DNA from: Candidatus Micrarchaeota archaeon CG1_02_47_40
GTDB lineage: Archaea > Micrarchaeota > Micrarchaeia > Anstonellales > CG1-02-47-40
Assembly: GCA_001871475.1 (NCBI GenBank)
Contig: MNVE01000003.1
Span: 6,630 to 70,629, forward strand
Direction: 5' to 3'
DNA length: 64,000 bases
Of the stretch, positions 1 through 64,000 are shown piece by piece. The notes under the pieces are model-generated. The model was not told the origin of the DNA. It searched no databases and saw only the letters and a list, made by a program, of their open reading frames with translations. The position numbers and the translations under genes were made by a program. Position 1 is the first letter of the stretch, and every line of letters begins with the position of its first letter.

Positions 1-12
1 ATACTAATTCAA

Positions 13-1386
13 GTGCCCGATATAGGAAGCTTTTATCCTCCGGAGCAGGCAAAACGGCAGATAGGATGGGTTTTTTTTGCCGCAATATTCGGCCTGGCCG
101 TGCTTCTTTTCTTTTCGGTCATCCGTGCAAGCATGTTCTCCGAAGTTGAAGCTGGAAGCAGAATCTGGTTTGACATAGTGTTCCTGCTTTTTGCCGCAAT
201 TTTAGCCGAATTCCTCGTCCTCTACCTTCGCCAGCCGACCGTTATGGTGCTGATGATAGTCGGCATACTGATTTCCCCAAGCGCGATTTCAGCCGCCTGG
301 CCTTACCTTTCCGGCTCCCTAAACTTTCTGCTCGGGCTGGTTTCCCTTGCGAGTTTTTTCCCGGACAACATGCCCCATCTCGTTTCTCCGGAGGGCGCTG
401 TTGAAACGTTCGCACAGCTTGGCGCGCTGGTGCTTCTCTTCAAGATAGGGCTGCACTCAAAAATATCCCAGATTTTCAACAGGCAGAACTTCCTTGTCGC
501 ATTTTTGGGCATTATCTTTCCGTTTGCGGCAGGCTTCCTTTACGCTTCTTTGGGGGGGCATTCCTTCGCGTATTCCATGTTCCTCGGGGCAGCCCTTACC
601 GCCACATCAGTCGGAGTGACGGTGGCGATACTTGACGAGTTTCACGTCCTGGATAAGCAGTTTGCAAAAATACTCATCGGCGCCGCTGTGATAGACGACA
701 TACTCGCCCTGCTCGTGCTCTCCGTCGTGGTGAATTTTCCGTCTGACTTTTCGGTTTCGGCGCTCTCGCCCCTTGCCGGAGTGCTCTTCAGCGCGGCGAT
801 TTTCATCTCCGGCGGCATTCTTCTTGGAAAGTACATAGTCGACAGGTTCATAGACCTGCAGGCTGAAGGAGAGGTGCTTCCAAAGAAAACCTTCCTCTCA
901 GTGATGGTTTTTTTCCTGCTTTACGCGTATACGGCCGAATTCATCGGCTTGTCAGGGATAGTCGGGGCGTTTTTGGCAGGGCTTGTGCTCAGCCGCTCAA
1001 AAATATGCAAAAGGATAGAAGAATTCATCCTTCCGCTTGAGCTTCTCTTCACCCCCATATTCTTCATCTCTCTTGGGATGTTTGTTGACGTGAACGCGCT
1101 CTCGCAGTTTTTCATTCCCATACTCGCAATAAGCGCAATCGCAGTAATTACAAAAGTTATGGGGTGCGGGCTGTCCGCACTTGCCCTCGGATTAAAGCGC
1201 ACCGAAGCCGCCTTAGTCGGTTTTGGAATGTCCCCAAGAGGGGAAATAGCCCTTATAATAGGCCTGTTTGGCCTTTCTTCCGGGGTCTTGAGCAACGCGG
1301 AATACTCCATAATCGCTTCAATGGCATTCCTCACTACGATAATCACTCCGCCGATACTAAAGCGGCTCATGAAAAGAAAAAATTAG
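13..1386 (+). CDS. Cation:proton antiporter (CPA2, KefB/NapA-like)
   Basis: ~13 hydrophobic segments; motifs ALTATSVGVTV, GAAVIDDI and GMSPRGEIAL typical of CPA2 antiporters. Confidence 0.9.
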   Translation: MPDIGSFYPPEQAKRQIGWVFFAAIFGLAVLLFFSVIRASMFSEVEAGSRIWFDIVFLLFAAILAEFLVLYLRQPTVMVLMIVGILISPSAISAAWPYLSGSLNFLLGLVSLASFFPDNMPHLVSPEGAVETFAQLGALVLLFKIGLHSKISQIFNRQNFLVAFLGIIFPFAAGFLYASLGGHSFAYSMFLGAALTATSVGVTVAILDEFHVLDKQFAKILIGAAVIDDILALLVLSVVVNFPSDFSVSALSPLAGVLFSAAIFISGGILLGKYIVDRFIDLQAEGEVLPKKTFLSVMVFFLLYAYTAEFIGLSGIVGAFLAGLVLSRSKICKRIEEFILPLELLFTPIFFISLGMFVDVNALSQFFIPILAISAIAVITKVMGCGLSALALGLKRTEAALVGFGMSPRGEIALIIGLFGLSSGVLSNAEYSIIASMAFLTTIITPPILKRLMKRKN

Positions 1387-1505
1387 CCCCAGACGGTTTT
1401 TTCCTTCTTTTTCCCATTGCAAAGGCAGGCAATTAAGCTTATAAGAATATTTCGCAATAACTACAAACTACAAATCAATAATATTAGTGCGGGGTGTTTT
1501 AGGAA

Positions 1506-1982
1506 ATGGGAAAGGCAACGATTGACGCGATAGTGGAAGGGGGAAAGGCATCGGCAGGCCCGCCCCTCGGACCTGCGCTTGGCCCCATGGGCGTGAACAT
1601 AGCGCAGGTGATTGCAAAAATAAACGAACAAACAAAAAATTTTGCAGGCTTGAAAGTGCCTGTAAAGGTAATAATTGACACCGCCGCCAAAACCTATGAG
1701 GTGGAAGTCGGCTCGCCCCCAACAGGGGAGCTGATAAAGGGAGAGCTGAAAATAGAAAAGGGAAGAAAGGAAAAGGGGCAGATTGCAGGCAACCTCTCCA
1801 TTGAGCAGGCAATAAAGATTGCAAAGATGAAGGATACCCTCTCAAAAAGCCTGAAAGGCAAGGTGAAAGAGGTGCTTGGCACCTGCGTATCGCTCGGAGT
1901 GACATGCGAGGGCAGGGACGCAAAAAAAATAATCGGCGAGGTAAACGCCGGGAATTATGACAGCAAATTGGCCGGTGGGTAA
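1506..1982 (+). CDS. rpl11: 50S ribosomal protein L11 (uL11)
   Basis: GKASAGPPLGPALGPMGVN motif; EVLGTCVSLG C-terminus. Confidence 0.97.
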   Translation: MGKATIDAIVEGGKASAGPPLGPALGPMGVNIAQVIAKINEQTKNFAGLKVPVKVIIDTAAKTYEVEVGSPPTGELIKGELKIEKGRKEKGQIAGNLSIEQAIKIAKMKDTLSKSLKGKVKEVLGTCVSLGVTCEGRDAKKIIGEVNAGNYDSKLAGG

Positions 1983-3684
1983 TTTGAGGGGCAGGGCATT
2001 TCTTCTCTTTTTTTTCCTCTTTCTTACCTCCCTCCCCATCTTCTCTCTTTCCACATGGGTTTACGACATAAAAAGCCAGCCAACCGGAATTTTCTACTAT
2101 GAGAACGCGGTTTTTGTGCAAAGCTCCGCAAATAAGCTGTTTGCGCTGTCCTCAAATGAAGGAGAGCTGAAATTTGCCCATCCCTTCCAAAATTCCATTT
2201 CCAAGCCGGTTTTTGCAGGCGGAAAAATTTATATTTGGGAGAAAGATGCAGGCATAGCTGTGCTGGATGAACAAAGCGGGAAAATCCTAAACCGCTTCAA
2301 CCAGAGCCAGGGGTTCGGCTCGCTTTTTTTCCATAACGGAATGCTGGTTGCAAAATCCGGCGCGCGCCTTTCATTTTACAACCCCCTTAACGGGGATTTT
2401 CTTTTTTCCCTCGGGGATGAGCGGGAGACAAACGCGCGGGCGGGATTTTTCGGGGATTTTGCCGCAGTTGCTGACGAGGGGTCGCTTTCCCTATACGATA
2501 TAGTGAACAAATCCACGCTCTGGAGGGTTCCGATTGCCGGAGTGTGGGAAACCTCCCCGCTGGTAACAAAATACGGGGTAATACTCGGAACGATAGACTC
2601 AAGGGTGCAGTTCTTCTCAATAGAAGATGGAAGGATGATGTGGGAGCGGAATATAGGCGGCTGGCCCGGCGCGGAGATGGCTGTTGCACAAGAGCGCATT
2701 TTCCTTGGCACTAACGAGAATCGGGTGCTCTGCCTTAATATGAGCGACGGGAGCATCATCTGGGAATTTTCAGCGCTCTCGGCTGTGCAGTCCACCCCTT
2801 CACCCGCAGGCGGCATAGTTATTGCGGGTACTAATGATGACGGGCTTTATTTTCTCAATGCGACAAGCGGAAGGGATATGGCTGTGCTTGATTTGGGGGG
2901 AAGGATAAATTACCTTTCTGATGACGGGGGCAGGAGGCAGTCGGTTTTTGCTGCGACATCAAAAGGGAGCGTGCATGCCATTTCCCTCTCCTCCCTCTGC
3001 ACCATTGAACAGCCGAAAAAGAACGCAAAAATAGGCGTTGCGCGCGAGAGAATATCCGGAAGGGCATTTTCAAAAAACCCACTTCCAGCAGTTTATATAA
3101 GCGTGAATGGCGGCGCATGGAAGCGGACGGAAGGGGAGCGGAACTGGTCTTTTTACATTGACCCGCAAGATATATTGGAAGGGCCGTTTGAAGCCTCCTG
3201 CAAAGTGGAAGGGGAAAACGGGATATTCACCTCGGTATTTTTTGAGCGCGCGGACGATGCCCCGAAAAAAAGAATTTTCATTTCCGCCCCCCCAAAGGTT
3301 GAGCAGGGCGCGAAGTTTGGCATAAGCGTGGAGGACGAATACTCCCTTCCCCTTGGGGAATTCACTGTTGAATGGGAGGGGCAGAGGATAAGCGCGAAAG
3401 AGGGAAATGTACAGCTTTTAGCAGGCATTTCGGGAAACTCGCAGATTTTTGTTTCGGCTGACGGCTACCTAACAACCCAAAAAAACGTTGAGGTTGAAAA
3501 GAAGGAGAATTACGCTCCTTATCTCTTCGTGCTAATCGGCGGATTTGTGATTCTTGCCTGCCTGAAGCTCTTCTGGAGGAAGGGAAAGAAAAAAGGGGAA
3601 GATGAAAAAGGGAGTGGAGAAGGGGAAAAAGAAAAAATCACTGAAGAGAAGGAAGTAAAAAAAGAAAGCGAACCAAAGCAATGA
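1957..3684 (+). CDS. Secreted, membrane-anchored PQQ-like beta-propeller protein (BamB-like) with Ig-like domains
   Basis: Signal-like N-terminus (alternative start TTG 1984); repeated ..G..lW.. propeller blades; C-terminal TM helix plus charged tail. Confidence 0.75.
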   Translation: MTANWPVGNLRGRAFLLFFFLFLTSLPIFSLSTWVYDIKSQPTGIFYYENAVFVQSSANKLFALSSNEGELKFAHPFQNSISKPVFAGGKIYIWEKDAGIAVLDEQSGKILNRFNQSQGFGSLFFHNGMLVAKSGARLSFYNPLNGDFLFSLGDERETNARAGFFGDFAAVADEGSLSLYDIVNKSTLWRVPIAGVWETSPLVTKYGVILGTIDSRVQFFSIEDGRMMWERNIGGWPGAEMAVAQERIFLGTNENRVLCLNMSDGSIIWEFSALSAVQSTPSPAGGIVIAGTNDDGLYFLNATSGRDMAVLDLGGRINYLSDDGGRRQSVFAATSKGSVHAISLSSLCTIEQPKKNAKIGVARERISGRAFSKNPLPAVYISVNGGAWKRTEGERNWSFYIDPQDILEGPFEASCKVEGENGIFTSVFFERADDAPKKRIFISAPPKVEQGAKFGISVEDEYSLPLGEFTVEWEGQRISAKEGNVQLLAGISGNSQIFVSADGYLTTQKNVEVEKKENYAPYLFVLIGGFVILACLKLFWRKGKKKGEDEKGSGEGEKEKITEEKEVKKESEPKQ

Positions 3685-3737
3685 AAAAGAAAGGAAAAAA
3701 AGAACCGCCTCTTCCAACTCAAACGTAGAATCGGTTG

Positions 3738-3804
3738 GTCATGCAGTTGAATTACATGACATCAATAGCCTTTTATATCTTGTCATATAAACTAACTACA
3801 TGAC
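3738..3804 (+). promoter_or_regulatory. Two 23-bp operator palindromes GTCAT-N13-ATGAC flanking a TATA box
   Basis: gtcatgcagttgaattacatgac at 3738-3760 and gtcatataaactaactacatgac at 3782-3804 (overlaps ATG 3800); ttttatat at 3771-3778 lies between them. Confidence 0.7.
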
Positions 3805-4411
3805 AAATTTAAAATTCGGAAAGGAAGTAGATAAGATACTAACTAGATTATCCGTCGAAATGCCCGCTGCCAGCATCACAGCTTGGGACTTAACTCCATT
3901 TATGCCTTACCTGCATAACTGGAGAAAGAATATCATCTTCATAGAGTGCGATAGGGTGGCAATAGAAACAATTGTAGAAACTCTATCTAAAGATTATCCA
4001 AAACACGAGATTTACGCCGGGATTAAGAAGCCTATGCTGAAAATCCGGATAAACAACAAAGAAGCCGCAGTCGTTATTATAGCCGGAGAAGGCAAAAATA
4101 AGAGAGAGATTGAGGGCAAATACCCTAAGTTAGAAAAATGCCTCGTCGACTTGCTATTCTATGCTAAAAACGAGTTATTGCCCATATCTCTAACAGACAT
4201 TCTGGACTTATGGAGACATTACTTAACTACAAAAGGACTGCTGCATTTCAATGAGCTCTATCGCTATTCACAAAGGCGTTATTTGGGTTGGTTTGTAAGC
4301 ATATTTGCTTATGAACTATCAAAAAAAACCAAGTCTAATGCGGACACCAGACACTGCAAAACCGGTTTAAAAAATATGGAACTCATAAAAACGGTGGTTC
4401 AATTTGAATGA
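3800..4411 (+). CDS. Putative AbiEi-like (DUF6577-like) type IV antitoxin
   Basis: PKLEKCLVDLL and LYRYSQRR motifs resemble the AbiEi/DUF6577 C-terminal domain; overlaps the downstream nucleotidyltransferase gene. Confidence 0.6.
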   Translation: MTNLKFGKEVDKILTRLSVEMPAASITAWDLTPFMPYLHNWRKNIIFIECDRVAIETIVETLSKDYPKHEIYAGIKKPMLKIRINNKEAAVVIIAGEGKNKREIEGKYPKLEKCLVDLLFYAKNELLPISLTDILDLWRHYLTTKGLLHFNELYRYSQRRYLGWFVSIFAYELSKKTKSNADTRHCKTGLKNMELIKTVVQFE

Positions 4412-5645
4412 AGAGTTTGAACGAAGAAGCAAAGCCGTATTTGAAAAATTGCGAATTCTGTCAAGGATAACCCCGGATATCGTATTTCTTGGTGGAAGCG
4501 CAATCCAAGCTTTGCTTAAAACACCAAAAAGACTAAGCATAGACCTCGATATTGCTTATTCTGGAGATGTTCAAAAACTAATCAAAGAACTAGAAAAAGA
4601 AGGCTGCGAAGTGAAACAACGAAAAAGCCGCGCACCGGATTTCACGTTTTACAATATTTCTAAAAACGGCATATTGGTAAAACTCGATATAATCAAAATC
4701 TCCATTCCAGAAACCGAAAAACATACGATACGAGACTTTCAAGTTTTCACCCCCAACCCAAGCTATTTTCTTGCATCCAAACTATCTGCATTGGCTTTGG
4801 ATACAATTGGCAGGCTTGAAGAAGAACCACAACAGATACTAAAGGATATTTTTGACATAAACTGCATTTTGGATTTACAGCCCGATCTTGGACAATTCCA
4901 AAAAAATTGGCGGCAAATAATATCGGATCAAAATAAATTAAGAAAAACAAGGTTCACGGAACATGAATGTTTATTCAGTGCACAAAAAACACTGTTGAAA
5001 TGCATAGATGCCGCACCACTTCCCGAATTTTTCATATCGCCACATGCACTCGGAAGCTTTCAAGACATGCTGATTGACGGCAAAATATCCCGCAAGGTTA
5101 TCGCAGTCATGGCCGCACGGGCTTTGGCTCTATCCACCAATACGACTAGACAATTCTATGAAATCGAAAAAAGCGTTTTAGAAGAAGCAAAAAGCGCCTC
5201 AAAACTTGAAGAAGCATCAAAAGCATTAATAAAAAGAAACTACGCCAGTGCCAAACAAATAACCGCAATAAAAACGGTAGCGCCTGTCGCATTAATGTTC
5301 TTGATTCACCATGCCCAGAGGATTTCCTCTATGGAAGGAGCTTGGATTAAGGCCGCTGTTGAGCACACAGTTCTAGAAATAGAATATTACAGCGCGAAAA
5401 CAAAACATGAACTAACAAAAAGAAAGGTCAATCCTGATTTTATCGGTCCAGATCGTCGCGGAAGAAATAACGGATTTTGGACTACATTTGACCATTTACG
5501 AAATGAAGGACCTCGTTGTTTCAAACCAGAAACGATATTAAGATGGTCTGCAACCGCCGAGCGTTTTGAGCCATCCAAAGATGGTAGATGGAAAGAACTT
5601 TTGATAAAATACGCGCAATTAGGGTTAGAATTTAAATCTTTTTAG
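4404..5645 (+). CDS. AbiEii/AbiGii-family nucleotidyltransferase toxin with C-terminal WYL-like domain
   Basis: FLGGSAI, RLSIDLD, KLSAL and KDIFD motifs; from aa ~310 IEYYS..KRKVNP..GFW..PRCFKPETI matches the WYL pattern. Confidence 0.75.
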   Translation: MNEEFERRSKAVFEKLRILSRITPDIVFLGGSAIQALLKTPKRLSIDLDIAYSGDVQKLIKELEKEGCEVKQRKSRAPDFTFYNISKNGILVKLDIIKISIPETEKHTIRDFQVFTPNPSYFLASKLSALALDTIGRLEEEPQQILKDIFDINCILDLQPDLGQFQKNWRQIISDQNKLRKTRFTEHECLFSAQKTLLKCIDAAPLPEFFISPHALGSFQDMLIDGKISRKVIAVMAARALALSTNTTRQFYEIEKSVLEEAKSASKLEEASKALIKRNYASAKQITAIKTVAPVALMFLIHHAQRISSMEGAWIKAAVEHTVLEIEYYSAKTKHELTKRKVNPDFIGPDRRGRNNGFWTTFDHLRNEGPRCFKPETILRWSATAERFEPSKDGRWKELLIKYAQLGLEFKSF

Positions 5646-6112
5646 CGGTCCTCCACTTTTTGGTAAACCCTAATCGTGTTTGCTTTCACGGTAACGGGAA
5701 TGGGAACGGCAACCTCCGTAAGCTCAACGGTCACTTCCTCCTTTCCCTCGTCAATCCTGACCACCTTTGCTTTTTCTCCCTTGAACGGGCCGGACACGAG
5801 CTCCACAATATCCCCGATGGTTATCAGAAGCACCGCCGGCTTTGCCGATTCAATAAGCGTTTCAATTTCCGGCATCGCCATGGTTTTTGCGAGCACTCCC
5901 TTTATGTAGGGTATTTTCATGCCTGCCTGCCTTATCGCAACTTCATCAAGCGCCTCGGCAATCATGTATCCCTTCAAATCCTCAAAAACGGCAATTGAGA
6001 AAATCGCCAATTTATCCTTCTTTATTTTCCTTGAGAGCATTTCCGCGACTACCTTTTCCTGCCCTGCCGTTACACGGTAAACAAAAAGCATTTTTTTCTC
6101 CTCCTTTTTCAA
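5642..6112 (-). CDS. spt5: Transcription elongation factor Spt5/NusG
   Basis: VTAGQE NGN motif, LKGY, KOW motif GDIVELVSGPFKGE, PIPVTV. Confidence 0.96.
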   Translation of the reverse strand: MKKEEKKMLFVYRVTAGQEKVVAEMLSRKIKKDKLAIFSIAVFEDLKGYMIAEALDEVAIRQAGMKIPYIKGVLAKTMAMPEIETLIESAKPAVLLITIGDIVELVSGPFKGEKAKVVRIDEGKEEVTVELTEVAVPIPVTVKANTIRVYQKVEDR

Positions 6113-6273
6113 ATGAAATTGAATATCATCGAAACTGCCAGCCCCAAAATCCCAACAACCACAATTCCCAGTGCGGTGATGCGCGCCATGCGCACAAATT
6201 CCTCGCGCTTCGGCCGATTGAACACATTCATCACTCTTATCGCGCGGTCAATGAAATCAGCCAGGTTAAACAT
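6109..6273 (-). CDS. secE: Protein translocase SecE/Sec61-gamma (54 aa, missing from ORF track)
   Basis: Translated by hand: MFNLADFIDRAIRVMNVFNRPKREEFVRMARITALGIVVVGILGLAVSMIFNFI; conserved ftsZ-secE-spt5 order. Confidence 0.92.
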   Translation of the reverse strand: MFNLADFIDRAIRVMNVFNRPKREEFVRMARITALGIVVVGILGLAVSMIFNFI

Positions 6274-6288
6274 ATCATATCACCAGTT

Positions 6289-7410
6289 TTAATTTATCAG
6301 GTCAAGGTCAAGCTCCTCAATGTTGGGCGCACCCCTTTCCCCTCCAACTCCCCCTGCAATGTTCTTCCTGCCGTAATCCGGGAATTTCGCCCCGGCAATT
6401 ACTGCCAACACCTTTATTGCCGACCTCTTGTTCGTCTTCTCAATGCGCGCGCCCCAGATTATGTGCGAGCTCGGGCTTATCCTGCGCGAGACTTCCGCAA
6501 CCATAAGCTCCGCCTCCTTAAGCGTCATGTCTTCCCCGCCAATCACGTTGATGAGCGCCCTGTCCGCTTCCGAGATGTCAACATCAAGCAGGGGCGAGTT
6601 TAGCGCAGTTTCAACCGCAATCATCGCCCTGCTCTCCGGCTTTGCCTCAACGGACGCCTCCCCTATTCCGACAACCGCGCAGCCGGCATTTGAGAGTATG
6701 GTGCGCAAATCAGCCATATCAAGATTCACCAACCCTGCTTTTGTGATGAGTTCGGCAATCCCCTTCACGGAGCCTGCCAAAACCTCATCTGATATTTTAA
6801 ATGCGGTATTTAAGGGCAAATCAGGCGCAATTGAGAGCAGTTTGTCATTCGGAATCACTATTGTGGTATCGCTGTTTTTTCGCAGTCTCTCAAGCCCTTC
6901 AAGCGCATTGTCCATCCTGTGCCTTCCTTCCGAAGTGAATGGAAGCGTCACCACTGAAACCACGAGCGCGCCGTTATCCTTTGCTTTCCTTGCAATCACT
7001 GCCGCGCTTCCGGTTCCCGTCCCTCCGCCAAGCCCGCATGTTACAAACACTAGTGTGCCTTCGGAGAGGGCGTTTGCAATCTCCCCCTCGCTTTCCTTTG
7101 CAGCCTCTTCCCCGACTTTGGGGCAGCTGCCTGCGCCCATTCCCTTCGTCACTTTTTTTCCAAGCAATATTTTCTTGTCCGCCTTTATTTTCACGAGGTG
7201 GCGCACATCCGTGTTCATCCCTATAAAACTCACTCCCTCTATGCCTATCTGGTACATCCTTGTAAGCGTGTTGCAGCCGCTCCCCCCGGTTCCGACAACG
7301 TATATTTTGGGGCGGGTTGTCTCTATGAATTTCAGAAGCTCCTCATCTTCCTTTGAAACAATTATGTCCTGCGGAAGGTCGTTTACGCTCATTCCGTTCA
7401 TTTCTTTCAT
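6289..7410 (-). CDS. ftsZ: Cell division protein FtsZ (FtsZ1)
   Basis: GGSGCN, GLGGGTGTG, NLDMAD; start placed at ATG 7410 after GAGGGG SD. Confidence 0.97.
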   Translation of the reverse strand: MKEMNGMSVNDLPQDIIVSKEDEELLKFIETTRPKIYVVGTGGSGCNTLTRMYQIGIEGVSFIGMNTDVRHLVKIKADKKILLGKKVTKGMGAGSCPKVGEEAAKESEGEIANALSEGTLVFVTCGLGGGTGTGSAAVIARKAKDNGALVVSVVTLPFTSEGRHRMDNALEGLERLRKNSDTTIVIPNDKLLSIAPDLPLNTAFKISDEVLAGSVKGIAELITKAGLVNLDMADLRTILSNAGCAVVGIGEASVEAKPESRAMIAVETALNSPLLDVDISEADRALINVIGGEDMTLKEAELMVAEVSRRISPSSHIIWGARIEKTNKRSAIKVLAVIAGAKFPDYGRKNIAGGVGGERGAPNIEELDLDLIN

Positions 7411-7497
7411 TCCCCTCTTACGCTCCGCTAAGGAGCAAACAAGCACTATTTGCGCGCAGTATATTTATATTAGTTATCCCTTCCCAATAATCTCCGT

Positions 7498-8556
7498 ATG
7501 GACATAGAAAGCAAAATTTCCGTAGTTACGCGCAAGCCTGCCTGCGAGGTGCTGACAGAAGACGAGCTGCGCGAAGTTTTCCAAAATTATTCGCAGCCAA
7601 AGCACTACATCGGGTTTGAAATCTCGGGCTTGGTGCACATAGGCAGCGGCCTTGTAACGGCGGTAAAAGTGCGCGACTTTCTTGAGGCGGGCATAAAGCC
7701 CACAATATTCCTTGCCGATTACCACGCGTGGATAAACGGAAAATTGGGAGGGGATTTGGAAAAGATACAGTATGTTGCAAAAGGGTATTTCAAAAGCGCC
7801 TTCGTTTCGCTCGGGCTTGACGAAGAGCGCGTAAACTACATTCTTGCAAGCGAAATTTACAACGGAGATTATTGGAAGGATGTTCTGAATGTATGCAGCA
7901 ATACTACAATTGCGCGCATGTTAAGATGCACAACGATAATGGGCAGGACGCAGAAAGAAGCAGTTTCCTCCTCTTCCATAATATACCCTGCAATGCAGGC
8001 GGCGGACATATTCCTTCTTGATGTGCAGATTGCGCACGCAGGAATAGACCAGAGAAAGGTGCACATACTAACGAGGGAAATCTGCGAGAAGATGAAAAGG
8101 AAAAAGCCAGTGGCGCTTCATCACAAGCTGCTTTCAGGATTGCAGGGACCGCAGAAAATGGGATTAGATGAGAATGAACAGCTTGATTTGGAAATCTCCT
8201 CAAAAATGAGTAAATCAAAACCCGCAAGCTGCATATACATACATGATTCCGAAGAGGAAATAAAGAAGAAAATAGGCGGAGCATACTGCCCGCCGAAAAT
8301 TGCAGAGGCAAATCCGATTTTAGATATTTGCGAGAATTTGATTTTGAGAACTGAAAAGGACAAGCTGAACATACTCCGCCCAGCCAAGTTTGGCGGAGAT
8401 GCAGAATACGCGGATTTCGCTTCTCTTGCAAATGATTATTCGGAAGGAAAACTCCACCCTGCTGATTTGAAGGGGGCGGTTGCGGAATACCTTATTGGCG
8501 TCTTCGCCCCATCAAGGGAATATTTTGAAAAGAATAAAGAGATGCTGAGAATATAA
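7498..8556 (+). CDS. tyrS: Tyrosyl-tRNA synthetase (archaeal type)
   Basis: YIGFEISGLVHIG, YPAMQAAD, GIDQRK, KMSKS, LHPADLK. Confidence 0.96.
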   Translation: MDIESKISVVTRKPACEVLTEDELREVFQNYSQPKHYIGFEISGLVHIGSGLVTAVKVRDFLEAGIKPTIFLADYHAWINGKLGGDLEKIQYVAKGYFKSAFVSLGLDEERVNYILASEIYNGDYWKDVLNVCSNTTIARMLRCTTIMGRTQKEAVSSSSIIYPAMQAADIFLLDVQIAHAGIDQRKVHILTREICEKMKRKKPVALHHKLLSGLQGPQKMGLDENEQLDLEISSKMSKSKPASCIYIHDSEEEIKKKIGGAYCPPKIAEANPILDICENLILRTEKDKLNILRPAKFGGDAEYADFASLANDYSEGKLHPADLKGAVAEYLIGVFAPSREYFEKNKEMLRI

Positions 8557-8569
8557 GACGGGCGAAAAA

Positions 8570-9238
8570 ATGTCAGAAGATTATTTTAAAAAAACAAAAG
8601 AAAAGTTTGAAGCCAAAATACCGAATTACGGCACCGACTCATTCAGAAAAATGCGGGATGCGATCAGAAAGGGGCTTTCAAGACAAGAAAACGAACACAT
8701 GCTTCGAATAAGGCGCCTAAAAACACTGTTGCTTGGCGATTGGACCGATGAAGAAAAAAAGGCACTCTTGCATAAAATAAAAAACACTCTTTTGGAAAAT
8801 GGTTATTATGCTCAAACCATAGATAATTATCACGACCCAAAGCGAGTAGGTCACTATAACCTAACGCAAATCCTAGAGTATTGCTGCGTTAATCATCAGC
8901 TTATCGTTTTTATTGATGGCGAGGGCCAAGGAACCCTAACAGAACAGAATTATCTAGCTGAAAATTATATCTTCCACGGTAAAATGCTGTTTTTCATTGA
9001 GGAATCAAAGTTCAATAAATTTAAGCAAAATCCAAATGAATATTTCATGAGTTTTCCCGCGATAATCAGATATAAAAAAACCGAGTTAATAGACGACGTT
9101 CTGATTTATGTTGCTTTAAGGATACATAGATTGGCGAATATAATCCAAACCCAGACCAAACACGGCAGAGGCATCAGCAATAGTAAATATGTTCCGTGGA
9201 AAGAACGCCTTTCAAAACCGAAAAGTCTTAAAGTATAG
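8570..9238 (+). CDS. Hypothetical protein, possible nucleoside-deoxyribosyltransferase/TIR-like fold
   Basis: Clean 222-aa ORF; pattern LLLGD..L..IK..L..GY..LIVFID.EGQGTLTE; AT-rich codon usage. Confidence 0.5.
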   Translation: MSEDYFKKTKEKFEAKIPNYGTDSFRKMRDAIRKGLSRQENEHMLRIRRLKTLLLGDWTDEEKKALLHKIKNTLLENGYYAQTIDNYHDPKRVGHYNLTQILEYCCVNHQLIVFIDGEGQGTLTEQNYLAENYIFHGKMLFFIEESKFNKFKQNPNEYFMSFPAIIRYKKTELIDDVLIYVALRIHRLANIIQTQTKHGRGISNSKYVPWKERLSKPKSLKV

Positions 9239-9282
9239 CAATCTATAACATTGTAAGGTTATTTAAAGAATAAGTCCCTTAG

Positions 9283-9564
9283 GTGGTGCGTATGGGCAAC
9301 GAAGATTTGAAAAAAGAGTTTCTTGAGGCAAGTCGCTTAAAAGACATCGTTTTGGAAGATAAAAACATTGACATCCTGCTTTATCTTGCCAAATATAATC
9401 CTAACGTGCAGAGAGAGAACATAATAGAAAACTTCGGTGCCGATTCAATAAAAGGGCTTGAAGATTTAAAAGGGGCAAAATTAGTCCGCGAATTAAGCGA
9501 CGGTATTTCTCTGACTGAAGAGGGCATCTTTCATGTAGACGGGCTTCTATCAATTGTTTTATGA
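9283..9564 (+). CDS. Small hypothetical winged-helix protein
   Basis: GGTG SD; ILLYLA..LEDLKGAKLV..ISLTEEG is wHTH-like. Confidence 0.6.
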   Translation: MVRMGNEDLKKEFLEASRLKDIVLEDKNIDILLYLAKYNPNVQRENIIENFGADSIKGLEDLKGAKLVRELSDGISLTEEGIFHVDGLLSIVL

Positions 9565-9604
9565 AATAAGGAAATTCTCTCAGAAGAACAACGAGGTGAG
9601 GTTT

Positions 9605-9662
9605 TGTGTAAAAACCCCTCAAAATGAGCGACTTCTTACACAAGACAAAACCTTTTTACACT
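9605..9662. repeat. TTTTACAC(A) motif cluster, left
   Basis: Inverted copy tgtgtaaaaa at 9605; direct copies ttcttacaca at 9633 and tttttacact at 9653 (20-bp spacing). Confidence 0.5.
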
Positions 9663-9678
9663 AAAACAAGTCTGAAAA

Positions 9679-9846
9679 TTAATAATTGACCTTCTTTATC
9701 AGAATTCTTCCGTCCTCATAAACCTCAACACCGACATAATCCTTGTCCGTCCAGTGCAGGAGCTTGACTTCCTTTGTCAAAATAAGCCCCACACCTCCAC
9801 CCACACGCGCCAATTTCCGAATCTTCTTTTCCAGTAGTGCAGTCAT
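9679..9846 (-). CDS. AbrB/MazE/SpoVT-family DNA-binding protein (55 aa, missing from ORF track)
   Basis: Translated by hand: MTALLEKKIRKLARVGGGVGLILTKEVKLLHWTDKDYVGVEVYEDGRILIKKVNY. Confidence 0.75.
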   Translation of the reverse strand: MTALLEKKIRKLARVGGGVGLILTKEVKLLHWTDKDYVGVEVYEDGRILIKKVNY

Positions 9847-9949
9847 ATACTGGACTTCTTAGTTTCTGCATTTTAAACAGCCGCTAAAGAAACTATACTA
9901 ACTGTAGTATTTATAAGAGTTGAGACTGCCAATTTAAACAGGTGATGGG

Positions 9950-10699
9950 ATGTTTAGCAACGGTAAGATCAGGCTTGTTTTTCTTTCCTTGATAATTGGA
10001 ACATTACTTTTTGGATGCACTGGAGTATCTTCTAAAAATGACTATTTGCCGGTAGACGAGGAAAAACTCAACATGACCCTTAAGATTGGGGATTTGGAAA
10101 ATCGGAGTATTGTGCTTAATCGTGAGATTGCCTTGCTTCAGGGAAACATCAGTGTACTTGAAAACGCAAAGGAGACTGATGCCAAACTTAATATTGAATT
10201 TACGAGAAAGTATGTATTGGCCTTGACAGACCTCGGCGCTGGGGAGGAATATTTTTCTCAAACTCTTAGCACTTATGAAACAGTGGATACGTATATCTCA
10301 GATAATCCAAACCAATATGACTACAGCAGTGCTTACGATGCATTTACTACAATTAAAGACTGGTCAAACAAAGCAAGAAAAAATTATTTATCTGCACAAG
10401 AACGTCTGACCGGCATTCAAAATCAAACCCAAGACAAGCAGCTTAGACAGGACATTCAGGATAGACTTGAACTAATCAGAATTTTGCTTGAACAAAATAC
10501 CCATACCTATAATCAAGCCAATTATCGCCAGTTGGAACTTATGGAAATCAATGAAGGAGGTTCAACTACAAATTCTGAGGAGTATAACAAAAAGCTTAAT
10601 GAGGATATTGTCCAATACAACCTCAATGTGCCTGCATATATTAATGCACGGGAAAAGATAGATGTCAATTGGGGACAAGATTGGCATACAACCCAATAA
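9950..10699 (+). CDS. Putative lipoprotein, helical/coiled-coil
   Basis: Signal peptide ending in lipobox LLFGC; GGTGA SD; amphipathic helices. Confidence 0.7.
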   Translation: MFSNGKIRLVFLSLIIGTLLFGCTGVSSKNDYLPVDEEKLNMTLKIGDLENRSIVLNREIALLQGNISVLENAKETDAKLNIEFTRKYVLALTDLGAGEEYFSQTLSTYETVDTYISDNPNQYDYSSAYDAFTTIKDWSNKARKNYLSAQERLTGIQNQTQDKQLRQDIQDRLELIRILLEQNTHTYNQANYRQLELMEINEGGSTTNSEEYNKKLNEDIVQYNLNVPAYINAREKIDVNWGQDWHTTQ

Positions 10700-10780
10700 G
10701 GCCAATCTCTTGGCGAGATTGGGTTTTTTTTATTTATTCAACGGGCTATAACCATTTAAATCATCCTCCAAAATTCCGAA

Positions 10781-10829
10781 TTTTTACACAACCGCTTTGC
10801 TTTTTACACAAAGAGAATTTTCTACACAA
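10781..10829. repeat. TTTTACACAA motif cluster, right
   Basis: tttttacacaa at 10781 and 10801, tttctacacaa at 10819. Confidence 0.55.
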
Positions 10830-10849
10830 AGCCACGAGGTGCTAAAGAT

Positions 10850-12901
10850 TTAAGAACCCTCTTCTGAAATGCCATTAAATTCGTTTATCTTTCCAATTAA
10901 ACTGTTGTATTCATAGACATAATTGTTATACGCGTAAGTGTCATATGTTTGTGCCATCTTTTCCTTAAGTTCATCTGTCCTCAAAACCCAATAATCATAC
11001 TGTTTAATCTCATCGATGTCTTTTTCAATGCTTTCAAGTGTTTTTCCATCCGAAACCGGAATTATTAGGGGTTTGCTGTGCAATATAATTCCACCATAAT
11101 ATTCATCAGGTATTTTTGTTATGTGGACAGGACCTCGCGATACTTCAACAAAACAGTAATCTGAACCATATAACGCATATTGAGCGGGGCATTTTATTCC
11201 AACTGCCATATGGTCTTCCTCTTCATACTCAAATAACGCAACACCGTAACCAAGTTCTTTAAGAAGAGCCGTACCAAGCAAAGATTTATCCATGCAAACT
11301 CCTCTATTCAAAAAGAGAGTTTCATACGGATAGTTGGCTTGTGCTGTCAGGTCGTTCATCTTTGTATAATCGTACGGCATTGATGCAACAAACGATAGTA
11401 ATGCCCTTGCTTGCTCATCTTCGTCACCTATGTTTGATTTTACATAATCAACTATTGAAATAAGTGTTTCATCTTGTATCGGTTCGCTGATAAACATATT
11501 CCAATATTCGGTTTCCCAATTGGACGCAAGTTGTCCGTAATACGAATAACTTTTAGGCTGTTCCGCATAGTAATCATAAATTCCCGTGTATAATATAATC
11601 GACAATGGTGAAGTCGGATTGGCACCCCAAGTAAAAGTCCTGTTTATAGGTCCATATTCAAACTTCGAGATGCATCTCTCGCCACTGTTTATCAAATCAC
11701 TCGGACAACCGCACTCAGAAGCTTTCTCTATCAAAGTTCCGCTCAAACAATAGAATGGTTTTTCTAGAGTGCATTCTCCGTAAATAGTGCCATCTTCGCA
11801 TCTCTGAATCTTTTTGCAGTCGTTATCGTCTTGCATATAATCATTGGAGCAACCGCACCTTTCCGAATTAGGCAATAACTGTCCTCCATTATTGCAATAG
11901 TAAGGTTTATTCTTTGAGCATTCTCCTGAAAAAGTTCCATCCGTGCAGGTTATGTTCCATATGCAGTCTGTTCCATTACTACGATAACCCCCTCCACAGC
12001 CGCAGACGTTTGGTTTTTTTATCAAATTTCCATCATTGCAGTACCAAGGCTTGTTTGTTGAGCACTCATTATGATTAATAATAATATCTTGAATGTCGCC
12101 ATTTAGTTCATTGATTCGGATATTACAGTTTTTGTAAGAATAAAACGAAGTCCAGAAACCTCCGACGGAATCGGCTAATTTCGGTAAAATATCAGAACTA
12201 TAAAGATAAGTCAAGACACCATACGCAACAGCCAAGAAAATCAGTATCTTAAAAAGCGCCCATAAAGCATTGGTCGCATGTTCGATCCCTTTTGCTAAAT
12301 GGTAACAGAAACTGTTAATCTCTTCATAAATCCATCTTGCTGGTTTCATTATCAAAAAATCCAACAATACTACCAATGTCCCTCCCAGCCAAAAAAATGG
12401 AAAGAGAATCAGTTCCATCACTTTTCTAAACCAATGCTTAATTGTGCCAGTCAGATTGCTTTTCGGTTCTTCATACTTTTGTTCGTATGGTTTGTATTGA
12501 GAGTCTGCATGTTTCTGATGATCATCACGATAATCATCTCTCTTAAAATCCTCTCGCGCAAATTCTTCATACGGCTCTCTCTTTCGAGGACGTTCAGCCA
12601 GTTTCAGCATATCCAATGCAAGTTTTGCCTGTTCTCTCTCTTCCTCTTTTCTTCGTTCATATTCCTCAACATAAGCATAACATGGATGGGTATCCTCCCT
12701 CCGCCAATTTTGAAGCTGCTCGTAGCTTGCATGACTTATATTAATCACGCTTGGGGGTGTCGGAGCTAGGTGCTCTTGACAAAAATAGCCTCTGCAATAC
12801 GGGCATTGTGTAGTTTGACCTTTATACTTACAGAGATGGTATCCGCACTCTTGGTCTTCGGAAAAGTCACATTTCGTTTTCCTGCTTCGACGTCTACCCA
12901 C
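10850..12901 (-). CDS. Membrane protein: AN1-type Zn finger + Cys-rich repeats + transglutaminase-like domain
   Basis: CPYCRGYFCQEH..HPC; two hydrophobic segments; three C..KP(W/Y/F)YC..G.L...CGC repeats; YPYETL..GVCMDKS..HMAVG..YCFVE triad. Confidence 0.75.
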   Translation of the reverse strand: MGRRRSRKTKCDFSEDQECGYHLCKYKGQTTQCPYCRGYFCQEHLAPTPPSVINISHASYEQLQNWRREDTHPCYAYVEEYERRKEEEREQAKLALDMLKLAERPRKREPYEEFAREDFKRDDYRDDHQKHADSQYKPYEQKYEEPKSNLTGTIKHWFRKVMELILFPFFWLGGTLVVLLDFLIMKPARWIYEEINSFCYHLAKGIEHATNALWALFKILIFLAVAYGVLTYLYSSDILPKLADSVGGFWTSFYSYKNCNIRINELNGDIQDIIINHNECSTNKPWYCNDGNLIKKPNVCGCGGGYRSNGTDCIWNITCTDGTFSGECSKNKPYYCNNGGQLLPNSERCGCSNDYMQDDNDCKKIQRCEDGTIYGECTLEKPFYCLSGTLIEKASECGCPSDLINSGERCISKFEYGPINRTFTWGANPTSPLSIILYTGIYDYYAEQPKSYSYYGQLASNWETEYWNMFISEPIQDETLISIVDYVKSNIGDEDEQARALLSFVASMPYDYTKMNDLTAQANYPYETLFLNRGVCMDKSLLGTALLKELGYGVALFEYEEEDHMAVGIKCPAQYALYGSDYCFVEVSRGPVHITKIPDEYYGGIILHSKPLIIPVSDGKTLESIEKDIDEIKQYDYWVLRTDELKEKMAQTYDTYAYNNYVYEYNSLIGKINEFNGISEEGS

Positions 12902-13013
12902 AAGATACCTCTATGGACGCAATTCTTTTAAATCGTATTTTGGTCATTATCTTTATCAAAAAAGATAACACTACTAAGATTAGTTATCTTTTCGTATAAT
13001 TTAGAATTACAAC

Positions 13014-13880
13014 CTAAAGCAGGAACTTCCAGCCAATCATCTTATAGCATAATTTTGCCGCCAGGAAAGCGCTTGCAGTATCCCCAATTACCGGGCACAA
13101 TTCCACCACATCCGCTCCAATCACATTCTTCCTCTCAAACACCTTCCTCAAAAGACTTGTTGCCTGCTTCCAGGAAATCCCCCCAGGCTCCGGAGTGCCC
13201 ACAGCCGGCATTATTGAGGGGTCAAACCCGTCCAAATCAAAAGTAACATACACATTCTCATTTTCAATCCTCTCAAGCACCTCACTTTCTTCAAATTCGC
13301 TCCCAAAAATATATTTTTCAATCCTCTCCTTTTTTATCCATTCCGCCTCCTCGCCGGACATGCTGCGCACTCCTGCCTGCACAATATTGCCGCATGCTTC
13401 ACGCGCCCTTCTCATCGCGCACGCATGGCTGTATTTCGTCCCTTCATAAGCATCCCTCAAATCACCATGCGCATCTATCTGCAAAACAGAAAAATTCTTT
13501 TTGAATTTTTTTGCGCAGGCAGAAACCGCCCCTGCGCTGACACTATGCTCCCCTCCGAGCACAAGCGGGAATTTTCTTTCCTTCAGCACCTCATCAACAA
13601 CCTCCCCCACCCGCTCAACCGCTTTTTTGGGGCTTTCCTTTGAGAGCACCAGCTCATCCATGGTATAAACAGGCGCGGATTCGCAAACATCACATCCAAA
13701 CTCGGCATCATAAAGCTCCATGTGCCGTGAAGCGTCAATTATCTCCCTGGGACCATGCCTCTGGCCGTCTTTGTAAAATACCGTTCCGTCATAGGGCGCC
13801 TGCACAATGACCGTTTTAGCATTCTTAAGATTATTTTTCATTCCAAGGAAAGTGAAAGGAATGCATTCAAATTCTTTCAT
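13014..13880 (-). CDS. speB: Agmatinase
   Basis: GGEHS, DAHGD, SHAC and DLDGFDP..PAVGTPEPGG ureohydrolase motifs. Confidence 0.93.
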   Translation of the reverse strand: MKEFECIPFTFLGMKNNLKNAKTVIVQAPYDGTVFYKDGQRHGPREIIDASRHMELYDAEFGCDVCESAPVYTMDELVLSKESPKKAVERVGEVVDEVLKERKFPLVLGGEHSVSAGAVSACAKKFKKNFSVLQIDAHGDLRDAYEGTKYSHACAMRRAREACGNIVQAGVRSMSGEEAEWIKKERIEKYIFGSEFEESEVLERIENENVYVTFDLDGFDPSIMPAVGTPEPGGISWKQATSLLRKVFERKNVIGADVVELCPVIGDTASAFLAAKLCYKMIGWKFLL

Positions 13881-13930
13881 TTAAACCCCCCATAATATAT
13901 ATAAATGAACGAGGTTTTATAGTTTATGGT

Positions 13931-14281
13931 ATGGGGCAAGACAATTCCAAGCTCAACAAGGACAGCCGGATGCTCTCGGCAGTTTCCTACGCTTCGGCTG
14001 CTTTTTTCTTTTTCCTCTTCCCGCTTCTGGCGCCGCTTCTTATTTATCTTTTTATAAAAGAGGATAAGTTCGTGCGCTTCAACGCACTGCAGGCGCTCCT
14101 GCTTGCGGTTTCCTTTGCGGTTTTTTTCACCCTGCTTGTAATAACCATATTCGGAATCATCATCGCGGTTCCGGCGCTGATATTATACTGGATTTACTGC
14201 GTGTGGGCTGCCGCGGATGCATATAGGGGAAGGCTTCCAAACACTCCTTTCATTTCGGATTTTGTAAAACTATATATTTAA
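13931..14281 (+). CDS. DUF4870/Tic20-like membrane protein
   Basis: LSAVSY..EDKFVRFNALQA..AYRG..PFI. Confidence 0.8.
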   Translation: MGQDNSKLNKDSRMLSAVSYASAAFFFFLFPLLAPLLIYLFIKEDKFVRFNALQALLLAVSFAVFFTLLVITIFGIIIAVPALILYWIYCVWAAADAYRGRLPNTPFISDFVKLYI

Positions 14282-14692
14282 TCAGCAATTTTCAACAGCA
14301 TACTCTCCTATAAACGGAAATCTCTCCCATTCCCCTCTTTCGGCATGGTAGGCAAGATATGCAAGCACAGCAAGGAAAAGGACGGCTGCGGGCGGCACGA
14401 GCGAAACAGTCACTATCCCAAGCACCAAAACCAAGATTGCCAGAATACCGCCCAGCCAGCATATTACGGACTGTATCGCGTGAAAGCGCAAAAAGCGGTC
14501 CTCGGGCTTCAGGAGGTAAAAGGAAAGCGCCGCAGCAGGGCCCAGCATATAAGCGAGCGCGGCAAGCAGTCTCTCCTCCTCATCAACTTCCCTTCTTTCA
14601 ACTCTGCTCGTATTTTCTCCATAGCGCAAAGCTCCCGCTTCCTTCATTTCCTTGTCTGCTTCCAATTCCTCAACTACTTTCCCAACTCCCAT
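14282..14692 (-). CDS. DUF4870/Tic20-like membrane protein
   Basis: LAALAY..EDRFLRFHAIQS..RGE..FPFIG. Confidence 0.8.
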   Translation of the reverse strand: MGVGKVVEELEADKEMKEAGALRYGENTSRVERREVDEEERLLAALAYMLGPAAALSFYLLKPEDRFLRFHAIQSVICWLGGILAILVLVLGIVTVSLVPPAAVLFLAVLAYLAYHAERGEWERFPFIGEYAVENC

Positions 14693-14759
14693 ACAAGGAA
14701 AAACTTCGCATAAGATATATAAATAATGTTTGGTTTGTTTGAAGCATTGGGAGGCGCAT

Positions 14760-15950
14760 ATGAAAGTAGCTATGCTTGGCTGGGAGTTTCCTCCATTCGT
14801 ATCAGGGGGATTGGGAGTGCATTGCTTTCACCTAACCCGTTCCCTCTGCAAATTGGGGGTAAAAATAGATTTTTTCATGCCCGCATCGGGAAAGCACATT
14901 CTTCCTTCGCACCCATCCTTAAGAATATTTGAGGTTTCAAAAGTTTCACAAGGACCATACCTCTCCTTTTCACAGCAGGCAAAAAACCTCTCGCGCACCT
15001 ACGGGGAGAACATACTCCCTTCAATAGAAAAATACAATCTCCAATGTCACGAGTTTGCAAAAAATCTGCATGCAAAGGAAAAGTACGATTTAATACATGC
15101 GCATGACTGGCTGACCGCATCAGCGGCGCGCTCCCTAAAGCAGGAGCTTTCCATTCCGACTGTGCATACAATGCATTCAACCGAGTTTGACCGAAACGCA
15201 GTGCCCTGGCGTTTCATAGCGGACATTGAGCGGGGGGCAATAGGGAATGCGGACAGGGTCATTACCGTTTCAAACCGCATGAAGCGCCAGCTTGTGGAGA
15301 AATTCAACGCAGAGGAAAAAAAAATACGTGTAATATTTAATGGGGTGGAAAGCGAAGAGTTTGAAAACAAAGACACTCTCTCAAGAATTTCCCTTCCCCT
15401 TCTTCAGAATAAAAAGAAGGTGCTTTTTCTGGGAAGGCTGACCGGGCAGAAGGCGCCTGCGGAATTCCTGCGGGCTGCAAAGGAAGTGCTCTGCCTGGAG
15501 CCAAACACCGCTTTCCTTATAGCCGGCACCGGGGACATGCTCCCCCATCTTCTCAATCTCTCAATAACGCTGGGGATACAAAAAAGCGTAATCTTCCTCG
15601 GCTACCTCTCTGATGAGGATAGGAAAAAAATATACTGCCAATGCGACGTGTATGTGATGCCTTCTGTTTCCGAGCCTTTCGGCATAACCGCGCTTGAGGC
15701 GATGGCAAGCGGCACCCCCACAATCATCTCAACAAATTCCGGAGTCGGGGAGGCGGTGAAAACCGTCCTGCGCGTGGACTTCTGGGACACGCGCGCAATG
15801 GCTGAAAAAATAATCGCGCTCCTTCGCTATCCCCCCCTCTCAAGCACAATGTCCGGCATGTCATATTCCGAGGCAAGGCAGTTCACGTGGGCAGCGGCTG
15901 CGCGGGAAACGTTAAAAGTTTATGATGAGCTTTTAGCTCTTAAGAAGTGA
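14760..15950 (+). CDS. GT4 glycosyltransferase (probable glycogen synthase)
   Basis: MLGWEFPP..GGLG, HAHDWL, SEPFGITALEA; adjacent to GH57. Confidence 0.9.
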   Translation: MKVAMLGWEFPPFVSGGLGVHCFHLTRSLCKLGVKIDFFMPASGKHILPSHPSLRIFEVSKVSQGPYLSFSQQAKNLSRTYGENILPSIEKYNLQCHEFAKNLHAKEKYDLIHAHDWLTASAARSLKQELSIPTVHTMHSTEFDRNAVPWRFIADIERGAIGNADRVITVSNRMKRQLVEKFNAEEKKIRVIFNGVESEEFENKDTLSRISLPLLQNKKKVLFLGRLTGQKAPAEFLRAAKEVLCLEPNTAFLIAGTGDMLPHLLNLSITLGIQKSVIFLGYLSDEDRKKIYCQCDVYVMPSVSEPFGITALEAMASGTPTIISTNSGVGEAVKTVLRVDFWDTRAMAEKIIALLRYPPLSSTMSGMSYSEARQFTWAAAARETLKVYDELLALKK

Positions 15951-15956
15951 TTTACT

Positions 15957-17156
15957 TTGCAACTCTGCCTTTATTTCCAGGTGCACCAGCCGATGAGGCT
16001 GAAAAAATTCTCCCTTTTCGAGGAGAGCGCGTCCTCTTCCGTTTCAGCATACTTCCACCACGAGCTAAACAAAAAAATAATGGACAAGGTGGCGGGAAAA
16101 TGCTACTTGCCGGCAAACAGGATAATGCTTGAACTTCTTGAGAAATACCCTGAATTTCGCGTCAGCTTTTCCATAACCGGGGTTTTCCTTGAGCAGTGCA
16201 AGCGCTTCGCGCCGGAGGTGCTTGAATCCTTCAGGGCGCTTGCAAAAACCGGGAGAGTGGAATTCCTCTCCGAAACCTATTACCATTCCCTCTCCTCCCT
16301 TTTTGCAAACAAGCAGGAATTCATAGAGCAGGTGCAAATGCACACAAGGGCGCTTTCCGAAATCTCCCCCCCTGCAAAGGTTTTTCGCAACACGGAGGCG
16401 CTTTTTTCAAACCAGATAGGCAATTTGCTGGAATCCCTTGGCTATATCGGGGTGATGACAGAGGGAATTGAGCACGTGCTCGGATGGCGCTCCCCAAACT
16501 ACGTCTACCGCCCGCGGGGCGCGTCAACGCTTAAAATACTCTTTCGCAATTACAAGCTGTCCGATGACATAGGATACCGCTTCTCCTCAAAGAGCTGGAA
16601 TGAATATCCTCTGACTGCCTCCAAGTACGCGCAATGGCTTTCAAGCGCCGAGGGGGAGTGCTGCAACATCTTCATGGACTATGAAACATTCGGGGAGCAC
16701 CACTGGGAGGATACGGGCATATTTGAATTCTTGAAAGCGCTGCCGGGCGAAATACTTTCGCACAAGCGCCTTTCCTTTTCCACTCCAAGCGAGATTGCAA
16801 AAACTCTTCCCCCAAGGGATGAGATTGACATACACTCCGAAATCTCCTGGGCAGACAAGGAGAGGGACACTTCAGCCTGGCTTGGCAATGAGATGCAGAG
16901 AAGCTGTTTTTCAATTTTACAGGAGCTTGAAACGCAGGTGAAGCAAACAAAAAATGAGGAACTGCTTCATTCCTGGAGATTGCTGCAAAATTCCGACCAC
17001 CTATATTATCTCTCCACAAAATCCCTCTCCGACCAGGACGTGCACAGCTATTTCTCCCCGTATGAAAGCCCGTTTGAGGCATACATAAATTTCATGAATA
17101 TTCTGCAGGATTTTCGGGAAAGAGTGAAGCAGGAAAACGAGGTGGGCGCAGAGTGA
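15957..17156 (+). CDS. GH57 alpha-amylase
   Basis: FQVHQP, ETYYHSL, FRNTE, DYETFGEH, SWAD. Confidence 0.92.
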   Translation: MQLCLYFQVHQPMRLKKFSLFEESASSSVSAYFHHELNKKIMDKVAGKCYLPANRIMLELLEKYPEFRVSFSITGVFLEQCKRFAPEVLESFRALAKTGRVEFLSETYYHSLSSLFANKQEFIEQVQMHTRALSEISPPAKVFRNTEALFSNQIGNLLESLGYIGVMTEGIEHVLGWRSPNYVYRPRGASTLKILFRNYKLSDDIGYRFSSKSWNEYPLTASKYAQWLSSAEGECCNIFMDYETFGEHHWEDTGIFEFLKALPGEILSHKRLSFSTPSEIAKTLPPRDEIDIHSEISWADKERDTSAWLGNEMQRSCFSILQELETQVKQTKNEELLHSWRLLQNSDHLYYLSTKSLSDQDVHSYFSPYESPFEAYINFMNILQDFRERVKQENEVGAE

Positions 17157-17227
17157 ATGTTTATAAATATTACTAAAGTAGCAATAGGCAAGTTGGGTGA
17201 GGTTTTCATACTCTTGAGGTGGTTTGA

Positions 17228-20200
17228 ATGAATTGGAAGGGAAAAATTGTTCTGTCTTCTGTTTTTGCGCTTGTTCTGATGTGCGTTTCATTCGCGCTTC
17301 TCTACCCGGTCGCAAACTACACCATGCTCGGAGGGAATTATTACCGCACCTCAAACACCACCGAGATTGGACCGTATAATACAATTAATGTAAGCTGGTC
17401 AAGGCAGATTTACGATTACTCGAACATATTTGATTTGGAATACAATGTTTCCTCCATGTCATCGCCGATAGTGGTGAATGGCAGAGTTTATGTTGCGGCA
17501 CGCAACGGCTCGGTATACTGCATGAATGTAAGCAACGGCTCAATAAACTGGGGCATATCACTAAACAACAACATCACCTTCTCAACGCTTGCCTACTCTC
17601 CAAACGGGCAGAGTTTCCTTTATCTTGGGACTCGGGATGCAACGAATCCGAGCCTGCTCTACATAAACCCGGTTAACGGCTCAATCAACTGGTCGGTTTC
17701 ACTTGCAGGGCAGGTTGATACTTCTCCAATAGTGGTTGATGATTATGTATACATTGCTGCGGGCACTTATGTATATGCATATAACGCAACGAACGGAAGC
17801 CAGCAGTTTTGGGCGACTAATGTAAGCGTAAGCGCTTCCGGAGTTGGCGGTTCTCCAACCGGCGACATGGTCTACAATGGAACATATCTCTTCGTTCCTC
17901 TGTCATCCAGCCACTACTCGCAGGTGGATGCCTTAACCGGTTCAATACGCGGAACAATAGGCACCACCGGATTAGTATCAAACAAATCAATGGTCTATGA
18001 TCCGGATACGCCTGGCAGATTTTATTACGTATCAACCGTTTCATCATCCGCAACCCTATACTCAAAGGCATCCGATATTGACGGAACCGTGATTTTCTCA
18101 GCTTCAATCGGAACGTCTTCTTCCTCCCCTGCAATCGGATATGTTAACTCCACAAAAGCGATATTCGTAGGCAACGGAACTGGAATTGGGGCATACAGCG
18201 CCTCTTCCGGCACCTTGCTGTGGTTTACAAACGTACTCAACAGCACAACATACACGCCAATAATTGCAAACGACCTCCTCTACGTCACTTCCGCAGGAGC
18301 GGCAAATGCAGTTGAGTTTGAGAACAGCACAACCGTGAACGGGACACTGCGCCTCTTCAACGCCTCAACCGGAGTGCTTCTGTGGAATTACCCACTGTTC
18401 AACAACCCCGGGATCACAAGACCGGTAGTTGCAAACAGAACACTTCTGCAAATCTCAAACGGAATACTGTACGCATTCAGGGACATGATTTACATAGAAA
18501 GCCCGCTGGACGGGAACTGGACGAACTCTGCAGACGGGAACGTTACCTTTGTCGTGCGGACAAACATACCGTACGCAATATGCAACTGCACCATGAAGGC
18601 AAATGTTTCAGGAACATGGCAGTTTGTGTCCAGCAACGAGAGCACATTAACAAACAACACTGCATTCCAGATAAAGGCAAACTTCTCAAGAGGTGTTGCA
18701 GCAAACTTCTCAGGCCCGCTGATAGTTTCAGCTGAATGCTATTATGGTGACGTGCAGGTAAATTCGCTTAACCAGACATTCTACTACGTTTCAAGTGCAG
18801 GAACCCCCCTGAATGTTTCAATCAACAACGTCGGCGCATTCACCGCCTTCCCTGGCACTTCCAACAACTCCTGGACAAGCAATCCGAACATCAGCCTCAC
18901 CTTCAATACAACAACATCCGTCAACCAGACACTTAACTGCTCAATATATATTGACGGGAACATCGCAAACACAACTACTCTTGTAACAAGCGCCTATCAC
19001 ACGAACAAGACAGGCACCTTCTCCAACATGAACATACCCGACGGCTATCACAACGTCAGCTACTCGTGCAGGGACAATGCAGGGCTTGCGACGAAGACGG
19101 AGAACCTCTCCTTGATGGTTGATTCCGTTGCGCCTACATTGACGGTAAATTTCGGGCTGGTTGCGTTTAACATGACTCTTCCAAACGGAACGGTGATGCA
19201 GAACAATTCCTTCATGGTGAATATGACCGTGAATGACTCTTTGGTGAATACCAACAACCGGCCAGGGCTCCAGTGCGGGCTTATCTTCAACGGAAGCCTT
19301 TGGAACATGACAAGGACCAACGACTCAACAACGCAATACGTGTGCTACTTCAATGTGACTGCCGGCCTTTCAGAGGCGCCTGCCGTATCGGTCGCGTACA
19401 ACTGGTCCGTGCGCGTGAACGACACCGCAAACAACACCGCGACTGCGGGCACTTACCAGACAATCGTTGACAACACCGTGCCGTCCATAAGCAACGTTTC
19501 CCTCTCGCTTATCGGCAATCTTACGGACACCACTGCCGTGAACGGAAGCGGCACGCTCGGCTACCTTGGGCAGAGGTTCTACGTATACGCAAACGTTTCA
19601 GAGCCGAATGCCAACCTCTCTTACTTCAACGTGTCAATAAACAACGGGACGGGAATAACCGCAACCGATATCTCAGTAATAACTCTTACGACTCCGACAG
19701 TGGTGGTGAATCGCTCTAATATATACAGTCTTTACAGATGGGCATTTACGCCAACTGCCTCCTACATGGGTGCAATGGCGCAGTCCAACTTCTCAGTGAA
19801 TCTGACTTTATACGACAAGGCGGGCAACGCAGTATGGACGAACAACTCCGTGAATTTCTCGCTCTCATCCACCCCGATAGTCGCCTCAATAATCTCCAAC
19901 GAAACCTCAAACGGCTCAATCTGCTCCGGCTACCGCGTGACGATTTCTGGAGTAGTGCAGCTTTCAGACGGAACGGCGCTTGCAAACAGAGTGGCTGAAT
20001 TGACCGGATTGGTGTATGCAAACATAACAACCAACTCAACCGGAGGATACTCAACCGAGCTCTCATCCGCCTCAACAGGCACCATAGCTCTTTCCGTGCG
20101 CGACACTTCAGTCACAAACTCCACCTCAATTACGGTAACCACCTGCACCTCAACATCAAGCGGCACCACGACTACCGGTTCAACTACATCCGGAGGCACT

Positions 20201-21094
20201 CCATACTCGGGAGCAGGAACTACCCCAACCACCGCATCACAGCCAAACGTGGAAACTGCAAGCGCAACCGTTGAGGGGCAGGCTGTGGAAATAACGCGCA
20301 GCCTTGACGTGTATGCAGCGGCATCATCAGGCGGCTCCGCCTCTTCGCAGATTACGGTTTCAGTAAGAAACAGCGGACAGCAGAACGTCAATAACATAGA
20401 GGTGCGCGAGCATATACCTGACTCAATCGCTACGGACGTATCTCAATTGCAGTTCTCGGTACAGCCCGACAGCTTTGAGCAGGGAAGCATAATTGCAGTG
20501 TGGAAGGTTGCGGAACTGGCGGCGGGCGAGACCTTCTCCGTATGGTATTCCGTGAATAAAGTAGTTACAAGCACGCAGTTCAAGGAGGGAGAGGCATCGG
20601 CAATGACTGCCGCGCAGGCGGCGCAGGAAGCAGCCGAGAAGGAAGCTGCAAAGGCAGTGAAGGTTTCCCTTATGGCTGCGGCATCCGCAACCGTCGGCGA
20701 CACAATAAGCATAACTGCAAAGGATGAGGCAGGCGCGCCGATTAGCGGGCTTGAAATAACGGTAACAAGCCCAAGCGAAAGGCTGCTTACACTAACCACT
20801 GACGCAAGCGGAAAAGCAACATTCACCGCAGGGGAGGCAGGCGCATACAAGTACTCTGTCGGCACGGGCTACCTGCTCCTGGTTGCAAAATCAACCGCTG
20901 TAAGCGCGGCGCCAGAAGCGCCAAGCGCGCCTGAAGAGAAAGCGCCAACAACAACTCCTCTGCAGCAGGCAGGCGGGGCAGGGCTGATTGCGGGCATAGG
21001 TGTGCTGGGAATTGTGGTGCTTGCGCTTGTAGTGCTTGCAATCGCAGTGGCAGCTTACTTCATGCTTGGCAAGAAGGGAAAGAAGAGCAAGTAG
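17228..21094 (+). CDS. Large secreted surface glycoprotein: PQQ-like propeller, Ig-like repeats, PGF-pre-PGF-like domain, C-terminal TM anchor
   Basis: Signal peptide; very many N-x-S/T sequons; Thr-rich linker; TM helix plus KKGKKSK tail. Confidence 0.8.
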   Translation: MNWKGKIVLSSVFALVLMCVSFALLYPVANYTMLGGNYYRTSNTTEIGPYNTINVSWSRQIYDYSNIFDLEYNVSSMSSPIVVNGRVYVAARNGSVYCMNVSNGSINWGISLNNNITFSTLAYSPNGQSFLYLGTRDATNPSLLYINPVNGSINWSVSLAGQVDTSPIVVDDYVYIAAGTYVYAYNATNGSQQFWATNVSVSASGVGGSPTGDMVYNGTYLFVPLSSSHYSQVDALTGSIRGTIGTTGLVSNKSMVYDPDTPGRFYYVSTVSSSATLYSKASDIDGTVIFSASIGTSSSSPAIGYVNSTKAIFVGNGTGIGAYSASSGTLLWFTNVLNSTTYTPIIANDLLYVTSAGAANAVEFENSTTVNGTLRLFNASTGVLLWNYPLFNNPGITRPVVANRTLLQISNGILYAFRDMIYIESPLDGNWTNSADGNVTFVVRTNIPYAICNCTMKANVSGTWQFVSSNESTLTNNTAFQIKANFSRGVAANFSGPLIVSAECYYGDVQVNSLNQTFYYVSSAGTPLNVSINNVGAFTAFPGTSNNSWTSNPNISLTFNTTTSVNQTLNCSIYIDGNIANTTTLVTSAYHTNKTGTFSNMNIPDGYHNVSYSCRDNAGLATKTENLSLMVDSVAPTLTVNFGLVAFNMTLPNGTVMQNNSFMVNMTVNDSLVNTNNRPGLQCGLIFNGSLWNMTRTNDSTTQYVCYFNVTAGLSEAPAVSVAYNWSVRVNDTANNTATAGTYQTIVDNTVPSISNVSLSLIGNLTDTTAVNGSGTLGYLGQRFYVYANVSEPNANLSYFNVSINNGTGITATDISVITLTTPTVVVNRSNIYSLYRWAFTPTASYMGAMAQSNFSVNLTLYDKAGNAVWTNNSVNFSLSSTPIVASIISNETSNGSICSGYRVTISGVVQLSDGTALANRVAELTGLVYANITTNSTGGYSTELSSASTGTIALSVRDTSVTNSTSITVTTCTSTSSGTTTTGSTTSGGTPYSGAGTTPTTASQPNVETASATVEGQAVEITRSLDVYAAASSGGSASSQITVSVRNSGQQNVNNIEVREHIPDSIATDVSQLQFSVQPDSFEQGSIIAVWKVAELAAGETFSVWYSVNKVVTSTQFKEGEASAMTAAQAAQEAAEKEAAKAVKVSLMAAASATVGDTISITAKDEAGAPISGLEITVTSPSERLLTLTTDASGKATFTAGEAGAYKYSVGTGYLLLVAKSTAVSAAPEAPSAPEEKAPTTTPLQQAGGAGLIAGIGVLGIVVLALVVLAIAVAAYFMLGKKGKKSK

Positions 21095-21256
21095 ACCTTC
21101 TTTTTCCTTTTTTTCTTTTTATTTTCCCTTAGCTTGGCTTTTTTCTTCTTTGCTTTTTTCTTACTCCTTTTTTTCTTTTCTTAGCATAGCTTTTCTTCTT
21201 CTTTTTACAATATAATAAATCCGAAAATAAAAAATCAGGGAAAAGAAGAATTATTA

Positions 21257-21325
21257 TAGCGGACCCAAGGCAGGCTTCTTAAGCGCACCATCCGGTACAC
21301 GCCAAGCCTTGGACTTACCCACTGC
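21257..21325 (-). ncRNA. Putative orphan structured small RNA
   Basis: GC-rich rod hairpin in AT-rich intergenic DNA; BRE/TATA (aaaaacgttataag) ~22 nt upstream; U-tracts downstream. Confidence 0.45.
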
Positions 21326-21416
21326 ATAAGATTTGAAAAACAAAGCTTATAACGTTTTTGGAACTTTCTTGAGCTTCTGCATTTAATTTATATATTATAC
21401 TCCTGTTTATTTTCCC

Positions 21417-24218
21417 ATGCAGCAACTGGCAGGAAAAGAAGGGGAGAAAGAGTCCATGCGCTCAAAGATGGAGCAGGATTTGCGCTACCAGAGTGTGCTT
21501 GCTACCCTGCTTGACATTGAGCACAATTTCAATTTATGGGGCGCCCTTCTCGTTGCGCTGGGTGCGCTCTTTCTTTTATTGGCATTCCCCTTCTACCCAA
21601 TCCTTCTCATTCCCGTGCTCGCCCTTTTCTGCGGGGCATTGTCCTACAAATATCCACCAGCAGGAGTAATAGCTGGAATGTTTTTCACATTTCCCGCAAT
21701 CGCATACCAGTCCCCTGGCTTGGCATGGCTTTTTGCAATCCCTCTAACGGTAGCGTTATTTGAAGTATTCAACGAGTGGGCAATCATAGCATTTTTGGAA
21801 ATTGTTATACTCGCGCCCTTTGCTCCCTTTCCCTTCTCCTTAATCTCCCCTCTCATATATGCTGCAATGGCGCTTGCCTCCCTTTATGTTGGCTCAAGAA
21901 GAAGCGTTGAAATCTCCCTCCCGGCAGTATTTCTCATTCTCCTTCTTTCCTCTTTCTGGATGGTGCAGAATTCGGCGTTCCTTCCGGTTTCCCTTGAGAA
22001 ATATTCAGGCGAGTCCCTTCTGCAGCACGCAAACCTCCCGGCTGTGGAGGCGATGAGCGTGGTTTCAGGCGCATTAAGCGCAATACAGTCCCTTTTCGCA
22101 GTTGAGAACGTGCAGTTTGCCTCCTTTGGGGTTTCAAAACTATTGGAGAACACCTTTGTGCTCTTTGCGCACGACACTGCCTTCTTTCAGCTTGCAATCT
22201 GGGGCATTATACTCTATATTATAGGGTGGCTGCCTGCAAGGCTGAAAATGAAGAAGCAGAAGCAGCTTACGCAGGCAGTTTCCGCTCTTCCCCTTCTTTT
22301 GGCTCCGCTTGCCTATTTTGCGCTTTCCTCCTTTTTTGGCATGAGCTTTGACTTTCTAATGCCCATCTACGCGCTTCTCTCTATTATTATTATAGTGGCA
22401 TTCTCGCGCCTGAACATAAAAGTGGCGCACGAGTCGCAGGTAATACGCAGGGAAAAAACAAAGAAATTCGGCAAATTCGGATTACAGGATTTGGGAGAGG
22501 GAGAAGGCGTTTCTTCTCTTGATGATATAGGCGGGTATGAGGATGTGAAGGCGGAATTGCGCAGCGCAATCATAATGCCCCTTGAGAAAAAGGAGCTATC
22601 TCTGAAATACGGCATAAAACCCCCGAGCGGAATACTCCTTTTCGGTCCCCCGGGAACGGGAAAGACGCTTCTGATGCGCGCCCTCTCAAAGGAGCTTGAT
22701 TACGGTTTTTATGCGGTGCAGTGCTCCGAGCTTCTCTCAAAATGGTATGGAGAGACGGAAAAAAATATCTCCGAACTCTTTGACACTGCAAGGAAAAACG
22801 CCCCCTGCATACTCTTCTTTGACGAGATTGATTCCATAGGAAAAAAAAGAAGCGAGTACTCTTCTGATGAAGTCAGTAAGAGAGTACTTTCCATGTTTTT
22901 AGAAGAGCTTGACGGTTCAAAATCAAAAAAAGGAGTCATTATTATAGGCGCGACCAACATCCCAAATCAGCTTGATTCGGCGCTTATCCGCCCAGGAAGG
23001 CTGGACAAAATAATTTACATGCCGCTTCCGGACATTTCAGCAAGAAAGGCAATATTCAAAGTGCACACGAAAAAGCTCCCCCTTTCTTCAGATATTGATT
23101 ATGAGAGGCTTACAGAAATAACCGAGCGTTATTCCGGTGCGGATATTGCAAACATTTGTTCGGAGGCATCGCGTCTTGCGGCAGGAGAGGCTGCGGAAAG
23201 CGGGAAGAATAAGGTAGTGCCAGTTAGTATGGCGCATTTCAGCAGAGTTATCTCAAGTGTCCGCCCCTCTGTTTCTTTGGAGCAATTGGCGGAGCACGAA
23301 AAATTCCGCCTTGATTTTGAGCGGAGGGTGGCAGGCAAGGGAGAGGAAGAGAAAGAAAAAGAAAAGAAAAAAAAGGATGCCGTCAGCTGGAGCGATGTTG
23401 CCGGCTTAAAGGACGTGAAGCAGGCTCTGCGCGAGGCGATAGAACTGCCCCTCCTGCACGAGGACGTGCTGAAGCAGTATAAGATAAAACCCTCAAAGGG
23501 ATTGCTGATGTTCGGTCCCCCTGGGTGCGGAAAGACGCTCATACTCAAAGCCGCCTCAAGCGAGATGAAAGCCACCTTCCTGACTCTTTCAGGCGCAGAG
23601 CTTACCAAAAGGGGCTATGAATACTCTGTGCAGGCAATAAGGGAAACCTTCAACCGCGCGCGGGAGCACACTCCGGCAATAATCTTCCTTGATGAGATAG
23701 AATCGCTTGCATCTGCGCGAAGCCAATCCTATTCCAGCCCGGTGCTGACACAGCTTCTAACCGAGCTTGACGGAGTCAGCGAGCTCAAGAACGTAATGCT
23801 TGTGGGCGCCACAAACAAGCCCAATCTTGTGGATTCGGCAATACTGCGCCCAGGGAGGTTTGACAAGATAATATACGTCCCTCCGCCTGATTCAGAGTCA
23901 AGGGCGCAAATCTTCAGATTGAACATGGAAGAGTTCCTGCAGAATGCCTCTGATGCTGATTTTAAGATTCTCTCAAGCCATACGGACGGCTTTAGCGGTG
24001 CGGACATTTCAGCAATCTGCCAGGAGGCAAAGATGGCTTTAGCGCGAAAGACAATTCGAGGGAAAGAAGCAAATCTTTCTTCCGATGCGCCAAAACTCTC
24101 TTTAAAATTTTCCCTTGATGACATTCTGGAGGTAATAAGAAAGAGAAGGCCCTCAATAACTTCTGCGCAGTTGAACGAATACATGCAATTCTTGAGGGAT
24201 TATGGGGAGAGGAAGTAG
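21417..24218 (+). CDS. Polytopic membrane protein fused to two AAA+ domains (Cdc48-like)
   Basis: ~330-aa hydrophobic N-terminus; GPPGTGKT/FFDEID/RPGRLD and GPPGCGKT/FLDEIE/RPGRFD. Confidence 0.88.
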   Translation: MQQLAGKEGEKESMRSKMEQDLRYQSVLATLLDIEHNFNLWGALLVALGALFLLLAFPFYPILLIPVLALFCGALSYKYPPAGVIAGMFFTFPAIAYQSPGLAWLFAIPLTVALFEVFNEWAIIAFLEIVILAPFAPFPFSLISPLIYAAMALASLYVGSRRSVEISLPAVFLILLLSSFWMVQNSAFLPVSLEKYSGESLLQHANLPAVEAMSVVSGALSAIQSLFAVENVQFASFGVSKLLENTFVLFAHDTAFFQLAIWGIILYIIGWLPARLKMKKQKQLTQAVSALPLLLAPLAYFALSSFFGMSFDFLMPIYALLSIIIIVAFSRLNIKVAHESQVIRREKTKKFGKFGLQDLGEGEGVSSLDDIGGYEDVKAELRSAIIMPLEKKELSLKYGIKPPSGILLFGPPGTGKTLLMRALSKELDYGFYAVQCSELLSKWYGETEKNISELFDTARKNAPCILFFDEIDSIGKKRSEYSSDEVSKRVLSMFLEELDGSKSKKGVIIIGATNIPNQLDSALIRPGRLDKIIYMPLPDISARKAIFKVHTKKLPLSSDIDYERLTEITERYSGADIANICSEASRLAAGEAAESGKNKVVPVSMAHFSRVISSVRPSVSLEQLAEHEKFRLDFERRVAGKGEEEKEKEKKKKDAVSWSDVAGLKDVKQALREAIELPLLHEDVLKQYKIKPSKGLLMFGPPGCGKTLILKAASSEMKATFLTLSGAELTKRGYEYSVQAIRETFNRAREHTPAIIFLDEIESLASARSQSYSSPVLTQLLTELDGVSELKNVMLVGATNKPNLVDSAILRPGRFDKIIYVPPPDSESRAQIFRLNMEEFLQNASDADFKILSSHTDGFSGADISAICQEAKMALARKTIRGKEANLSSDAPKLSLKFSLDDILEVIRKRRPSITSAQLNEYMQFLRDYGERK

Positions 24219-24591
24219 AATGGGAAGGAAAAGATAGGAAGGAAAAGATAGGTGAAAGGAGGAGAGGATAAATGCCCGCAGGTTTTACTTTTGACGAATT
24301 TTCCTCAGTTTATTCGTCATTTTATATACAAAAGTTCGTCAATATTCTATTTTTTATCTCAAATATGTATATTGCAGTTTATACTACTTCTAAAGGTTTA
24401 TATAGTTATTGTTTGACATAATCCCATTCTCCCTGTATAGGGGGCCCTAACCTAGGGTTTCCTGCCTTAAGGGAGAATTGAAAAATTTTGGGCAACAGAC
24501 AGGGCTGCCTCTGTTAATTATTTATGCAGAGAATTGCCCAAAAAAAGAGGCAGCGAAAAAAAAACACAGGAAGAACCACGAGGTGGTTTGA

Positions 24592-27327
24592 GTGAAAGGA
24601 ATAAATATAAGAAAAATCGCGGCACTCGCGTCCGGAATAGCCCTTTTGGGTGCATCCGTGGCAGTAGCTGACGTGGTTTATGGCAACACGCAACTAGTTG
24701 ACCAAAACGGCCAGCCGGTAGTGAAGGTTGTCGTAGGCGCGAATGCGGCTGCAAGCGACGGTGTTGCTGCGGGAAACATAGCGGCAAGGATTGCCAACCT
24801 CGCATATAAGAGCTCAACGCTGACCGCGACAGTAAGCGGAGAGGCGGCATGCTCTGTAGGCGGAGCGAACGGCTCAACGGGCGCAGGCTCATGTGCTGTT
24901 ACGAACAAGAAGGCGAACCTTGAAATCACTCTTCCGGGAGTGACAGCTGGAGCGTATCAGTTTACAACGCTCATAGCAGACTACATAGACAGGATGCCGG
25001 GAAACAGGAATACGACATCGTCTGATGACATTTGGAGTTCCTCATCCGACACTTCAACTACAATGTCAGGACTCTATGGAGGCGCAACAGCGACTGAAAT
25101 AAGAGGCACCCAGAACGTCTTCAAGATATCCGGCGCGGAGTTCGCACCGTTTGCGTCAGCCACAGTGACTGACACATCCGGCTCGAAGACCTATTCGGAA
25201 ACGCAGGCGATGTGGATATACGGTGAAACGTATTTCTCAACAAGCGCTGACGCGATTGTCGCAAAGTTCTCCGGCATCGGCTACACGGCAAAGTTTGATT
25301 CGGGCGACTATGGTATCATGGTTTGCACGGGCTCAAACTACGACTACTCCAACTACAATGCTTGCGCCATAGGCGACAACGAGCACATAAACACACACAA
25401 GGCGGAGATTCAGTTCCTCGGACAGACCTGGATTATTTCAGAGCTGACTCCACCACTAGCAGTCGCGGGTGCATACAATCTTAACTCCACCACGACTACT
25501 CTGCTTGGAGGAAGCGTGAAGCTTGCAAAGAGCTCACAGTCCGGCATCATTAACGTCGGAGACGAGCTTGACGCAGGCACTGTGAAGATACGCCTCTCGG
25601 ACATTTCAGTCGCGACCGGCTCAGGCAACGCGCACCCGGCAATCGTCGACATATTGGATGCCAACGGCGCATTGCTCCAGCAGACGTCCATAAATGAGGG
25701 CACCACCTACTCCTACACAACGGGGGGCACTACAGTAAAAATCCATGTGTATAAGACTGCACCTGGGTTTACACTGAATGCGAAATGGGCTGACATGGCA
25801 ATCTTCACGGACGAGCTTTTGCTCAAAAACACCGAGAAGATTGATGCGAGCTCCGGCGACCCCAACTACGACTGGAAGGCGTACATCCGCTGGAAAAACA
25901 AGGGATGGGCTTCAGGAGGCAACTACTCAAACAGCCAGGCAGACAACCTGAGGGAGATAATCATCTACGACCCTGAGACATACTCAGGAAAGACAGCCGG
26001 TCAGTCCATAAACATAATTGGAGACCCGATAGTCTATCAGTTGCAGTACGATGGCTTGAGCCTTGCAAGCAGCGACTACGACCGCTTGAAGTTCAGCATA
26101 GTGAATGCTGACGAGCTTGGCAGCGTCGCCTTGGGGACACCTATTGCCGAGACAAACATGACGAGCAACACCACCTGCGGCGACGACGCGGCGGCTATCA
26201 CCGGGAAGGTCATTAAAGTTGAGTCCGGGATAAGCAACGCCTTTAAGATACCAAATTCTGGCGGAGACACCGTAAATAAATTCTACGTCAGGTATCTTAC
26301 CAACTCAAGCGCGGCAGGCAACGTAACAGGTGCCGTAATGCTGTACTACCAGCCCTCAACTGCAGCTTGTGATTACTGGCAGGGGGGAGCACAGGGTTTC
26401 AGTGCAGCGGGTGCGGCAGTCGCCAGCTTGAACACGACAGGCGGAAGCGAAAAGGCAGTCGCATACGAGACCGTAGGAACCGGGACAGCGCAAGGGTACC
26501 TTTCCTTTGTGACTGGCAACGCATCTTCAGACGGAGGGAACCTTTCAATATATATTCAGGAAGATGCAGGAAAGGTTAATTCTGTAAGCGCCAACTACGA
26601 CTCTTTCGTCTTCCAGGCGATAGGGTTGTCAAGTGCCTCATCCTTCGAGTTCAAGGCGCGCGACAGTGACAACTCTGACAGGATTATGTATAACAGCGTG
26701 CAATACGTGGCAGAGCTCCTTGAGCCCAAGAGCAACCTTTACGACGCACCCCTTATTTCAGAGAGAGGCTCAAAGTTCATCGGGCTGTCTTCGGACACCG
26801 TTGAATTTGACGTCGCGAAGAAGATTGCGGACGCAAAATACGTCCTCATGAGCTCTGGAACGGAAAGCACCAGCAACGTGCTCAAGAAGTCCCTTGCAGA
26901 GGGAGAAGAGACCGAGCTTACGGGAGGCATAAAGGTAAAGGTGGATACCATTACCCAGACAGTCGGCTCATGCGTCGCAGGCGCAGTCGCAGGCTCAACG
27001 CCTGATTGCACTGTTGACTCATCCGGCGTGTCGGCGGTAATCTCGCCCAACAATGCCGCATCCGTTGAGGTTTCCGAGCCATACCTGCTCTCAAGCGACC
27101 TTGTGGTCCTTGACAGCAATGCAGCAGGCGTGGGCAAGGTAATCTCAGTCGGAGGGCCCGCTGTGAACAGCGTAACCCGCGAAGCGCTTGCCGGCAGCGA
27201 CGTTGACTTTGCAACAAAGTCAGTCGTTGTGCAGGAAGTAGGCAACACAATCGTGGTAGCAGGTTACTCTGCGGCAGACACCCTGACAGCTGCTGGCCAG
27301 TTCATAGCTGGAATACAGAAGCAGTAA
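24592..27327 (+). CDS. S-layer protein (Methanococcus/Thermococcus-type N- and C-terminal S-layer domains)
   Basis: IRKIAALASG signal, VVVGANAAASDGVAA, ISVGGPAVNSVT, IVVAGYSAADT; long leader and strong terminator. Confidence 0.9.
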   Translation: MKGINIRKIAALASGIALLGASVAVADVVYGNTQLVDQNGQPVVKVVVGANAAASDGVAAGNIAARIANLAYKSSTLTATVSGEAACSVGGANGSTGAGSCAVTNKKANLEITLPGVTAGAYQFTTLIADYIDRMPGNRNTTSSDDIWSSSSDTSTTMSGLYGGATATEIRGTQNVFKISGAEFAPFASATVTDTSGSKTYSETQAMWIYGETYFSTSADAIVAKFSGIGYTAKFDSGDYGIMVCTGSNYDYSNYNACAIGDNEHINTHKAEIQFLGQTWIISELTPPLAVAGAYNLNSTTTTLLGGSVKLAKSSQSGIINVGDELDAGTVKIRLSDISVATGSGNAHPAIVDILDANGALLQQTSINEGTTYSYTTGGTTVKIHVYKTAPGFTLNAKWADMAIFTDELLLKNTEKIDASSGDPNYDWKAYIRWKNKGWASGGNYSNSQADNLREIIIYDPETYSGKTAGQSINIIGDPIVYQLQYDGLSLASSDYDRLKFSIVNADELGSVALGTPIAETNMTSNTTCGDDAAAITGKVIKVESGISNAFKIPNSGGDTVNKFYVRYLTNSSAAGNVTGAVMLYYQPSTAACDYWQGGAQGFSAAGAAVASLNTTGGSEKAVAYETVGTGTAQGYLSFVTGNASSDGGNLSIYIQEDAGKVNSVSANYDSFVFQAIGLSSASSFEFKARDSDNSDRIMYNSVQYVAELLEPKSNLYDAPLISERGSKFIGLSSDTVEFDVAKKIADAKYVLMSSGTESTSNVLKKSLAEGEETELTGGIKVKVDTITQTVGSCVAGAVAGSTPDCTVDSSGVSAVISPNNAASVEVSEPYLLSSDLVVLDSNAAGVGKVISVGGPAVNSVTREALAGSDVDFATKSVVVQEVGNTIVVAGYSAADTLTAAGQFIAGIQKQ

Positions 27328-27339
27328 GCCAACACAACA

Positions 27340-27385
27340 CGGGGCGAAAAACGCCCCGCCCTTTTTTCTTTTTCTTTCTTTTTTT
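27340..27385 (+). terminator. Hairpin plus T-tract terminator of the S-layer gene
   Basis: cggggcg-aaaaa-cgccccg followed by long T runs. Confidence 0.75.
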
Positions 27386-27460
27386 CAAGCCCTTAATTTA
27401 TGTCTTATCAAATTTTCTTTCTCTTTTTTCTTTTTCAATCAATCTGATTCTTTTTCATTA

Positions 27461-27555
27461 TTCTTTTTTCCTTTCACCTAATCTGATTTTTCTTTCTTTT
27501 TTCCTTTCACTTAATTCATTTTTCTTTCTTTTTTTCCTTTCAATTAATCCGATTC
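27461..27555. repeat. ~33-bp pyrimidine-rich tandem repeat, ~3 copies
   Basis: ttcttttttcctttcac(c/t)taat...atttttct repeated with small variation. Confidence 0.6.
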
Positions 27556-27628
27556 AATCCGATTCTTTTTTGCTGATTTTCCCCCCATTATTTTCACCTC
27601 GGCAGGATTACGCTAAGGTATTTAAATC

Positions 27629-29707
27629 ATGCATGATAATCAGAAGAGCATGAAAGCACTAACGTATTTAGCCGTATTTGCGTTTCTTTTCACCTCTGCC
27701 TGCTTTTCCTTCTCCCCATCCGATTACCTTTATTCAAGCGAGCCTGCCTCAACCATCACAAGCATAAAATTCATCCTGAACGGCACAAATTACGAGCTCG
27801 TTTCCTTTGGCGGGGTTGAAACCTTCCTGCTTGCAAACTCCACTCCCCTGAATGAAACTGCCAAGATAGAGCCGGTAATGAGCGCATATTCAATGCTTTA
27901 TATCTACCCAAACCAGTCCGAAATAGATGCCGCAAGGCTTGCTTTAATAAAATTCAACGACTCGCGCAACTACAATACCTCATTAACTGGTAAAAAAGGA
28001 GCCGAAGACTACTGCGAGCAGTCCCTGACGCTTAAAGCAATGCCCTGCAGAAACATCTCAACCTGCTACATGACTGCCACCCTGACATGCATGCGCTACG
28101 ACCCGGGCAGCTGCGACGTTGCCATGCTTGCAAACGCCACGCTGGAATTCGCGCTTGCCACAACTGCGCTTGATGATGAGGTGGAATACGCAAACTCCGC
28201 CTTCCTCTCAATGAATTTCAATAACATAGTGGGAAAGCTAAATGACATTTCAGCAGAAGTGCCCAACATGAGAAAGAATGCCGATGCAATAATAGGAAGC
28301 AAGCTGCGTTATGACCCTACTTGCGGCACATGCTATGCCTTCTGTCCAATAATCCCAATAGACCTAAATGCCCTCAACGATGCAAGCGCGAAAACAAATA
28401 CGCTCAAAACGAAAGTGGCGGTGATTTCAAACATACACAAAACTTCCGAGCAGATTGCAAACTTCACGAAAAGCCGGCTTGAGCGCAAAGTGAATACAGT
28501 GCTTTCAGGCTCATACGGGAAAACATTCACGGATTTGCAGGCGCAGGTGCGCAACACGATAGACTCTGCGCTGGAAGCGCAAAAACTCGTCTACGACGCC
28601 TCATTCAACAAGGACGTTTCGGAAATCGGGGAGCTGACGCTTGACATACAGCAGAGCATCTCATCAAACCGCTTCATGGGGCTGAATGCGGACTTTGAGC
28701 AGTACCGCATAATCACAAACCGCCTTAATAACACACTCAAAAATTTCACAGAGCCATACGATTCCACAATGGCGATAAAGGAAAACGTAAGCTCAATGCT
28801 GATTATGGCAGAATGGGTGACGGACAGGACGAACCTTGAGGAGGTTACGCAATACAACCAGCTCAAGATAGACGAATACGCAATAGGCAAGCAGTTCAAG
28901 CCGCCCATGTCCATCTCCTCCTACCGCACCCTTTATTACAATTATTCCACTCTTATGAATGAAACGCAGTCATACATGGGCAGGCATGTATCCGCAAAGA
29001 ACACCCTCTACTGGCTTGTCGGAAATATAGGAAGGGCATCAGTTGACGGAGTGCTGAAGCTGACAGACCCCTTCATGGAAGTGAATTACCAGACGAGGAA
29101 AACGTATTCATCAATAATTCCTCCAATCCTTCTCATCTTAACTGACTTCTCACTAATCTCGCTTGCACTTGTAGTGTTTGCGGGATTAATCGTGCGCATG
29201 AGAAAGTACTTCATCCGCAGGATAATACTCCTTGGGTGGGCGGCTGTGCTCTTAACATTCATAATGGTGCTTGCAATCGCCTCGCTTGGCTTTTACTCCC
29301 TCCTAAACTCCGCCTCTCACGCCGCAACCTTCTCCGAGTTTGGCAGCGAGCTTTCAAAATACAATGAGAGCGTAATCATCATTGACTCTTCAAACTCAAC
29401 AGCCGGCGCAGCCGCCTCCTTAAACTCGTGCGCAGGCAAAGTGGCGCTAGCTCTTTCCAAGCTCAACATAAGCGCAGTGCAATACTCAATTGACGGCGCT
29501 GTCTGCCGCTATGGAACCGCCCCGACAGTGCAGACAACAACGGAGGAGTGCTGGAAGCTCATCGGCGACGTTCCGGTATTCACGCTTGCATATTCGCCGA
29601 AGAACACCACCCCGCAGTTCTCGGTAGTATACACAAAAGAGGTGCTGGTCGCAGGCGACGCGCGCTACATAAGCCGCTGCGATCTTGCAAACGTCCTCAA
29701 AGGCTGA
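27629..29707 (+). CDS. Hypothetical secreted/membrane protein with Cys-rich and helical regions
   Basis: Signal peptide (likely start ATG 27650); two TM helices near aa 500-560; Cys-containing C-terminal domain. Confidence 0.7.
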   Translation: MHDNQKSMKALTYLAVFAFLFTSACFSFSPSDYLYSSEPASTITSIKFILNGTNYELVSFGGVETFLLANSTPLNETAKIEPVMSAYSMLYIYPNQSEIDAARLALIKFNDSRNYNTSLTGKKGAEDYCEQSLTLKAMPCRNISTCYMTATLTCMRYDPGSCDVAMLANATLEFALATTALDDEVEYANSAFLSMNFNNIVGKLNDISAEVPNMRKNADAIIGSKLRYDPTCGTCYAFCPIIPIDLNALNDASAKTNTLKTKVAVISNIHKTSEQIANFTKSRLERKVNTVLSGSYGKTFTDLQAQVRNTIDSALEAQKLVYDASFNKDVSEIGELTLDIQQSISSNRFMGLNADFEQYRIITNRLNNTLKNFTEPYDSTMAIKENVSSMLIMAEWVTDRTNLEEVTQYNQLKIDEYAIGKQFKPPMSISSYRTLYYNYSTLMNETQSYMGRHVSAKNTLYWLVGNIGRASVDGVLKLTDPFMEVNYQTRKTYSSIIPPILLILTDFSLISLALVVFAGLIVRMRKYFIRRIILLGWAAVLLTFIMVLAIASLGFYSLLNSASHAATFSEFGSELSKYNESVIIIDSSNSTAGAAASLNSCAGKVALALSKLNISAVQYSIDGAVCRYGTAPTVQTTTEECWKLIGDVPVFTLAYSPKNTTPQFSVVYTKEVLVAGDARYISRCDLANVLKG

Positions 29708-29711
29708 TTTT

Positions 29712-30185
29712 ATGGCGCTTGAAAAGAGAACCCAGAACGCGATACTCATATTCCTCCTTGCAGTCGTGCTTCTGCTTGCCGCTCTTTTTTTCCTAAAAAA
29801 CCAGGACAATGAAATAACCACGGAAGAATTTCTAAAGTCAGTAGAAAGTTCAGAGAAGTTTGTGCTGGTGCAGGATTTGAGGGGCGCTGAAAATACGGAG
29901 CAGAGGCGCGCTGTAATAAACTGCGGAATTGACCTGGCAGGCTCCTTAGGCTTACTTGGAAAGGAGCCGGAAAACATAAAAATAGCCGCTTACGAGGGGG
30001 AGAACTGCATCATTGAGAACAGGACAACGTCAATTGCAGAATGCGAGCCGCTGAAATGGGGCGCGATAGCATTCAATGTAAAGTACGGGCAGGAAGGCAC
30101 CAAATTCTACCCAAACCGCGCAGAAATAGAAGTTTCTCCCATATATGGGGGAAGGTGCCTGATAAGCGCGGGGCAGGCAGAGTGA
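29712..30185 (+). CDS. Hypothetical membrane-anchored protein, paralogous to C-terminal domain of upstream gene
   Basis: N-terminal TM helix; shared EF..v.v.D..C..C..T..EC..F...Y..C pattern. Confidence 0.7.
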   Translation: MALEKRTQNAILIFLLAVVLLLAALFFLKNQDNEITTEEFLKSVESSEKFVLVQDLRGAENTEQRRAVINCGIDLAGSLGLLGKEPENIKIAAYEGENCIIENRTTSIAECEPLKWGAIAFNVKYGQEGTKFYPNRAEIEVSPIYGGRCLISAGQAE

Positions 30186-30195
30186 GTTTTTGAAT

Positions 30196-31434
30196 ATGGA
30201 AACCCTTTTGCAGAGGATAAGGCGGCTTTCAGGCGACGAATACTCACAAGTCCGCAAGGCAGTCGTCGCATACTCGGGGGGAGTTGATTCAACTGCGACT
30301 GCCCTTCTTCTTGGCGAGCTTGGGATTGAAGTTATAACCGTCAGCCTGGATTTGGGGCAGGGCATTTCGCAGGCAAAGAGGAATGCGCCTCTTGTTTCCA
30401 AAAAGAATTTCTTCTTTGATGCGAAAGAGCAATTGCTTGAATACGCAAAAAAGGCAGTCTGGGCAAACAGCATGTTCAAAGGGCACCCAAACGGGGAAGG
30501 GCTCTCAAGGCCGCTCATTGCGCTCTATCTTGTCCAAGCTGCTGAAAAGGAGGGGGCGCAGGCGGTTGTGCACGGCTCTTCCGGGGTTGGCAACGACCAG
30601 TTCAGGATGGACAATGCGATAAGGGTGCTTGCGCCGCAGCTTCACATAATCGCCCCGGTGCGCGACTGGAATCTCTCAAGGGAGGATTCGGTTTCCTACC
30701 TGCAAAAAAGAAAGGTGAAAATCAAAATAGAAGGGAAGAAGCCCTTTTCAGTGGATGAAAACTTCTGGTGCCGCACCATACGCTACGGAGCGCTTTCCGA
30801 GGATGATTTTGGAGTTCCGCAGGAAGCATATGCCTGGACATGTGCCCCCTCGGCGTGTCCTTCTCTGCCAGTGAAGGTTTCTTTCCAGTTTGAAAACGGC
30901 TTTCCCACCAAGGCAATAATCGGGGAGGGAAAGGGAAAAAAGGAATTTTCAGGCGTTCCCATGTTTGAGGCGCTCAATAAAATAGGGGGGGAGAACGGAA
31001 TAGGCAGGCAAAACTGCATAGAAGATAAAATAGTCGGGCTCAAGTCGCATGAAGTGTTTGAGTGCCCTGCTGCCAGCATAATCAGCTTTGCGCATAAAGA
31101 GCTTGAGCGCCTAACCCTAACTTCGGCAGAGCTTGACATGAAGGATTACATTGACCATTCCTGGGCAAGGCTGGTGTTTAGGGGGGGCTGGTACACAAGG
31201 TTGCGCAATTCCACGGAGGCTTTCATTTCGCAGACACAGGGGGCGGTGTGCGGCACAGTGGAGCTTTCTCTCTGCAGGGGCGGCATAACACTGCTTTCAA
31301 TGAAATCCCCGCACGCGCTTTACGATTCGCGCCTCTCCTCGCGCGAGGGAACCTTCAATCAAAGAGATTCGCGCACCTTTGCGAAATTATACGGTCTGCA
31401 GGACGTAATTGCTTATAGGATGGATTTGGAGTAG
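30196..31434 (+). CDS. argG: Argininosuccinate synthase
   Basis: VVAYSGGVDS, LSRPLIA, HGSSGVGNDQFR, FSVDENFW, GLKSHEVFECPA. Confidence 0.93.
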   Translation: METLLQRIRRLSGDEYSQVRKAVVAYSGGVDSTATALLLGELGIEVITVSLDLGQGISQAKRNAPLVSKKNFFFDAKEQLLEYAKKAVWANSMFKGHPNGEGLSRPLIALYLVQAAEKEGAQAVVHGSSGVGNDQFRMDNAIRVLAPQLHIIAPVRDWNLSREDSVSYLQKRKVKIKIEGKKPFSVDENFWCRTIRYGALSEDDFGVPQEAYAWTCAPSACPSLPVKVSFQFENGFPTKAIIGEGKGKKEFSGVPMFEALNKIGGENGIGRQNCIEDKIVGLKSHEVFECPAASIISFAHKELERLTLTSAELDMKDYIDHSWARLVFRGGWYTRLRNSTEAFISQTQGAVCGTVELSLCRGGITLLSMKSPHALYDSRLSSREGTFNQRDSRTFAKLYGLQDVIAYRMDLE

Positions 31435-31573
31435 AGGGAAGTCCTTATTTTGAAAAAATCCGATATTTTCTCATTTTTCCCCTCTTTTTTCAAAATTTTC
31501 CCTTCTTTTTCACATCCCTTTTAAAGCTTATTTTTTCATATAAAATAACCAATAAATATTTCTTTAGAGGAGA

Positions 31574-33301
31574 GTGGGAAGGATGGCTGAACTAAAAACC
31601 GGTCAGGCGCCAAATGGTCAAAATATTGCCGCTTCAAACGGAGTCAAGACATTTTTCAACACATTCATCAGCGGCAATAATAGGACTTTTCTTGAAAACG
31701 ACTGGAGAAAAACAATGGGCAAAAACGGGGAGAATTTTTTTGGAAAGCCTCCTGCGGAGCAGAACAGACTTTTTGTTTTATTTGCAGGGCAAGCCAGGGA
31801 ATACGGAATCCCGCGCATGGAAAAGCTGAAATTCATACGCGAAAAGCAGTACGAGCACCGCATAAAACATCCGCAGGAGATGGGAAAAAACCAGCTCCCA
31901 TGCCTTGTTTTCATAACAAACGGACCAAGTGCGCACAGGGCATTCAACAACAGGTTCAAATACACTGAAAACGGAACACTTTTTAACGGAACTTTTGCGC
32001 TTGCATCAATCTCCGCAAACCCGCAAGAAGCAAAATCAAATCAGGATTTTCAGGCGGTTTATTATATCCTAAATCACAATGCGCATGAAAGTGTAACAAG
32101 AAATAACAATCATATGCCCCCCTACATAATCGTCTGCACCCAATGCAAAAACGGCGATGAAGCATCTTTTCTTGAAGCCGCAGAGCTTTCTCTTGCGCGC
32201 ACTAAAAAACTCCGCAAAGACGCAACAAGTGCGGGGCACCTGTTTGTCGGGCGGACATGGAAATTCCAGGTAGGAAAAACAAATGCAAACGTGCATCTGC
32301 CCGCGGTAGTCCATGCCATTGGCGAGAGGCGCTTTTACGTAGTAGAAAAGAAAAAGGGCAGGGGCGGCTTAAAGAAGCTCCCCTTTGAGGATTGGTGCGC
32401 CCAAAAAGGGATTTCAGAACATCCAATAGTCGCAAAACATCTTGAAAATCTCCGCCTTCACGCACAGGATGAACATTATGTGAAGGCGCTTGAGACTGCT
32501 TCTGCATCCGTAATCTGGGAGTGCACGGATTCAAGACGGTTTCCCGAACTGACTGCAACTACATACCGGCTGATTGGCAGCATCCCAAGCGATGAGGAAT
32601 TTTTGAGAATCGCAAAGGACGGCAAGGTAGAAGAGACTGAATTCGTAATACACGTGAAATGCGGCTACATAAACACCGCCGTTGCAATCCACAAAATGTT
32701 TGACGAAATTCTTAATCGCACCACCACCGGAGAAAAACACATCTCAAGAAAAAGAATTTCCGAAGCATTGAAAAGAATTCTTAAGGGAAAAACTCCGAGT
32801 ATGGGCGTAGAAGCGATACTCAACGAGATAGGGGGCGTGAGCGAAACTAACGCAGCGACTTTCAAGAAGCTTTTCGGCTCATCCGACGATTCAACACGTT
32901 CTGTTTTTAGGCACATGTACGCACGCGGGCTTTTTGAAATGAGCGATGGAAAACATCCCCTGCCTTTCATGACTGCGGCGAAAACTGTCGTGGATGCACT
33001 TGAGGGCATCTGCATAAAAAACTCAAAAGTTGTTCTGCCTAACGGTTTGGAGTCATTTCTCATACACGAGCAGATTGCAAGAGAGCTGAAAGACCGGCTT
33101 CTGCTGCTTCTACAAAACCATGCAGAAGAGATAAAATCAGCTCGCACAGACGGCAAGCTTCCGGACATATCCGTTACTATGGCGGGGTTGAGCACCGCAA
33201 GGAAATGGCTCGTGCCTGATGGAATTTCCGCAGACTTAACCCGAACAGATTCAATTTTAAAGGAAATCCTCCAAACCGAATTAATGCAAAAAGAACTTTG
33301 A
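31574..33301 (+). CDS. Hypothetical protein containing a divergent beta-carbonic-anhydrase-like motif set
   Basis: ECTDSR (nt 32522) and HVKCG (nt 32651); directly upstream of a canonical beta-CA. Confidence 0.6.
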   Translation: MGRMAELKTGQAPNGQNIAASNGVKTFFNTFISGNNRTFLENDWRKTMGKNGENFFGKPPAEQNRLFVLFAGQAREYGIPRMEKLKFIREKQYEHRIKHPQEMGKNQLPCLVFITNGPSAHRAFNNRFKYTENGTLFNGTFALASISANPQEAKSNQDFQAVYYILNHNAHESVTRNNNHMPPYIIVCTQCKNGDEASFLEAAELSLARTKKLRKDATSAGHLFVGRTWKFQVGKTNANVHLPAVVHAIGERRFYVVEKKKGRGGLKKLPFEDWCAQKGISEHPIVAKHLENLRLHAQDEHYVKALETASASVIWECTDSRRFPELTATTYRLIGSIPSDEEFLRIAKDGKVEETEFVIHVKCGYINTAVAIHKMFDEILNRTTTGEKHISRKRISEALKRILKGKTPSMGVEAILNEIGGVSETNAATFKKLFGSSDDSTRSVFRHMYARGLFEMSDGKHPLPFMTAAKTVVDALEGICIKNSKVVLPNGLESFLIHEQIARELKDRLLLLLQNHAEEIKSARTDGKLPDISVTMAGLSTARKWLVPDGISADLTRTDSILKEILQTELMQKEL

Positions 33302-33314
33302 AGGTGATTCCCCC

Positions 33315-33902
33315 ATGGAAGACGCATTAGCCAAACTCTTAAAGGGAAACGAGAATTTCGCATGCAACTCCTGCCAGGTGAAAGTTTCTCCTGAAAAAAG
33401 GCAGGAGCTCTGCAAAGGGCAGTGCCCATCCGCGATAGTGCTTGCCTGCTCGGATTCCCGCGTTGCACCGGAAATAATATTTGATGCTTCATTAGGGGAA
33501 ATATTCGTGGTAAGAACCGCAGGCAATGTCCTTGATAAAATCGCGCTCGGCTCAATAGAATATGCCGCCCTGCACCTTCACACCTCCCTAATAATCGTGC
33601 TAGGGCATGAAAAGTGCGGCGCAGTAACTGCCGCCTGCAAGGTGGAAAATGGCGCGCAGGCTGAAAGCCCGAACATTTCAGCAATATGCAAGAAAATCCT
33701 TCCTGCAGTAAAGGCGGCAAAGAAGAAACTTCCTTCCGCAGGCGAGGCGGAGATTATAGAGAAGGCATCGGCAATAAACGTGAAGAAGGTAATCTCCAAG
33801 ATAAGGAAAAGCCATATAATCTCAAAACTTCTCTCTGAAGGCAAAATAAAAATCGTCGGGGCAAAACATTCCATAACCTGCTCAAAAGTTGAAATGCTTT
33901 AA
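33315..33902 (+). CDS. Beta-class carbonic anhydrase
   Basis: CSDSRV, RTAGN, GSIEYA, GHEKCGAV. Confidence 0.95.
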   Translation: MEDALAKLLKGNENFACNSCQVKVSPEKRQELCKGQCPSAIVLACSDSRVAPEIIFDASLGEIFVVRTAGNVLDKIALGSIEYAALHLHTSLIIVLGHEKCGAVTAACKVENGAQAESPNISAICKKILPAVKAAKKKLPSAGEAEIIEKASAINVKKVISKIRKSHIISKLLSEGKIKIVGAKHSITCSKVEML

Positions 33903-33943
33903 TATCTTCCTCCTTTTTATATCCCTTTTTCCTAATCTAACCC

Positions 33944-36679
33944 ATGGATGACAAAAGCAAGGAAACATACAAGCTCAAGAAGCAGCTGCGCGAGCTTGCG
34001 CACCATTCAGGCGGCAGCACCGAGATGATTTCGGTTTACATCCCGCCAGGCTATCCCATATACGAGACTTCAAACAAATTAAAGACAGAGCTGGGGCAGG
34101 CATCAAACATAAAATCAAAGGGCACGAGGAAAAATGTCACCGATTCGCTTGCAAAAATAATAAATTATCTGAAAATGTTTCGAGAAACCCCAAAAAACGG
34201 CATTGCGATATTCTGCGGAAACATCTCAAGCAACCCCGCCAAAACCGACATAGAGCTTTTTTCCATGTCCCCACCCGAACCCTTAAATATACAAATTTAC
34301 CGCTGCGATTCCGCATTCTTTCTGGATCCGATAAGGGATTTGGTTGAGGTGAAGGATACTTACGGAATAGTTGTGCTGGATGGGCGGGAGGCGACGATTG
34401 CAACCGTGAAGGGGAAGTCCATAATCATACTGAAAAGGCTCAACTCAATGGCGCATGCAAAAATAAGGAAAGGGGGGCAGTGCCTTGCGCCAGACACTTT
34501 AATACAGCTTGCAAGCGGCGAACTTTCCCACATTTCCGAAGCACATGCCGGCTCCCTGATAAAGGCGGCAAACCTTCAGGATTTCACATCCACTGATTCA
34601 TTGTGCTCCGACAAATTCACAACGAAGGCGAAAAATGCCTACAAAATAGTGGTTCATGCCCCGAGGATGGAAATAGAAGCGACCGCATGGCACCGCTTTT
34701 TTACTATAACTGAAAACGGAGTGAAGGAAACGTTTGCAAAAGACCTGAAAAGAGGGGACAGGATGCTTATTGCAAGAAAATTAAACCATTCCGGAGCAGA
34801 AGTGAAAACAGAATTCAAACCTTCCTATCGCATGGTTTTAGGGGAAAATGAATTCCTAAAATTGCAGGGAAGAAGAAAAGAGCTTAAATGGCCGCAGAGT
34901 TTAGTGGCAAAAAAACTCGGCATAACTCAAATGGCAGTTTGCAGGATGGAGCGGGGCGAAATTCCGCTTTCTGCAGGCAAGATACGGGAGCTGTACAAAC
35001 TTTACGGGCTGTTCCTTGATGAAAAAAGTTTCAGAGTGCCTTCCGTAAGCCTGCCAGAGTGCTACACCGCGAACCTCTCCTACCTTCTTGGGGTTATTGC
35101 AGGCGACGGCACGCTTGACGGGAACAGAATCATAATTTATGAAAGCTACTCCGAGCTTGCGGAAAAATATGCCCGCATTGCCAAGGAAACGCTCGGGCTT
35201 GAGGCAGTATTGCGCAAGGTGGATAAAACAGGGCAAAAAGGCAGTTTTGCGAAAAAAGAGTATTACGAAATCCGCCTCTACAGCAAAGACTTCGCAGAGT
35301 TTGTAAATTCAGAAATCTCCCAAACAATCTCCTCTTCGGATATAAGATGCGTTCCTTTGCAGATACAAAAGTCCCCTCTAAACGTCCAGGCATCTTTTCT
35401 TTCAGGGCTCTATGATGCCGAAGGATACATTCACGGAAAACGTGTTGAGATTGCAATGCGCTCAAGGGAAATGATGCGCCAGCTGCAGGCAATGCTCCTT
35501 CGCTTCGGCATCTGTGCATCATATGGGGAAAAGGCGGTGAAGGGAAACCCGCAATGGTTCGTCAGCATAAGCGACCTGCAATCCCTTAAGAATTTTGAAA
35601 CGAGCATAGGGTTTTCGAGGGAGGACAAGAAAAACGCGCTTCGAAGAATTGCATCCAGGCGCATGAAGATGCAATTCGTTGATCAGGTGCCTGTTGATGG
35701 CAGGGAGGTTTTCAAATTCGTAAAAACGCTTGGCTTAAAGACAAGCGATTTTCATGCCGCAAGCGATTTTTTCAGGAACAAAAAGCCACTTGGAAGGGAA
35801 GCATTCATAAAAAATATCAGGGGGGTTCTCCTTCAAAGGGCAGAGCGCCTCGGGCAGAAAAAACTGGCGGAAAAAATGCTTGCAAAGTGGCTGCCGGAAC
35901 ACATAGGAGTGGCAAAAGTATCAGAGAAAATTCCGATATGCACGGAGAGAAAATATTTTGACCTGACCGTTCCAAACACTTTCAATTTTGTCGCAAACGG
36001 CTTCATAGTCCACAACAGCGCCCGCAGATTTGAGCGCCTGATAGAAGAAAGCATAGAAAAATATTACAAGCGCATCGGGGAAGCGATGGATACCTATTTT
36101 CTTACGGGAATAAAGGGAGTGGTGGTGGGCGGTCCCGGGCCTGCAAAAGAGTTTTTCATGCAGGCAAAGCCCTTCAACTACCAGATAAAGGTGCTTGGGG
36201 TTGTTGACACCGGCTACACCGACGAATACGGAGTCCGGGAAACCCTGACAAAAAGCTCCGAGCTGATACAGGGGCAGGAACTGCTTGAGGAGAAGAAAAT
36301 AATAGACTCCTTCCTGAAGGAAGTGGCGCACGGAGGGCTTGCAATATATGGAGAGAAAGATGTAAGGGAAGCAATGGAAAGAAAAGCAATCAAGACTCTC
36401 ATGGTTTCGGAAGGGCTGCATTACGTGCGCGCAAAATTGATGAATTCAGCAGGGGAGGAAAAATGGGTGAATGCGCGCGACGAGGAGGAACTGGCAGAGA
36501 AAGCCGAGGCGGAAAAAGGCTTCAAAATAATGGAGAAAAAAGCGCTTCTTGACGATTTGGTTGATTTGGCGGAAGACAAGGGGATTGAGGTGAAAATAAT
36601 CTCAAACGAAACGGAGGAAGGGGCGCAGTTTTTGCAGTCTTTCTACGGAATAGGCGCGTTTTTGCATTATCGAAAGTAG
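33944..36679 (+). CDS. prf1: Peptide chain release factor aRF1, intein-containing
   Basis: NIKS, YRCD, GGQ|intein|SARRFER, GPGPAK, GIGAFLHY; spliced product 399 aa. Confidence 0.96.
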   Translation: MDDKSKETYKLKKQLRELAHHSGGSTEMISVYIPPGYPIYETSNKLKTELGQASNIKSKGTRKNVTDSLAKIINYLKMFRETPKNGIAIFCGNISSNPAKTDIELFSMSPPEPLNIQIYRCDSAFFLDPIRDLVEVKDTYGIVVLDGREATIATVKGKSIIILKRLNSMAHAKIRKGGQCLAPDTLIQLASGELSHISEAHAGSLIKAANLQDFTSTDSLCSDKFTTKAKNAYKIVVHAPRMEIEATAWHRFFTITENGVKETFAKDLKRGDRMLIARKLNHSGAEVKTEFKPSYRMVLGENEFLKLQGRRKELKWPQSLVAKKLGITQMAVCRMERGEIPLSAGKIRELYKLYGLFLDEKSFRVPSVSLPECYTANLSYLLGVIAGDGTLDGNRIIIYESYSELAEKYARIAKETLGLEAVLRKVDKTGQKGSFAKKEYYEIRLYSKDFAEFVNSEISQTISSSDIRCVPLQIQKSPLNVQASFLSGLYDAEGYIHGKRVEIAMRSREMMRQLQAMLLRFGICASYGEKAVKGNPQWFVSISDLQSLKNFETSIGFSREDKKNALRRIASRRMKMQFVDQVPVDGREVFKFVKTLGLKTSDFHAASDFFRNKKPLGREAFIKNIRGVLLQRAERLGQKKLAEKMLAKWLPEHIGVAKVSEKIPICTERKYFDLTVPNTFNFVANGFIVHNSARRFERLIEESIEKYYKRIGEAMDTYFLTGIKGVVVGGPGPAKEFFMQAKPFNYQIKVLGVVDTGYTDEYGVRETLTKSSELIQGQELLEEKKIIDSFLKEVAHGGLAIYGEKDVREAMERKAIKTLMVSEGLHYVRAKLMNSAGEEKWVNARDEEELAEKAEAEKGFKIMEKKALLDDLVDLAEDKGIEVKIISNETEEGAQFLQSFYGIGAFLHYRK
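34481..36016 (+). mobile_element. Intein (512 aa) with XRE-type HTH and LAGLIDADG homing endonuclease
   Basis: Block A CLAPDT, block B ATAWHRF, LLGVIAGDG and FLSGLYDAEG, block F/G YFDLTV..NFVANGFIVHN followed by Ser +1. Confidence 0.95.
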
Positions 36680-36745
36680 GTTCATTTTCATTTTTGCATT
36701 ACAGAACGTAAGCTCAGTTTCATTTTTGCATTACCTAAATTAAGC

Positions 36746-38479
36746 TTATTTTTTCAGCTTGAAAATTATCACGAAAAGAAGCACTGCGATTACAAAAAGC
36801 AGAACCACTATCACTGTAATTGCGAGAAAACCGTCATAGTAAGGTGAATCAGCGGGTTTCTTTTCTTCTACACTTTCCCCTGCGCTTTCCTTTACAACTT
36901 CCTTTTCAATCCCTTCCTTCATTCTTCCTTCAATTTCCAGCGTGTTTTTTTCAAGCTCGCGTGCAAAAGCAAGCGCATAATACGCTCCCATGAGGTTGCC
37001 CTCCCTGTCCGCTTCGTATAAATATCTTCCATGCGCGGCGTACGCTTCACTCCACACGCCCGAATATTTCTGTGAAAGAAGGGATTTCACTTCCACTTCA
37101 ATCTCTTCTCTTCCCTTCTCAAAACCCTCCTTCCCCGCTTTAGCGCTTGAATATGCATAGGCAGAATCAAATATTGAGGCAAGATATTCCCCTTTCTCAT
37201 AAAGCTCTTGCGCATTCTCAAGCCGCCATGCCGCCTCCTCGTTTTCCACTCCCTCTGTGAGTATTTTTTCCGTTTCGTCAATCTTCCCGCGCGCCATAAG
37301 TGCAAACCCGCTTTCATTAACTTTCTTCCCTTCAACTCCTGCCTCTCCCTTCATCTTCCCTGCAATCATGCACCAGCTTTTTGCGTAAAGCGCCTCGCGC
37401 AGCAGATAATACTTCTCCTCAATCACTTCATAGCTTGAGTTTTTTACCTCTTTCACATTCTTCTCACTCCAGGAGCGCCTCAATTCTGCCCCGACACCCA
37501 TCTCCCAACTCTCTTCAAAAACAGTTTCTTCTCCACTATCTTGCTTCAAGCATTCTTCTGCTTCCCTTACTGTCTCATTCAAATCCCGCCCGCCTTGCAC
37601 ATCCAATAAGAGTTCCAAATCCACTTTTCCAAGAAACGCCTCGTTTGCCGCGCTGTAATAATACCCGTGCTCAAAAAGTGTTTTTGCGTTTTTCTGCCTT
37701 TGGGAAAAATACTCTTCTATCTGTCCGTTCCCCTGCACTTTGTTTTCCTTTATCTTCTCCCCAAATTCCACTAGCATTTCAGAGGCGATTCCCTTCAATT
37801 CTTCTGCATACTCCCCCCTGCTCAAGTTTTCCGGAGCCCTCACTAAATCTATCTGACTTTCATTCACAACAATTTCCCCTTCCGAAAGCGCAAATTCGTA
37901 TGCCTCTCCTAAATTTCTTGCCTCAAGCAGGCGCACGCTTGCATTCTCCCCGAAAAAAAGAAGCTTCTCAAAAAAGCTCTGCACCGGCACCACAAAATAA
38001 GTCAGGTTTTTCTCTTCAACAGCATGAAGCTTTTCCACCATCCCTCCAACCGCGCCGATGCTTCCGTCAGGCTCTATCGTTCCGGTCAGTGCCAAATCAT
38101 TTCTTACTGTTCTGTTTCCCGCAGCAGCCGCTGCTAAAACAGCCATTGCCGCCCCGCCTGACGGGCCGCTAACCTCCCCTCCCCCGCCTCCGTATATGCT
38201 AAAAGTAACATCGCACCCGCTTGCATTTGCATACTCTAAGCCAAGCACAGCCGCAATCTCCTGCGAAATTTGCGTGCTTATCCCGATTTTCGGCCTTATT
38301 TGCGTATACACTCTTCCATCTCCAGCGCTTGTGTGCGCCTCAACAGTCACAACATCTCCCTTTCCCTCCCCGAAAACCGCAGGCACAAAAACGCGCGCGA
38401 GCGCGTCAGGGCATTGCGCATGAACTGCATTAAGCAGGAGAAGAAGGGCAAAAAATAATGGGATAACTTTTCTTTCCAT
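36746..38479 (-). CDS. Secreted membrane-anchored S16 (Lon-like) serine protease lacking ATPase (COG1750-like)
   Basis: Signal peptide; SGPSGG, TGTIEPDGSIGAVGGMVEK Ser-Lys dyad; GYYYSAA; C-terminal TM helix. Confidence 0.85.
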   Translation of the reverse strand: MERKVIPLFFALLLLLNAVHAQCPDALARVFVPAVFGEGKGDVVTVEAHTSAGDGRVYTQIRPKIGISTQISQEIAAVLGLEYANASGCDVTFSIYGGGGGEVSGPSGGAAMAVLAAAAAGNRTVRNDLALTGTIEPDGSIGAVGGMVEKLHAVEEKNLTYFVVPVQSFFEKLLFFGENASVRLLEARNLGEAYEFALSEGEIVVNESQIDLVRAPENLSRGEYAEELKGIASEMLVEFGEKIKENKVQGNGQIEEYFSQRQKNAKTLFEHGYYYSAANEAFLGKVDLELLLDVQGGRDLNETVREAEECLKQDSGEETVFEESWEMGVGAELRRSWSEKNVKEVKNSSYEVIEEKYYLLREALYAKSWCMIAGKMKGEAGVEGKKVNESGFALMARGKIDETEKILTEGVENEEAAWRLENAQELYEKGEYLASIFDSAYAYSSAKAGKEGFEKGREEIEVEVKSLLSQKYSGVWSEAYAAHGRYLYEADREGNLMGAYYALAFARELEKNTLEIEGRMKEGIEKEVVKESAGESVEEKKPADSPYYDGFLAITVIVVLLFVIAVLLFVIIFKLKK

Positions 38480-38512
38480 ATAAAAACAACCCGAAAAGAA
38501 TAAAAAAATTTA

Positions 38513-38553
38513 TGCATCTCTGCTTGACGCGCTGCGTCAAGTCGATGCACTTT
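38513..38553. repeat. Palindromic element downstream of tRNA-Gly(CCC)
   Basis: tgcatc-tctgc-ttgacgc gct gcgtcaa-gtc-gatgcacttt. Confidence 0.6.
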
Positions 38554-38564
38554 TTTAGTGAAAG

Positions 38565-38675
38565 TGCATCCGCCGGGATTTTTGGGCGCCAATTACAGCA
38601 AACATGCTGCCAATCAGCCGAACCCGGGTCTCAAGCTTGGGAAGCTCGGATCCTACCAGGCTGGACTACGGATGC
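38565..38675 (-). tRNA. tRNA-Gly(CCC) with 38-nt T-loop intron (56/57; 38582-38619)
   Basis: Cloverleaf GCATCCG/CGGATGC, anticodon loop TTCCCAA; BHB GGGT-TC^G ... GCCC-AA^A. Confidence 0.92.
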
Positions 38676-38708
38676 ACAGGCAATTCTTTTGCCTCGCTAT
38701 TTATTTAA

Positions 38709-39710
38709 ATGCCCCCTGCGTGCTATATGGCGATGGATGCGTATCTTTGTGCAATAAAATACGCAAAACGCAGTATTCCAAAGTCTGCTCTTTTTGCCTT
38801 CAACACCTGCATAGATGCGGTTGTAAAAACCACCCCCCAAATGCTGCTCTGCCTCCCCCTGATACAGAAGGACAGGCATGTGCGGGAAGCGGTTCTTTCT
38901 TCTTTACAGAGGGAGATAACCATAGACAAGGAAGAGCTCTCCTTTTTGCGCAAAACCTTCCCCCGCCCCCAATACAGAATTGGAGGGCAGGCAGGGCAGG
39001 CTGCGGAAGTAGCGCGTGCATTGGGAGTTCTGCCGATAATATTCCCTGAAAGGAAGAAAAAAGAGCTTCCAATACACTATGTTTTTGAATACTGCAATTC
39101 GCTTGGGATGTGCAATCGCATTATTGCCTCTTACGAGCCGCAGCCGATGATTCCACAGGCAGGCTTGCATCTTCCAAAGAGGCTCCTTCGCTCCCTCAGT
39201 CATGCCTTCCTTGGAGGCTTTCACCTAATGAAATCAAAGGAAGAGATTATGCAATCGGCAAAAATAATCCATGCCTGGAAAAAGCAAAACCCGCACCTAC
39301 GCATCTTCGTTGAGCTTGGCGACTTTCAGAAAAAGGAAGTTCTGGCTGCCGCCAAAAAATACGTCCTTCCTCCTGCCGACTGCGAGGGGATGAATGAGGA
39401 AGAGCTGTTTCTGCTTACTGGCAGGCACGGAATAGATGCGATAAAGAAACTTCCAAAGGGAACTGGCAAAATACTCTTTCACTCCCCGAATTTTTCCTTC
39501 ACACTGCCAAAGGATGAAGGGGACGAGCAGGCGCTCCTTTTTGCAAGATTAGTCTGCTCTTACAGGGCAAAATACGGGAAAAATCCCTCTTTTTCCTCGC
39601 TTGCAAAATACGCAAAAACCTCCCCTTCACTGCACATAGAAAACCCGAAATTCACGGTTGGGCTGGGAGACGCTTTCAGCTGCGCTTACTTTCTGGCGGC
39701 AAAAAGATGA
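38709..39710 (+). CDS. ADP-dependent glucokinase/phosphofructokinase family protein
   Basis: FNTCIDAV, RIGGQAG, IHYVFEY, NRIIAS, GMNEEEL, TVGLGDAFS; true start may be 38727 or 38733. Confidence 0.85.
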   Translation: MPPACYMAMDAYLCAIKYAKRSIPKSALFAFNTCIDAVVKTTPQMLLCLPLIQKDRHVREAVLSSLQREITIDKEELSFLRKTFPRPQYRIGGQAGQAAEVARALGVLPIIFPERKKKELPIHYVFEYCNSLGMCNRIIASYEPQPMIPQAGLHLPKRLLRSLSHAFLGGFHLMKSKEEIMQSAKIIHAWKKQNPHLRIFVELGDFQKKEVLAAAKKYVLPPADCEGMNEEELFLLTGRHGIDAIKKLPKGTGKILFHSPNFSFTLPKDEGDEQALLFARLVCSYRAKYGKNPSFSSLAKYAKTSPSLHIENPKFTVGLGDAFSCAYFLAAKR

Positions 39711-39728
39711 TTGAATATACCGCGCACA

Positions 39729-40052
39729 TCATCCAAATGTCAGAATCCTATCCGACTCTTCCACCAGTTTAAGCAAATCCCTCATGGTTGAGATTGGGCA
39801 GACGCCGCTGCCCTCCTTCTGCCTTGATTTTAAGCAGGTTCCACATGCCAATATTTTTCCCTTATTCCCAAGGAAAGAGGCGACCTGTTCATCTACCTTG
39901 TATTTCTCGCTTCTGATTTCTTCTATCTCAACGCCCCTGTTCAGAAGAAAGACGCTGACCTCGTGATTTGCATTCAGCGCAGTCGTTCCGAATCTGAAGG
40001 CATTCCAAACTTCTTCCGGCTCGTTCGTGCTTATGACAATCCCGATTTTCAT
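39729..40052 (-). CDS. DsrE-family protein
   Basis: WNAFRF, VFLLNRGVE, ACGTCLKSR, CPISTM. Confidence 0.88.
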   Translation of the reverse strand: MKIGIVISTNEPEEVWNAFRFGTTALNANHEVSVFLLNRGVEIEEIRSEKYKVDEQVASFLGNKGKILACGTCLKSRQKEGSGVCPISTMRDLLKLVEESDRILTFG

Positions 40053-40080
40053 TCATAACACCTCTTTATAAAAACACATA

Positions 40081-40194
40081 TGCGGCCGCCGGGATTGGCA
40101 GGCTTGCCTGACAAATTTTGCCGTCAGGCAAATCTTTTGAACCCGGATTATTAGCTTGGAAGGCTAGAATCCTACCAGGTTGAATGACGGCCGC
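40081..40194 (-). tRNA. tRNA-Gly(TCC) with 41-nt T-loop intron (exact junction ambiguous)
   Basis: GCGGCCG/CGGCCGC acceptor, CTTCCAA loop, T-loop interrupted within 40095-40138 by a palindrome. Confidence 0.88.
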
Positions 40195-40239
40195 AAATAT
40201 GGACTATTTTAGGCAGGATAAGATTAAAAAGATGAAAAG

Positions 40240-40333
40240 AAAATGCGACTCTGCCTGCCCTTCGGGCAAGTCGTCGCATTTTTCGCTCTATTTGCCCTTC
40301 GGGCAAGTCTTGACAACTCCGTTGTCAATCTGC
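40240..40333. repeat. Cluster of REP-like palindromes downstream of tRNA-Gly(GCC)
   Basis: tgcccttcgggcaagtc twice, ttgacaac-tcc-gttgtcaa, outer stem aaaatgcgac/gtcgcatttt. Confidence 0.65.
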
Positions 40334-40339
40334 TCAAAA

Positions 40340-40448
40340 TGCGACCGCCGGGATTTTTGGGCCTTCGTTATCCCGCGAGGGGAGCACGAAGAGAACCCGG
40401 GCCTTAAGATTGGCAACCTCATATCCTACCAGGCTAGACGACGGTCGC
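40340..40448 (-). tRNA. tRNA-Gly(GCC) with 36-nt T-loop intron (56/57; 40357-40392)
   Basis: GCGACCG/CGGTCGC acceptor, TTGCCAA loop; BHB GGGT-TC^T CTTCGT..ACGAAG GCCC-AA^A. Confidence 0.92.
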
Positions 40449-40688
40449 ATCCTTGATGCAACTATTCTTATGGATAAGCACATTTAAGAAAATTGCCCTT
40501 GCTTGGTAACAGTTTAAACATGGCCGAAAGGGTTTTATCCTTCCTTTACAAGAATAAACTGGGAGGGAGATGGGGGTAGAACAATTGTCGGGAGATTTTG
40601 TATTGTGTCACACTCCACAACATATAAAAACACCCATACCTAAAATATAAACCTTCCATTCTTAAAACTCAAAATAGAGGAGATACCT

Positions 40689-41207
40689 GTGGCTTACTCA
40701 AAAACTGAACCATCCCTTGTAGAATTGACCCGTGAACTATTTGGAGATTTGTCTGATTTCATATGTGAACGGAAGATAGATGAAGAAAAAGTAAAAAAGT
40801 ATGATCAGGTTCTTTCAGTACTCGAAGGGCGAAAAGAGTGTTGGGCGATGAACACTGCCTTGCCACCAATAGACTCTATAAAAATTTACGGGGCTTATTC
40901 TACAGTCTACGGAACTCTTTACGGGATTGCTAAAAATCTTGACCTCGGGATAAAACGAAAGGAAAATCCAAAAGCTGCAAAAGAAGTGTATTCAATCCTT
41001 CAGAATGCGGTTGACCTTATACCAAAGCTTGAGAAGGTTACTAAAGAAAAAAAGGCTCCCGCCCAAATTATAAGTGAAATATTCGATGCCAGCCGTTCCC
41101 TAAGAAGGCAGGCAATAAACAAGCAGATTATACAGGCAGGAGAGCTTCCGGACAGAAAAAAGCTCATAATCGAACTCGGAGAGCATATTGAAAGCAATCT
41201 CAACTAG
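40689..41207 (+). CDS. Hypothetical helical protein, partner of PIN-domain gene
   Basis: GAGGAG SD and GTG start; 2-nt gap to the next gene; AT-rich. Confidence 0.65.
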   Translation: MAYSKTEPSLVELTRELFGDLSDFICERKIDEEKVKKYDQVLSVLEGRKECWAMNTALPPIDSIKIYGAYSTVYGTLYGIAKNLDLGIKRKENPKAAKEVYSILQNAVDLIPKLEKVTKEKKAPAQIISEIFDASRSLRRQAINKQIIQAGELPDRKKLIIELGEHIESNLN

Positions 41208-41209
41208 CG

Positions 41210-41998
41210 GTGTTTTCTTCTGTGGGTGTAAAAATTTACATAGAAACGTCAATAGTTGTTTCTGCATCGCTAGGTAGCATGCTTGGGGGCAAACAGTTGA
41301 AACATGAGCGCTATGACACTACATTCAATCTCCTTCAATATGCCGAACAGTATTACCAACAACAAAAAAATGGATTTTTCACAACACACAGTGTAGTTAT
41401 TGAGGCAAAAAGAGTTATTGACAAAGCCCTCAACAGCCTGCTTGAAAGCAAACTTCCGAAGTTAATCAAAAAGGGAAAGCCAGAACGTTTAGTTAACGCA
41501 GAAAAATATCATCTCCTTCTTAATGAATGTACGGACCAACTCGAAACATGGCTATCTTATCTCAAATGCGAGAACTACGACAACCGGAAAAAATCCGAGA
41601 TTGTTGAACAGCTTCAGGGCGAGTTCCAGATTTTGGATATTGAGTTTCGGAAAGCTAACCCCGGCGACATTAATCATTTTCATCTATCAACGCGAAATAC
41701 TGGTTTCAGAAGAGTATGCAAAGCCATTTGGACCGAGCAGAGAAAAGAAGCTCTTGAAGAATACAAGCCCAAACATGGACGGACTGATATTGAGATTATG
41801 GCAGAAATAGCCAGCATAAACCAAGAAAAAAGTGTTGAAGTATATATTGCCAGTGAAGATAGACATTTTTATGCCAAACAAACCAGAGATCTTCTTGAAC
41901 AGCTTTATGGGATAAAATGCAGGCGTTCACACGAACTGTTGGCTGATGGTATGATAAAAAAGTTATTAAAGAACGAAGAGGCTACCCCTGCTTCTTAA
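41210..41998 (+). CDS. PIN-domain protein (putative RNase)
   Basis: IYIETSIVV, TTHSVVIE, TDIEIMAE, IASEDRHF acidic PIN pattern. Confidence 0.7.
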   Translation: MFSSVGVKIYIETSIVVSASLGSMLGGKQLKHERYDTTFNLLQYAEQYYQQQKNGFFTTHSVVIEAKRVIDKALNSLLESKLPKLIKKGKPERLVNAEKYHLLLNECTDQLETWLSYLKCENYDNRKKSEIVEQLQGEFQILDIEFRKANPGDINHFHLSTRNTGFRRVCKAIWTEQRKEALEEYKPKHGRTDIEIMAEIASINQEKSVEVYIASEDRHFYAKQTRDLLEQLYGIKCRRSHELLADGMIKKLLKNEEATPAS

Positions 41999-42062
41999 GC
42001 AAATTAGGATGGACTTTCCCCATCTTGTTGAGGCAACTCAATAAACCTAACCCGAAATTTCA

Positions 42063-42181
42063 TGCCGCGTGCCGGATTTGAACCAGCGACACTGCGGTGC
42101 CAAAACCTCAAAAGGGAATTTTAGCAAACCCCCCTTGGAAATTCTTCAGCCGCATGCTCTCCCAGGCTGAGCTAACGCGGC
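42063..42181 (-). tRNA. tRNA-Phe(GAA) with canonical 45-nt intron (37/38; 42099-42143)
   Basis: GCCGCGT/ACGCGGC acceptor, CTGAAG^..^A, intact TTCAAAT T-loop. Confidence 0.93.
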
Positions 42182-42250
42182 ACACTTGTGCCAACAAAGA
42201 ATCTTTTGGCACTTCATATTTTAATAAGCTTGCCTGCCCAATCCTAAGTG

Positions 42251-43963
42251 ATGAAAAGGAAGCATTTTCTACTGCTTTTCGGGGCGATTTTGCTTGCCGC
42301 TTTATTCCTAAGGCTCAATGCGATAAACACCACCGAACCCTGGTGGGACGAAAATTTATACACTGTGCGCCCTTACAATTTCCTTGAATCCGACCACCTC
42401 TCCACCATAGACCAGGCGCCCCTTTACTTTTACTTGGCAGATGTTGTGTACAAAATAATGGGGCTTTCAGTTTTCTCTGCGAGATTTCTCTCCCTTTTCT
42501 TCGGGATGCTTTCCATTCCCCTCCTCTACTTAGTTGTGCGGGAAATTGCCTCAAAAGAGCACGCCCTCATTTCTTCAGCTTTTCTCGCATTCAGCGGTTT
42601 TCATATTGCTTATACAATTGGCGATATGGGATTGGCTGCCACTTTCTTCATCCTCCTATTCCTTTACTTTTTCATCAAACTCCTCAAAACAGGTGAGAAC
42701 AAATACCTTCTTCTTTGCTCCCTTACAGCCGCACTGGGGACGCTTATAAAATCATACATGCTCATTTTCGCATTCTCCTGCGGGCTGTATTTCATCTACT
42801 CCCTTTACCGCAAAGGAGGATTGGATGCGTCATCCTTCCTTAAGAAATTTCCCCTCAAATACCTCATCGCATCCCTCATTCTTTTCCTCTTTTTCGTTTC
42901 CCCCATTCTCATATACAACCTCCTCCTTTTCCAGGAAAAGGGGCAGATGGACATTATTTTCACAAGATTTTTCAGGCTTGATGAGAGTGCTTACGCAGGG
43001 CTTGGCATGCCTGAATTTGACGTTTCAATACTTCCTGGCAATCTGGCAAACATGGTCTCCAATTACTTTTTGCACCACGACATGGCAATATTTTCCCTTG
43101 CGGTTTTGGGAATGCTTCTTGTCGCATATAAGAGAGAAGGGGAGCACACATCGCTTCTTCTCCTCTGTTTTCTGCTTCCGCTCTTCTTCCTTCTCTGCTC
43201 AACACAGCTTCCCAAAAACTTCGTGTTTTTCGCCCCGATAATTTCATTCTTTGCGGCGGATGCAGTTATTTTTTTGAGTTCAAAGGCAGCGCCGTTTTTC
43301 AAATTCAACCATCTTCTTGCAATGCTCGTACTAATAGTCCTCGCACTTAATCTTTATGCCATCATCTCCAATTATGAACGCTCTTTCCCGACAGTCCAAC
43401 TGCGCGATGAGGTTTCAAAATATTCCCCTCAATCAACTCTTTTCATAGCGGACTCAAGAATTTACAGGGGCAAATTCACCTTTGCGCTCATGGACAGGCA
43501 TTACGCTGAAACGCTGGAGTTAAGATATGTGCCATTTGCAAAGGACGAGGCAAACTCCGTGCTCACAAAAACCGTTTTCATAGAATGCGTGCCAGGGGAC
43601 TGCGGCTGGGGTGCGGGCAAGGTAGATGCAACACTTACTGCAGAAGAGATAAGCTCCCTAAAGAAAAATCTCGTTGCGGGAAAGGACATTCTCCACAATG
43701 GCAAACCATATTACCGCATCTACTCCGGTTTTCTCTCCCTTGAGCCATACTCCCTTTCAGGGTTGGATTATGTGCATTCCTTCTACTTCTACCCTGTTGC
43801 GTGGAAGGAAAAGCGGCTCTCACAGGACAATTACAATACGGAAAATTCACTGCATTCACTTGGAAAAATTGCGATTTACCTTTCCATAATTGCAGCAATA
43901 GTGCTTTCCCTCTATTCCATTTACGTTTTTGCAAGATTTTGCAAAAAAGAACAGACAGAGTAA
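42251..43963 (+). CDS. GT-C/GT39 (ArnT/PMT-like) membrane glycosyltransferase
   Basis: LFLRL..WWDE..DQAPLY..SARFLS; ~12 TM segments. Confidence 0.85.
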   Translation: MKRKHFLLLFGAILLAALFLRLNAINTTEPWWDENLYTVRPYNFLESDHLSTIDQAPLYFYLADVVYKIMGLSVFSARFLSLFFGMLSIPLLYLVVREIASKEHALISSAFLAFSGFHIAYTIGDMGLAATFFILLFLYFFIKLLKTGENKYLLLCSLTAALGTLIKSYMLIFAFSCGLYFIYSLYRKGGLDASSFLKKFPLKYLIASLILFLFFVSPILIYNLLLFQEKGQMDIIFTRFFRLDESAYAGLGMPEFDVSILPGNLANMVSNYFLHHDMAIFSLAVLGMLLVAYKREGEHTSLLLLCFLLPLFFLLCSTQLPKNFVFFAPIISFFAADAVIFLSSKAAPFFKFNHLLAMLVLIVLALNLYAIISNYERSFPTVQLRDEVSKYSPQSTLFIADSRIYRGKFTFALMDRHYAETLELRYVPFAKDEANSVLTKTVFIECVPGDCGWGAGKVDATLTAEEISSLKKNLVAGKDILHNGKPYYRIYSGFLSLEPYSLSGLDYVHSFYFYPVAWKEKRLSQDNYNTENSLHSLGKIAIYLSIIAAIVLSLYSIYVFARFCKKEQTE

Positions 43964-43996
43964 GTTTTATTATCCTCCCCTCCGTTTTATTTCCAT

Positions 43997-45421
43997 ATGT
44001 GGACTACTGCCGAGGTGCCTATTCCTTCCGACCCCTTCTCCTGTGTTATCGGGCAGGATGAAGCGGTTAGGATAGCGCGCATAATCACAAAACAAAGAAG
44101 GAATCTTCTCCTGGTGGGTCCGCCGGGCGTAGGAAAGAGCATGGTCGCATGGGCTGTTTCTTCTTCTCTTCCCCCTGCCTGCGAGGAAATTTCAATCCTT
44201 CACAATCCGGAATGCCCGGAGCGCCCGGTATGCGAGTCAAGAAGAAGGGAAAACATAGACGCGGAGGAGCATTTTTTTCGTGTCAGCGGCAGGGCAACCG
44301 ATGCGGCAGACATCCCCTTCCACGCTGCGGAGCGCCTCGGATTTCGCTGCCGCCGCTGTGCAGCAATCTCCTCATGCAATATTCAGGCATGCCCCAAATG
44401 CGGCTTTGACAAATACCGGCTTGCATCTTCCCCATTTGACGAGCTTGTCACCTCAATTGATTCGGGAAGAAGGGAAAAGCGCGTGCAGACGACGATAAAA
44501 AACACCGTTAGCGGCGCTGATGAGGTTTTCCTTTTTGAAGCCGCCTCGGATTCAAAGGCGCGCGTGTTCAATGCAAATGAACTTGAAAAGCTGAAACTTT
44601 ACGCACTGCGCCGCCCCCGCAAAATACTTGTTCCGCTTGGGCGCAAGACGTTCATACAGGCGACCGGCGCAAGCGAAACCGAACTTTTGGGTGATGTGAA
44701 GCACGACCCGTACGGGGGGCATGCGGAACTGGGCACGCAGCCTTATGCGCGCGTGGTGCCAGGCGCCATTCACGAAGCGCACGAGGGGGTGCTTTTCATA
44801 GACGAGCTTTCCTCAATGGGGCGATTGCAGCGCTTCATACTGACTGCGATGCAGGAGAAAAAATTTCCGATTTCCGGAAAAAACCCCTCAAGCACAGGCT
44901 CCTCCGTCCGCGTGGACGGGGTTCCGTGCAATTTCATTTTCGTTTCAGCCCTGAACATAAATGATTTGGCGGGGATTCTCCCCCCGCTGCGCTCAAGGAT
45001 TGCAGGGGACGGCTACGAGGTTCTTTTAAATACGCACATGGGAGATACAAAAGAGAACAGGGACAGGCTCCTCCAATTCATGCGCCAGGAAATAGAAAAG
45101 GACGGAAGAATACCTCATGCCAATGAAGATGCGGCACACACACTAATTGAAGAAGCAAGGAAAAGGGCAGGGGAGATAGATAACGCACACGATTCGCTCA
45201 CACTGCGCCTGCGCGGTTTGTCAGGTGTGATAAAGCTCGCAGGGGATCTGGCGGTGTTTGAAGGCGCACAGCTGATTGAAAAAAAGCACATAACCCTGGC
45301 AATAGAAAAAAACCGCTCGGTAGAGGAGCAGCTTCATGAAAAATACGGCTCTGCATTCAAGGCAGGGATGTCCGACCTCTCGTTCAGAGAAGGGCGGGAA
45401 AGGGCAAGCGACATCACTTAA
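43997..45421 (+). CDS. Lon-type AAA+ ATPase lacking the protease domain, with Zn ribbon
   Basis: VIGQDEA, GPPGVGKS, LLGDVKHDPY, GAIHEAHEGVLFIDE, PLRSRI, LRLR; CRRC..CPKC; ends without GPSA/GDSA domain. Confidence 0.88.
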   Translation: MWTTAEVPIPSDPFSCVIGQDEAVRIARIITKQRRNLLLVGPPGVGKSMVAWAVSSSLPPACEEISILHNPECPERPVCESRRRENIDAEEHFFRVSGRATDAADIPFHAAERLGFRCRRCAAISSCNIQACPKCGFDKYRLASSPFDELVTSIDSGRREKRVQTTIKNTVSGADEVFLFEAASDSKARVFNANELEKLKLYALRRPRKILVPLGRKTFIQATGASETELLGDVKHDPYGGHAELGTQPYARVVPGAIHEAHEGVLFIDELSSMGRLQRFILTAMQEKKFPISGKNPSSTGSSVRVDGVPCNFIFVSALNINDLAGILPPLRSRIAGDGYEVLLNTHMGDTKENRDRLLQFMRQEIEKDGRIPHANEDAAHTLIEEARKRAGEIDNAHDSLTLRLRGLSGVIKLAGDLAVFEGAQLIEKKHITLAIEKNRSVEEQLHEKYGSAFKAGMSDLSFREGRERASDIT

Positions 45422-45594
45422 CATGCCTTTTTCACATTCTTTTTTTTCCTCCTTCCCGTAAATACTCTTCCAATATTCTTCTTTTTCCCCTTCTTTTAAA
45501 CATCGCATAATCCCCCCATTAGTCTTTTTTCCTTCCTCGCAATCTTTAAAAACAGTCCCTCTGTAAGTAAGTGGAAATAAAGGGGTGCTTTTGA

Positions 45595-46407
45595 ATGTCA
45601 ATGATATCCACAAAGCAGATGGGCTACGGTTCTGCGGTAATAGGGCTGCTTGGGGTAGTTGGCAGTTTTGCAGGCGGAGGGGGCATTTTCTCCCTCATAG
45701 GCGGCATCGTTGCCGGTTTGGGCGCGGTGCTTGCAATCGGATTTTACAAATACGGCTACGTGCTTTTCCCCTTCCTTACAACCGGGGCAAAAATAGTGCA
45801 GGTTACGGATACCGGCTATGAAATACCCCCGGAGCAGAATGCCATACTAAAGCGAGTCGGCTCAAGCTATTACGCCTCCATGTTTTTGGGGGTGCGCATA
45901 TACGAATCCACAACGGACAAGACGCCCCAGGAGAATATCATTTACTCCGAATACTTTGAGCGGGCGATTTCCTCTGTGCGCTTCGTCACGAAGTTTGCGA
46001 TGTTAGTATACGTAAAAGACATAACCGACTTTAGGGACAAGATGGAGACAAAGCACGCAGAGGCGCAGCTTCGGCTTTCCCGTGAGCGCGACAAATCCGA
46101 GCCGGACGTGCTTAAAATAGACCGCTACGAGCGCGAGGTTTCCATGTGGGAAAACCAGATTTCAAAGCTCACAAAAGGCATCAAGCCCATGGGTTCTATT
46201 GCATACATAATGACTACTGCTACCGGCTCAACAAAAGAAGCCGCGCTGGCTGCGGCAAAATCGCAGGCAAACGAGGTGCGCGCCACGGTGGCAAACGCGC
46301 TCAACGTGGATGTGGTGCCCTTAACAGGAGAAGAAATGAAGCTCTGCTTTGACTGGGAGCACACAATCCCCCCCACGCAAAGGGAAATCGAAAGCCAGCT
46401 TGAATAG
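45595..46407 (+). CDS. Membrane protein (2 N-terminal TM + coiled coil), VirB4-associated
   Basis: Gly-rich TM hairpin, then an alpha/beta domain; 8 nt upstream of the ATPase gene. Confidence 0.7.
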   Translation: MSMISTKQMGYGSAVIGLLGVVGSFAGGGGIFSLIGGIVAGLGAVLAIGFYKYGYVLFPFLTTGAKIVQVTDTGYEIPPEQNAILKRVGSSYYASMFLGVRIYESTTDKTPQENIIYSEYFERAISSVRFVTKFAMLVYVKDITDFRDKMETKHAEAQLRLSRERDKSEPDVLKIDRYEREVSMWENQISKLTKGIKPMGSIAYIMTTATGSTKEAALAAAKSQANEVRATVANALNVDVVPLTGEEMKLCFDWEHTIPPTQREIESQLE

Positions 46408-46415
46408 GTGTAAAA

Positions 46416-47990
46416 ATGGGAAGGATGAAACTATCCCACCTTTTCAACAAGGACCTCGCCAAAAGGAACATCTTCGTGCGCCCGCCGGAGCCGCCCGAAG
46501 AATACCTGATGAACGACCCGGTAAATTCCATTTACATTGGAAGGACAAAAATATTCCACGTCCCATTTTACTGGACATTCCAGAGGATAACAAACCCGCA
46601 CATCTGCGTTGTGGGGATAACCGGCGCGGGAAAAAGCTACTTCGTGAAAACATTCCTGACGCGCGCCTCTTTCGTGTGGGGCACGAACGCATTCATAATA
46701 GACTGGGCAGGGGAGTACAAGGAATGGGTGAAGCAGACGGGCGGGCAGGTAATCTCACTTGGAAAAGGCTCTTACATAAACCTTCTTGATACCGGGGGGA
46801 TGAAGCCCAACGACCGTGTGAAGCAGATAATCCGCACGCTTGAAATATTGACGGATATTGGAAGATACCCGGAGCAAAAGCGCCTCACGGAACAGGCGTG
46901 CGAGCGTGCATATGTGCAGGCAGGATTCAAGATGGACAAGAAAATACAGCGCGACCGCTCGGGCAGCCAGCTGCCCCCTCCCACACTGCGCGACGTGCAG
47001 CACTCGCTTGAGGAGCAGCTCTCGGCAGGCACCTACGAATTTCCCGCAGAGCTTGAGAACGCAATTTACCGTGTAAAGCAATTTACGCGCGAGGGGGAGG
47101 ATTATTTCGCGCAGCAGTCAACCGTGAATTTGGAAAAGCTCACAAATGTAGGGCTTGTGGATTTGGATTTGTCAGGGCTTCCGGACGAGGTTTTCAGGGG
47201 ATTGGCAGGGCTTTCAATGCTGCAATTCCTAAAGGAAAAAATGCGCGAGGCGGGCTGGAGCTCCACAAAGGGGCTGAAGCTGATGATAGTGCTTGATGAG
47301 GCGTGGAAGATTGCAAAGGACGACAATTCGGATGCGGTGATGATTGTCCGCGAGGGAAGGAAATACCAGTTCGGCCTCATAGTCGCATCCCAAAACCCGA
47401 CAGATATTTCAGAGGCGATTTTCTCAAACGTAGGCACAACATTCATACTGCGCGTGAAGTTCGAGCGCTTCCTTGATTACCTGCAGAGCACGCTCAACTT
47501 CTCGGATTACATGAGGGGGGAGATAGGGAAGCTTGGCGTAGGGCAGTGCGCCGTGAACATGGCTTTTCAGACAACCACGGAATTTTCGGAAACGTTCCTC
47601 ATAGACAAGGTGGACGGGGAGGAGCCCCTGCAGGAGCTCTTCCTTGATTTGGAATCCGCCCTGTCGGATGAGGAAAAGAGGGATGAATTTATGGCAAAAG
47701 TAGTTTCATTTGAGAGGGGAGAGCTGAAGAAGAAGCTGTTGTCATTCGGGCTTGACAACGTGCACATAGAAGAAATAATCGGGCTTTTCGGGAAGAAAAA
47801 CAACCACGTGGACGTGGTGTCATTCGTCGTGCTGCTTGAGCGCTACGGCCTGGCGCGCAACAGCATAACCTCGTTTCTCAAGGACGTGGGGATTGACGAT
47901 TCAACGGTCATAAACATCTTCTCAAAGTCCGATTTCAAGAAGCTCGGGATTGAGGACCGCGACATAACGCAGGTAATATTGGAGGAATAA
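46416..47990 (+). CDS. VirB4/HerA-like (DUF87) ATPase with C-terminal helical extension
   Basis: NPHICVVGITGAGKS, IIDWAGEY, IVLDEAW, REGRKY, ASQNPTD. Confidence 0.9.
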   Translation: MGRMKLSHLFNKDLAKRNIFVRPPEPPEEYLMNDPVNSIYIGRTKIFHVPFYWTFQRITNPHICVVGITGAGKSYFVKTFLTRASFVWGTNAFIIDWAGEYKEWVKQTGGQVISLGKGSYINLLDTGGMKPNDRVKQIIRTLEILTDIGRYPEQKRLTEQACERAYVQAGFKMDKKIQRDRSGSQLPPPTLRDVQHSLEEQLSAGTYEFPAELENAIYRVKQFTREGEDYFAQQSTVNLEKLTNVGLVDLDLSGLPDEVFRGLAGLSMLQFLKEKMREAGWSSTKGLKLMIVLDEAWKIAKDDNSDAVMIVREGRKYQFGLIVASQNPTDISEAIFSNVGTTFILRVKFERFLDYLQSTLNFSDYMRGEIGKLGVGQCAVNMAFQTTTEFSETFLIDKVDGEEPLQELFLDLESALSDEEKRDEFMAKVVSFERGELKKKLLSFGLDNVHIEEIIGLFGKKNNHVDVVSFVVLLERYGLARNSITSFLKDVGIDDSTVINIFSKSDFKKLGIEDRDITQVILEE

Positions 47991-48014
47991 CGGCTGACGG
48001 CTTCCGCCGTCAAG

Positions 48015-48062
48015 GGTGATTTGAATGCAAAGAGGAATGGTGATTTGAATGCAAAGAGGAAT
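48015..48062 (+). repeat. Perfect 24-bp tandem duplication spanning SD and start codon
   Basis: ggtgatttgaatgcaaagaggaat x2. Confidence 0.85.
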
Positions 48063-48528
48063 TTGTATAATTTCCGAAACAGAAACGGAAGGGTATCCCA
48101 TAAAGGAGGATTTTGTGATAAGCTCCCTGCGAAAACTGAAGCGGATTTTCGGCATAGCGCGCAACAACACGCTCGTGGTGGGGAGGGACAGCCTTGAGGA
48201 GTATAAAAAAAGGCGCTCAAAATTCGAGAAAACATTCGTGCAGTATGCGGCGATTGCAATAATACTGGTGCTTGCAATCGTGGTGCTGCCATTGCTTTTG
48301 GGCGCGCCGTTTTCAATCGGCTCCGTTCTCATGTCAATGGTGATAGGCGCATTGATAATTGCGTTTTCCCTGACTTCATACTTGCCCGCTATATATGCAG
48401 AAGGAGAAAAAGAGCCAAAGAAACAACCAACCATACTGACGGCAGTTGCAGCAACTCAAAAGAAATCCTCCCTTAAAAAACAAAAAACAGGCATCAACGT
48501 GTTTAAGAAAACACGTCTGAAAAAATAG
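48049..48528 (+). CDS. Small 2-TM membrane protein
   Basis: Two TM helices and a Lys-rich tail; inside the VirB4 operon. Confidence 0.72.
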   Translation: MQRGICIISETETEGYPIKEDFVISSLRKLKRIFGIARNNTLVVGRDSLEEYKKRRSKFEKTFVQYAAIAIILVLAIVVLPLLLGAPFSIGSVLMSMVIGALIIAFSLTSYLPAIYAEGEKEPKKQPTILTAVAATQKKSSLKKQKTGINVFKKTRLKK

Positions 48529-48555
48529 GAATTTTTTCAAAAAACGGTGAATTGA

Positions 48556-49290
48556 TTGGTGCAGAAAAAACAGGAAGAAGCGGTTCCCCCGAAAGTGAGC
48601 GGGCTTTCCCTAGAGTGCAAAAGGCTTTCCTCCACGCGTGAAATTTTTGAATCTCTTTCTTCCTTGAGCTTTCTTGAGCTTCTCCAGGAAGAAGATGCGG
48701 TGGTTGCGATAAATGTGGAGAGCCGCGACATAAGGCGCAACCCCTACTTATTTTCCATCTGCTACTTCCGCCCCCTAAAAATAGAAATAATTTACACTTA
48801 CACCGCAGGCATGAGCCCGAAAAAAAGGCGGCTTGACATTTTGCGCTACCTCCTAAACCTCCTTACCCTGACGAGCAGCCGCCATGAGATAGACATGAGG
48901 CAGGCATACCAGCTTCTTGAAGATGCAATCAGCGAGATGAACGAATACGTGACAAGCGACTACGACAAGCTCTATTCAGTTTACGACAACATGAAGAACG
49001 AGATAACCACCATGCAGAAGAAGCTCGCCGAGCTTAGGGGGGCAAACGCCCTGCTCTCAAAGGAAAATTATGATTTGAAACTCGTGCGCGACGAGCTCCA
49101 GCTTAAGGTTTCGGCGGCGCAGGCAATGTCCGACGACGTGCTTGCAGCGAAGATACAGGAGTGGGTTTCCGAACACGACTCCGAGATAAACATCACCGAG
49201 TTCTCAAAAACTTTCAATGTTCCCGAAACAAGAGTGGAGCAGATGCTAAATCGGCTGGTTTCCGAAGGATACCTTTCAGCAAGGCAGTAA
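48556..49290 (+). CDS. Coiled-coil protein with C-terminal winged helix
   Basis: Heptad region aa ~120-195; KIQEWV..INITEFSKTFNVPETRVEQMLNRLVSEGYL. Confidence 0.72.
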   Translation: MVQKKQEEAVPPKVSGLSLECKRLSSTREIFESLSSLSFLELLQEEDAVVAINVESRDIRRNPYLFSICYFRPLKIEIIYTYTAGMSPKKRRLDILRYLLNLLTLTSSRHEIDMRQAYQLLEDAISEMNEYVTSDYDKLYSVYDNMKNEITTMQKKLAELRGANALLSKENYDLKLVRDELQLKVSAAQAMSDDVLAAKIQEWVSEHDSEINITEFSKTFNVPETRVEQMLNRLVSEGYLSARQ

Positions 49291-49332
49291 TAATGCCTCT
49301 AAAAATTCAGGCATTGGGGCTGGAATTGAATT

Positions 49333-51903
49333 ATGGAAGAGGATGACAAAGGGCTAAAATTCAAGATTTCAAAAAAAGCCTACGTTTTTGACATAACCCG
49401 CAGGTTCTCAAACGTGAAGCGGTTTTCAAAAGCAAAGCCGCAGGAGGGAGCGGGCTCTCCCATGCAGGCATTATCAGGTTTCCTCGGCAAGGGAGGAAAG
49501 GAAATGAAGCGCTGGGGGGCAAGGGAGGGTGCGGTGCTGCCGCAACCGGGAAAAAAAGGGAAAATGCCCTCTCAGCCCGCAAACCAGGTAGTGCGCATGG
49601 CTCTTTTTGCAGCAATTGCCGTAATCGCCGTTCTTGCACTTGTCATACTCTGGATTGGAAGCTATGGGCCGGTGTCAGGCGCACAGGCGCAGGGGCAGGC
49701 GGAATACTCCCCCTTTCTTGAATTCGGGGTTGAAAACCAGCAGGTGCTGAATTTCGGCGATTCAAAAAACCTCTACACAATCTATTTTGAAATTCCCTTC
49801 ACACAGCGCGACGTTTCAAGCGCAACAATTCGGGCAAAATATTATTCTGAAAAACTCCCATCGCAGATTTTCGTGCTCCAAACCCCGCGCCAGCAGGCTG
49901 AATCCTATCCGGAATTTAGAAAAAGCCTTGAGAAGCAGCTTTCCGGGCGCGGGCTTTCCGTAAGCGACATCTCCATTGAGCAGCTGAAATCGCTCCCCCC
50001 TAGCACACTTGTAATAATACCAAGCGGCTACTTTCCCCAATCCCTCCTTGAAGGGGATTTCACTTACGCGGAGCTTTTGCGCCGCCAGACGGTCATACTT
50101 TATATGGGCTTCCCGCTTGAGCAGATGCTTTCCGAAAACGGCTATCCTGTAGCGACTCCTGCAAACATCTCATCAACACTGCCATTCTCATTTTCAGGGA
50201 AGGCATCTCCTTCAACCGACGGGTTTAACCTTTTTGACCCCCTCTACAGCGCAACCTCCAAAAACCAGCAAGCAGTCTTACCGGTATGGGGCTCGGTTTC
50301 AGCAGTGAAAATGGATTCAGGCTATATTCTCTTCCTGCCCCAGACGCTTGACGGGGGCTGGAGCAGAAACGGCACAGCGGCGGCAATGGACGTTTCAAGG
50401 CTCGTTTTCGAGTCCCCCTGGCAGCCGCCCTTGTCTATTTCGGAAATTTATCTTGACACGGCAAACACCACCTCGGGGCGGATTCTGATTTTTTCAAATC
50501 CAATTTCGCGCCCCGAAGTTTTCATCCAGCTCTATGCCGAGGGCGTTTCTCCAGACTCAAAAACATATGCCCTGACAAAGCAGATTTCTGTGAAAAAGGC
50601 GCAAAACTCCGACATATACATAAAAGGAGGCAGCGTTTTCCTCCCCACATACCTGACAGGGCAGAAAATACGCCTGACGCTTGATTTCAAGGAGCCGGCA
50701 TTCTCGGAAAAAAAGCTTTTCCTCCAGACAGTGCTTGACGGACAGGCGCAAAAAAGCGAGCGCATACAGGAGGGGCTGACATCTTTACAGTCTCAGATTC
50801 CTTTTGACTATGATTCCTCACTTCCCCCGGGAAAATACATCCTGCGCGTAGTTGACTCGGCAGGAAAAATGTATTCGCAGGCGATAGGCGAAATTGCCGA
50901 TTTCCAGGTAGTGTCGCAAAGCGCGGATTTTAAGAAAGGAAATTTTCAATTTGGCTTTACCTCCCCGATTGCATCGCAAATCAACTTCACCTCCCTTCAT
51001 GCAAGCGTTGACGGGAAGTTCCTTCAGGAAATCCCTGCAGGCAGCACTGCCAACTACTTCGTCCCGAACCTCGCAAGCGGGCCCCATACATTTTATTTTG
51101 AGTTTGAAGGCGGGTATGGAAAGAGCATACTGCTTGATTACCGCGTGCAGAAGCAGTTCTACGACAACCCTATTGTCGTTTTTTTGGGAATAATCACCCT
51201 GGTGTTTTTTGTTGTCGGCACATTCATGCGCAGGCCGGAGCGCGAGCTTTACTACCTTGACGTGCCTGACTTCCCCCCGATTTCCGCAATCAAAGTGCCT
51301 GTCGGGAAAGCAAGCGTGCTCTCTCTCTTTGACAAGATAAATAAGAATTACTCCTGGGAACGGATGCCCCTCTCTCTTGACGAGCTGAAAGGGGGCTTTT
51401 CCTCCCTCCGCCACAACGGAAAGCCCATCGTGGTCGGCTCCTACAACCTTGAGCGCGTTCTCTCAAAAATACAGGGGAGCAGCGGGGAAATAAAGGAGGT
51501 TTTCGGGCTTTGGGGCATGCGAAGGTGGGAGGAGGAGTCTGGAAGAAGCCTCAAAAACCTTTCAATGTTCCGCCTCATCCGCGACGTTTTCGTGAACAGG
51601 ACTGTGCCATTTCTGCGCCCAAAAGAAAAAGACGGGCCTGACGCGAAGATAAAAATATCAAAAACTGATTACAACATCTATCTCTTTGAAGACGAGTCCT
51701 CTGCAGCCCGCGCCCTGTCCACCCTTGATGGGGCGCCCTCAATAATCGTATTTGAGAGAAAAAAAGAGATCTCCGATTTTTGCGACAGGCTCGTTTCAAC
51801 TGATGAAACCGCAGTGCGCCTGAAGCTTGAAATAAGCTCCGAGAGGGTGTTTCTTGTTTCACTTGAGGAGCTTGGGGCGTTTATTGATTCGAAGAAGGTT
51901 TAG
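49333..51903 (+). CDS. Large 2-TM protein with extracellular beta-rich domain and cytoplasmic C-terminal domain
   Basis: TM at aa ~90-110 and ~615-635; last gene of the VirB4 operon. Confidence 0.72.
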   Translation: MEEDDKGLKFKISKKAYVFDITRRFSNVKRFSKAKPQEGAGSPMQALSGFLGKGGKEMKRWGAREGAVLPQPGKKGKMPSQPANQVVRMALFAAIAVIAVLALVILWIGSYGPVSGAQAQGQAEYSPFLEFGVENQQVLNFGDSKNLYTIYFEIPFTQRDVSSATIRAKYYSEKLPSQIFVLQTPRQQAESYPEFRKSLEKQLSGRGLSVSDISIEQLKSLPPSTLVIIPSGYFPQSLLEGDFTYAELLRRQTVILYMGFPLEQMLSENGYPVATPANISSTLPFSFSGKASPSTDGFNLFDPLYSATSKNQQAVLPVWGSVSAVKMDSGYILFLPQTLDGGWSRNGTAAAMDVSRLVFESPWQPPLSISEIYLDTANTTSGRILIFSNPISRPEVFIQLYAEGVSPDSKTYALTKQISVKKAQNSDIYIKGGSVFLPTYLTGQKIRLTLDFKEPAFSEKKLFLQTVLDGQAQKSERIQEGLTSLQSQIPFDYDSSLPPGKYILRVVDSAGKMYSQAIGEIADFQVVSQSADFKKGNFQFGFTSPIASQINFTSLHASVDGKFLQEIPAGSTANYFVPNLASGPHTFYFEFEGGYGKSILLDYRVQKQFYDNPIVVFLGIITLVFFVVGTFMRRPERELYYLDVPDFPPISAIKVPVGKASVLSLFDKINKNYSWERMPLSLDELKGGFSSLRHNGKPIVVGSYNLERVLSKIQGSSGEIKEVFGLWGMRRWEEESGRSLKNLSMFRLIRDVFVNRTVPFLRPKEKDGPDAKIKISKTDYNIYLFEDESSAARALSTLDGAPSIIVFERKKEISDFCDRLVSTDETAVRLKLEISSERVFLVSLEELGAFIDSKKV

Positions 51904-51906
51904 AAT

Positions 51907-53040
51907 TTATTTCAGCAATCCTTCATAAACCTTCAGCATCTTCTCTGCGCACTTCTCCTTTGAATAGGCAAGCGCGCTTTTCCTTGCAAATTTCCCCATC
52001 CTCCCCCCATCTTCAATCGCCATCAGGATTTTTTCCGCGCAATCCTCCCCATCATGAAAGCAGTATCCGCTCTTTCCCTCACTTATGAATTCTGCAGTCG
52101 CTGATTTTTTCGGCGCGCACACAGGCACTCCGCAGGAAAGCGCTTCAAGCGCAGTCATTCCCTGCGTCTCAAACAGGGAGGGAAGCACGAATACGTCAGC
52201 AGCGCAATAAAAGCTCCTCAATTCCCCTTCCGGCACGAAGCCGGTGAAAAGGAACATCCCCTCAAGATTGCTTTTTTTCACAATCCCCTCATAATACTCA
52301 AGCGCCGGCCCCCTTCCCGCAACCACGAACACGCTGTCCGGCAGCTCGCTTCTTATTATTCCTGCCGCCTCAATAAGCACATCAAGGCTTTTTTCCTTTG
52401 CAACTCTTCCAAGGTAAAGTATGACCCTTTTCCCGGAAATTCCAAGCCTCTTTTTCACCGCCTCCCCCTCTTTTTTTGAATGGGAAAACTTTTCCACATC
52501 CACGCCGCTTGGGACAATCACGCTCTCTATTCCGTGCTCTGCAAGTATCCTCCGCGTGCTCTCACTCGGGCAGGTCACCTCATCAAAACAATTGTAATAC
52601 GCCTGCAGGTATTTCCAAATCAGTCTGCCTCCCACTCCCTGCGCGGTTTCCCCCCAGCCCAAATAATGCGTTGCACCGGTCACAAGCGTGTGAAACGTAG
52701 CAACCGAGGGCACACGGAGAAATTTCGAAGTCTGTACAGCCGCCAGCCCCATCGTGGCAACCGCGTGCGAGTGCACGAGCCCAATCCCAAGCTTTCTTGC
52801 CTTTAGCGGGGCAAAAAAAGGGAAAAGCGCCACCTTGTAATCAGGGTAAGGGGCGAATTTTGCAGAAGTGTAATAAAACACATTCCTGTCCCGGTTTTCA
52901 ATCCTGTCGCACTCGCTTCCCGAAGAAAAAACATACACCTTATTTTTTTTTCCCTCCAGAAATTCGCACATGGAGAGTATTGACGTGACAACTCCGTCTT
53001 TATTTGGAAGGTAAGTATCTGTAAAAAATGCAATTTTCAT
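51907..53040 (-). CDS. GT4 glycosyltransferase
   Basis: MKIAFFTDTYLP..DGV, GRVAKEK, ETQGMTALEA. Confidence 0.9.
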   Translation of the reverse strand: MKIAFFTDTYLPNKDGVVTSILSMCEFLEGKKNKVYVFSSGSECDRIENRDRNVFYYTSAKFAPYPDYKVALFPFFAPLKARKLGIGLVHSHAVATMGLAAVQTSKFLRVPSVATFHTLVTGATHYLGWGETAQGVGGRLIWKYLQAYYNCFDEVTCPSESTRRILAEHGIESVIVPSGVDVEKFSHSKKEGEAVKKRLGISGKRVILYLGRVAKEKSLDVLIEAAGIIRSELPDSVFVVAGRGPALEYYEGIVKKSNLEGMFLFTGFVPEGELRSFYCAADVFVLPSLFETQGMTALEALSCGVPVCAPKKSATAEFISEGKSGYCFHDGEDCAEKILMAIEDGGRMGKFARKSALAYSKEKCAEKMLKVYEGLLK

Positions 53041-53061
53041 TTTTCTCAATTCCAAACGGTC

Positions 53062-54852
53062 CTACTTTATTTTAGTCAGCCCCCAAAGAATCGCAACAAC
53101 AGTGCCTATCAGTATAGTGGGTGCCGCAATCCTCGCAATCGCAACCACCGAGCTTATCGTTGCGACCATTTCTATTGACTGCCTTGAGCCGAACACCTCA
53201 ATCTTCATCCTTCCAAGAGCAGAGCCGGCTTTCACCTCCTCAAGATTGGCATAAGCGCTTAAGAGGCACTCCAAAACCGCATCAGCAGTCTTTGCGCCCC
53301 CCCGCTTCCCTATGGGGTTTAGCACCCCCTGCACGTTGTTTATCTCGTGCGTGTCAGTTGTGAATACCTCGCATCCTATCTTCTGTCCCTTTCCCCTGCC
53401 CCACTTCTGCACGGTTTCAATAAGCTCGCTTCTGAATTCTGGTGTCACCCCGTTTGAGTCAATCACAACATATGCAAACAATTTTCCAACATCAAAGAGC
53501 GCCACTTTTATCCCGTTCCCTCCGATTGCAGGCTCTCCGACTGGGTTTTTTCTTCCGATTCCAAGCCGCATTTTTTTCATATCTGCCTTTTTTGAAAGCG
53601 CGTCAAGCAGCGCATCTTCCATCTCAAATGCAATTGGCGAGCCGGGCTCCACAGAAGCAATATCCCCTGTTTCCGAGTTGTGCTCATCCACAACGATTGC
53701 AGTTTTAGCATATCTGCCTGCAACGTTCATAAGCGAGCGCCCGATGGCAAAATTCACATCCTCCGTGGTTTTCGGCGCCCGCGTGAAAGAGGCAAACGCG
53801 CAATCATTCACCAGGAGGCAGAGCGCGCCCGAGTCTCCGCTTTTCCCTTCCAAAATCGCCCCCTTGGCAGGCGAGAATTTCATCTTCTTTCTTTCAAATT
53901 CATACGCCTGCATTATTTTTTCCGCTTCAGTGCCAGCAACCGGGTTAAAATCATGCGTGCAGGTGCCATGGAACACAAACACTTCCCCTCCTTCTTGTTT
54001 TCCTATCCTCTGCGCAAGAATTTTCGGGAATTCGCTCCCGCCCAGATTTCCAAACGGACCAAAGTGCACGTAAGGCACTATGAATGTGGTTTTCTGCCGC
54101 TTCCCCTCAAAGCAGAGCACCCCAAGCAGCGTTTCAACCTCCTCTCCCATCTCTTCAAACGTCTCTTCCAAATCCTTTTCCCGGTTCAGCCACTGCGCGG
54201 CAAACATACTGATGGCATCAGTGCTTTTCACCCCGATGTTTCTTTTCATCGGCGCGTTTATGAGAAAGAAAAGCATGTACAGCCCGACAAGGAAGAGAAA
54301 TGAGGCAAAATACATCTTCAGTATTGCAAGCAGCCAGTCCTGCTCAATTTCAATCTGCCTGCTTGCAAGGAGAAATGCTGCGTTGTAGCATAGCTGCAGC
54401 AATGAAAATAAGAAAGCGGTTTTTCCCAATCCAAACACTGTCCCCACGATGAAAAACCACGTGACGAACGCAAGCCCAAACCCAACGAACACCACCTCGT
54501 TTCCAAGGGGCATTCCCGCCCGCTCAAGCAATGCGCCTGCAATGTAAAAACTCCCATATACTGCCGCCGCGACAAGGGAGAGGAAAATCACCCTTCGCAG
54601 CACAATCTCCCGCCTTACTATGTAAAAAGTGATTGCCGAGAGGAGAGCAGGCACGGTTATTAGGAAAATTCCGGTTGCCATGCCCTCAACCGCAGAGGAG
54701 AATCCTACCTCTCCCTTCCTTATGGAAATTATTGCTATCCCGAAAATCATACCTACAAGCGCAAGGTAAAGCCACAGCACCCTTGCCCTTGGCAGGCTCA
54801 TGAAATACTTCGTGAGGTTTACGGCGCGTTCAGCAGAACCCATCAATTTCAT
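53062..54852 (-). CDS. DUF2070-family membrane protein
   Basis: ~6 TM, then VHFGPFGNLGGS, HGTCTHDFNP, DEHNS, DSNG, TTDTH. Confidence 0.88.
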   Translation of the reverse strand: MKLMGSAERAVNLTKYFMSLPRARVLWLYLALVGMIFGIAIISIRKGEVGFSSAVEGMATGIFLITVPALLSAITFYIVRREIVLRRVIFLSLVAAAVYGSFYIAGALLERAGMPLGNEVVFVGFGLAFVTWFFIVGTVFGLGKTAFLFSLLQLCYNAAFLLASRQIEIEQDWLLAILKMYFASFLFLVGLYMLFFLINAPMKRNIGVKSTDAISMFAAQWLNREKDLEETFEEMGEEVETLLGVLCFEGKRQKTTFIVPYVHFGPFGNLGGSEFPKILAQRIGKQEGGEVFVFHGTCTHDFNPVAGTEAEKIMQAYEFERKKMKFSPAKGAILEGKSGDSGALCLLVNDCAFASFTRAPKTTEDVNFAIGRSLMNVAGRYAKTAIVVDEHNSETGDIASVEPGSPIAFEMEDALLDALSKKADMKKMRLGIGRKNPVGEPAIGGNGIKVALFDVGKLFAYVVIDSNGVTPEFRSELIETVQKWGRGKGQKIGCEVFTTDTHEINNVQGVLNPIGKRGGAKTADAVLECLLSAYANLEEVKAGSALGRMKIEVFGSRQSIEMVATISSVVAIARIAAPTILIGTVVAILWGLTKIK

Positions 54853-54912
54853 CTCCTAACCGTTATAATCTCGTATATCTTTATAAAAACCCCCCCTCCC
54901 CAATAACCTCCT

Positions 54913-55536
54913 ATGGAAAAAATCTGCCCAAGATGCGGCATTTCCTCAAAAACCGCCCCCTTCGCAGGCAATTTCTGCGAGAACTGCTACCCGCTTAGCG
55001 TGCGCATCCCAATGGCGGTTAACGTTTTACAGTGCAAAAAGTGCCGCCATATAAAATATGCGGGCTGGTCAGCGCCAACGCCAGAAAACCTAACCCATAT
55101 CATTCTCAAGCAGAGCAAGGGAAAGGTTGCATCCGCCCGCTTTGACAAGAAGAACTCCCTGCTTGCAGTTGAAATGGATTCCGCGCACGGCACTTTCATA
55201 AAATCATTTCCCGTGGAAATAATTTATTCTCCCTCCCTCTGCGACACCTGCTCAAAATCCGCAGGCAGCTACTCGGAAGCGATAATACAGCTTAGGGGGA
55301 ACAAGGAGAAGATAGAAAAATACATTGACAAGCTCCAGTCAAGGATTCGCAGGAAAACCTTCATTTCCCGCACCGTTTCCCTTTCTGAGGGAATTGACTT
55401 TTACGTCGGGGATAAGATAGAGGCGCTGCGGGCGCTGCAGAACTTTGATTTGGAATATCTGCGCACGGAAAAGCTGGTGGGGCAGAGAAAAGACGGGAGA
55501 AGGATTTACCGCTCAACTTTTCGGGTGCGGTTCTAA
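54913..55536 (+). CDS. NMD3-family ribosome biogenesis protein
   Basis: Four CxxC pairs, EAIIQLRG, GIDFY, KLVG..DGRRIYR. Confidence 0.9.
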   Translation: MEKICPRCGISSKTAPFAGNFCENCYPLSVRIPMAVNVLQCKKCRHIKYAGWSAPTPENLTHIILKQSKGKVASARFDKKNSLLAVEMDSAHGTFIKSFPVEIIYSPSLCDTCSKSAGSYSEAIIQLRGNKEKIEKYIDKLQSRIRRKTFISRTVSLSEGIDFYVGDKIEALRALQNFDLEYLRTEKLVGQRKDGRRIYRSTFRVRF

Positions 55537-55823
55537 ATTTTCACTAATCCTCTTTTCTTAAGCTCTTCCGCCCCCTGCGGGTTCCAAAGCCAGCTAACCG
55601 TCTTATCAGCTTCAACATGTATTTTTCCGGAATATTCCAGATAATCAAGTATGGTGACAAAAGTCGTCCACATGACTTTTTTCTTTAAGTTTTTCCATAT
55701 TTCCGTTATGGTTTTTGAGCTCCTGCTCCTGAAAAGCTCCTTTTCCATCATGAGTATGGTGTCAAGCCTGGGATACCTGTCAAGGTTTTTCGGCTTAAAT
55801 TCAGTTAGAGTTGTAGCCCCCAT
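55533..55823 (-). CDS. Small putative winged-helix regulator
   Basis: PRLDTILMME..LKKKVMWTTFVTILDYLEYSGKI; operator-like palindromes upstream. Confidence 0.65.
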   Translation of the reverse strand: MGATTLTEFKPKNLDRYPRLDTILMMEKELFRSRSSKTITEIWKNLKKKVMWTTFVTILDYLEYSGKIHVEADKTVSWLWNPQGAEELKKRGLVKI

Positions 55824-55869
55824 ATTTATCCCTTTGCCCTTCGGGCAAATCTAAAAAACCTAAAGGTTT

Positions 55870-55901
55870 TTTATCAATTGATGTATTTATCAAATGATAA
55901 A
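55870..55901. promoter_or_regulatory. Tandem operator palindromes TTTATCA-N2-TGAT(AA/GT)A
   Basis: tttatcaattgatgta followed directly by tttatcaaatgataaa, upstream of the small wHTH gene. Confidence 0.55.
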
Positions 55902-55922
55902 TTTATAATGCTTTTCTTTTTG

Positions 55923-56903
55923 TCAAGATTGGCTTTTCCTTTTGTTCCCTCCAATCCAGCCAATCCCCTCAACAATGCCAACCGAATCAACCAGTATCAT
56001 CACAAACCTTGTCATCAGCGTGAAAGCAATCGCCTGCGGCAAGCCTATTCCAAACTGCATCAAGACAAACGCAGCCCCTGCCTCGCTAACACCTGCCCCG
56101 GCAATCGTGGGAAGGGGCATGAACTGCAAAAGGGTTATGATTGGCTGCACAAAACCCCAGAATATTATTGGGGCAAACGCAATTTCCGGCTTTACCCCCA
56201 GGCTCATGGCAATGAACCACCACTCAATCGCCTTGAAAATCCAGGTAATGAATATGAGCACGAGTATGTGCGGTGTCAGCGCCGATATAGCATGCGAGTT
56301 CTCCTGCATCTTACCTATCATTTCCAGCGCTTTTCCCCCGAATGGCAGTCTCTCCGCGAAAGAAATCATTCCTAAAAACCTCTGCGAGAAAAGCAGGAGC
56401 GCCATAAAGGCAACCATTCCAAAAAGGCCAAGCAACCCCAGCACGATTCCCGCCCCGGCATTCTCCCCTGCCCCCACAATCACAAATGAAAATAAATACC
56501 AGGCGCCTATTCCGCCTGCAACCAGCTTGTAAATGAAATCAAACATCTGCGGGCCCAATATGGAAACAAGCGCCTCCCCGCTTTTCACTTTATGATTTTT
56601 TGCCAGCACAGCCGCAGTTGCAAAATACCCGCTTCGCGCAGGCGTGAAATCCGATGCGAGCATGCCTGAAAAATGCGAGGTAAGTATCTTTTTGTACTCA
56701 AGCTTCGTTCCCAAATACTCAAGAATCATCTGTATTCTGTAAGCCATCACCGCATTAATTGCAAAATAAAAAACAAGCGCAACCGCAAAATAAGCAAGAT
56801 TTGCCCCTGCAATCACTTCCGCTACCTTTCCGACATCCGCAAAGCTGACAACCGCAGCAAGCACTATCAAGGAAAAAACTATCTGCAGAATGGTTCTTTT
56901 CAT
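55923..56903 (-). CDS. Lysylphosphatidylglycerol-synthase TM/flippase-like protein (UPF0104)
   Basis: Polytopic; FTPARSG, PTIAGAGVSE; start moved to ATG 56903 to avoid overlapping tRNA-His. Confidence 0.85.
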   Translation of the reverse strand: MKRTILQIVFSLIVLAAVVSFADVGKVAEVIAGANLAYFAVALVFYFAINAVMAYRIQMILEYLGTKLEYKKILTSHFSGMLASDFTPARSGYFATAAVLAKNHKVKSGEALVSILGPQMFDFIYKLVAGGIGAWYLFSFVIVGAGENAGAGIVLGLLGLFGMVAFMALLLFSQRFLGMISFAERLPFGGKALEMIGKMQENSHAISALTPHILVLIFITWIFKAIEWWFIAMSLGVKPEIAFAPIIFWGFVQPIITLLQFMPLPTIAGAGVSEAGAAFVLMQFGIGLPQAIAFTLMTRFVMILVDSVGIVEGIGWIGGNKRKSQS

Positions 56904-56929
56904 TTTCTGTCCTCGTGGAGTATTAAAAG

Positions 56930-57073
56930 GGCCACAGCCGAGATTCTCATTTTCATACCCCATTCTTTCTCTTGGGGGGTGAAGACCTTAGGGGGGTGAA
57001 ACCCCCATATGGTTTTGAACTCGGGCTAAGGGCTCCACAGGCCCCTGTGCTACCAGGCTACACCACCGTGGCC
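56930..57073 (-). tRNA. tRNA-His(GTG) with encoded G-1 and 70-nt T-loop intron (probably 59/60)
   Basis: G-GCCACGG/CTGTGGC-C, loop CTGTGGA; TTCA-AA^A ... TGAG-AA^T splice motif. Confidence 0.88.
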
Positions 57074-57174
57074 ACTGGCATTAATTGTAAATTAGAATGC
57101 TTAAAAACACGTATCTCAAAAAGAAGAAAATAAAAGAAATAAAAAAGAAAAAAAGAGAGGGAAAATGTTCCCCC

Positions 57175-57447
57175 TTACTGCACGATTTCCCCGATTGCAA
57201 ACGTGGACTTAAGCTCCTTTATCCTTACCTTTATCTTGTCCCCCTTGTTTGCACCCGTGACGAATATCACGAAACCGTCCTTTTTTGCTATGCCGTCCCC
57301 TTTTGCGGCGATTGCTTCTATTTCAACGTCAATCTCGTCGCCGACTTTTACGGGCTTTGGCATAAATCCCCTGTTCCCTCTTCCTCCAAATCCTCCTCCT
57401 TCATCTCCTCCTCTGCCTCTTCCAAATCCTCCTTCTTCATCTCCCAT
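57175..57447 (-). CDS. Single TRAM-domain protein (RNA chaperone) with Gly/Arg-rich N-terminus
   Basis: PKPVKVGDEIDVEIE..KGDGIAK.DGFVIFV..FAIGE; GGAGG SD. Confidence 0.92.
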   Translation of the reverse strand: MGDEEGGFGRGRGGDEGGGFGGRGNRGFMPKPVKVGDEIDVEIEAIAAKGDGIAKKDGFVIFVTGANKGDKIKVRIKELKSTFAIGEIVQ

Positions 57448-57580
57448 TTTACATACCTCCTTTTTCCAAAAAAAGCCGATCTCTCTTAGCAGTCATTCCC
57501 GCTTTGAAGAATTAGGCTTTCCGTGCCCCCCATTATGCACGGGACTGTTTATAATATTATCCCATTCAAATAAAGGCATT

Positions 57581-59863
57581 ATGGACTCAAGACGGCTCCT
57601 GATTTTTCTTTTGTTCATTGCCTTTTCAATGGCGTGTCCCTACTCCTCAACATCATTCACACTTGGCACTTCCGGCACTATAAACGTGAATACTACTTTC
57701 GACCTGTCAGTCACTGCAGTCAATGACACACAGTATGCGGGCGGTTGCCAAGACACGCTGAACGCAAACAGCTTATCGGTGCTGCTGGCAAGTTCTGGGA
57801 ACCCTCTTTCAAACTACGACATTTCTTCATCTTATTCCAGCACAATTGCAACTGTTACGCTCAAAATCATCTCGCTTGGAACCTACAATATCTCATTTAG
57901 CAGCGCTGGCTGCGAATACGGCCCAATTTCCGCAAGCACAATCCTCTCCATTTACGGGGGAAACTTCTCCGGGCACATCTGGAATCAGACAAGCGGCACC
58001 GCGTTTGCCGGAGCGCAGGTAATCCTCTCAAGCGCAAGCTATGGCACGCAAACCGCTTTCAGCGATGCGGCAGGATTTTACTCCTTCCCGCAAACCCCTT
58101 CCGCTTCGGGCTATACTCTCACCGTAAACGCAAGCGGCTATTTGCAAAATCAGAGCACTTCAATTTCCCTGGCAGAAAACGAGGTCAAAACAACTGATTT
58201 CATACTCTACGCAAACCAAACAAGCACGCCTGCTGCCCAAGTGAACGTCACTCTGACGGGCATCGTTTCCAACTCCTCCACAAGTTCGCCGCTTTCCTCA
58301 ATAACGCTCACCCTGCAGAACTCCTCCGCAAACCTCACAAACTCCACAAACTCAAGCGGTGCATATTCTTTCGGGGGAATTGCAGAAGGTACATACACCC
58401 TCTTCATAACCTCAAGCGGCTTCAACTATTATTCCTCCTCACTGACTCTCTCAAATGGGACAAACAGCTATGACGTTTCGCTCGTGCCCTCAAGCACCGC
58501 AAGCAACGGCACGGTGTATGGGTACATCAGAAACTCCACAAACAACGCCTCAATCACAAATGCGACAGTGAAAATATCAAAAACAAGCTACTCAAACACC
58601 TCAAGCACCTCCTCAAGCGGCTATTATTCCTTTTCGCAGCTTTCAGCAGGCAATTACACAATAGAAATAAACGCCACCAACTTCGTTTCGCGCCTGCTTT
58701 ACTTTGAGATAAAAAATTCCACAAGCGCTGTAGAGTTGAACATTTCCATGTTCACATATGTGATTACGAACCTCGCAAACGGGGTTTCCTGCTCGCTTGA
58801 TTTACAGTGCAGTTCTTTGCACTGCTGTGCCGGCATCTGCACCGAGCTTGCCTGCAACCTCCAGGACGGTTCCGTCTGCTCCGCCGCCTCGGAGTGCCTT
58901 CTGGGCAGCTACTGCTGCAACTCGCATTGCCAGAGCATTCCCTGCGTGCAGACGAATATTCCTGCCGGAGGCTTGTGCAACCAAACCTACCAGTGCATAA
59001 GCGGGCTTACCTGCTGCCAGGGGGCATGCTCGCAAACCTGTGCGCAGGCAGATGAGGCGGTGTTTATTGAAAGAAGCGAAGTGGTGGTGCTCGGCTTCAA
59101 GAGGATTGAGGTAGTGCGCACGCTCGCTTCAAACAAATCGCAGGGAACGAGCAAGATAATCCTTTCCATAACAAACAAGGATGCGGAGGGCATAAATAAT
59201 TTCGAATACCGCGAAACAATTCCCTCCTGGGCGCACACATCAACTTTAGTTGAGTTTGGCACGCGCCCCTTCTCAAACGAAACGCAGGCAAATCAGGAAC
59301 TGTTTGCTTTCTGGCGCTACTCTTCGTTTGCCCCCGGAGAGAAAATAACCCTCTTATACACAATAAACAAATACATGGACAAGCTTGACGGATTCTCCTC
59401 TTTTGCGCAGCGCTACGAGGAGACAGTGGGGCAGTCGGAAAAGGCGGCAAGGCTGATTGCGCCAGCAAGAATAAAGCTCGGGCAGCAGGTAATGATTTCA
59501 GTGAAGGATTTGGCGGGCAACCCCATTGAAAACGCAGGGGTGGCGGTCACTGCGCCAAACTCGGTGCGCACAATCTTAATTACCGATAAGGACGGGATTG
59601 CAAAATACGTCGCCACCATAGAGGGCAATTATTACTACTCACTTGAAGGGTATTCCCTAATAGAATCCGTGAAGAAAACAGAGGCGCTTTCAGATTACTC
59701 CGAACCTGCAAACCTGACAAACGGCACTGCTGCCGGGGAATTCCGCCTCGGCGGGCTTGACAAGATGTCAATAGGCGTCGTTATTCTCGTCCTGCTTTTA
59801 GTCGCGGCGGTGATAGTGCTTGTGCTGATTGCGCTGTTTTACTACATTTATCTGAAAAAATGA
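57581..59863 (+). CDS. Secreted surface protein: carboxypeptidase-regulatory-like repeats, Cys-rich modules, PGF-pre-PGF-like and Ig domains, TM anchor
   Basis: True start ATG 57581 (signal MDSRRLLIFLLF); three G.V...I..A.V..G.YSF..G.YT repeats; three C..C..CC..C modules. Confidence 0.8.
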   Translation: MDSRRLLIFLLFIAFSMACPYSSTSFTLGTSGTINVNTTFDLSVTAVNDTQYAGGCQDTLNANSLSVLLASSGNPLSNYDISSSYSSTIATVTLKIISLGTYNISFSSAGCEYGPISASTILSIYGGNFSGHIWNQTSGTAFAGAQVILSSASYGTQTAFSDAAGFYSFPQTPSASGYTLTVNASGYLQNQSTSISLAENEVKTTDFILYANQTSTPAAQVNVTLTGIVSNSSTSSPLSSITLTLQNSSANLTNSTNSSGAYSFGGIAEGTYTLFITSSGFNYYSSSLTLSNGTNSYDVSLVPSSTASNGTVYGYIRNSTNNASITNATVKISKTSYSNTSSTSSSGYYSFSQLSAGNYTIEINATNFVSRLLYFEIKNSTSAVELNISMFTYVITNLANGVSCSLDLQCSSLHCCAGICTELACNLQDGSVCSAASECLLGSYCCNSHCQSIPCVQTNIPAGGLCNQTYQCISGLTCCQGACSQTCAQADEAVFIERSEVVVLGFKRIEVVRTLASNKSQGTSKIILSITNKDAEGINNFEYRETIPSWAHTSTLVEFGTRPFSNETQANQELFAFWRYSSFAPGEKITLLYTINKYMDKLDGFSSFAQRYEETVGQSEKAARLIAPARIKLGQQVMISVKDLAGNPIENAGVAVTAPNSVRTILITDKDGIAKYVATIEGNYYYSLEGYSLIESVKKTEALSDYSEPANLTNGTAAGEFRLGGLDKMSIGVVILVLLLVAAVIVLVLIALFYYIYLKK

Positions 59864-59916
59864 GAAAAACGCTTCTTGAAAAAGATATAAAGGCTAATCA
59901 TCATAATTTTTCTTAA

Positions 59917-60038
59917 GCTGGGGTCGCATAGCCTGGTCAGTGCGCTGGATTGCTAATCCAGTGCCCGCAAGGGCACGCAGGTTCTCGCAGGCATTGCTTT
60001 TCGGCATTGCATGCGGCCTAAAAATCCTGCCCTCAGCG
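59917..60038 (+). tRNA. tRNA-Ser(GCT) with 37-nt T-loop intron (56/57; 59985-60021)
   Basis: GCTGGGG/CCTCAGC, TTGCTAA loop, long variable arm; BHB AGGT-TC^T CGCA..TGCG GCCT-AA^A. Confidence 0.92.
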
Positions 60039-60075
60039 TTTCTTTTTTTAGATTTCTTTGGAAAACTAGAATGAA

Positions 60076-60338
60076 TGGGATTCACCGGTTTTGCCGCCTT
60101 TTGCAAAGAATGGTGATTTGGGCTTACACTCCGCCTTGTATCTTGCAAGCACAAACAAGGAAAACTTAGGGCTGCTCCTTCCGGCCTGACCCGGTTTGTC
60201 TGCCTGAATGTCCTGCAAGGCAGGGCATCGACGCTTGGGCCCAAGCCATGGATTGCAAAAAACAACGCATCCGGCTTTTCGGTCCTGCCTAAAGGGGATT
60301 TGCAGCAACAAGGGACCCCTGGCCCCCCGACCTATCCC
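60076..60338 (-). ncRNA. ffs: Signal recognition particle (7S/SRP) RNA
   Basis: Helix-8 motif GTCAGGCCGGAAGGAGCAGC; Alu-like 5' GGGATAGGTCGGGGGGCCAGGGGTCCC; terminal GGGAT/ATCCC pairing; upstream TTATAA. Confidence 0.9.
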
Positions 60339-60437
60339 GAAAAATATATTGCGCGTTCCTGCTTTATAAGGCTGTTTTCCCTCCCCCAAAACCGTTATAT
60401 ATATATTGCGCGTTATGCTATGCAAGGGGGTGTTCTC

Positions 60438-61478
60438 ATGGAACAGACGCTATTTTCCGCAGTTGAAAGCCATCCTCAAACTTCCGATTCCGATTCTGAC
60501 AATCCAGCCCCGAGAATACTCGTAGTGGGGGTGGGAGGGGCAGGCTGCAACACAATAAACCGCCTCATAAGAGGAGGGGTTTCCGGAGAAAACCTGATTG
60601 CTATAAACACCGACAAGAAGCACCTTAACATAGTTTCCCCGCAGGCAAGAAGAATACTTATAGGTGCAAGCATAACACGCGGGCTTGGCGCTGGGGGCTT
60701 TCCCCAGATTGCAAGAAAAAGCGCTGAAGTTTCAAGGGGAGAGCTTTCAAAGGCGATTGAAGGAACCGACCTGATTTTCATTACTGCGGGAATGGGAGGG
60801 GGCACGGGCACGGGAGCAGCACCCATAATAGCAGACATTGCAAAGGAGCAGGGCGCTCTCGTTGTTTCATTGGTAACTTACCCTTTCAAGCTTGAAAGAG
60901 CAAGGCTGAAAAAAGCGCAGGAAGGAATAGAAGAGCTGAAGCGCTCCTCGGACACTCTCGTGCTTATAGATAATAACCGCCTCCTTGAATACGCGCCGAA
61001 CCTTCCAATTGAGCGCTCGTTTGAAATCATAGACGAGATAACCTCGCGCGCAGTAAGGGGGATAACAGACACCATCTGCAAGCCCTCTCTTCTTAATCTT
61101 GATTTTGCGGATGTGCGAAGCGTGATGCAGGGAGGAGGAGTTTCCATGATTGCGGTGGGGGAAGGAGCTGGCGTTGAGAGGGTGAATGACGTTGTGAAAA
61201 ATACTATGCACCACCGCTTTCTTGATGTTGATTACGAAGGCGCAAAGGGCGCTCTTTTGCATCTTACCGGCGGGCCCGAACTTACAATTGGGGAAGTGAA
61301 TGAAGTTGGGGAGCGCTTCACCGAAGCGGTTGACCGCAACGCAAACGTGGTTCTGGGCGCACGCCACGACCCTTCATTCAGCGCAAAAATAGAGGCGATA
61401 ACGATTTTCACAGGGATAAAGTCGGATTATATTTTGGGAGGGGAAAGAAAGGAAGGGGGCGAAATCATCCGTATTTAG
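60438..61478 (+). CDS. ftsZ: Cell division protein FtsZ (FtsZ2)
   Basis: GVGGAGCN, GMGGGTGTG, NLDFAD. Confidence 0.96.
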   Translation: MEQTLFSAVESHPQTSDSDSDNPAPRILVVGVGGAGCNTINRLIRGGVSGENLIAINTDKKHLNIVSPQARRILIGASITRGLGAGGFPQIARKSAEVSRGELSKAIEGTDLIFITAGMGGGTGTGAAPIIADIAKEQGALVVSLVTYPFKLERARLKKAQEGIEELKRSSDTLVLIDNNRLLEYAPNLPIERSFEIIDEITSRAVRGITDTICKPSLLNLDFADVRSVMQGGGVSMIAVGEGAGVERVNDVVKNTMHHRFLDVDYEGAKGALLHLTGGPELTIGEVNEVGERFTEAVDRNANVVLGARHDPSFSAKIEAITIFTGIKSDYILGGERKEGGEIIRI

Positions 61479-61768
61479 GATTTTTCTGAAAGAGTTTCCC
61501 TTATCGCCTGCGAAATAATTTCATTTTCCGTCTTTCTTAAAGCTTCGGGCATTCTTTGATTAATAATTCCCATTACTCCTTCAAGAAGCGGATGCTTTTT
61601 CATAATCCTTTGCGCGCCCTCAAAATCGCCAAATCCATTCTTCATCATATGTGCCTGCACAGCGCAGGACAATGCCAATTTCGTCTTTCCTTTTGCAGAT
61701 GCTTTGTCCGCCACTCTAATCAGTCTTATCACTAAAGGTCCCTTATCCATTCCAGGTGTGTTAGCCAT
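61475..61768 (-). CDS. Hypothetical protein
   Basis: 97-aa ORF with GGTGG SD filling the gap between ftsZ2 and truD. Confidence 0.55.
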   Translation of the reverse strand: MANTPGMDKGPLVIRLIRVADKASAKGKTKLALSCAVQAHMMKNGFGDFEGAQRIMKKHPLLEGVMGIINQRMPEALRKTENEIISQAIRETLSEKS

Positions 61769-61802
61769 CCCACCACCCCATAATATTTACCGCGACAAAC
61801 TA

Positions 61803-63020
61803 TTAAACCTTGCTTTCAAGAAACTCCCCCAGTGCAACAGTCGCATACGCACCCTTCTGAAGGGAAAAGGAAAACACTCCTTCCTTAAAAGAGAAATCAA
61901 CCAAAGGCGCAAGCGCGCACCTTTCTCCCCCTTTTGAGGAAAGCGCGGCAAACTTTTTCAGGCGGAAATTTTCAAGTGCAATCCCTTCTCTTTCCAATAC
62001 CTCCTTCTCAATTTCATTCAACTCCTCTTCCTTTGTTTCATACCCAAGCAGTTTGCACACGAGAAAAGAGTCCTTTCCTTCTCTTCCAACTGCCTTCACT
62101 TCCGTATCTGCAAACCCGAACTCATTTTTCCCGCAGTAATGCTCCCCTTCCATTGCAGTAAAATCCCTTCTCTTCACCCTTTCCTCCAGCATCAAATTGA
62201 ATAAATAAGACTGATACGCATGCACAAACATAAGCGAAAGCCCTCTCGGAATCCTCTGCAATGCCCCTACAAAATCGTGCGGCAGGCTTGCAAGGTGCGC
62301 CGCCATCGTCCTTTCATATTTTAAGTGGTGCGGAAATTCCCGCAGAGCTTGCCCATAATTTCCGGTTGCAAGCAGGTTTTTTCTTGCAATAACTGATTTT
62401 TCATCCCTTTCATTTTGCGTGCCGCACAAATACTCCCCCACAGCCCCTTCAAAATCGCCCTTCAGCATCATCTTTCCTACAATATGCGTGTTCTCCCTCA
62501 TTGAGCCGAATCTCTGGGTGCCGAAATAATTCGGAAAAACGCCATCCAGCTCACTGTAAATCTCCTGTACTTTTTCGCCCGTTCCCTCCCCTCCCCCTAT
62601 TTTTACAGTAAATCTATTCCCCTGCAAATCCCCCATCCTAACCTGTTCATCCGCAAGCCACGCCCCGTTTATTTCCATGTCTTTTATGTGCAATGAAAGC
62701 ACTTTTTCCGGCTCAACAGCAAACGCGCTCTCCAACTGCACCGTCATGGCATTCTTATCCTTCACTCCGGCATGCGAGAGCCTTTTAGGGGAGATGTGCA
62801 ATCTTCTTGCAATTTCCATTTCCGCGCCCAAAGTGCTCCAGTCTTTTTTCTGCAATATAAAATGCGTGAATTTTGCGCCAGCGGAGGCAGGAGCTACCGC
62901 TTCCATCTTCTCATCCAGCGTCAATACATTCCCCTCCTTCGTTATCTCCTCCACGAAGAAGTTTGAGGAAGACGGCACAAATCCTATTCCAATCCCATCC
63001 GTTTCTGAAAGATAGCGCAT
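61803..63020 (-). CDS. truD: tRNA pseudouridine(13) synthase TruD
   Basis: FFVEE, AGVKDKNA, GDLQGNRF, PNYFGTQRFG, HAYQSYLFN, KGAYAT. Confidence 0.95.
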   Translation of the reverse strand: MRYLSETDGIGIGFVPSSSNFFVEEITKEGNVLTLDEKMEAVAPASAGAKFTHFILQKKDWSTLGAEMEIARRLHISPKRLSHAGVKDKNAMTVQLESAFAVEPEKVLSLHIKDMEINGAWLADEQVRMGDLQGNRFTVKIGGGEGTGEKVQEIYSELDGVFPNYFGTQRFGSMRENTHIVGKMMLKGDFEGAVGEYLCGTQNERDEKSVIARKNLLATGNYGQALREFPHHLKYERTMAAHLASLPHDFVGALQRIPRGLSLMFVHAYQSYLFNLMLEERVKRRDFTAMEGEHYCGKNEFGFADTEVKAVGREGKDSFLVCKLLGYETKEEELNEIEKEVLEREGIALENFRLKKFAALSSKGGERCALAPLVDFSFKEGVFSFSLQKGAYATVALGEFLESKV

Positions 63021-63103
63021 GCAAATACCCCACATATTTAAATATACTCAATAAGAATAGAGGCACTCCACATATAATATACATTAGGTTTGGTGTTCCG
63101 AAA

Positions 63104-64000
63104 ATGCAATTGATAATATGCGAAAAGCCAAAGGTTGCGCAAACCCTTGCGGAAGCGCTCTCGGAAGGGAAATTGGAAAGAAAGCGCGCCCATGATATCA
63201 ATTACTACCTTCTGGAGCGGAACGGAAAGGAAATAGCAATCGCTTCTGCAGTTGGGCACATATACTCCCTTGAGGAGGCGGGAAAGGGAAAGAGCTACTC
63301 CTATCCTGTATTTGAGGTCGGGTGGAAAAAAGCTTACGAGGTTGATAAGGGAGCGGATTACACAAGGAATTACATAGAGCTTCTGGAAGAGCTTGCGCAA
63401 AAAGCAGACGAGTTCATAGTCGCGTGCGACTACGACATAGAGGGAAGCCTCATAGGGTATAACGTTGTGCGTTTTGCCTGCAATTCAAAGCAGGGAAAAA
63501 GGATGAAGTTCTCCGCACTGACACGCGAGGATTTGATAGAAGCATACGAAAACATGGAGGAGCTTGATTACAAAAACGCGCAGGCAGGGGAGGCGCGCCA
63601 CATGCTTGACTGGTTCTGGGGCATAAACCTAAGCCGCGCGCTCATGGGGGCGCTAAAACGCGCAGGCACATTCAGAATAATGAGCATAGGAAGAGTGCAG
63701 GGTCCGGCGCTTTCCATACTTGCAAAAAAGGAAGATGAAATAAGCGCATTCAAATCCACTCCCTACTGGCAGCTTTTTTTTGAGTCAAAAAAAACCACCT
63801 TCATGCACGAGAGGGAAAAGTTCGAGGTGAAAGAGGAAGCAGTGCGCGCGCTTTCCGCGACAGGAAAGGAAGGGAAAGTAATGCAGATAGAACGAAAGGA
63901 ATATGCGCAAAAGCCGCCATTCCCCTTTGACTTGACCTCACTGCAGGTGGAGGCGCACGGCGCACTTCACATCGACCCTAAAAGGACGCTTGAGCTTGCG
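63104..64000 (+). CDS. topA: DNA topoisomerase I (type IA), 5' part; runs off the window end
   Basis: MQLIICEKPKVA, SAVGH, ACDYDIEG, SIGRVQGPAL, PPFPFDLTSLQ. Confidence 0.95.
   Translation, partial: MQLIICEKPKVAQTLAEALSEGKLERKRAHDINYYLLERNGKEIAIASAVGHIYSLEEAGKGKSYSYPVFEVGWKKAYEVDKGADYTRNYIELLEELAQKADEFIVACDYDIEGSLIGYNVVRFACNSKQGKRMKFSALTREDLIEAYENMEELDYKNAQAGEARHMLDWFWGINLSRALMGALKRAGTFRIMSIGRVQGPALSILAKKEDEISAFKSTPYWQLFFESKKTTFMHEREKFEVKEEAVRALSATGKEGKVMQIERKEYAQKPPFPFDLTSLQVEAHGALHIDPKRTLELA

Follow-up and report, generated by a model that had tools for sequence, protein, structure and literature searches.

The sole gene for release factor aRF1 in a small groundwater archaeon of the Micrarchaeota type (DPANN) is interrupted by an intein, which is inserted directly behind the GGQ motif of the encoded protein. 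Most probably (about 0.8), this is a selfish mobile element residing in the only aRF1 gene of its host, namely an intein of the standard class-1 type in which a LAGLIDADG homing endonuclease is nested. It was detected in a DNA stretch of 64,000 nucleotides, designated the window.

The aRF1 precursor and its splicing domain

The aRF1 precursor (911 aa, TAG stop codon) is encoded by a single plus-strand open reading frame at positions 33944-36679, which is devoid of internal stops and frameshifts. As a whole, the precursor matches the aRF1 profile TIGR03676 with 401.6 bits (cut-off 234.7), the match being broken at model position 174. Characteristic aRF1 motifs are kept, namely NIKS at residue 55, YRCDS (YxCxxxF) at residue 119, and GGQ at residue 177, and the motifs of the stop-codon domain are intact. 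The intein begins with a cysteine at precursor residue 180 (nucleotide 34481) and ends with an asparagine at residue 691 (through nucleotide 36016), the junctions being KIRKGGQ/CLAPDT and FIVHN/SARRFER. The insertion point thus lies between the glutamine of GGQ (position -1) and a serine (position +1). The intein comprises 512 aa and the exteins 179 and 220 aa. The insertion is in frame, and GGQS is contiguous in the uninterrupted aRF1 proteins of 35 out of 41 genomes of the same order. An intein directly after GGQ at 34481-36016, whose removal restores a 399-aa aRF1 containing GGQSARRF, had been proposed in an earlier note; with the exact junctions seen and both aRF1 and intein profiles matched at scores far above chance, this proposal stands. 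The features are as follows:

33944..36679, + strand: aRF1 precursor open reading frame, 911 aa plus TAG (profile matches)
33944..34480, + strand: N-extein, residues 1-179, domain N (NIKS, YxCxxxF) and first part of domain M up to GGQ (TIGR03676 model positions 1-174)
34481..36016, + strand: intein, Cys1 to His511-Asn512, 512 aa (sequence, HMM, model)
34481..34831, + strand: HINT splicing domain, N-terminal part, with block A Cys1 and block B Thr68-x-x-His71
34832..35038, + strand: Cro/C1 (XRE)-type helix-turn-helix (HTH) in the HINT-to-endonuclease linker, intein residues 118-186 (Pfam HTH_3, P22 c2 match, sub-model)
35054..35677, + strand: double-motif LAGLIDADG homing endonuclease domain, intein residues 192-399 (motifs, I-Tsp061I and I-DmoI fold matches)
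35072-35116 (Asp209) and 35390-35434 (Glu314), + strand: LAGLIDADG motifs
35678..35896, + strand: helical region between endonuclease and C-terminal HINT part, intein residues 400-472 (model helices 407-470)
35897..36016, + strand: HINT C-terminal part (TIGR01443, conserved residues)
36017..36676, + strand: C-extein, 220 aa, with the Ser+1 nucleophile first, rest of domain M and domain C (profile matches)

The splicing domain is recognized by the Pfam profile Intein_splicing (58.8 bits) and by TIGR01443 for the intein C-terminal region (26.7 bits, cut-off 15.6). All residues that define a class-1 intein are present: Cys1 in block A, T68 and H71 in block B, D494 in block F, the C-terminal pair H511-N512, and Ser+1. 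In a family alignment, C1, H71, D494, H511, and N512 are each found in 100 of 100 members and T68 in 96 of 100, and serine occupies position +1 in the window gene, in all 100 alignment rows, and in all 114 parsed homologues. An AlphaFold2 model of the intein (pLDDT 95) displays the HINT fold, with the NpuDnaB and SspDnaB mini-inteins matching at Z 22.4 (rmsd 1.3-1.5 Å, 134-136 residues). The TliVMA intein matches the model at Z 36.9 (rmsd 2.7 Å over 391 residues, 22% identity), and PI-TkoII, PI-PfuI, and PI-SceI are further fold matches. From these features we infer a conventional splicing chemistry: the 911-aa precursor would be translated first, Cys1, aided by Thr68 and His71, would perform an N-S acyl shift, the resulting thioester would be attacked by Ser+1, and Asn512 would cyclise with the help of His511 and Asp494, so that the exteins would be ligated to an aRF1 of 399 aa whose GGQS loop is intact. 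The GGQ motif of the spliced protein could subsequently be methylated by HemK2/MTQ2, which is retained by the genome (170 bits).

The nested endonuclease and its accessory regions

The Pfam profiles LAGLIDADG_3 (80.2 bits, in two stretches) and Hom_end (34.8 bits) match the intein, whose two LAGLIDADG motifs span residues 198-212 and 304-318. The nuclease residues are highly conserved among 71 full-length inteins (D209 in 69, E314 in 70, R341 and K383 in all 71), and the fold corresponds to that of I-Tsp061I (Z 18.3, model residues 192-399) and I-DmoI (Z 17.9). The HTH precedes this domain and is a marginal match to HTH_3 (PF01381; 24.0 bits, cut-off 23). It resembles the P22 c2 repressor in sequence, and a sub-model of its 69 aa (pLDDT 89.7) superimposes on that repressor with an rmsd of 0.8 Å over 54 columns. 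Almost all of the Foldseek matches listed for the sub-model are HTH domains of the Cro/C1 type, the best having an E-value of 3.6e-3 and none reaching E <= 0.001; the assignment to this type is based on the agreement of these matches together with the Pfam result. The previously noted combination of two LAGLIDADG motifs and an XRE-type HTH was recovered, and both acidic residues of the motifs are present. Conservation reaches at least 90% at seven HTH positions (L128, R132, Q139, G147, Q150, E157, and G159), and the HTH is maintained among inteins sharing only 28-67% identity.

The overall architecture, consisting of HINT domain, double-motif LAGLIDADG endonuclease, and helical accessory region, as well as the class-1 residues, is shared with the TliVMA and PhoVMA inteins (7QSS, 7QST), PI-TkoII (2CW7), PI-PfuI (1DQ3), and PI-SceI (1VDE), whereas the host protein and the GGQ/S insertion site are different. 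The linker between HINT domain and endonuclease contains the Cro/C1-type HTH in the aRF1 intein, in contrast to the unstructured loop of 28-32 residues described for VMA inteins in the accessible part of PMC8966425. The same part of that source describes an accessory domain of VMA inteins at a position corresponding to residues 400-472, which, as judged by position, may be its counterpart. The nearest non-allelic relatives among three weaker matches examined are inteins of glutamine-fructose-6-phosphate aminotransferase (GlmS) from the same phylum, with 25-29% identity over all 512 aa. These also contain LAGLIDADG motifs, and one has a weak match to the Cro/C1-type HTH_26 at the same relative position (19.6 bits, below the Pfam cut-off of 22); host gene and site differ from those of the aRF1 intein. 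A LAGLIDADG fold and a DNA-binding HTH domain also occur together in the transcription factor WhiA, which, however, has a catalytically degenerate LAGLIDADG part and a C-terminal HTH, whereas the aRF1 intein keeps the acidic residues and its HTH is N-terminal to the nuclease.

We infer that the excised 512-aa protein would act as a site-specific endonuclease, with the XRE-type HTH and the second helical accessory region most likely widening the DNA contacts. Intein-free aRF1 alleles would be cut at the GGQ/S codons and the intein would be copied in by repair. Candidate cleavage targets are provided by 12 intein-free alleles, in which 36-47 of 60 nucleotides are identical to the window's own junction.

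Distribution and history of the family

Of the 120 public homologues listed, 114 could be parsed, and every one of these contains an intein at this GGQ/S site; the set is enriched for inteins because the matches were selected by length. Intein sizes range from 140 to 577 aa, i.e. from mini-inteins to full-length elements. In the order sample, aRF1 is uninterrupted in 35 of 41 genomes and split at model position 174 in four; for the phylum, the sample of 401 genomes includes at least 30 with a split aRF1. Presence and absence of the intein were both observed inside one genus. In the extein tree, the window protein forms a clade with the intein-containing P0002 and the intein-free G001 (100% support), and intein-free alleles are interspersed. 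Mini-inteins of 140-166 aa, which lack HTH and endonuclease, sit within clades of full-length inteins and arose repeatedly by decay.

Elsewhere in the family, the intein data reject one clade of the extein tree (delta lnL 172, p-AU 1.6e-16), this clade having been chosen after inspection of the trees, both of which were obtained by 'quick' searches. For the window's own intein, horizontal transfer is not significant, as the extein-like arrangement was not rejected (AU p = 0.47), and recent homing explains its presence no better than does vertical descent with losses. Base composition gives no sign of foreign origin or recent arrival, since the GC content of the intein (0.463) equals that of the exteins (0.462 and 0.485). 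Conserved nuclease residues, sporadic distribution, and tree conflict nevertheless indicate that the family as a whole goes through the homing cycle typical of selfish elements, and it is likely to be mobile now or to have been so recently. The suggestion that the element may still be homing is supported as likely for the family, whereas the transfer test of the window's own intein was not significant.

Dependence on splicing and biological implications

The host genome (1.15 Mb, 93% complete) contains one aRF1-family gene and, in addition, pelota (281 bits). A profile search for a second copy of prf1 in this 93% complete genome yielded neither another nor an intein-free aRF1, and no second aRF1 was detected in any of 30 intein-bearing genomes examined. 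As the sole aRF1 is interrupted, pelota aside, translation termination must depend on splicing, in agreement with the earlier note. With no other aRF1 in the host, efficient splicing is required and most likely occurs constitutively. Contigs assembled from four groundwater runs, whose cover is patchy and of low depth, contained no joint across the intein, which bears on neither polymorphism nor expression.

The earlier note also envisaged a conditional switch. In this reading, aRF1 would remain inactive until a signal (redox, temperature, or DNA binding via HTH or endonuclease) permits splicing, and termination would thus be tuned post-translationally. Because the intein interrupts the catalytic loop of the only aRF1 copy, any slower splicing would reduce termination; the HTH, conserved despite the divergence of the inteins, leaves room for DNA-dependent behaviour, and other archaeal inteins are documented to splice conditionally in the part of PMC11409957 that was accessible. 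However, a conserved disulfide trap is absent, since Cys1 is the only cysteine reaching 50% conservation and position +1 is always serine, so that the 100-row alignment offers no second conserved cysteine to pair with Cys1 or with the +1 residue. The intein is, moreover, dispensable, as it is missing in 35 of the 41 genomes of the order and in the closest genome, G001, and the repeated decay to mini-inteins removed HTH and endonuclease altogether. The switch is thus unsupported, and we consider it unlikely.

A broader reading, according to which splicing at GGQ is used rather than merely tolerated, appears quite unlikely. The precursor would keep the stop-codon-reading and aEF1A-binding domains without a usable GGQ loop and would therefore compete as a release factor that is catalytically dead. 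If this were true, the splicing rate, possibly influenced by DNA binding via the conserved XRE-type HTH, would set termination efficiency or read-through in these tiny-genome symbionts, and the excised HTH-LAGLIDADG protein might also serve as a DNA-binding regulator. Domestication of the free HTH-LAGLIDADG protein as a WhiA-like host DNA-binding regulator, instead of or besides its function as homing nuclease, is in itself very unlikely. The seven conserved HTH positions and the occurrence of WhiA among the fold matches speak for it, but the acidic residues are kept (69/71 and 70/71), as they should be if the nuclease is active, the intein occurs only sporadically, the related GlmS inteins show the same layout, and HTH-like accessory domains modulating cleavage are already described for VMA inteins in the available part of PMC8966425. 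That the gene is a dead, non-splicing relic and another factor terminates translation is highly improbable: a gene could have been missed in a 93% complete genome, but stops and frameshifts are absent, none of the splicing residues has been lost, the exteins match the aRF1 profile with 401.6 bits, and none of the 30 intein-bearing genomes examined has a second aRF1.

The host genome also carries inteins in aIF2/eIF5B and in A-ATPase subunit A, neither of which contains an HTH_3 match at E <= 0.001. aIF2 is a listed archaeal intein host in the main text of PMC4760082, as far as accessible. The inteins of aIF2/eIF5B resemble that of aRF1 in having an essential translation factor as host and a conserved functional motif as insertion site; the aIF2/eIF5B and A-ATPase hosts, however, are P-loop NTPases, which aRF1 is not.

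The insertion site is less novel than the earlier note had supposed: more than 100 public sequences have an intein there, some of them already automatically annotated as eRF1/intein, and no published description of an aRF1 or eRF1 intein was found in the literature, where the supplementary host tables of PMC4760082 could list one. The terms 'release factor', 'eRF1', 'aRF1', and 'termination' do not occur in the accessible main text of PMC4760082, nor do the aRF1/eRF1/release-factor terms occur in the accessible part of PMC10710043. Three candidate reports were discarded as judged by the portions available, PMC5871332 dealing with eRF1 and inteins in different genes and PMC5498576 and a 2024 bioRxiv preprint being unrelated.

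As a separate observation, a large clade of Aenigmatarchaeota has GGW or GGM in place of GGQ in the sole aRF1, and no match to the HemK2/MTQ2 methylase exceeded the curated cut-off in any of the nine genomes tested. This loss of the supposedly universal GGQ in many Aenigmatarchaeota, together with the methylase result, may matter more than the aRF1 intein.

With the aRF1 intein, which sits directly at the site of peptidyl-tRNA hydrolysis and methylation, translation termination joins the few processes outside replication for which a dependence on protein splicing is listed. The natural alleles of this single site, numbering more than 100, ranging from 577-aa inteins to 140-aa mini-inteins and having Q, W, M, F, or S as -1 residue, form a series useful for studies on the homing cycle, the -1 residue tolerance of splicing, and accessory DNA-binding domains. 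For annotation, it is relevant that some public records name these proteins only 'helix-turn-helix domain-containing protein' or 'LAGLIDADG family homing endonuclease', names which conceal the sole release factor of those genomes.

An intein in the sole aRF1 gene

The release factor gene aRF1 occupies the only long frame of its region, a single ORF ending with TAG, which is interrupted in frame by an intein.

Features of the aRF1 region (window coordinates)
31574-33301 (+): 575-aa ORF immediately preceding the carbonic anhydrase gene; no match to Pfam at E ≤ 0.001
33315-33902 (+): beta-class carbonic anhydrase (Pro_CA, 139.8 bits), upstream neighbour of the aRF1 gene
33944-36679 (+): aRF1 ORF including the intein, 911 aa
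34481-36016 (+): intein, 512 aa, from the beginning of the Cys codon to the end of the Asn codon
36746-38479 (-): other neighbour, 577-aa protein with hydrophobic ends and a weak match to the Lon_C proteolytic domain (33.1 bits)

In the translation, ...KIRKGGQ is joined to CLAPDT... and, 512 residues on, ...FIVHN to SARRFER.... The exteins (179 + 220 = 399 aa) contain the NIKS, YxCxxxF, and GGQ motifs and score 401.6 bits against the aRF1 equivalog TIGR03676 (cut-off 234.7), the match being interrupted at model position 174. Pfam domains of the ORF comprise eRF1 domains 1-3, Intein_splicing, two LAGLIDADG_3 stretches, Hom_end, and HTH_3 (residues 310-355, 24.0 bits at a cut-off of 23). The translation and the profile matches bear out, with identical coordinates, the intein that an earlier note had placed directly after GGQ.

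In the window's genome (1.15 Mb, 16 contigs, 93% complete), a search with TIGR03676 had just two hits: the split aRF1 gene and, on contig 11, an ORF of 345 aa. The latter was ruled out as a second aRF1, as it represents pelota (TIGR00111, 281 bits, cut-off 177.65). A second prf1 copy, which the earlier note had considered, was thus not found, and because this genome encodes no other aRF1 but just pelota, mature aRF1 has to be obtained solely via the predicted splicing. The genome has also retained a methyltransferase (TIGR00537, 170 bits, cut-off 87) of the HemK2/MTQ2 family, a family that according to PMC7708063 methylates the glutamine of the eRF1 GGQ motif. As this glutamine occupies position -1 relative to the intein, its methylation presumably comes after splicing.

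The literature searched, including the main text of PMC4760082, contained no account of an aRF1 or eRF1 intein. [quoted passage not shown] We therefore rate the intein as a standard one whose host, aRF1, and insertion site, GGQ/S, are new. Two further LAGLIDADG inteins are encoded in the same genome, in aIF2/eIF5B (1119 aa; contig 15, L056:2641-6000, +) and in the A-type ATPase subunit A (1114 aa; contig 1, L057:2564-5908, -); HTH_3 matched neither of them at E ≤ 0.001.

Architecture of the intein and its relatives

An AlphaFold2 model of the intein built from the alignment reached a mean pLDDT of 95. Its top structural match was the TliVMA intein (7QSS; Z 36.9, rmsd 2.7 Å, 391 residues), followed by PI-TkoII, PhoVMA, PI-PfuI, and PI-SceI; mini-inteins matched the splicing (HINT) part with Z ~22, and I-Tsp061I and I-DmoI matched residues 192-399 with Z ~18. 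Residues 118-186, folded separately (69 residues, pLDDT 89.7), yielded in Foldseek, among the matches listed, nearly exclusively Cro/C1-type HTH domains with weak E-values (best 3.6e-3), including HipB, P22 c2 (rmsd 0.8 Å, 54 columns), 434 Cro, C.AhdI, and SinR; P22 c2 repressor was also the closest solved relative by sequence (E 0.02). The sections of Beyer et al. (2022; PMC8966425) consulted report that endonuclease-bearing inteins have accessory domains of various kinds inserted after the endonuclease and before the C-terminal part of HINT, those of TliVMA and PI-TkoII being HTH-like in appearance and modulating cleavage, and an unstructured loop of 28-32 residues connecting HINT and endonuclease. 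In the aRF1 intein this connection holds the XRE-type HTH, and the usual accessory position is taken in the model by an extra helical stretch (residues 400-472). With the HTH in the linker and this stretch at the accessory position, the HTH is a variant of a known theme rather than a new principle.

Across 55 family members with 28-67% identity to the window's intein, C1, H71, G204, G208, G210, G309, D312, R341, K383, D494, H511, and N512 are invariant, and T68, D209, A313, E314, and G315 as well as the HTH positions L128, R132, Q139, G147, Q150, E157, and G159 are conserved to at least 90%. In a 100-row set, the splicing residues C1, H71, D494, H511, and N512 were present in all rows and T68 in 96; the acidic endonuclease residues D209 and E314 occur in 69 and 70, respectively, of 71 full-length inteins.

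A homologue search covered proteins with lengths of 501-1595 aa; of its 204 matches, the best 120 were examined. The arrangement GGx/C...HN/S was present at the same position in 114 of these; the remaining six are fragments with one junction missing. Where named, the sources are chiefly Micrarchaeota, with some Aenigmarchaeota and Nanoarchaeota. One protein (P0047), whose C end was mis-split by the parsing pattern, was left out of later tables. Listed intein lengths range from 140 to 577 aa, the bulk being ~500-530 aa, with ten mini-inteins (140-166 aa), five of intermediate length (217-352 aa), and a group of 408-455 aa without the HTH. Inteins of 563-577 aa, ~60 aa longer than the window's, occur in P0056-P0061, P0082, P0084, P0088, P0106, and P0116, which include a Fermentimicrarchaeum record. 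Some intein-bearing records carry the automatic name [quoted passage not shown], others merely "helix-turn-helix domain-containing protein" or "LAGLIDADG family homing endonuclease". Three of the weaker full-length matches were examined and are the nearest non-allelic relatives among the inteins considered; all three reside in GlmS proteins of the same phylum and share 25-29% identity with the aRF1 intein across all 512 aa. One of them shows a weak match to the Cro/C1 family HTH_26, placed as the HTH is in the aRF1 intein. G350 and G308 each have a weaker intein match ~3 kb or less from the aRF1 gene, the one in G350 being within GlmS.

GlmS inteins of related genomes
L059:810-4031
L060:688-3909
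L061:1965-5174

GGW and GGM release factors in Aenigmatarchaeota

Of the 114 parsed homologues, 96 have Q at the -1 position, 11 have M, five have W, and one each has F and S; the GGS protein (P0077) forms a long branch on the extein tree. W or M at this position pointed to Aenigmatarchaeota, for which loci L017-L042 and proteins P0089-P0120 and P0122-P0241, all outside the window, were analysed. The 26 aRF1 loci comprise two GGW and three GGQ alleles with intein and ten GGW, one GGM, and ten GGQ alleles without. Five GGW/GGM genomes each have one aRF1 and a pelota-like match, and a bacterial RF-1 domain was found in none of the five. HemK2/MTQ2 (TIGR00537) exceeded the cut-off in 0 of 9 GGW/GGM genomes (best 73.8 bits) and in 4 of 5 GGQ Aenigmatarchaeota, counts that reflect few independent events because the genomes are related. 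The best 120 relatives of one GGW protein included 118 with GGW (87 GGWSQ, 31 GGWSA), one with GGW followed by C of a mini-intein, and one with GGQ. In a large clade of Aenigmatarchaeota, GGW or GGM takes the place of the universal GGQ in the only aRF1, with or without an intein. A limited literature search found neither GGW nor GGM described for aRF1; GGWSQ resembles the GGxSQ motif noted, in the part consulted, for Vms1-like release factors (Burroughs and Aravind 2019; PMC6514570).

Distribution and evolutionary history

Among 41 species-representative genomes of the window's order, aRF1 is uninterrupted in 35 and split at model position 174 in four (the window's genome G000, G007, G028 with a mini-intein, and G031); G015 has two contig-end pieces and G019 a pelota-like match only. 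The sole other genome of the family (G001) has an intein-free aRF1. The intein query gave strong matches in a sample of 401 genomes of the phylum (G060 and G205, unpublished, counted only in this denominator), and 27 matched genomes were checked with the aRF1 model: 26 were split at position 174/175, one (G298) was uninterrupted, and a second aRF1 (E ≤ 1e-25) turned up in none of them. Together with the four genomes of the order, at least 30 of the 401 genomes, across ten family codes, contain a split aRF1. In genus g14, intein-free, mini-intein, and full-intein genomes all occur. Twelve intein-free alleles of the order keep the protein context AHAKIRKGGQ/SARR(F/Y)ERLIE and are identical to the window's junction at 36-47 of 60 nt.

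The earlier note had also proposed that conditional splicing could make the intein a switch on aRF1. We regard this as improbable: Cys1 is the only cysteine conserved in 50% or more of the inteins and the +1 residue is always Ser, which excludes a conserved disulfide trap; most relatives do without the intein; HTH and endonuclease have repeatedly been lost from aRF1 inteins; and a sole, essential release factor speaks for efficient splicing.

The extein tree (91 rows) over-represents intein carriers because the homologues were selected by length. In it, P0002 (full intein) and the G001 allele, which lacks the intein, join the window's protein in one group with 100% SH-aLRT; alleles without an intein are interspersed with carriers, and mini-inteins are nested in full-length-intein clades at least five times. 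Several placements in the intein tree (69 rows) conflict with it, and the extein clade of P0033, P0042, and P0056-P0061, a group picked after the trees had been seen, was rejected by the intein data (delta lnL 172, p-AU 1.6e-16). P0002 shares 74% extein and 67% intein identity with the window's protein; for P0003-P0011, the inteins are 62-67% and the exteins just 57-62% identical, a gap that hints at exchange or, alternatively, at rate differences. As to the suggestion that the element may still be homing, the test for transfer of the window's own copy was negative: an extein-like arrangement was not rejected by the intein data (p-AU 0.47). The GC content of intein and exteins is the same. The pattern of the aRF1 inteins as a family agrees with the classical homing cycle, in which an intein invades, becomes fixed, loses its endonuclease by decay, and finally disappears.
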